Assembly: GCF_003334355.1 (NCBI RefSeq)
Contig: NZ_QOWP01000078.1
Reading direction: 5' to 3' (one strand)
Source of the DNA: Escherichia coli
GTDB lineage: Bacteria; Pseudomonadota; Gammaproteobacteria; Enterobacterales; Enterobacteriaceae
Length of the DNA stretch: 2,009 nucleotides
Shown here: positions 1 through 2,009 of the stretch, piece after piece
Numbering within the stretch: the first letter of the stretch is position 1
Layout of the letters: each line of letters opens with the position of its first letter
The notes under the pieces: model-generated
What the model was told of the DNA's origin: nothing
Database searches by the model: none
Seen by the model: the letters and a program-made list of their open reading frames with translations, nothing else
Program-made: the position numbers and the translations under genes

Positions 1-330
1 CTGCGGTTTTTCAACTATTCAGATACATCACTCCCATCACATTCATTCCTCCGCATCATAGGCATATAGGCTATATCACCTTGATATTTTTCTTCTTCAG
101 ATAAAAACTGTTATCTATGTATACTTTTAAACCCAATCTGTGTAGAGTCTCTGCATAAGATAGTTTGCAGTTGCCGCTTCAGCTTGCGCCATAAACCGCC
201 TGATTTTTGCTGCCACCTGTTAGCATTCCTGTATACCTGAAACGACAATGTTTATCTACGAACTTTAAGAACACCCAAGATAAAAATTGTCAACTATATC
301 ATATATAACACATTACTAATTCGAGGCTAT

Positions 331-444
331 ATGAACAGCATACTGATAATCACATCTCTCCTTATCATATTCAGCATTTTTAGTCATGCCCTAATAAAAT
401 TAGGGATTGGCATATCCAATAACCCAGACAAAACCGATGTATAA
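331..444 (+). CDS. Candidate small ORF, 37 aa, hydrophobic N-terminus (possible small membrane peptide or upstream leader peptide); could be a chance ORF in AT-rich DNA
   Basis: ATG 331 preceded by GAGG (323-326) at a 4-nt spacing; translation [37 protein letters not shown], stop TAA at 442-444. Residues 4-18 form a signal-peptide- or transmembrane-like hydrophobic stretch. Below the size cutoff of the supplied ORF track. AT-rich DNA yields Ile/Leu/Phe-rich frames by chance, hence the low confidence. Confidence 0.2.
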
Positions 445-512
445 GTCAACATATCCTGAATCAGACATACAATATCGCAATGAAAATCAATAATATTTTA
501 AGGAATATCTTC

Positions 513-746
513 ATGAAATCAAAAGACACCCTAAAGTGGTTCCCTGCGCAGCTTCCTGAAGTAAGAATTATCCTAGGGAATGCTGTAGTGGAAGTAGCAA
601 AACAGGGAAGACCTATCAATACCAGAACATTGCTTGATTACATTGAAGGAAACATAAAGAAAAAATCATGGCTGGATAACAAAGAATTATTACAAACAGC
701 GATATCAGTTCTTAAAGACAACCAAAATTTAAATGGTAAAATGTAA
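513..746 (+). CDS. ydfK: Small 77-aa prophage-borne protein of unknown function, YdfK/YnaE-like (cold-shock-associated small protein of cryptic prophages Qin/Rac, recalled from memory). The ORF track starts at ATG 480 (88 aa), but ATG 513 is the more likely start.
   Basis: Open frame 480-746 with in-frame ATG at 513 preceded by AAGGA (500-504) at an 8-nt spacing; ATG 480 has no recognisable Shine-Dalgarno. From 513 the product is exactly 77 aa (MKSKDTLKWFPAQLPEVRIILGNAVVEVAK...). Position directly upstream of a Pin-like recombinase matches the ydfK-pinQ / ynaE-pinR arrangement as I remember it. No recognisable catalytic or DNA-binding motif. Confidence 0.6.
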   Translation: MKSKDTLKWFPAQLPEVRIILGNAVVEVAKQGRPINTRTLLDYIEGNIKKKSWLDNKELLQTAISVLKDNQNLNGKM

Positions 747-771
747 TATAATAAACTTACTTTTTTATCAT

Positions 772-808
772 TTTTCCACTTTAACAACATTTTGCTCCAC
801 TTTTCCAC
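772..808. repeat. Short direct repeats TTTTCCAC (772-779 and 801-808) with a third CCAC-containing copy TTTGCTCCAC (791-800), just downstream of the small ORF stop
   Basis: Read directly from the sequence; CCAC recurs at 776-779, 797-800 and 805-808, each preceded by a T-tract. Function unknown. Confidence 0.3.
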
Positions 809-911
809 GACCAAACAACTTGAAATCTGGTTAAAATAACACGCAACACTATTCTTCTTCCTTGAGTCCGCCCGGAACTCGAAAAACAAACCGAGTTAAA
901 GCCATTTTTCA

Positions 912-925
912 CAAAATCGATTTTG
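912..925. repeat. Perfect 14-bp palindrome CAAAATCGATTTTG in the recombinase upstream region (candidate protein-binding site; function unproven)
   Basis: Read directly: 912-925 equals its own reverse complement, with a central CG dinucleotide. A further CAAAAT copy lies in direct orientation at 934-939, about two helical turns from the left arm, and another at 1004-1009. Confidence 0.4.
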
Positions 926-1062
926 GGTCTCACCAAAATTACGGGGTTGCATACGCATTCGTTTATTTTCGAACGTGTACATACAAATATGCACAAAAAT
1001 AATCAAAATTATTTTCTGCGATGCATTATGATATGAACACCAATTTCGTATAGAGTCTCACT

Positions 1063-1653
1063 ATGTCTCGAATTTTTGCTTACTGTCGGATATCAACGCT
1101 GGATCAGACCACCGAAAATCAACGCCGGGAAATCGAAAGTGCAGGTTTTAAAATCAAACCTCAGCAAATAATCGAAGAACACATTAGCGGCTCAGCAGCA
1201 ACCAGTGAGCGTCCTGGTTTTAACCGGTTGCTTGCTCGCCTGAAATGTGGTGATCAATTGATTGTGACAAAACTGGATCGCCTTGGTTGTAATGCAATGG
1301 ATATCAGGAAAACAGTGGAACAACTGACCGAAACAGGTATCAGAGTGCATTGCTTAGCATTGGCTGGCATTGACCTGACCAGTCCAACAGGAAAAATGAT
1401 GATGCAAGTAATTTCAGCAGTCGCTGAATTTGAACGAGACCTTTTACTTGAACGCACTCATTCCGGGATAGTAAGAGCCCGCGGCGCAGGGAAACGTTTT
1501 GGTCGACCACCTGTGTTAAATGAAGAACAGAAACAGGTGGTATTCGAACGAATTAAGTCAGGTGTAAGTATAAGTGCCATTGCCCGGGAATTCAAAACCT
1601 CGCGGCAAACCATTTTAAGAGCCAAAGCAAAACTTCAGACACCTGACATATAA
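1063..1653 (+). CDS. pinQ: Small serine recombinase, resolvase/invertase family (Pin-like putative DNA invertase of a lambdoid prophage), 196 aa
   Basis: N-terminal catalytic motif Y7-x-R9-x-S11-T-x-D14-Q15 ([11 protein letters not shown]) with the nucleophilic serine at S11; KLDRLG motif at 70-75; E-R pairs in [12 protein letters not shown]; Gly/Arg-rich hinge [10 protein letters not shown]; C-terminal helix-turn-helix [26 protein letters not shown]. Length 196 aa matches PinQ/PinR as recalled. Symbol is tentative, since pinQ and pinR are near-identical paralogs. Confidence 0.85.
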
Positions 1654-1659
1654 AAAATA

Positions 1660-1674
1660 ATCTCGGTGTGAGAT
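1660..1674. terminator. Weak palindromic hairpin (ATCTC-GGTGT-GAGAT) between the convergent recombinase and tfa 3' ends; possible weak bidirectional terminator
   Basis: 5-bp stem with 5-nt loop at 1660-1674; on the minus strand it is followed by the T-tract complementary to 1651-1659. The stem is short and GC-poor, so termination efficiency is doubtful. Confidence 0.2.
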
Positions 1675-1750
1675 GCTTTACGTCTTCCAAGCCCCCTTCC
1701 TTGCCGTAAATGGAAAGATACATCTAATTAAAGAATTTATATGTTTTACC

Positions 1751-2009
1751 CTACGGCAGTGCTGGCCATTCAATATCCTGTGCAGTTGACGTATCAACAC
1801 GGTTCAGCAATACCCGATACTTTTTCCATGCTTCCAGCAACGAGATTTCTTCCTCCGTTGCAATTTCCAGATCTGCAGCATCCTGAAGCGGCGCAATATG
1901 CTCACTGGCTACCTGCATCAGGTTGTTTTTTGTTTCTTCCGCCTCCCGGATCCGGAACAGTTTTTCTGCTTCCGTATCCTTCACCCAGGCTGTGCCGTTC
2001 CACTTCTGA
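1751..2009 (-). CDS. tfaQ: Tail fibre assembly protein (Tfa), C-terminal portion only; gene continues beyond the right edge of the window
   Basis: Minus-strand frame is open from the window edge (2008) to the stop at 1753-1751; the ORF track's GTG at 1984 is an internal codon, not the true start. The C-terminus ...[27 protein letters not shown] is the characteristic Tfa/gpU-type C-terminal signature of lambdoid, Mu and P2 tail fibre assembly proteins. Convergent with the recombinase as in Qin/Rac. Symbol is tentative (tfaQ/tfaR paralogs). Confidence 0.75.

Follow-up and report, generated by a model that had tools for sequence, protein, structure and literature searches.

Anatomy of the AT-rich DNA upstream of ydfK/ynaE in a Rac-type prophage of Escherichia coli: a terminator, a candidate promoter, a probable short leader RNA and the small gene ynaM

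Introduction

What is encoded by the half-kilobase of AT-rich DNA that precedes ydfK/ynaE? The transcripts of this gene are cold-shock transcripts, with which the RefSeq product name agrees, and the ydfK UTR is reported to work as an RNA thermosensor (Raghavan et al. 2011, as cited in PMC4444293). The window analysed here, by which we mean the whole stretch of 2009 bases, opens with 512 bases ahead of the ydfK/ynaE start codon. A preliminary description, made from the sequence letters, found no open reading frame there and suggested a long leader, perhaps of the cold-shock type, a regulatory RNA, or the junction between prophage and host. In the present analysis, the region was placed in its prophage setting, and published RNA 3′ ends and RNA polymerase binding peaks were brought together on a single map with a conserved promoter island.

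Results and discussion

The prophage setting

The window belongs to a Rac-type prophage, of which it forms the right end. The number of complete E. coli genomes that it matched at a coverage of at least 80% exceeded 2,600, and the cassette that it contains was carried by 2,810 of 5,426 complete E. coli genomes, or about half. The RefSeq features under the window match were ynaM, ydfK, pinR and tfaR. In the best match, the genes followed one another as uspF, a gap of 776 bp, ynaM, ydfK and pinR, and then tfaR and a tail-fibre gene on the opposite strand. The gene that follows the region, ydfK/ynaE (513–746, plus strand), was identified from its ORF and annotation and encodes a protein of 77 amino acids (Pfam PF27475); the start at 513 is backed by distant homologues that begin MKSEDTL.

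Two paralogous copies of the locus are present in K-12, one in Rac (ttcC, ynaM, ynaE, pinR, tfaR) and one in Qin (ynfT, ydfK, pinQ, tfaQ). Bases 12–277 were 98.5% identical to both, and bases 278–512 were 98–100% identical, so that nucleotide identity was 98–100% over 12–512 as a whole. The YnaM protein is the same in all, as is the gene order up to pin and tfa. The differences amounted to a handful of SNPs, the window coming from another strain with a Rac-type insertion beside uspF. The same block was found in free lambdoid phages, including mEp460, Tritos, 2H10, PhiR63_1, Turner and others, in the order int, attP, sometimes dinI, the 1–512 region, ynaM, ynaE, pin and tfa.

In Salmonella copies, the YdfK protein was approximately 87% identical, and DNA homology was found only from about window position 278 onward, where the alignments with Salmonella phage 118970_sal3 and with Salmonella IMG/VR loci begin. 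More distant YnaE homologues (55–66% identity; Enterobacter, Lonsdalea, Pectobacteriaceae) had no ynaM-like ORF, and carried a TATACT or TAAAAT box just 25 nt or so before the ATG. Taken together, these data indicate that only the E. coli phage version has the long upstream block. The ynaM–ydfK pair stays together in Salmonella phages and is, judged from these alignments, the older linked pair.

A small membrane protein gene within the region

No ORF of at least 60 amino acids lay entirely within 1–512 on either strand, and to this extent the region was rightly described as ORF-free. Below that threshold, bases 331–444 of the plus strand hold an annotated gene of 37 codons, ynaM/ynfT, preceded by a GAGG Shine–Dalgarno sequence at 323–326. 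A stretch that seems gene-free at a threshold of 60 amino acids therefore contains a validated small gene. Its product is identical to K-12 YnaM (b4744) and YnfT (b4748), matches PHROG 35882, and scored 63.9 bits against the NCBIfam profile HMM NF041477, well over the curated cut-off of 35 (E = 1.2e-17). Residues 3–24 form a hydrophobic segment, in keeping with a single-pass small membrane protein.

The pattern of substitution is also that of a protein-coding gene. An ORF of 37 codons is retained in the corresponding position in Salmonella prophage copies, and of the 23 nucleotides by which the E. coli and Salmonella versions of ynaM differ, 15 fell at codon position 3. Among the changed codons, 12 were synonymous and 8 non-synonymous in the ynaM frame, against 0–1 synonymous in the other two frames. 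SPA-tagged YnaM has been detected in K-12 (PMC6001520), and the tagged protein was abundant in stationary phase, above most newly found small proteins; ribosome profiling with retapamulin or Onc112 showed no peak at its start codon (bioRxiv 10.1101/511675).

An intrinsic terminator at the left edge

The window opens with CTGCGGTTTTTC, which is the 3′ arm (CTGCGG) of an intrinsic terminator on the plus strand, together with its U-tract (1–15, the U-tract running through 11). Joined to the 30 nt or so on its left, where the hairpin begins (L001 3971–4008), this sequence forms a 14-bp hairpin followed by U5. Folding of L001:3950–4025 gave a 14-bp stem at −21.7 kcal/mol (z = −3.9), and across 12 copies the stem arms were invariant while the loop varied. 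Term-seq plus-strand 3′ ends in Qin, at K-12 coordinates 1632571 and 1632574 (Adams et al. 2021, PMC7815308, supplementary file 1), correspond to window positions 12 and 15 at an offset of 1632559. A GC-rich hairpin, a U-tract and RNA 3′ ends at the tract are thus all present. A simple scanner missed this terminator because the loop is 9 nt.

The placement of the hairpin resembles that of lambda tI/sib. Both are strong hairpins with a U-tract on the b-region side of att, at a distance from the core of approximately 250–290 bp here and 150–190 bp in lambda. In phage Tritos, transcription of exo, xis and int runs towards the hairpin across attP, which places the hairpin downstream of int, as in lambda; in the prophage it stands at the end opposite int. 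A sib-type arrangement agrees with the order of genes in Tritos, with the way in which the Qin end aligns to Tritos, and with the lambda geometry. Unlike lambda tI/sib, the terminator lies after dinI and not int in 2H10 and PhiR63_1, and its sequence showed no similarity to lambda sib. The lambda-sib-like placement is a small undescribed detail of these prophages.

A conserved island with a candidate promoter

Bases 84–133 form the only conservation island in the non-coding part of the region. Variable columns numbered 2 of 50 in the island, compared with 52 of 269 in the other non-coding part (Fisher p = 0.0066), in an alignment of 12 E. coli-type copies that represents about three lineages and so has little phylogenetic depth. 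Expressed by segment, 23% of columns were variable in 12–95 and 18% in 132–277, compared with 1 of 36 in 96–131, 6% in ynaM and 5% in ydfK.

The island contains a candidate plus-strand promoter, P1, with a −35 of TTCAGA (96–101), an 18-nt spacer and a −10 of TATACT (120–125). These are the hexamers that had been proposed in the preliminary description, and they were recovered here by a consensus scan as a sigma-70-like site with 9 of 12 matches. Sites of this grade occurred 10 times in the window, against 5.5 ± 2.4 in shuffled sequences, a near-chance frequency in AT-rich DNA, and the P1 hexamers by themselves therefore prove nothing. Indirect support for a promoter at 96–125 is provided by the conservation island and by published genomic SELEX, in which RpoS-holoenzyme peaks at 1432638 and 1630740 (U00096.2) correspond to window positions 123 and 157. 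The RpoH and RpoE peaks correspond to positions 23 and 55. The offset between U00096.2 and the window was calibrated on Fur-site coordinates (PMC2189734). From the position of P1, transcription would start near 132. The hexamers given for ynaE by Shimada 2014 (CTGACA-17-TACCAT) were rejected as a candidate promoter of the region, being merely the best hexamers in a broad SELEX peak and lying outside the prophage, approximately 370 bp left of the window.

RNA 3′ ends at 185 and 197

Downstream of P1, published Term-seq data point to a short plus-strand leader RNA of approximately 54–66 nt (132–197), with a 5′ end that P1 would set. At window position 185, 3′ ends were recorded with 76,298 reads in Rac (1434552, minus strand) and 1,026–2,065 reads in Qin (1632744, plus strand), and at position 197 with 44,933 reads in Rac (1434540, minus strand) (PMC7815308). 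The neighbouring uspF terminator had 112,770–347,680 reads in the same tables. The 185 and 197 ends were mapped in the K-12 copies at 37°C, and from 197 up to base 540 the Term-seq tables list no more 3′ ends on the gene strand.

Hairpins predicted at 136–161 and 166–188 (in a fold of 132–215) were not significant (z = −0.9 to −2.0). No U-tract terminator was found at 185–197, and these positions had no entry as a Rho-dependent region in the BCM data (PMC7815308, supplementary file 2). The leader has a C/G ratio of 1.5, an excess of C over G that is consistent with loading of Rho.

The ynaE and ydfK leaders are described as yielding prematurely ended transcripts (Raghavan 2011, as cited in PMC5089854), and RNAs named ‘ttcC-ynaE’ and ‘5′ UTR-ydfK’ co-precipitate with Hfq (PMC4152368). 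An RNA ending at 185 or 197 fits these published leader RNAs: the window has the K-12 leader sequence, with a prematurely ended transcript upstream of the gene. The idea of a long leader or regulatory RNA was therefore sound as regards an RNA, with its 3′ ends at 185/197 and published Hfq-bound leaders, but not as regards a region free of genes, given ynaM at 331–444. The 5′ end of the RNA might also lie at some other position from 16 to 185, or the RNA might have arisen by processing. With the 5′-UTR-derived, prematurely ended E. coli RNAs of PMC7815308, it shares an ‘orphan’ 3′ end ahead of an ORF, abundance at 37°C and association with Hfq; it differs from them in that there is neither an intrinsic terminator at its 3′ end nor a BCM-sensitive region.

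A repeated 13-mer and a second candidate promoter

A 13-mer, AGATAAAAAYTGT, was found three times in the region: at 99–111 (plus strand), at 245–257 (minus strand, inverted, with one mismatch) and at 278–290 (plus strand). Only 0.03 occurrences would be expected, and none of 200 shuffles reached three. Around copies 1 and 3 the similarity reaches further, giving a direct repeat of 20 nt (99–118 and 278–297, 85% identity). Within the first of these, AGATAAAAACTGTTATCTAT, lies the dyad AGATAA-N6-TTATCT, and this repeat shares bases with the −35 and spacer of P1. Copy 2 makes up an inverted repeat of 14 nt with copy 3 (244–257 and 278–291, 93% complementary), and is degenerate in phages 2H10 and PhiR63. 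Among the loci fetched, the 12-mer core occurred only at the copy 1 (P1) and copy 3 (P2) sites. The triplicated 13-mer is, like the placement of the terminator, a small undescribed detail.

Copy 3 overlaps a putative second promoter, P2, the two together occupying 278–309 of the plus strand. P2 has a −10 at 304–309 and a weak −35, TAAAAA, at 281–286, and was missed by the consensus scan. The position of the −10 was kept, as TATAAC in the window, TATAAT in PhiR63 and CATAAT in Salmonella, always 21 nt ahead of the ynaM ATG. Copy 3, the −10-like hexamer and the GAGG Shine–Dalgarno sequence are all retained in the Salmonella copies.

A probable upstream half of a moron cassette

We consider the best reading of these data, with a probability of about 0.65, to be that 1–512 is the upstream half of a ‘moron’, a small accessory cassette made up of P1, a leader RNA that ends at 185–197, and then ynaM–ydfK. 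In lambdoid prophages of the Rac/Qin type, the cassette has the attachment site on one side and the tail-fibre genes on the other. The terminator (1–11) would insulate the cassette by halting transcription that arrives from the side of int and attP or, in some phages, from dinI. P1 (96–125), a promoter of the sigma-70/sigma-S type bound in vitro by several holoenzymes, would fire constitutively and start RNA near 132. At 37°C, most of this RNA would end or be cut at 185–197, giving an abundant Hfq-associated fragment of 55–65 nt. Transcripts that continue past 185–197, or that start at the weaker P2 (approximately 281–309), would encode YnaM and then YdfK/YnaE, and cold would raise the fraction of read-through or stabilise the long form. 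The anatomy itself is well supported, the ynaM gene, the terminator, the 3′ ends and the conservation all being shown; the attenuation or read-through step is plausible but unproven. Most probably, the published response of the ydfK UTR to temperature works through the amount of RNA that passes, or survives beyond, 185–197 and through the ydfK ribosome-binding region. CspA-family proteins are transcription antiterminators, and may be one candidate for the read-through step in the cold.

The leader or regulatory RNA and the promoter suggested in the preliminary description are largely right by this reading, yet they are already published and annotated. The ynaM/ynfT gene, the leader RNA, its binding to Hfq and the temperature response are all in the literature and the K-12 annotation.

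The same data could also be read as two separate units, which we regard as possible but unlikely. Here P1 would make a trans-acting, Hfq-binding sRNA (approximately 132–197), and ynaM–ydfK would be transcribed only from P2, with a ydfK leader of about 200 nt consisting mostly of ynaM. Such a division would suit the Salmonella copies, which keep only the sequence from about 278 onward together with the positionally conserved −10. It would also suit the abundance of the 185/197 RNA, beyond which the tables have no other 3′ end as far as base 540, and the Hfq binding of the leader fragments (PMC4152368). However, the −35 of P2 is poor and fails the consensus scan, and the SELEX holoenzyme peaks fall at 23–157, with none near 300. 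In the Salmonella phage, moreover, a plus-strand ORF ends 48 nt upstream of ynaM, which would allow co-transcription from further upstream there.

A more elaborate scheme, which we hold to be doubtful, combines several of these elements. The P1 RNA ending at 185–197 would be both a prophage-borne, Hfq-dependent sRNA and a gate, and the AGATAAAAAYTGT copies, one over P1 and one on either side of P2, would serve as operators of a regulator that is possibly the small YnaE/YdfK protein itself. Together these would set transcription into ynaM–ynaE in the cold, and the left-edge terminator would double as a sib-like retroregulator of int.

Temperature response and RNA structure

A further reading is a cspA-like thermoregulator, in which a long 5′ UTR (130–512) would refold in the cold into a stable, translatable form. 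Like the 5′ UTRs of the cspA family, the region stands ahead of a cold-induced gene, has a long AT-rich transcript upstream of that gene, and belongs to a UTR for which temperature sensing is reported (as cited in PMC4444293). It lacks, however, a covariance-model match, a cold box and a conserved fold, and has a translated small gene within the ‘UTR’. A permissive scan with the Rfam covariance models gave no match of any family, including the cspA thermoregulator, to 1–512 even at E ≤ 10; the sole real Rfam match in the window was IS009, inside tfa. No tRNA or tmRNA was found by scanning. As the preliminary description had noted, there was no cspA cold box: no plus-strand match with three or fewer mismatches occurred in 1–512, and the total of matches across the window was at chance level.

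Folding energies did not differ from those of shuffled sequences for 1–330 (z = −0.29), 130–530 (z = −0.83) or 310–530 (z = −0.90), so that the folding proposed for the leader gained no support. The consensus fold of 126–335 contained no compensatory pairs, with a positive (penalising) covariation term, and that of 312–545 contained only one, inside coding sequence. In the 2H10 lineage, many substitutions break predicted pairs. Accessibility of the ynaM and ydfK Shine–Dalgarno sequences, as calculated in silico, was barely altered between 37 and 10°C. The lack of an Rfam match, of a cold box and of covariation, with fold energies like those of shuffled sequences, indicates that the temperature sensor is not a conserved cspA-like fold detectable here. 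As one third of the supposed UTR is, in addition, a translated gene, we consider this explanation improbable. The ‘non-coding thermosensor leader’ of ydfK physically includes the gene for a translated membrane protein, and thermosensor models should allow for ynaM.

A long-range helix was predicted with a probability of 0.97 at both 37 and 15°C, in which UCCUUA at 359–364 (ynaM codons 10–12) pairs with UAAGGA at 499–504 (the ydfK Shine–Dalgarno sequence). This raised the prospect of translational coupling, with ynaM codons 10–17 pairing with the ydfK ribosome-binding site (359–382/481–504) and ydfK being translated only when ribosomes traverse ynaM. The anti-Shine–Dalgarno hexamer is UACUUA in 2H10-type copies and UGCUUA in Salmonella copies. 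These are plain synonymous third-position changes by which the pairing is lost, and in folds of both kinds of copy the Shine–Dalgarno sequence pairs elsewhere. The helix, strong in the window sequence but absent from the consensus fold, was rejected as a conserved mechanism. YnaM also accumulates as a stable protein (bioRxiv 10.1101/511675), which again argues against coupling of this kind, and we rate its chances slightly lower even than those of the cspA-like thermoregulator.

Composition of the upstream block

The GC content of 1–512 was 35.2%, against 44.7% in the pin gene, close to the values of about 36% and the mid-40s counted previously. The three minus-strand frames meet stops with their high ends at bases 17, 13 and 21, well within the first 60 nt as had been stated; with all frames closed by base 21, no gene enters from the left on this strand. 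The two longest ORFs of 12–277 (111–248, minus strand; 207–308, plus strand) had no PHROG match, and the four ‘hypothetical proteins’ of phage Turner in this stretch look like over-calling.

It might be supposed that 12–277 is AT-rich, H-NS-bound and functionally inert, a passenger of the cassette. Salmonella copies have unrelated sequence in its place, the SELEX tables flag H-NS in the ynaE–uspF spacer, and outside 84–133 the stretch evolves approximately three to four times faster than the genes (18–23% against 5–6% variable columns). Inert DNA would, however, be at odds with the conservation island at 84–133, the three copies of the 13-mer and the abundant RNA 3′ ends at 185/197, and we find the proposal very hard to sustain.

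The prophage boundary

In K-12, the Rac end is marked by the 51-nt pseudogene ttcC, which in the Rac-type locus occupies window −270 to −220, and the Qin end precedes ynfT by 613 bp; the window is thus wholly phage DNA. A prophage/host junction in 1–512, as suggested by the position of the region at the end of the prophage gene map adjoining uspF, can be dismissed with near certainty, since the Rac end is 220 bp left of the window, free phages share sequence on both sides of base 1, and no duplicated core or breakpoint of an attR was found inside 1–512, where free-phage homology runs on across base 1.

The ynaM–ydfK spacer

The 68 nt between ynaM and ydfK (445–512, plus strand) contain a conserved UCCU at 456–459, a promoter-like site at 446–473 and the ydfK Shine–Dalgarno sequence AAGGA at 500–504. 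A cluster of Fur boxes has been predicted near 470–508, with K-12 coordinates 1631071 and 1432273 corresponding to window position 488 (PMC2189734).

Term-seq signal of the short leader RNA in the Rac and Qin copies

Comparison of the two K-12 copies of the region showed that the 3′ end of the short leader RNA had ~40-70 times more Term-seq reads in Rac (1434540/1434552) than in Qin (1632744), positions that correspond to window 185/197. The hexamers of the candidate promoter P1 (window 96-125) were identical between the copies despite this gap. Qin differed from Rac by C95T, just upstream of the P1 -35 hexamer, and by G153A and A176G, both within the short RNA; to the left of window base -36 (negative positions lie left of the window start), it differed throughout. 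The mapping of reads to near-identical copies may contribute to the gap in read number.

From the att junction to the terminator

Rac-type loci carry a tandem series of three to four TTTTTGCCCC-like motifs in the stretch that separates the att junction from the terminator; the series occupies 3887-3932 of the Rac-type locus L001 (window -113 to -68). TGCCCC motifs were also present at the flanks of the int end in phage Tritos, and both sets of motifs are candidate integrase arm-type binding sites. In phages 2H10 (L004 2600-2660) and PhiR63_1 (L007 230-290), the shared intrinsic terminator, whose 3′ arm and U-tract form window 1-11, is immediately preceded by dinI, with a LexA-box-like CTGT...ACAG palindrome in front of the gene, whereas Tritos and Qin carry an int-attP arm in its place. 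There is therefore a mosaic joint at approximately window -100.

Start site, product and homologues of ydfK

An in-frame ORF longer than ydfK, of 88 aa from ATG 480 (window 480-746), is chosen in some phage records, those of Tritos and PhiR63_1 among them. The 77-aa start at 513 is supported by K-12 and by distant homologues. The YdfK protein (window 513-743) gave a weak, sub-threshold match to the YcgZ family NF040640 (E = 0.009, 16 bits, cut-off 80), a 77-position profile of a different small protein, the operon of which is cold-induced. The ribosome-binding region of ydfK is overlapped by a Fur-box cluster of 17.1 bits (centre at window 488, region 470-508), predicted in an information-theory study in which ynaE and ydfK are among the few 'Fur-activated' genes having such a site (PMC2189734).

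Chromosomal, non-phage homologues of YnaE (62-66%) occur in Enterobacter and E. coli (loci L036-L039). They lie tail-to-tail with a gene for a 2,860-aa GH94 glycosyl hydrolase and have a YnfU-like small gene upstream; in the Enterobacter loci, a (TGTTTC)n microsatellite is found ~240-300 bp upstream of the homologue gene.

Sites upstream of pin and within tfa

Upstream of pin, a promoter-like site, TGTACA-16-AATAAT (976-1003, plus strand), has hexamers identical to those of the constitutive RpoD promoter given for pinR and pinQ by Shimada et al. 2014. A full-length Rfam match to IS009 (RF02111; 1785-1983, minus strand; 220.9 bits, gathering score 117) falls within tfa (tail-fibre assembly), in the C-terminal portion of the gene, and this 'RNA family' thus overlaps coding sequence.

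Follow-up and report, generated by a model that had tools for sequence, protein, structure and literature searches.

Is the 37-codon open reading frame (ORF) at 331–444 of a stretch of Escherichia coli DNA a genuine gene, and, if so, does it act through its peptide or through an effect of its translation on the small gene that follows? The DNA analysed here, referred to as the window, comprises 2,009 nt of contig NZ_QOWP01000078.1 (RefSeq assembly GCF_003334355.1). A preliminary description, made from the sequence alone, regarded the ORF as unannotated and liable to be missed by default annotation, and ascribed to it a signal-peptide-like hydrophobic N-terminus. It proposed either a small single-helix membrane peptide, type I toxin-like or of phage origin, or a regulatory upstream ORF (uORF), with the caveat that AT-rich DNA produces such frames by chance.

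Results

The ORF is the known prophage gene ynaM/ynfT

The ORF is already known: it is ynaM/ynfT, which encodes a small protein of E. coli prophages. RefSeq places a CDS named ynaM (WP_120795384.1, "YnaM/YnfT family protein") at exactly the coordinates of the ORF, and the peptide is identical to both YnaM (b4744, Rac prophage) and YnfT (b4748, Qin prophage) of E. coli K-12 MG1655. The peptide matched Pfam PF23676.1 "YnaM" over positions 1–37 of 37 (96.1 bits, E = 7e-28), NCBIfam NF041477 with 63.9 bits (curated cut-off, 35), and phrog_35882, a PHROG family of unassigned function, with 72.7 bits, and its UniProt entry is YNAM_ECOLI. With entries in all four resources and a CDS in RefSeq, the ORF cannot be called unannotated. 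The expectation that annotation would miss it holds in part, since RefSeq calls the ORF but six of the 11 phage records with the ORF in their sequence have no CDS there. A PDB search with the peptide returned no match.

At the nucleotide level, the ORF of the window is the same as K-12 ynfT, K-12 ynaM differs from it at three synonymous third positions, and the flanks differ from those of both K-12 copies at a few positions. The two K-12 genes have the same neighbours as the copy in the window, namely ydfK/ynaE, pin and tfa, and nothing substantial differs. In the window, ynaM is followed by ydfK, a pin-type invertase gene (1063–1653) and, on the opposite strand, the last part of a gene for tail-fibre assembly, so that it lies in a prophage context 5′ of ydfK/ynaE and the pin invertase. 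The coordinates of the features are given in Table 1.

Table 1 Features of the ynaM–ydfK region in the window.
Feature	Position	Strand	Details
Candidate ynaM promoter	281–309	+	Inferred; −35-like TAAAAA at 281–286, 17-nt spacer, −10-like TATAAC at 304–309
Shine-Dalgarno GAGG	323–326	+	Read from the sequence; 4 nt (CTAT) to the ATG
ynaM/ynfT CDS	331–444	+	37 codons and TAA; ATG at 331, TAA at 442–444
Predicted transmembrane helix	340–396	+	Codons 4–22; Kyte-Doolittle and Hessa scales
Basic residue K23 and conserved tail	397–441	+	Codons 23–37; most conserved part of YnaM
Spacer between ynaM and ydfK	445–512	+	68 nt; ydfK Shine-Dalgarno AAGGAA at 500–505
ydfK/ynaE-type cold-shock gene	513–746	+	77 aa; RefSeq; usually follows ynaM

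Thousands of E. coli genomes give matches to the window as a whole; those with the highest full-length identity (99.9%) have it at the uspF-side, Rac-type site. The ynaM region was found in 2807 of 5426 complete E. coli genomes, where the module sits beside uspF, ydfJ, prfC-dinI or a methyltransferase gene. Among 60 annotation rows, sampled evenly down the ranking of E. coli genome matches, 59 carried the YnaM/YnfT annotation, and the one exception was a copy truncated by IS1. In addition, the window matches the free-living lambdoid phages mEp460, Kati, Turner, Tritos and 2H10 and the PhiR series; in Kati, ynaM lies in an accessory region beside lom-stf-tfa. The proposed phage origin is thereby confirmed, as ynaM is carried by lambdoid phages and prophages of both E. 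coli and Salmonella.

Two other features were noticed in the 3′ part of the window. The Rfam family IS009 (RF02111) matched 1785–1983 on the minus strand with 220.9 bits (gathering score 117); this match falls wholly within the part of the tail-fibre assembly gene that codes for the C-terminus, and IS009 may be a small RNA candidate model that really covers coding sequence. A promoter-like TGTACA-16-AATAAT at 976–1003, 5′ of the invertase gene, is the exact string proposed for pinR/pinQ in an RpoD gSELEX study (PMC3946193).

YnaM is translated and accumulates

YnaM is translated into a 37-residue peptide that is fairly abundant. VanOrsdel et al. 2018 (PMC6001520) printed the exact peptide for ynaM and for "ynfQ", which is ynfT because the coordinates coincide. 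Both YnaM and YnfQ were among 36 small proteins detected on immunoblots with chromosomal SPA tags, and both were positive in a tetracycline ribosome-profiling screen (PMC6001520). In stationary-phase LB cultures, YnaM-SPA was above most newly found small proteins (Weaver et al. 2019, 10.1101/511675). These reports establish a real small gene, as the preliminary description had suspected. The tag itself (SPA, about 8 kDa) might prolong the life of a YnaM peptide that is otherwise short-lived. No functional study of YnaM was found in the searchable literature.

The start codon of ynaM had neither retapamulin nor Onc112 ribosome density in the study of Weaver et al. 2019 (10.1101/511675). In two ribosome-profiling papers, reads from the near-identical pairs ynaE/ydfK, pinR/pinQ and tfaR/tfaQ were excluded or randomly assigned. 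Since K-12 has two near-identical copies of ynaM and such reads were handled in this way, the absent start peak is probably an artefact of multi-mapping. The lack of an initiation peak, which the preliminary description had listed as evidence against the ORF, is an unsafe criterion for ynaM, and for duplicated prophage genes in general an absent start-site peak is no reliable refutation.

The amino-acid sequence of YnaM is under purifying selection

The geometry of the ORF is as described previously, from its ATG and the GAGG 4 nt upstream to the hydrophobic core and polar tail. The caveat that such a frame is a non-coding product of chance draws on the local G+C content of 32% and on matched Markov-1 random sequences, in which 7.4 ORFs starting with ATG and reaching 37 aa or more are expected per 2 kb; the length of the ORF alone is not significant. 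The combination of such an ORF with a Shine-Dalgarno sequence and a 19-mer of mean Kyte-Doolittle hydropathy of at least 2.0 was expected only 0.008 times per 2 kb, a figure whose criteria were chosen post hoc, with the ORF already seen.

Comparison of copies is far more informative on this point. Across 11 aligned E. coli copies, the 114-nt ORF had seven variable sites, of which six were synonymous third positions and one gave S18G, and neither indels nor stops occurred, whereas the 330 nt 5′ of the ORF had 52 variable sites in the same copies. The GAGG was unchanged in 11 of 11 copies, and Salmonella-type copies have GAGG at equal spacing wherever the contig reaches that far. Salmonella phage 118970_sal3 carries a 37-codon ynaM homologue with the same GAGG spacing, 5′ of a ydfK that is 87% identical. 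The two ynaM sequences have 23 differences, distributed 4/4/15 over the three codon positions, and the ynaM frame is the sole frame open in both. The Nei-Gojobori method gave dN 0.099, dS 1.27 and an omega of 0.078, as low as that of ydfK itself against the Salmonella copy (0.086).

In a pooled set of located copies, 60 of 61 were intact, with 14 nucleotide haplotypes and nine peptides; some contigs were fetched twice, and, as the tail motif served to locate the copies, the set is biased towards intact tails. Its 32 variable sites were distributed 8/6/18 over the codon positions. Positions 25–34 and 36 were invariant among the nine peptide variants from E. coli and Salmonella. The amino-acid sequence of YnaM is thus under strong purifying selection. 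Both comparative checks proposed in the preliminary description therefore came out in favour of the gene, substitutions being synonymous-biased across homologous loci and the frame being kept in nearly every located copy.

The one copy that was not intact, in contig L014, was considered as a case of gene decay and rejected: single-base indels are scattered through ynaM as well as ydfK, and several lie in homopolymers, a pattern that looks like assembly error and hence is not evidence of decay. The same indels, at 2930–3420 of L014 (GCA_052869775.1), gave rise to a spurious 32-aa "YnaM" representative, P0018, in the protein collection.

With a detected protein, an omega of 0.078, an intact frame in all copies but one with assembly-type indels, and a distant homologue of equal length (contig L074, described below), the reading of the ORF as a chance frame is refuted.

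A perfect 7-bp palindrome, CCCTAAT-AAA-ATTAGGG, was observed at 389–405, within codons 20–25 of ynaM. It is absent from the Salmonella copy and is thus probably incidental.

YnaM is a predicted single-helix membrane peptide with a conserved polar tail

Full-length YnaM has a calculated mass of 4010 Da. Its most hydrophobic 19-residue window, residues 4–22, had a mean Kyte-Doolittle value of 2.52, and the unweighted Hessa-scale sum over these 19 residues was −1.83, although that of a 21-residue window was slightly positive (+0.33) and Ser, Thr and His are present inside the helix. In YnaM, about 19 or more consecutive residues are thus hydrophobic, a segment predicted to be able to span the bilayer. 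Downstream of K23, the peptide ends in the polar tail SNNPDKTDV.

The family appears very narrow in sequence searches: phmmer against 1.84 billion representative proteins returned only four hits, all at least 81% identical to YnaM. In tblastn searches against phages, alignments covered only residues 23–37; the low-complexity filter apparently masked the hydrophobic part, so that tblastn was unable to reach distant homologues. A distant member that phmmer had missed was found in the viral contig L074 by anchoring on ydfK, the YdfK of L074 being 53% identical to the query YdfK. The L074 peptide, MNMLIFLIPLGGLVVFITMALALTRLGIAISNNQDDY, has 37 residues when read from the second ATG of its frame, which a strong AGGAG precedes; it is 46% identical to YnaM and scored 21.9 bits (E = 1.3e-4) against PF23676. 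Kept in L074 are the hydrophobic helix, the basic residue and LGI[GA]ISNN[PQ]D, which together give the full motif [KR]LGI[GA]ISNN[PQ]D. The hydrophobicity of the helix is maintained in the Salmonella copies and in L074 despite changed sequence, which upholds, as a prediction, the single-helix shape given in the preliminary description.

The orientation of the helix can be predicted from its flanks. The only basic residues of YnaM, K23 and K34, are both C-terminal to the helix, and the N-terminus is either uncharged (MNS in E. coli, MNM in L074) or acidic (MDN in Salmonella). By the positive-inside rule, these features suggest an N-out/C-in topology, a prediction that depends on one or two basic residues.

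The same flanks bear on the idea that the N-terminus is a cleavable Sec signal peptide, with residues 1–20 removed after S-H-A to release a 17-residue periplasmic peptide. The hydrophobic stretch has about the length of an h-region, and small residues occupy −3 and −1 (S18 and A20; S and A in Salmonella, G and A in the S18G variant). However, the positively charged n-region of a Sec signal peptide is absent, as no Lys or Arg occurs before position 23 and the Salmonella copies even have Asp at position 2. Moreover, an S18I variant exists, the L074 equivalent of the putative site is T-M-A followed by more hydrophobic residues, the hydrophobic run of YnaM itself extends beyond the putative cleavage site (LI-K-LGIGI), and no cleavage of YnaM has been reported. 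The term "signal-peptide-like" is therefore inappropriate, and we regard cleavage as extremely unlikely.

ynaM has a candidate promoter of its own

Homology with phage 118970_sal3 begins near 277–279, about 50 nt 5′ of the ATG. The only upstream block common to both consists of AGATAAAAA and TATAAC/CATAAT, at equal distance from the ATG, and this block is also kept in the Salmonella-type viral contig L095, from which ydfK is absent. The shared block suggests a weak promoter at 281–309 with a short leader, and would imply a transcription start near 316. This site scored 8/12 in a relaxed hexamer scan and was not reported by a stricter promoter scan. The hexamers given for ynaE and ydfK in gSELEX work lie some 700–1000 nt further upstream, beyond the window, and so are uninformative on the local promoter.

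ynaM and ydfK are neighbours but separable genes

The preliminary description placed the ORF in the RNA 5′ of a small gene, and ynaM indeed lies upstream of ydfK on the same strand. The size of the gap depends on the start of ydfK. The published intact masses of YdfK and YnaE, 8772.78 and 8745.75 Da (PMC5594050), fit 77-aa forms and misfit an 88-aa ORF starting at 480. Since the masses match the 77-aa forms, ydfK starts at 513 rather than at the ATG at 480, which leaves 68 nt between the two genes. This spacer had only three variable sites among the 11 E. coli copies, and no terminator-like site was found between ynaM and ydfK.

Chen et al. 2007 (PMC2189734) predicted a 17.1-bit cluster of Fur sites at +8 from the old ydfK/ynaE start. 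Judging from the coordinates, the old start was probably the ATG at 480, and the predicted cluster would then correspond to the AT-rich segment ATGAAAATCAATAATATTTTAAGG at 480–503, between the ynaM stop codon and the ydfK Shine-Dalgarno sequence. This AT-rich segment was observed to be much conserved in the Salmonella phage copy.

This arrangement raises the possibility that ynaM is a regulatory uORF, in which the act of translation, and not the peptide, controls ydfK through leader structure, Rho access or Hfq binding. Its place in an RNA earlier classed as the 5′ leader of ydfK/ynaE is shared with leader peptides and uORFs, and several observations agree with such a role. ynaM lies 68 nt 5′ of ydfK with no terminator between them, and the two genes are found paired in E. 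coli, Salmonella and the distant L074 locus alike. As related in PMC5089854 and PMC4152368, Raghavan et al. 2011 observed short ynaE/ydfK leader transcripts and proposed them to be riboswitch-like; Bilusic et al. 2014 (PMC4152368) found that ynaE/ydfK leader transcripts co-immunoprecipitate with Hfq. The region of this Hfq-binding "leader" encodes YnaM. In addition, ydfK/ynaE is published to be strongly regulated, being induced by cold and in long-term stationary phase.

On the other hand, a pure uORF needs neither the low omega of ynaM nor a tail motif that is kept down to 46% identity, and YnaM accumulates to easily detected levels. The region 300–530 showed no excess of RNA fold stability over shuffled sequences on either strand (z = −0.79), and ynaM lacks an attenuator-type structure as well as a terminator. 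The two genes also occur apart. Among about 25 ydfK homologues of 53–66% identity, from Klebsiella, Enterobacter and Erwinia plasmids and viral contigs, no ynaM-like ORF or tail motif was present in any frame, L074 being the exception. Conversely, L095 and L096, both Salmonella-type viral contigs, lack ydfK and yet carry at 1444–1557 an intact ynaM, preceded by the upstream block and the Shine-Dalgarno sequence; the homology ends just past the ynaM stop codon, and a tail-fibre assembly gene comes directly next. Since ynaM and ydfK each occur alone, ynaM is a gene of its own and not merely a leader ORF. Neither obligatory coupling of ORF and gene nor excess RNA structure was found, and the peptide is under purifying selection; we therefore consider a purely regulatory uORF unlikely. 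It is possible that YnaM has a dual role, as a peptide and with a secondary leader effect on ydfK.

Several observations concern YdfK itself and relate to the window (513–746), to L074 (1490–1726 on the minus strand and 2131–2424 on the plus strand) and to L019. A profile-free search of genome contigs with the single YdfK sequence found only two E. coli loci, and Pfam contained no family for YdfK. There is a hint that YdfK might belong to a wider family of small cold or stress regulators. YdfK gave a weak, sub-threshold match to the regulator YcgZ (NF040640, E = 0.009), more small ORFs with a similar ILGxAV-type motif were observed beside the ydfK-like gene of L074, and on a plasmid of Klebsiella variicola only some 0.9 kb separates a ydfK-like gene from lpxP, which is cold-induced. 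At position 579 of the window, residue 23 of YdfK is Asn (AAT), whereas it is Asp (GAT) in 10 of the 10 other aligned copies; the viral contig L021 shares Asn23.

YnaM is unlikely to be a type I toxin

Small hydrophobic peptides that are sometimes borne on prophages include the type I toxins Ldr, TisB, Ibs, ShoB and Hok, and type I toxins are normally kept untranslated. YnaM resembles them in its size, its helix and its location in a prophage, and might accordingly damage the inner membrane and be silenced by an antisense RNA; from a promoter-like match on the minus strand (522 to 495), transcription would run antisense to the ORF. However, promoter-like matches were at chance level, with seven found against 5.0 ± 2.7 expected from shuffled sequences. 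No Rfam family matched at ynaM on either strand, neither strand folded better than shuffled sequence (z = −0.79 for the minus strand), and YnaM had no match in PADLOC. The sequence-based search thus found neither an adjacent or overlapping antisense RNA nor a structured leader. In addition, translation is not kept off in normal growth, as tagged YnaM is readily expressed and accumulates from its native chromosomal locus in LB with no harm reported, and its tail is a conserved polar motif, more than a short charged end. The comparison with type I toxins made in the preliminary description thus finds no support in the expression, the tail or the search for antisense RNA, and such a toxin is very unlikely.

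Discussion

We propose, with a probability of roughly 80%, that ynaM, a gene of its own in lambdoid prophages, encodes an accessory peptide that crosses the inner membrane once and acts on a larger membrane protein. In the lysogen, a weak promoter some 15–50 nt upstream of the ORF would drive ynaM, and the RNA could run on into ydfK and so double as the ydfK leader. In the peptide, residues 4–22 are predicted to span the inner membrane; the short uncharged or acidic N-terminus would be periplasmic, and K23 and the conserved tail would be cytoplasmic. YnaM would then bind and modulate a larger membrane protein through its helix and juxtamembrane tail, and thereby provide an accessory "moron" function that serves the lysogen or the phage. 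The position beside lom-stf-tfa fits a "moron" role.

Modulation of a larger membrane protein is the most likely mode of action by analogy with AcrZ, MgrB, MgtS, CydX and KdpF, small inner-membrane proteins of E. coli that modulate larger membrane proteins. Like these, YnaM has fewer than 50 residues and one predicted transmembrane helix and was detected by SPA tagging, and its C-terminus is most likely inside. It differs from them in having no sequence relationship to them, in being encoded by prophages and in belonging to a very narrow family.

A more specific proposal, tentative and rather doubtful, is that YnaM is a lysogenic-conversion factor whose tail [KR]LGI[GA]ISNN[PQ]D binds a host inner-membrane protein and whose mRNA also serves as the Hfq-binding leader that sets ydfK. 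If this is true, YnaM could block the entry of superinfecting phage DNA or adjust the envelope in the cold or in long stationary phase, and a single 200-nt module would be a dual-function RNA.

The locus is a useful positive control for genome scans, as reading of the raw sequence found a genuine 37-codon gene below classical ORF-length cut-offs. What is new here is incremental: an omega estimate, the conserved motif of the tail, a distant homologue that likewise has 37 residues, the occurrence of ynaM and ydfK apart from each other, and the connection with the Hfq-binding leader. These points leave the classification of YnaM unchanged and offer a starting place for its functional study. YnaM is among the better-expressed small proteins of E. 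coli, is present in about half of the complete genomes and is strongly constrained.

Follow-up and report, generated by a model that had tools for sequence, protein, structure and literature searches.

Translation of the prophage gene ydfK/ynaE very probably starts at the second of two in-frame ATG codons

Escherichia coli K-12 carries two copies of a small cold shock gene in cryptic prophages, ynaE (b1375) in Rac and ydfK (b1544) in Qin. The flanks of these copies are those of the locus described here, namely ynaM or ynfT upstream and pinR or pinQ, followed by tfaR or tfaQ, downstream. The ynaM-ynaE (Rac) and ynfT-ydfK (Qin) regions of K-12 are themselves about 99% identical. The YcgZ, YmgA and AriR (YmgB) proteins are of similar size (78 to 90 amino acids [aa]) and have an ilGxAv...g..in..L motif in common with YdfK; the ycgZ operon is cold-induced. 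Mis-annotation caused by the choice of the longest open reading frame (ORF), put right afterwards through curation or proteomics, is well documented, and the 88-aa ydfK product in older E. coli records is a textbook case with nothing distinctive about it. Genuine N-terminal extensions are also known, and those detected by Ribo-RET (Meydan et al., bioRxiv 10.1101/520783) likewise consist of an in-frame upstream ATG with no stop codon before the main start. We have analysed an E. coli locus in which the same choice between two ATGs arises, and our results make it very probable that translation of ydfK/ynaE starts at the downstream codon, ATG 513, and that the upstream ATG 480 is an incidental feature, specific to the E. 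coli lineage, which gives rise to no detectable protein.

The stretch of DNA analysed (2,009 nucleotides [nt]; hereafter, the window) comprises ynaM, ydfK/ynaE, pinR and part of tfaR, and represents the end of a cryptic E. coli prophage of the Rac/Qin type. It matches thousands of E. coli chromosomes, with identities of up to 99.9 to 100%, and at this level are chromosomes annotated with "cold shock protein YdfK" at this place; in the RefSeq record of strain 165 the region adjoins uspF/ompN, which is the Rac-type position. Positions 280 to 800 are 99% identical to both K-12 copies, with both ATGs and the Shine-Dalgarno (SD) sequence included. The differences are allelic only; the window allele is WP_000836772.1, and its protein differs from K-12 YdfK solely by N23 in place of D23. 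These identities agree with the original prediction, made from the letters of the sequence, that the small gene is a YdfK/YnaE gene of 77 codons. The features to which we refer are as follows.

331..444, plus strand: ynaM, directly 5' of ydfK, encoding a 37-aa hydrophobic small protein of the YnaM/YnfT family (from the ORF and the RefSeq annotation).
445..512, plus strand: spacer or leader of 68 nt between the ynaM stop and the ydfK start, 72% A+T and unstructured.
446..473, plus strand: putative promoter-like element TCAACA-16-TACAAT, from a consensus scan (9 of 12 matches); the 5' end of a transcript would fall near 480.
480..482, plus strand: upstream in-frame ATG without an SD sequence, judged to be incidental and not a functional start.
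499..504, plus strand: SD sequence UAAGGA, of which 500 to 504 are the AAGGA originally noted, with an 8-nt spacer (505 to 512) to ATG 513.
513..515, plus strand: start codon of ydfK/ynaE, on the basis of the RefSeq and K-12 start, an invariant Met, top-down mass spectrometry (MS) and the alignment to PHROG 2718.
513..746, plus strand: ydfK/ynaE coding sequence (CDS), 77 aa, a predicted three-helix protein of the cold shock protein YdfK family (Pfam PF27475, YnaE).
1063-1653: pinR, from the annotation of RefSeq strain 165.
Minus strand: 3' part of tfaR, from the annotation of RefSeq strain 165.

The gene upstream of ydfK is well supported in its own right. YnaM matches NCBIfam NF041477 with 63.9 bits (cut-off, 35), its start codon is preceded by a GAGG SD sequence (-5.9 kcal/mol), and the protein has been seen by chromosomal tagging (PMC6001520). 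The ynaM and ydfK genes are adjacent in E. coli (window 331-746, plus strand), in Salmonella (L004, 1313-1734) and in a 53%-identical metagenomic relative (L011, about 1404-1767), an arrangement that suggests a two-gene unit. In the metagenomic relative, only 22 nt separate the stop codon of the ynaM-like gene from the start of the ydfK-like one. In Salmonella, a second YnaE paralogue of 70 aa and a 137-aa gene are also present just upstream.

As originally predicted, ATG 480 and ATG 513 are both present and in the same frame, with no stop codon between them. The ORF at 480..746 encodes 88 aa, beginning MKINNILRNIF-MKSKDTL, while translation from ATG 513 gives 77 aa. We assessed ribosome-binding signals by pairing the region from -20 to -3 of all 28 plus-strand ATGs of the window with the 3' end of 16S rRNA (ACCUCCUUA). 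ATG 513 ranked first of the 28, with a 6-bp duplex of -6.1 kcal/mol, whereas ATG 480 ranked 25th, with a value of +0.4 kcal/mol, and no anti-SD complementarity was found in the 18 nt upstream of this codon (AUCAGACAUACAAUAUCG). A canonical SD-led start has such complementarity 5 to 10 nt upstream; this is the case for ATG 513 and not for ATG 480, and the earlier statement that only the downstream codon has an SD sequence at good spacing is borne out. When the 68-nt spacer between ynaM and ydfK was shuffled 5000 times with dinucleotides preserved, 22% of the shuffles had an upstream in-frame ATG with no intervening stop, and the occurrence of ATG 480 is thus no more than chance provides.

One alternative is that ATG 513 is the main start but a small share of ribosomes begin at ATG 480, either because S1 mediates their binding to the A/U-rich leader or because they re-initiate after terminating at the stop codon of ynaM, 36 nt upstream. 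This would yield small amounts of an 88-aa isoform whose N-terminal tail is hydrophobic. Downstream of the ynaM stop, ATG 480 is the AUG encountered first, and as both ATGs lie in an unstructured leader of high A+T content, it is physically accessible. Folding of positions 445 to 580 gave no stable structure (minimum free energy z = 0.49); because the leader lacks significant structure, accessibility does not discriminate between the two codons. The absence of an SD sequence at ATG 480 counts against such dual initiation, which, with the comparative and protein evidence below, we consider very unlikely.

Orthologues were examined for conservation of the upstream start and its frame, and ATG 480 fails this test in both Salmonella and the Enterobacter-type loci. 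In Salmonella (86% aa identity), the codon corresponding to ATG 480 reads ATC and the frame is displaced by an insertion of 2 nt. A TAA is also present in frame, 9 codons ahead of the start, and no start codon separates the two; this organism cannot make the extension, a further point against dual initiation. Salmonella does retain a GAGGA SD sequence and a start codon aligned with ATG 513. In the Enterobacter-type loci (about 65% identity), the gene is preceded by unrelated sequence; ATGATG occurs in tandem at the start of some of them, and in one (L032) the equivalent is ATAATG, so that only the codon aligned with ATG 513 is left. The Met at codon 513 is invariant in 14 homologues of 70 to 78 aa, down to 29% identity. 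Database homologues of the 88-aa query have coverage confined to its 77-aa part, and in the 88-aa translation it is residues 12-88 that the whole of the PHROG 2718 profile (1-77 of 77) matches (E = 9.1e-47). The protein that starts at ATG 513 has the family N-terminus, M-K/N-x-x-D/N-T-L-x-W/C-x-P, in which Met1 and Pro11 are invariant across the 14-sequence alignment. PF27475 was precomputed on all of the homologues and called genes; a local Pfam-A scan gave no match, and that copy of Pfam-A probably lacks this family.

Within E. coli, ATG 480 and its open frame are kept in every E. coli-type allele examined. This would be expected if some ribosomes used the codon, but the alleles are at least 96% identical and the observation carries little weight. 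Three polymorphisms occur among these alleles at 483-512, one synonymous and two non-synonymous in the frame of the extension (I to T and N to D); they give no apparent sign of coding constraint, although three are too few for a test, and the two amino acid changes do not favour a translated extension. The 53%-identical metagenomic relative offers an apparent counter-example. Its 88-aa product (P0076, encoded on L011), as called by a metagenome gene finder, likewise begins at an ATG that is in frame and exactly 11 codons ahead of the conserved start, with the similar translation MIINNRLKINK. We rejected P0076 as evidence for a conserved extension. Its upstream ATG falls within the ynaM-like ORF, at the 3' end of the latter, and lacks an SD sequence, and the equivalent 33 nt in Salmonella are conserved but out of frame and without an ATG. 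In a three-way alignment of E. coli, L011 and Salmonella, the 33-nt block that precedes the start shows nucleotide-level conservation. Because the Salmonella block is out of frame and has no ATG, the 33 nt between the ATGs appear, from the alignment, to be conserved as a translation-initiation region and not as codons. P0009, an E. coli variant whose N-terminus differs, is a junction adjoining an integrase gene and was uninformative.

Conservation across the leader is uneven. Identity between E. coli and Salmonella is 74% at 445-463, 29% at 464-482 and 78% at 483-512, compared to 88% for the first 48 nt of the CDS; the segment 464-482, which holds ATG 480 and the -10 of the promoter-like element, is the least conserved of the leader. 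One conserved block (445-463, ACAT-TCCTGAAT) directly follows the ynaM stop, and the other (483-512) lies beyond the divergent segment.

The promoter-like element raises another possibility, in which TCAACA-16-TACAAT (446-473) starts an RNA at about A480 and AUG 480 is 5'-terminal on a leaderless transcript. Leaderless translation is relatively favoured in the cold, and the -10-like hexamer ends 6 nt before A480. YdfK and YnaE are, moreover, cold-induced (PMC5594050, PMC10654059). Several observations argue against this explanation. The promoter-like match is near background frequency in this AT-rich window, which contains 10 sites of this quality where shuffles contain 5.5 +/- 2.4. Both the -10 hexamer and ATG 480 are in the least conserved segment, TACAAT being TACCTT in Salmonella and the ATG being ATC. 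The conserved pairing of ynaM with ydfK suggests co-transcription from upstream of ynaM, neither K-12 locus has an entry in the Cappable-seq or SMRT-Cappable-seq tables of transcription start sites that were examined, and the protein detected in cold-stored cells is the 77-aa form. A leaderless message starting at ATG 480 is therefore extremely unlikely. A broader version, that ATG 480 is used conditionally (e.g., in the cold) and in E. coli only, via either a leaderless transcript or re-initiation after ynaM, has a very slim chance of being correct; if true, there would be an 88-aa isoform with an MKINNILRNIF tail and a prophage gene would encode two proteins.

Other regulatory elements were sought in the window. 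The promoter hexamers given for ynaE and ydfK by Shimada et al. 2014 are absent from this window's leader. A promoter-like TGTACA-16-AATAAT is present upstream of pinR (976-1003, plus strand), and this hexamer pair is the predicted constitutive sigma-70 promoter of pinR/pinQ in the same study. An Rfam scan of the window (E <= 1) found nothing in the ydfK leader and no cspA-type thermoregulator. The sole match was to RF02111 (IS009, a candidate small RNA) at 1785-1983 on the minus strand; it is full-length, scores 220.9 bits against a gathering score of 117, and falls wholly within the 3' part of the tfaR tail-fibre-assembly CDS. The cold box is a motif of the form TGACGTACAGA. With up to 3 mismatches allowed, it had 6 matches in the window against 3.4 expected, none of them on the plus strand of the leader, and it was rejected as a candidate element.

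Direct evidence for the N-terminus comes from published work. One study by top-down LESA MS observed YdfK in BL21 at 8772.78 Da (-2.2 ppm) and YnaE in K-12 at 8745.75 Da (-0.6 ppm), with no modification listed for either protein (PMC5594050). Its supplement gives YdfK fragment ions b7 = 804.428 and b8 = 932.522, assigned against MKSKDTLKWF... (PMC5594050). The values that we calculated from the K-12 sequences for the two possible products are as follows.

77 aa (MKSKDTL...): YdfK 8772.798 Da, YnaE 8745.751 Da; b7 804.428, b8 932.523.
88 aa (MKINNIL...): YdfK 10129.57 Da, YnaE 10102.52 Da; b7 827.481.

The published intact masses are within 0.6 to 2.2 ppm of the 77-aa forms with Met retained, and the 88-aa forms do not fit. 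That the initiator Met is kept in front of Lys fits the known specificity of methionine aminopeptidase. The N-terminal proteomics suggested as a check with the original prediction is therefore already available, and the b7 and b8 ions together with the intact mass place the N-terminus at codon 513. YdfK and YnaE were seen in that study after refrigeration (PMC5594050), and in another they were captured at 16 C and not at 37 C (PMC10654059). After cold storage, no species other than the 77-aa one was reported by top-down MS, which speaks against dual initiation, with the reservation that the MS was not designed for a minor 10.1-kDa species.

Neither ydfK nor ynaE is mentioned in the papers on start-site ribosome profiling and N-terminomics, and they are not named among the extension cases in the main text of Meydan et al. 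(bioRxiv 10.1101/520783). There was no start-codon peak for ynaM in Ribo-RET or Onc112 profiling, though the tagged protein is fairly abundant. Reads from the near-identical Rac and Qin copies would probably map to both, and short-read data may be unreliable for these loci. Unlike the genuine extensions detected by Ribo-RET, ATG 480 has no SD sequence, is not conserved and has no protein evidence.

The annotation history of the gene is consistent with these results. RefSeq/PGAP and K-12 MG1655 both use the equivalent of ATG 513 and give 77 aa, the K-12 protein accessions being at version.2, and other newer records do the same; comparison of annotated starts, also proposed at the outset, thus points to the downstream codon. 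The expectation that longest-ORF annotation would over-extend the gene is correct for older records and for metagenome gene callers, but not for current PGAP. Exact 88-aa sequences have been deposited for W3110 (BAE76419.1), DH10B (ACB02594.1 and ACB02753.1), HS (ABV05955.1), CFT073 (AAN81595.1) and HMP strains. By exact-sequence look-up, the 88-aa translations of three queried alleles are found on 154, 18 and 4 contigs, with 12 for the CFT073-type member, and the 77-aa forms of three alleles are each on at least 1000 contigs. A start at the second ATG is already known and curated, and the locus represents an ordinary annotation ambiguity that has already been resolved.

For initiation at ATG 513, we propose that the 30S subunit would be placed by pairing of UAAGGA (499-504) with the 3' end of 16S rRNA, 8 nt upstream of the start codon. 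This would be ordinary SD-dependent initiation in an open, unstructured and A/U-rich leader, and the leader would probably act as an S1/SD-type initiation region. The product is the 77-aa protein with a deformylated initiator Met, kept as expected with Lys at residue 2. Transcription would probably come from a promoter common to ynaM and ydfK, because the pairing of these genes is conserved in E. coli, Salmonella and the metagenomic relative. We would expect initiation at ATG 480 to be negligible in vivo under all conditions.

The structural prediction also bears on the extension. An AlphaFold model of YdfK, built with the 14-sequence alignment and of moderate confidence (mean pLDDT, 76.8), has helices at 15-30, 37-51 and 53-75. 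As residues 1-5 are of low confidence and helix 1 begins at about residue 15, the predicted fold needs no N-terminal extension, a further consideration against an 88-aa isoform. A Foldseek search of the PDB ranked 2oxl_A (AriR/YmgB) first, with a probability of 1.00 and TM scores of 0.70 (query) and 0.85 (target); superposition on the model gave an rmsd of 1.5 A over 59 columns, and the next match had a TM score of 0.36. The three-helix fold of AriR/YmgB (2OXL) is thus also that of the modelled YdfK. The sequence signals are weak and fall short of all curated thresholds, but they agree with one another. YdfK scores 16.3 bits against NCBIfam YcgZ_fam (cut-off, 80), the top match of a PDB profile search was 2oxl_A with E = 0.09, and hhalign probabilities were 11%, 28% and 54%, all over one motif. 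The genomic context, at a prophage end, also differs from that of YcgZ/YmgA/AriR. From the model and the sequence signals, YdfK/YnaE and the small connector proteins YcgZ/YmgA/AriR (YmgB) may be remotely related; a literature search found no paper linking YdfK/YnaE with AriR/YmgB. Family members are also found outside prophages. In L013-L015 (834-1052, 1501-1731), a YnaE-family gene adjoins a divergent cold-shock-domain (PF00313) gene, and in L016-L018 (314-502, 1057-1290, 1501-1737), two YnaE paralogues are in tandem, L018 also having a YmcF-like gene nearby.

In summary, the choice of start codon at this locus matters little in itself, as RefSeq/PGAP and the K-12 reference annotation already give the correct 77-aa product and published top-down MS confirms it. 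The locus is a clear illustration of the over-extension of small genes in A/T-rich prophage DNA when the longest ORF is called, with 88-aa entries persisting in older GenBank records and metagenome gene calls. It also shows that start-codon questions of this kind can be settled by the SD signal, comparison across species and intact-mass data. For the family, the AriR/YmgB fold could suggest a regulatory-connector role for the uncharacterised cold-shock proteins YdfK and YnaE.

Follow-up and report, generated by a model that had tools for sequence, protein, structure and literature searches.

A probable Tn3-family transposon remnant carrying pinR beside the tail-fibre genes of Rac- and Qin-type prophages

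The stretch of Escherichia coli DNA analysed here (2,009 bp, the whole of which we call the window) most probably holds, at 858 to 1701, what is left of a replicative transposon of the Tn3 family whose resolvase gene, tnpR, survives as pinR. We put the probability of this assignment at roughly 0.8. In the course of events that we propose, a phage ancestral to the Rac/Qin-type lambdoids would have received a transposon at a TTCCT target that lay between ydfK and tfa. The transposase gene, tnpA, would then have been lost through an internal deletion, and the transposon ends and the res site would have decayed later. The unoccupied target site would read ...CTTCTTCCTTGCCGTAAATGG.... If pinR marks the place where a transposon landed, its position beside the tail-fibre genes is incidental; there is probably no local invertible fibre cassette now, and there probably never was one.

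The preliminary description of this DNA had placed ydfK/ynaE, a 196-residue serine recombinase and the 3′ end of tfa in the window, with the recombinase convergent with tfa and a small unrelated ORF upstream of it. ORF calls, RefSeq, Pfam and PHROG all bear this out (Table 1), the small unrelated upstream gene being ydfK. The RefSeq labels on identical DNA are ynaM, ydfK, pinR and tfaR. The relation to Qin and Rac for which the same description had proposed a comparison is equally clear: the window is 99.40% identical to the Qin (pinQ) prophage end of E. coli K-12 and 99.25% identical to the Rac (pinR) prophage end, and some part of it is matched by 4209 of 5426 complete E. coli genomes. The ynaM/ynfT ORF belongs to the phage context, outside the transposon remnant, while ydfK/ynaE and the tfaR/tfaQ-type gene are the phage genes that flank the insertion on its left and on its right, respectively. 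The C-terminal 85 codons of the latter lie in the window, the gene continuing beyond the edge, and are 94% identical to tfa of lambda. Positions 747 to 945 were matched by prophage copies only, with no plasmid or transposon homologues, and the left flank is therefore phage DNA. The sole match in an Rfam search of the window was IS009, within tfa. None of the PADLOC defence models matched PinR, YdfK or YnaM.

Table 1. Features of the window, with positions, strand and the basis of each assignment
Feature	Position	Strand	Basis
ynaM/ynfT small ORF, 37 aa	331–444	+	NCBIfam YnaM_YnfT_fam 63.9 bits (cut-off 35); RefSeq annotation
ydfK/ynaE, 77 aa, annotated cold-shock protein	513–746	+	RefSeq; PHROG 2718, E = 5.8e-47
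Left target-site duplication TTCCT, 5 bp	858–862		Same pentamer directly outside both terminal repeats
IRL′, degenerate left terminal inverted repeat	863–900	+	24/38 matches to transposon IR GGGGTCCGCTTGGAAAACGGAAAATATCCCACGCTAAG
Joint at deleted tnpA, 45 bp, with 14-bp palindrome CAAAATCGATTTTG (912–925)	901–945		Direct sequence reading
res′, eroded resolution site, remnants of three putative resolvase-binding subsites	946–1062	+	Alignment to transposon intergenic region
pinR, tnpR-derived small serine recombinase, 196 aa	1063–1653	+	Pfam Resolvase + HTH_7
Codon 76, TGT (Cys), at catalytic Arg position (R71 of Tn3/gamma-delta resolvase)	1288–1290	+	Alignment
IRR′, degenerate right terminal inverted repeat, 3-bp deletion	1662–1696	-	IR match
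Right target-site duplication TTCCT	1697–1701		Adjoins outer edge of IRR′
tfaR/tfaQ-type tail-fibre assembly gene, 3′ part	1751–2009	-	RefSeq; PHROG 105 tail fibre assembly, E = 6.6e-38

PinR is 83% identical in amino acid sequence (82% in nucleotides) to the TnpR of a minimal Tn3-family transposon, and transposon TnpR relatives as a group are 77–84% identical to it. Identity to PinE of e14 is 39%, and to P2/Mu-type invertases 38–39%. The HTH region of PinR is nearly identical to that of the transposon TnpR, with a recognition helix that reads SRQTILR as against GVSTLYKR in PinE. In 26 of the 28 places sampled, which span E. coli plasmids, Hafnia, Klebsiella and Shewanella, the relatives adjoin, at 159–160 bp, a divergent Tn3-family transposase (994 aa, DUF4158+DDE_Tnp_Tn3) or a fragment of one. 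Homologues occur in 1858 plasmid records, related transposons being common on E. coli plasmids. Broader classifications are less specific. Pfam confirms the two-domain layout, an N-terminal catalytic domain (Resolvase, E = 5.6e-36) and a C-terminal HTH (HTH_7, E = 8.6e-11), but this layout is common to resolvases and hence does not discriminate. PHROGs places PinR in a broad ‘DNA invertase’ family, and in NCBIfam it reaches the cut-off of no named recombinase family and so receives no specific assignment. Among solved structures Gin scores slightly higher (105 bits) than gamma-delta resolvase (82 bits), and in sequence the TnpR clade to which PinR belongs lies fairly near the invertases. Published annotations also call the resolvase of TnAs1-type and ISTB11 elements ‘pinR’. 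A ‘pinR’ of Salmonella Senftenberg, treated in the paper that describes it as a predicted invertase at a fljAB (flagellar phase) locus, was set aside as a lead.

The intact relatives are mobile elements. They have perfect 38-bp inverted repeats (IRs) of the GGGG...TAAG type, flanks that differ from copy to copy, and 5-bp duplications, which are TAATA, AATAT and TAGAT in the copies L024, L017 and L008. Their tnpA is about 3 kb long; the perfect repeat begins 9 bp past the tnpR stop, and the flanks diverge right beyond the outer CCCC. Degenerate counterparts of both repeats bracket pinR. IRL′ is in the correct outward orientation, and the best score among 300 shuffles was 23/38. IRR′ matches the 38-bp repeat at 25/38 positions ungapped and at 27/38 with one 3-bp gap. 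Across 120 kb of real DNA from phages and hosts, at least 24 matches to the transposon repeat were seen at the two sites flanking pinR and nowhere else. The left TTCCT is kept in the PhiR63_1/L038 variant, and the right TTCCT in the phages Tritos and PhiR63_1.

The window contains no tnpA: IRL′ and res′ are separated by 45 bp, as against a gene of 994 codons in the intact copies, and these 45 bp resemble neither tnpA nor the spacer next to tnpA in those copies (15–18% ungapped identity). The element is a non-autonomous remnant, not a functional Tn3-family member. The res′ segment aligns without large gaps to the 160-bp tnpA–tnpR intergenic region (82/120 columns against L019), and all three res subsites of the intact copies have an aligned counterpart in the window. 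From 983 to 1692 the window and the transposon share 82% DNA identity; leftward of 983 the homology weakens but keeps the same register to about 946. The transposon copies retain six half-sites (GT[AC]CGAAA / TTTCG[GT]AC). No half-site in the window is exact, and two, at 967 and 1044, lie within one mismatch. Identity of res′ to the nearest transposon is 68%, compared with 72–75% between transposon copies; as these overall values are similar, the case for decay of res rests on the location of the changes, in the half-site cores, and not on their number. A sigma-70-like site at 976–1003 falls inside res′, and the pinR promoter, judging by this motif, probably still lies there. We also considered capture of the gene through res, in which case homology would end at the site I crossover, and rejected it. 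The PhiR63_1 variant is similar to the transposon across the whole of site I and IRL′ lies further left, which is better explained by an internal deletion of tnpA. In the L038 variant the gene is wholly (100%) of the transposon type from codon 1 as far as about codon 186. Prophage and transposon genes thus do exchange sequence, for which ordinary homologous recombination suffices.

The arrangement of the window is found in the inducible lambdoid phages Tritos, PhiR63_1, 2H10 and mEp460_ev081, where ydfK is followed by pinR and then by convergent tfa/stf, beside int/xis. It is therefore not a product of prophage decay. The ynaM–ydfK module (window 278–750) recurs in Salmonella phage 118970_sal3, in which it is directly convergent with tfa, with no recombinase between them. 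A query joining the left and right flanks at the empty target site gave no spanning match in 5426 E. coli genomes or in 50,697 phage records, and an exact 23-mer over the empty junction had zero matches in IMG/VR. The insertion is thus deduced from the ends and the duplication rather than from a before/after pair.

The PinR motif LDRLGC aligns with LDRLGR of Gin, gamma-delta resolvase and PinE, which places a cysteine at the position of the catalytic arginine. The TGT codon is present in all 20 phage and prophage copies examined, whereas the equivalent residue is arginine in 114/114 transposon-type family representatives. Of the active-site set Y6, R8, S10, D36, R68 and R71 (Tn3 numbering), which is consequently incomplete in PinR, the protein retains Y7, R9, S11 and R73; the equivalent of D36 is glutamate, as it is in the aligned transposon TnpRs. 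The R interface of Tn3 resolvase consists of R2, R32, K54 and E56, and the R2A/E56K combination blocks resolution (PMC9943657). Two of these four residues are changed in PinR (R32 to Gln35 and E56 to Lys61), both of them invariant as R and E in the same 114 relatives, and the equivalents of R2 and K54 are basic (Arg3 and Arg59). Tn3 resolvase with R71A or R71K gives no resolution in vivo and about 1000-fold less cleavage, with binding of site I kept (PMC2794168). Extrapolating from Tn3 resolvase to the Arg to Cys change in PinR, we infer that regulated cointegrate resolution would no longer be possible and that PinR would be at best a very weak strand-exchange enzyme. Binding of DNA through the conserved HTH is probably retained, as predicted from sequence; putative targets could be what remains of res across its own promoter, as well as res sites in related transposons carried by plasmids. 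Comparison of two transposon copies gives a dN/dS ratio of 0.05. Within the Cys76 clade the ratio is higher, at 0.36, but stays under 1 (binomial p = 6e-4). Together with the intact ORF, this value suggests that PinR has kept some role, which is probably non-catalytic or of low activity.

The preliminary description had taken the locus for a rearranged or decayed host-range switch of a cryptic prophage, that is, a Gin/Cin/Pin-type invertase which had lost the order of its tail-fibre inversion cassette. A small serine recombinase does adjoin tfa/stf genes here, and both the PHROGs family and the top solved-structure match, Gin, agree with such a reading. We nevertheless regard it as very improbable, since the protein is far closer to transposon TnpR than to Gin-type invertases or PinE, the gene order is identical in active phages, and transposon ends and the TTCCT duplication bracket the gene. 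The remark that the arrangement departs from the Gin/Cin/Pin pattern was well founded, and no recombination substrate adjoins pinR. In contrast, e14 has a pix site about 55 bp upstream of pinE, and a pix-like motif with up to 3 mismatches had no match in the window. The expected pair of inverted sites of about 26 bp around a fibre segment did not materialise in the window or in the Rac-type or Tritos loci. Over the window and spans of 5.5–6.5 kb (within 12 kb) at these loci no convincing inverted crossover pair was seen, but only short inverted repeats, 71–94% complementary, of a kind that often arises by chance. Nor did five prophage and phage loci contain palindromes resembling res or site I elsewhere. 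There was no orientation polymorphism among the loci inspected; each has the same single orientation, with tfa always convergent with pinR, and no inversions in Rac or Qin are reported across E. coli genomes (PMC12529663).

The suggestion that the recombinase acts on a site outside the window fared better, as it agrees with the report of Kirigo et al. (NAR 2025, PMC12529663) that the e14 P segment inverts more when PinQ, a protein with 99% identity to PinR, is overproduced; direct catalysis by PinQ is putative. In that study PinQ is termed an active invertase of the segment. With pinQ overexpressed the inverted fraction was 88%, up from about 30%, the value for PinE itself being 49%; survivors of T2 infection carry the inversion, deletion of pinQ sensitises cells to T2, and T2 infection induces pinQ/pinR 14-fold (PMC12529663). 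PinR/PinQ would on this account be a catalytically competent invertase whose target in trans is the P segment of e14 with its pix sites, and the resulting chimeric StfE2 would block T2 adsorption. Lys61 also speaks for it: the equivalent substitution, E56K, is among the six that were engineered into the ‘NM’ Tn3 resolvase, which works independently of accessory sites. We consider competent catalysis in trans unlikely, though it has an appreciable chance of being correct. A pinE mutant in which pinQ and pinR are still present is locked in one orientation, and Table S4 has no entry for pinQ expressed in a pinE-deleted strain (PMC12529663). PinR lacks the catalytic arginine and its recognition helix differs from that of PinE; the AAACC/GGTTT spacing is 4 bp in site I of the transposon relatives and 2 bp in pix; and 88% set against 49% for PinE resembles bias or selection more than simple catalysis. 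We note that an invertase role of PinQ in trans is compatible with a transposon origin of its gene. A more tentative proposal, which we also think unlikely, is that PinR/PinQ is an exapted, catalytically crippled TnpR that acts mainly by binding DNA and not by strand exchange. It might, for instance, bias the orientation of the e14 P segment, whose inversion PinE drives, and this would account both for the difference between PinQ and PinE and for the locked pinE mutant; or it might bind, and interfere with, res sites when related Tn3-family transposons enter the cell. Alternatively, Lys61 could have freed PinR from res control, leaving a weak, promiscuous recombinase. That PinR is a still-active resolvase for cointegrates or multimers of related Tn3-family transposons and plasmids, or recombines their res with the prophage remnant, appears quite improbable. 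Its HTH, the abundance of related transposons on E. coli plasmids and the exchange seen in L038 would suit such an enzyme, but R71C, R32Q and E56K strike exactly those residues on which catalysis and the accessory-site synapse depend, not one half-site of the local res is intact, and the L038 exchange is accounted for by homologous recombination.

Thousands of genomes, that of E. coli K-12 among them, have pinR and pinQ annotated as putative invertases, and the ‘PinR’ label has spread to recombinases elsewhere, transposon resolvases included. Given an origin from tnpR, a hidden tail-fibre switch need no longer be expected in Rac-/Qin-type phages; together with the lost catalytic arginine, such an origin gives a concrete ground to re-test PinQ-catalysed inversion of e14 in phage defence. 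The gene would also be a natural example of a resolvase gene that stays under selection past the death of its transposon.

Like e14 Pin/P, Mu Gin/G and P1 Cin/C, the locus has a two-domain small serine recombinase beside phage tail-fibre and assembly genes. Unlike them, it encodes a protein of only 38–39% identity to those invertases that lacks the catalytic arginine, has no invertible segment, no 26-bp sites and no adjoining crossover site, is convergent with the fibre genes and shows no orientation polymorphism. Kirigo et al. treat PinQ as a Pin-type invertase from 38% identity and are silent on a Tn3-family origin, on the missing arginine and on the pinE dependence that their locked mutant implies (PMC12529663). 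The nearest relatives of the pinR element are the minimal IR-tnpA-res-tnpR-IR elements on E. coli plasmids, with which it shares a target duplication of 5 bp, a res in the same place upstream of the gene, a nearly identical HTH and the 38-bp repeat that directly follows the stop codon. It differs from them in that tnpA is gone, the repeats match at 24–27 of 38 positions, the res half-sites are broken, the catalytic arginine and two R-interface residues are replaced, and the element no longer moves, having become a fixed part of a phage genome. Non-autonomous Tn3-family derivatives, whether internally deleted or Tn3-derived miniature elements, have terminal repeats and a target duplication without a transposase gene. 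The pinR element likewise has both ends and the duplication and no transposase gene, although its repeats have probably decayed too far to allow mobilisation in trans; unlike such derivatives, it holds an intact, selected tnpR ORF.

The open reading frames lie where the preliminary description placed them, and this layout agrees with RefSeq annotation of identical DNA (ynaM, ydfK, pinR, tfaR) and with the K-12 prophages Rac and Qin. The window is 99.25% identical to Rac and 99.40% identical to Qin, with the same gene order in both; the RefSeq-annotated DNA is the end of a Rac-type prophage, adjoining uspF and ompN. Eleven phage records encode a recombinase 98.5–99.5% identical to that of the window, among them Tritos, PhiR63_1, 2H10, mEp460_ev081, HannyBb, Kati and Turner. 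The order in the two phages inspected is J, stf, fibre/chaperone genes, convergent recombinase and ydfK-like gene, and the recombinase/ydfK-like end adjoins int/xis or the genome end. The ydfK–pinR intergenic region is at least 99% identical in 2339 records, across 2801 matching E. coli genomes. The arrangement, earlier called non-canonical and ascribed to prophage decay, is therefore native to this phage group. In the active phages Tritos (L002 9819–13858) and PhiR63_1 (L003 2572–6611), fibre genes and small ORFs form two tandem pairs, all on one strand (stf of 2373 bp with a 282-bp ORF, then a fibre gene of 1041 bp with a 294-bp ORF); Rac has a single stf–tfa pair. A full-length match to IS009 (Rfam RF02111; window 1785–1983, minus strand; 220.9 bits, gathering score 117) lies wholly within the coding sequence of tfa, where the "RNA family" coincides with conserved protein-coding sequence. 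Upstream of ynaM the motif AGATAAAAA(C/T)TGT occurs three times (window 99–118, 244–257 and 278–297; two direct, one inverted) and may be an operator or promoter element for the ynaM–ydfK unit.

Genes and transposon-derived features of the window
Feature	Position	Remarks
ynaM/ynfT ORF	331-444	37 aa
ydfK/ynaE	513-746	
Target duplication, left copy	858-862	TTCCT; directly outside the left repeat
Degenerate left terminal repeat	863-900	24/38 matches; opposite orientation to right repeat
pinR	1063-1653	196-aa protein; Pfam Resolvase and HTH_7 domains
Degenerate right terminal repeat	1662-1696	directly past the pinR stop; 25/38 ungapped, 27/38 with a 3-bp gap
Target duplication, right copy	1697-1701	TTCCT; directly outside the right repeat
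Tail-fibre assembly gene, final 85 codons	1751 to window edge	minus strand

A protein search with the window recombinase returned thousands of homologues, with 1858 plasmid records carrying one. Genomic context was examined for four homologue clusters of 77–84% identity; at 26 of 28 places the homologue sits 159–160 bp from a divergent 994-aa transposase (DUF4158 and DDE_Tnp_Tn3) or a fragment of one, the sampled hosts being E. coli plasmids, Hafnia, Klebsiella and Shewanella. These elements are mobile Tn3-family transposons. At both ends they have perfect copies of a 38-bp inverted repeat, GGGGTCCGCTTGGAAAACGGAAAATATCCCACGCTAAG. Their flanks vary between copies, with divergence beginning exactly at the repeat ends, and 5-bp target duplications are seen in three of the copies (TAATA, AATAT and TAGAT). 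No gene follows tnpR in the smallest form, where the right repeat begins 9 bp past the tnpR stop. A 78%-identical transposon appears to be actively transposing in Shewanella baltica (L061–L066), with three copies per genome (two chromosomal, one on a plasmid), all differently flanked. Members of the recombinase family are not consistently associated with tail fibres: in Erwinia phage LS-2018a (L004 7001–7606) the gene for a 61%-identical homologue is flanked by those for the large terminase and the portal protein, with two small ORFs (80 and 82 aa) after it, and the family is found at unrelated positions in different phages. Erwinia oleae (L007 1299–2618) has two homologous recombinase genes head to head, inverted, about 120 bp apart.

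Window 858–1701 is the remnant of such a transposon, and pinR is its tnpR. By BLASTN, window 983–1692 is 82% identical to an E. coli plasmid transposon, and alignment in the same register carries the similarity leftward to about 946. This region holds, in intact copies, six conserved half-sites (GT[AC]CGAAA / TTTCG[GT]AC) that form three subsites, the classical layout of the resolution site, res. Both terminal repeats can be recognised. No shuffled sequence among 300 reached 24 matches to the terminal repeat, and across 120 kb of genuine DNA from phages, prophages and chromosomes that score was attained nowhere except at these two sites, in each locus that bears pinR. A divergent phage variant also keeps the TTCCT pentamer. 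Between the left repeat and res, where intact elements carry tnpA, there are just 45 bp; a perfect 14-bp palindrome, CAAAATCGATTTTG, lies in this joint at 912–925. The res itself appears decayed: it retains no exact half-site and only two within one mismatch. Read from the alignments, the six half-sites of the window depart from consensus at about 14 positions in total, compared with about 2 for most transposon copies and 5 for the nearest one. In Salmonella phage 118970_sal3 the ynaM–ydfK module is directly convergent with a tfa gene, with no intervening recombinase. An empty copy of the exact target was not found in E. coli genomes, phage records or IMG/VR, and it is here above all that the insertion history is incomplete. 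The ynaM–ydfK module of 118970_sal3, a 77-kb phage (L035 4001–5120), is 78% identical to that of the window and adjoins P2-type tail genes; this module passes between phages of unrelated types.

The recombinase has also changed at key residues. PinR has Cys76 (LDRLGC) where every other aligned serine recombinase has arginine (LDRLGR in Gin, γδ resolvase and PinE, the e14 invertase). The codon is TGT in all 20 phage and prophage copies examined, 14 of them IMG/VR contigs, and the residue is Arg in 114/114 transposon-type family representatives. The position corresponds to R71 of Tn3 resolvase; the R71A and R71K enzymes give no in vivo resolution and cleave about 1000-fold less, while still binding site I (Olorunniji and Stark, PMC2794168). 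Gln35 and Lys61 of PinR replace an Arg and a Glu invariant in the same 114 relatives and align with R32 and E56, which with R2 and K54 form the regulatory R interface (Montano and colleagues, PMC9943657). Resolution is blocked by R2A/E56K (PMC9943657), and E56K is among the six changes of the engineered accessory-site-independent NM resolvase. At codon 101 (window 1363–1365) this allele has Ala (LALAG), whereas K-12 PinR, PinQ (the 99%-identical Qin counterpart), the phage copies and 114/114 transposon-type relatives have Gly (LALGG).

Judged from sequence comparison, selection on pinR is relaxed yet still present: dN/dS is 0.05 for a pair of transposon copies, 0.16 when the window is compared with the nearest transposon, and 0.36 for two Cys76 alleles (the window and L039), the last value being below neutrality (p = 6e-4). 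A prophage copy in E. coli GCA_910593615.1 (L038 5001–5591), at the same ydfK/tfa position with phage-type flanks, is 100% identical to the tnpR of a plasmid transposon from codon 1 to about codon 186 and thus has Arg76. It looks like gene conversion from transposon into prophage gene, so the two gene pools still recombine. PinR would be incapable of regulated resolution and, lacking a partner res, two R-interface residues and the catalytic arginine, is presumably a very poor strand-exchange enzyme. DNA binding is probably kept, because its HTH is nearly the same as that of the transposon enzyme. Likely targets would be the res remnants, which overlap a promoter-like site (976–1003), and the res of related plasmid-borne transposons.

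The pinR locus is well known, remnants of transposons are commonplace, and annotators have already labelled some Tn3-family resolvases "pinR". In the literature searched, we found no statement identifying E. coli pinR or pinQ as tnpR from a decayed Tn3-family element complete with its ends and target duplication, nor one that their products lack the catalytic arginine. We regard the transposon origin as moderately interesting: a widespread annotation is corrected, and the result is relevant to a recent mechanistic claim for PinQ and e14. Overexpression of pinQ is reported to raise inversion of the e14 P segment, an invertible fibre segment, from about 30% to 88%, which blocks T2 adsorption (Kirigo et al., PMC12529663). 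This agrees with the earlier fallback suggestion of a recombinase acting on a site outside the window, and would favour catalysis by PinQ itself. Yet in a pinE mutant, with pinQ and pinR still present, the segment is reported to be fixed in a single orientation (PMC12529663), and PinQ without PinE is absent among the tests in Table S4 of that paper. The catalytic arginine is missing, the recognition helix is different, and the half-site spacing of the family's site I differs from that of pix, the e14 crossover site. We therefore regard direct catalysis as unproven, and it seems to us unlikely. PinQ may instead bias P-segment orientation or act otherwise indirectly.

A decayed tail-fibre inversion switch, as first proposed for this locus, found no counterpart here. 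The search for a pair of crossover sites, in the window and in 5.5–6.5 kb around the Rac-type and Tritos fibre genes, gave only short inverted repeats (71–94% complementary) of a type that, by the search tool's own warning, are often chance matches. The pix core has no match at up to three mismatches, and relative orientation is identical at every locus inspected. Inversions are reported for e14 alone, and for neither Rac nor Qin (PMC12529663); unlike the pinR locus, e14 has a pix site about 55 bp upstream of pinE, and PinE is only 39% identical to the window recombinase.

Follow-up and report, generated by a model that had tools for sequence, protein, structure and literature searches.

The Din inversion systems, which include Pin of e14, Gin of phage Mu, Cin of phage P1 and Hin of Salmonella, have a small serine recombinase gene beside tail-fibre genes, together with 26-bp crossover dyads, an inverted fibre-gene duplicate and a Fis-dependent enhancer within the 5′ part of the recombinase gene. 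Hin, Gin, Cin and PinE are roughly 60–70% identical to one another. In e14, the pix site (TTCTCCCAAACCAACGTTTATGAAAA) is located 55–80 bp upstream of pinE, with stfE/tfaE beyond it, and its inverted partner lies inside stfP; the fibre genes are upstream of the recombinase gene and diverge from it. A 2025 paper reported that PinQ acts in trans to invert the P segment of e14; its database searches detected inversions in e14 alone and none in Rac or Qin (PMC12529663).

Phage lambda provides a second comparison. Its late genes end with tfa, which converges on the leftward accessory gene ea47 across a gap of 128 bp, and a 13-bp hairpin of −18.3 kcal/mol (z −5.1) lies directly after tfa. In lambda biology, Q-modified polymerase is expected to ignore intrinsic terminators, and antisense control occurs elsewhere in lambdoid phages.

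Convergent transcripts can also end in other ways. According to a preprint (bioRxiv 10.1101/2022.10.23.513370), transcription of convergent genes in E. coli often ends without classical signals, and at the bidirectional terminators of Ju et al. (2019), as related there, termination is driven by polymerase collisions. Prophage DNA is a main target for silencing by Rho, and its terminators include some of the strongest Rho-dependent ones (PMC9160355).

Here we compare with these systems a convergent recombinase–tfa junction in a 2,009-nt stretch of Escherichia coli DNA (NCBI RefSeq assembly GCF_003334355.1, contig NZ_QOWP01000078.1), which is called the window throughout.

Results

Organization of the pin–tfa locus

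From the ORF list and from matches across all complete E. coli genomes, the window was identified as the right end of a lambdoid prophage of the Rac/Qin type. The DNA is AT-rich, with a GC content of 0.29–0.46 over most of the window. The genes, the promoter and the intergenic spacer are arranged as follows.

331–444, plus strand: ynaM/ynfT (ORF list, E. coli genome search)
513–746, plus strand: ydfK/ynaE (ORF list, E. coli genome search)
976–1003, plus strand: pin promoter TGTACA-16-AATAAT (consensus scan; same hexamers in PMC3946193)
1063–1653, plus strand: pinR/pinQ-type small serine recombinase gene (pin), 196 aa, stop codon TAA at 1651–1653 (ORF list, RefSeq annotation)
1654–1750, no strand assigned: convergent intergenic spacer, 97 bp (ORF coordinates; RefSeq Qin and Rac)
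1751–2009, minus strand: 3′ part of tfaR/tfaQ (tail fibre assembly protein; tfa), stop codon at 1751–1753, the gene running off the window (ORF list, RefSeq)

The pin and tfa genes converge tail to tail. The original prediction had placed a 97-bp gap between a convergent recombinase gene and tfa at exactly these coordinates, and both the ORF list and RefSeq bore this out. The RefSeq annotation of Qin and Rac in K-12 has the same genes and the same 97-bp gap; the K-12 pinQ–tfaQ (Qin) and pinR–tfaR (Rac) junctions are the same locus in the same orientation, the difference being that the window comes from another strain. Ungapped identity of the window was 99.4% to K-12 Qin and 99.3% to K-12 Rac. 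The two K-12 copies are identical to each other over window positions 1539–2009, and their spacers differ from that of the window at one base, 1731. Strain 165 showed 99.9% identity over the whole window, and the element there adjoins uspF/ompN, which is the Rac site. E. coli 1303 showed 100% identity over the junction stretch 1600–1800. This stretch was found nearly full-length in 2,673 of the 5,426 complete E. coli genomes, in every case with a recombinase gene on one side and a tail-fibre assembly gene on the other. This prophage junction is very common in E. coli and already fully annotated.

The intact phages 2H10, PhiR34_1 and mEp460_ev081 showed the same arrangement in the interval from the side tail-fibre genes to the integrase end. 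In 2H10 and PhiR34_1, ynaE–pin converges on tfa–stf. The 2H10 map has a Q-like antiterminator gene followed by a continuous rightward block of lysis, head and tail genes, the last of which is tfa; pin, a ynaE-like gene and dinI are oriented opposite to this late block. The cryptic prophages Rac and Qin have only a truncated late operon, and their annotation over the stretch that we examined shows no late promoter. Only one more distant Pin relative was present in the phage collection, a PinR-like gene of an Erwinia phage (61% identity), located between terminase and portal genes. This unrelated context indicates that the pairing of pin with tfa is not obligatory and is lineage-specific.

Terminator signals in the spacer

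Folding, a consensus scan and base composition gave the following candidate signals in and near the spacer.

1650–1659, minus strand: tract rich in U (UAUUUUUUAU in RNA of the tfa strand), adjoining the hairpin below on its 3′ side and overlapping the pin stop codon (sequence)
1660–1674, minus strand: hairpin ATCTC-GGTGT-GAGAT, with a 5-bp stem (2 G–C pairs) and a 5-nt loop (folding)
1687–1705, plus strand: tract CCAAGCCCCCTTCCTTGCC, rich in C and poor in G, where Rho might load on untranslated RNA reading through from pin (composition)
1702–1759, no strand assigned: 7-bp inverted repeat TGCCGTA (1702–1708)/TACGGCA (1753–1759), across the tfa stop codon (folding)
1911–1933, plus strand: terminator-like hairpin and T-run (ACCTGCATCAGGT TGTTTTTTGT), antisense to tfa (consensus scan)

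The spacer has no strong intrinsic terminator in either direction. The consensus scan for intrinsic terminators gave no match in the spacer, with the 1660–1674 hairpin falling below the scan threshold, and the 1640–1765 segment folded no better than shuffled sequence on either strand (z −1.2 and −1.0). The 1660–1674 hairpin had an energy of −3.3 kcal/mol alone and −3.9 kcal/mol in context. An intrinsic terminator typically has a G+C-rich stem of at least 5–7 bp with an energy well below about −7 kcal/mol, and the best stem in the spacer is not of this kind. Efficient intrinsic terminators are typically far more stable than −3.3 kcal/mol. The consensus scan, the folds and the stem energy agree with the original prediction that the gap lacks a strong intrinsic terminator. 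That prediction had also named 1660–1674 as the only hairpin, and a weak one; its weakness was confirmed, but it is not the only one. On the plus strand, 1670–1686 folds at about −4 to −5 kcal/mol, giving a second weak hairpin in the spacer, and there is also the 1702–1759 inverted repeat, which had a fold z-score of −1.25 and is probably a chance match.

The 1660–1674 hairpin and the U tract are terminator-shaped in one orientation only, that of the tfa strand. On the minus (tfa) strand, the stem is directly followed by UAUUUUUU (1659→1652), in which seven of the eight nucleotides are U, and a U tract of the kind seen in intrinsic terminators is present on this strand only. On the plus strand, the tail after the stem is GCUUUACG; an A tract (AAAAAATAA) lies upstream of the hairpin, but no U tract lies downstream. 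The combination of A tract, hairpin and U tract that makes a bidirectional intrinsic terminator is thus absent at 1660–1674. A 31-nt piece containing the hairpin folded better than all 200 of its shuffles (z −5.8). At best, the hairpin and the U7 tract would form a weak, leaky terminator for the tfa strand.

The absence of a strong terminator is a negative feature to which no test of 'more than chance' applies, and lambda is a useful comparison. The lambda tfa homology covers window positions 1761–1950, where 1950 is the end of the query used. Since the homology stops at 1761, the lambda spacer and the window spacer are unrelated. The two loci have the terminal position of tfa and its convergence on an accessory gene in common, but the gap is 97 bp here and the best stem in it is that of −3.3 kcal/mol, in contrast to −18.3 kcal/mol for the lambda hairpin. 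Since a strong hairpin is retained at the corresponding position in lambda, its lack here is a real difference and not a general property of lambdoid phages.

Candidate routes of transcript termination

The TGTACA/AATAAT hexamers are listed for both pinR and pinQ as a constitutive promoter read by RpoD (PMC3946193), and a tiling-array study indicated that ydfK and pinQ are possibly co-transcribed (PMC6505713). We calculated the base composition of the RNA on both strands in 78-nt windows. Plus-strand RNA had a C/G ratio of 1.2–2.0 over 1620–2009, and its readthrough portion has the composition associated with Rho-dependent termination, namely an untranslated, C-rich and G-poor stretch of about 70–80 nt or more, ideally little structured. 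Minus-strand RNA is G-rich across the spacer, and C exceeds G within antisense pin, from about 1600 to 1260; this strand has a Rho-type composition only from about 1600 leftwards. Thus, tfa-strand RNA that passed the hairpin would overlap at least the 3′ end of pin. By this composition test, in which an excess of C over G is a weak predictor of Rho action, Rho-dependent termination is a plausible alternative end for both transcripts.

The hairpin and T-run at 1911–1933 were the sole match of the terminator scan in the window, compared with 1.4 matches expected by chance, and the hairpin had an energy of −6.1 kcal/mol (z −0.5). This element might possibly end pin readthrough, about 270 nt past the pin stop codon. 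Readthrough and antisense overlap across the gap are plausible, especially under Q-antiterminated late transcription. For each transcript, we infer the mode of ending from sequence features of this kind.

The Term-seq supplements of Adams 2021 have no entry for the 3′ ends of pinQ, tfaQ, pinR and tfaR, and the literature found by full-text search reports no antisense transcript at tfaQ or the junction. The near identity of the two K-12 copies leads standard analyses to leave out the pin and tfa genes (PMC5318159). The ydfK–pinQ and ynaE–uspF spacers were flagged as H-NS-associated by Shimada et al. (PMC3946193). The locus resembles the targets of Rho/NusG silencing of E. coli prophage and antisense RNA in its AT-rich acquired DNA, its H-NS-flagged spacers and its readthrough RNA with C in excess of G; the junction would belong to this class by composition only. 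With the bidirectional terminators of Ju et al. (2019), as described in the preprint (bioRxiv 10.1101/2022.10.23.513370), the locus shares a convergent gene pair, a short gap and the absence of a classical two-way terminator. According to the same source, collisions at those sites are positioned by a defined stem-loop, which is required there, whereas the pin–tfa spacer has no stable stem-loop, and pin and tfa differ from the genes at those sites in being poorly expressed prophage genes.

Conservation of the spacer

We scanned viral contigs with the Pin protein and obtained 25 loci, of which 20 had a full-length protein and 5 a partial one. Fifteen of the full-length proteins were about 99% identical and five were 84–85% identical, the latter forming what is called the 85% lineage below. 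The spacer was 97 nt long in all 32 loci that were fetched, in 8 sequence variants, and the 85% lineage keeps this length by means of two compensating 1-nt indels. Between the window and the 85% lineage, the spacer was 88.8% identical and pin 89.7% (83% at third codon positions), a comparison in which the available divergence is small, as there are two lineages only. The 3′ end of tfa was 93–95% identical in three of the four loci compared; the fourth (L027) diverges, with 66.5% identity. Judged by these values, the spacer evolves at about the same rate as pin.

In the 85% lineage, the 1660–1674 stem is kept and gains an A–U pair (6 bp), and the U tract is one U shorter. This hairpin is the sole spacer structure kept there. 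None of the 10 inter-lineage substitutions fell within the 20 nt of the hairpin and U tract, which was not significant (Fisher p = 0.11), and we rejected an excess of conservation for this element. One spacer variant carries C1664T, which weakens the hairpin. The 1702–1759 repeat was rejected as a conserved structure: in the 85% lineage, two of its seven pairs are broken and one becomes G–U, without compensating change. No compensatory changes or covariation were seen in the spacer between the window and the 85% lineage. The fixed 97-nt length and the kept hairpin and U tract could reflect mild constraint.

A blastn search of phage and plasmid collections found the spacer only at full length and only downstream of pin, so that an occurrence in another genomic context was rejected. 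PhiR63_1 has pin, the spacer and a 112-bp remnant of tfa beside a different fibre module, suggesting that the spacer travels with pin. Comparison with the covariance models of Rfam 15 gave no match above threshold in the spacer. Two sub-threshold matches were chance matches, SNORD108 (E 1.4), which overlaps 1703–1757, and mir-287 (E 9.9), which ends at 1649 outside the spacer; a known RNA family in the spacer was rejected on this basis. The window contains one real Rfam match, IS009, which lies inside tfa at 1785–1983.

Two small ORFs reach into the spacer, one of 38 aa at 1673–1789 on the plus strand and one of 43 aa at 1592–1723 on the minus strand. That the spacer encodes a small protein is suggested by their presence in the window, by the annotation of the 38-aa ORF as a hypothetical protein in phage Kati, and by a hypothetical protein listed over the spacer in Turner and HannyBb as well. 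These phage annotations are automatic gene calls, however, and both ORFs overlap real genes. In the 85% lineage, ATG at 1673 is replaced by ATT, and the start codon at 1723 (CAT on the plus strand) by CTT. With both start codons lost in that lineage, we rejected the ORFs as genes and consider a spacer-encoded protein extremely improbable.

The recombinase and the search for crossover sites

The recombinase of the window is 38% identical to PinE (183 aa) and does not have the close relationship to Hin, Gin, Cin and PinE that marks the Din family. Its best PDB matches were Gin invertase (E 3e-29) and gamma-delta resolvase (E 3e-22), with Gin only modestly better, and all of its NCBIfam matches were below the cut-offs.

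We scored the DNA with a half-site matrix made from pix (taken from e14) and from hix and gix half-sites. For a Din-type crossover site, the best score was 2.6 in the window and −3.2 in the spacer, compared with 26–31 for real sites and a mean of 5.4 for shuffled windows. Over the whole 2H10 genome, the best score was 12.0, from a single site that was not convincing. No inverted repeats were found around pin or the fibre genes in 2H10 and PhiR34_1, and a local invertible segment was rejected on this basis. In Din systems, a crossover site and the invertible segment directly precede the recombinase gene; the gene that precedes pin here is ydfK, and tfa is downstream and convergent. The two layouts are thus opposite, since the fibre genes of e14 are upstream of the recombinase gene and diverge from it. 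The 26-bp dyads of Din systems have no counterpart in the window, nor does their inverted fibre-gene duplicate in 2H10 and PhiR34_1.

The 38% identity to PinE, the absence of a Din-type site and the absence of local inverted repeats all indicate, on sequence criteria, that the pin–tfa locus is not a canonical inversion locus. The original prediction had seen no crossover-like dyad in the spacer, which the matrix scores support; it had nevertheless viewed the interval in the frame of a canonical inversion system, and this frame did not hold, given the divergent recombinase, the lack of inverted repeats and the position of the e14 site upstream of pinE.

The spacer adjoins a serine recombinase gene, and a 30-nt direct repeat (70% identity) links 872–901 with 1704–1733. 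Both facts could point to a hidden crossover site for Pin, or to the scar of a former invertible segment. As paired sites on either side of pin, however, these repeats were rejected; they do not stand out from the other chance pairs listed with them and are unlike Din sites. The spacer score of −3.2 at most, the canonical position of the site upstream of the recombinase gene, the lack of inverted repeats in 2H10 and PhiR34_1 and the published finding of inversions only in e14 (PMC12529663) also argue against a crossover site. This reading of the spacer is largely refuted, and we give it almost no probability.

Discussion

We think it probable that the spacer is a passive 3′-to-3′ junction of two independently transcribed units in a Rac/Qin-type lambdoid prophage, with an end of pin transcription that is probably of the Rho type. 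One unit would be the late tail-fibre operon stf–tfa on the minus strand. The other would be the accessory cassette ynaM–ydfK/ynaE–pin on the plus strand, transcribed from its own promoter at 976–1003 and adjoining the attachment end, in the region called 'b' in lambda. The spacer itself would be neither a recombination site nor a dedicated regulatory element. In a lysogen or a cryptic prophage, only pin would be appreciably transcribed, and its untranslated continuation, with C in excess of G, may be stopped by Rho or at the 1911–1933 hairpin and T-run. During lytic growth of intact relatives, the Q-modified polymerase finishing tfa would ignore the weak hairpin and run antisense into pin until Rho or a collision stopped it. 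The antisense overlap on pin would then be a by-product of the layout and not a selected control device. A dedicated regulatory role of the spacer is unsupported, because its conservation (88.8%) matches that of pin (89.7%) and no compensatory changes were seen.

The other readings of the junction differ from the passive junction in the function that they give to the spacer. The hairpin and U7 tract at 1660–1674 may be a working terminator of the tfa strand, unidirectional and moderately efficient, that defines the end of the late/stf–tfa transcript; on that side, the gap would then have a terminator after all. Its shape and orientation are right, with UAUUUUUU directly after the stem; its local fold beats all 200 shuffles of the 31-nt piece; and it alone is kept in the 85% lineage, with an additional A–U pair in the stem and none of the 10 substitutions inside it. 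A 5-bp stem with two G–C pairs at −3.3 kcal/mol is nevertheless far below typical efficient terminators and below the scan threshold, and it becomes weaker still in the natural variant C1664T. The conservation of the element does not reach significance (p = 0.11), and that of the U tract may be explained by the overlap of this tract with the pin stop codon and the A-rich gene end. We therefore regard a working terminator at this position as unlikely.

If the lack of a terminator were itself functional, as the original prediction proposed, convergent readthrough would lead to interference or to antisense RNA controlling the recombinase, for example by turning pin off when the late operon fires. 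The absence of a strong terminator in either direction and the invariant spacer length are consistent with such control, as is the layout of the intact phages, in which tfa ends a late operon that is driven by a Q-like antiterminator and aimed at pin. Lambda, with a different downstream neighbour gene, has a strong hairpin, and lambdoid phages use antisense control elsewhere. On the other side, the spacer is no more conserved than pin, it shows no covariation and no conserved structure beyond the 5-bp stem, and the literature found reports no antisense transcript. The truncated late operon of the cryptic Rac and Qin prophages, with no late promoter annotated in the stretch examined, means that the antisense mechanism could not operate where the locus is commonest, and the excess of C over G would let Rho limit the overlap. 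Functional interference between the two transcripts is a reasonable idea but, in our judgement, doubtful, more so than a tfa-strand terminator. A more elaborate version combines the hairpin, the U7 tract and the fixed 97-nt spacing into a deliberately leaky terminator, serving as a late-operon antisense off-switch for an orphan serine recombinase. A lysogen would express pin unopposed, and after induction the Q-modified polymerase would run antisense and shut the recombinase off in lytic growth. Both this design and its sequence of steps seem to us improbable, and we put them below functional interference as such. The reported activity of the recombinase that would be shut off is the inversion of the e14 P segment in trans (PMC12529663).

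As a passive junction, the pin–tfa spacer restates a routine property of a very common, annotated locus, and the finding in itself matters little. In bacteria, transcription of many convergent gene pairs ends through Rho or polymerase collisions, without classical terminators. For work on these prophages, the locus is not to be taken for a canonical invertible-segment system, and transcript mapping in K-12 must handle both the Rac and the Qin copy, given their identity over 1539–2009. If it were true that readthrough controls the recombinase, the junction would be a small added example of convergent-transcription control in lambdoid prophages, and it would bear on the recent claim that PinQ/PinR act as a phage-defence switch on e14.

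Terminator-like element and open reading frame around the pin-tfa junction

According to the original prediction, the convergent pin and tfa genes are separated by 97 bp (1654-1750, the spacer) holding no strong intrinsic terminator. Across the whole window, a sole terminator-like match was found:

1911-1933, + strand (the pin strand): terminator-like element, ACCTGCATCAGGT then TGTTTTTTGT, inside tfa and antisense to it

This element lies about 270 nt beyond the pin stop codon and is weak (-6.1 kcal/mol, z -0.5), with a count within chance expectation.

Base 1731 of the spacer is A in the window versus T in 32 of 32 spacers from the fetched loci, K-12 Rac and Qin included; E. coli 1303 showed 100% identity to the window over 1600-1800. 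The spacer is also crossed by a small ORF:

1673-1789, + strand: 38-aa ORF, crossing the spacer and overlapping the tfa stop codon

In the record of phage Kati this ORF bears a hypothetical-protein label; the records of phages Turner and HannyBb likewise place a hypothetical protein over the spacer. Because the ATG start codon of the window is ATT in the 85% lineage (loci whose Pin protein is 84-85% identical to that of the window), this annotation of 1673-1789 is probably spurious.

Apparent mosaic breakpoint and an Rfam match within tfa

Phage PhiR63_1 (L005 2141-2553) retains pin and the spacer together with 112 bp left over from the 3' end of tfa; the junction with the different fibre-assembly module next to them falls at window position 1862. 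Many lambda-like phages carry the 58-bp piece 1805-1862, at an identity of about 91%, in DNA that bears no annotation. This pattern looks like a recurrent mosaic breakpoint within tfa.

A strong match to the Rfam family IS009 (RF02111) was found at 1785-1983 on the - strand, with 220.9 bits versus a gathering score of 117. The match falls on the coding strand and is wholly contained in the coding sequence of tfa; this 'sRNA family' may be no more than conserved protein-coding DNA.

Candidate recombinase-binding palindrome upstream of pin

The ydfK-pin intergenic DNA (743-1062) showed 97% identity between two lineages whose pin genes were only 90% identical. It contains a perfect 14-bp palindrome, CAAAATCGATTTTG, at 912-925, which occurs once per locus in the loci where it was found. 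The equivalent sequence of phage 2H10, TAACCAAAAATCGATTTTTTGAAAAA, gave the top score for a Din-type site (the 26-bp crossover dyad) in the whole 46-kb 2H10 genome; this score was only 12.0, versus 26-31 for real sites. The palindrome, which occupies the canonical position upstream of the gene, could be bound by the recombinase as a vestigial or regulatory site, or else its occurrence could be due to chance.

Related recombinases

PinQ was reported to invert the P segment of e14, more strongly than the e14 recombinase PinE itself (PMC12529663). Yet PinQ shares only 38% identity with PinE, and a scan of the window with the Din-type matrix detected no site like pix (the e14 crossover site) at its own locus. 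The e14 stretches set against the window pin gene (1063-1653) were:

L007 (e14 locus) 3786-3806
L007 5604-5624

Cross-reactivity of PinQ with e14 at 38% identity is notable and worth independent confirmation.

In Erwinia phage LS-2018a, a PinR-like recombinase gene (L035 3001-3606; 61% identity) lies between terminase-like and portal-like ORFs, both labels being putative and read from the translated ORFs alone. It is followed by a pair of small overlapping ORFs of the same orientation, and no tail-fibre genes were found near it in this locus.

Rac and Qin copies in K-12

The Rac and Qin copies of K-12 are identical across 1539-2009, so short-read RNA-seq or Term-seq in this strain is unable to assign junction signals to either prophage; for this reason, pinR/pinQ and tfaR/tfaQ were left out by published pipelines (PMC5318159). 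The few sites that differ between the copies include 1365 and 1509 in pin, 144 bp apart. 'Silent SNPs' have been reported in pinR and in pinQ of T4-ghost-derived mutators, 144 bp apart within each gene (PMC12549603, Table 2). Instead of new mutations, these SNPs may reflect gene conversion or cross-mapping between the Rac and Qin copies.
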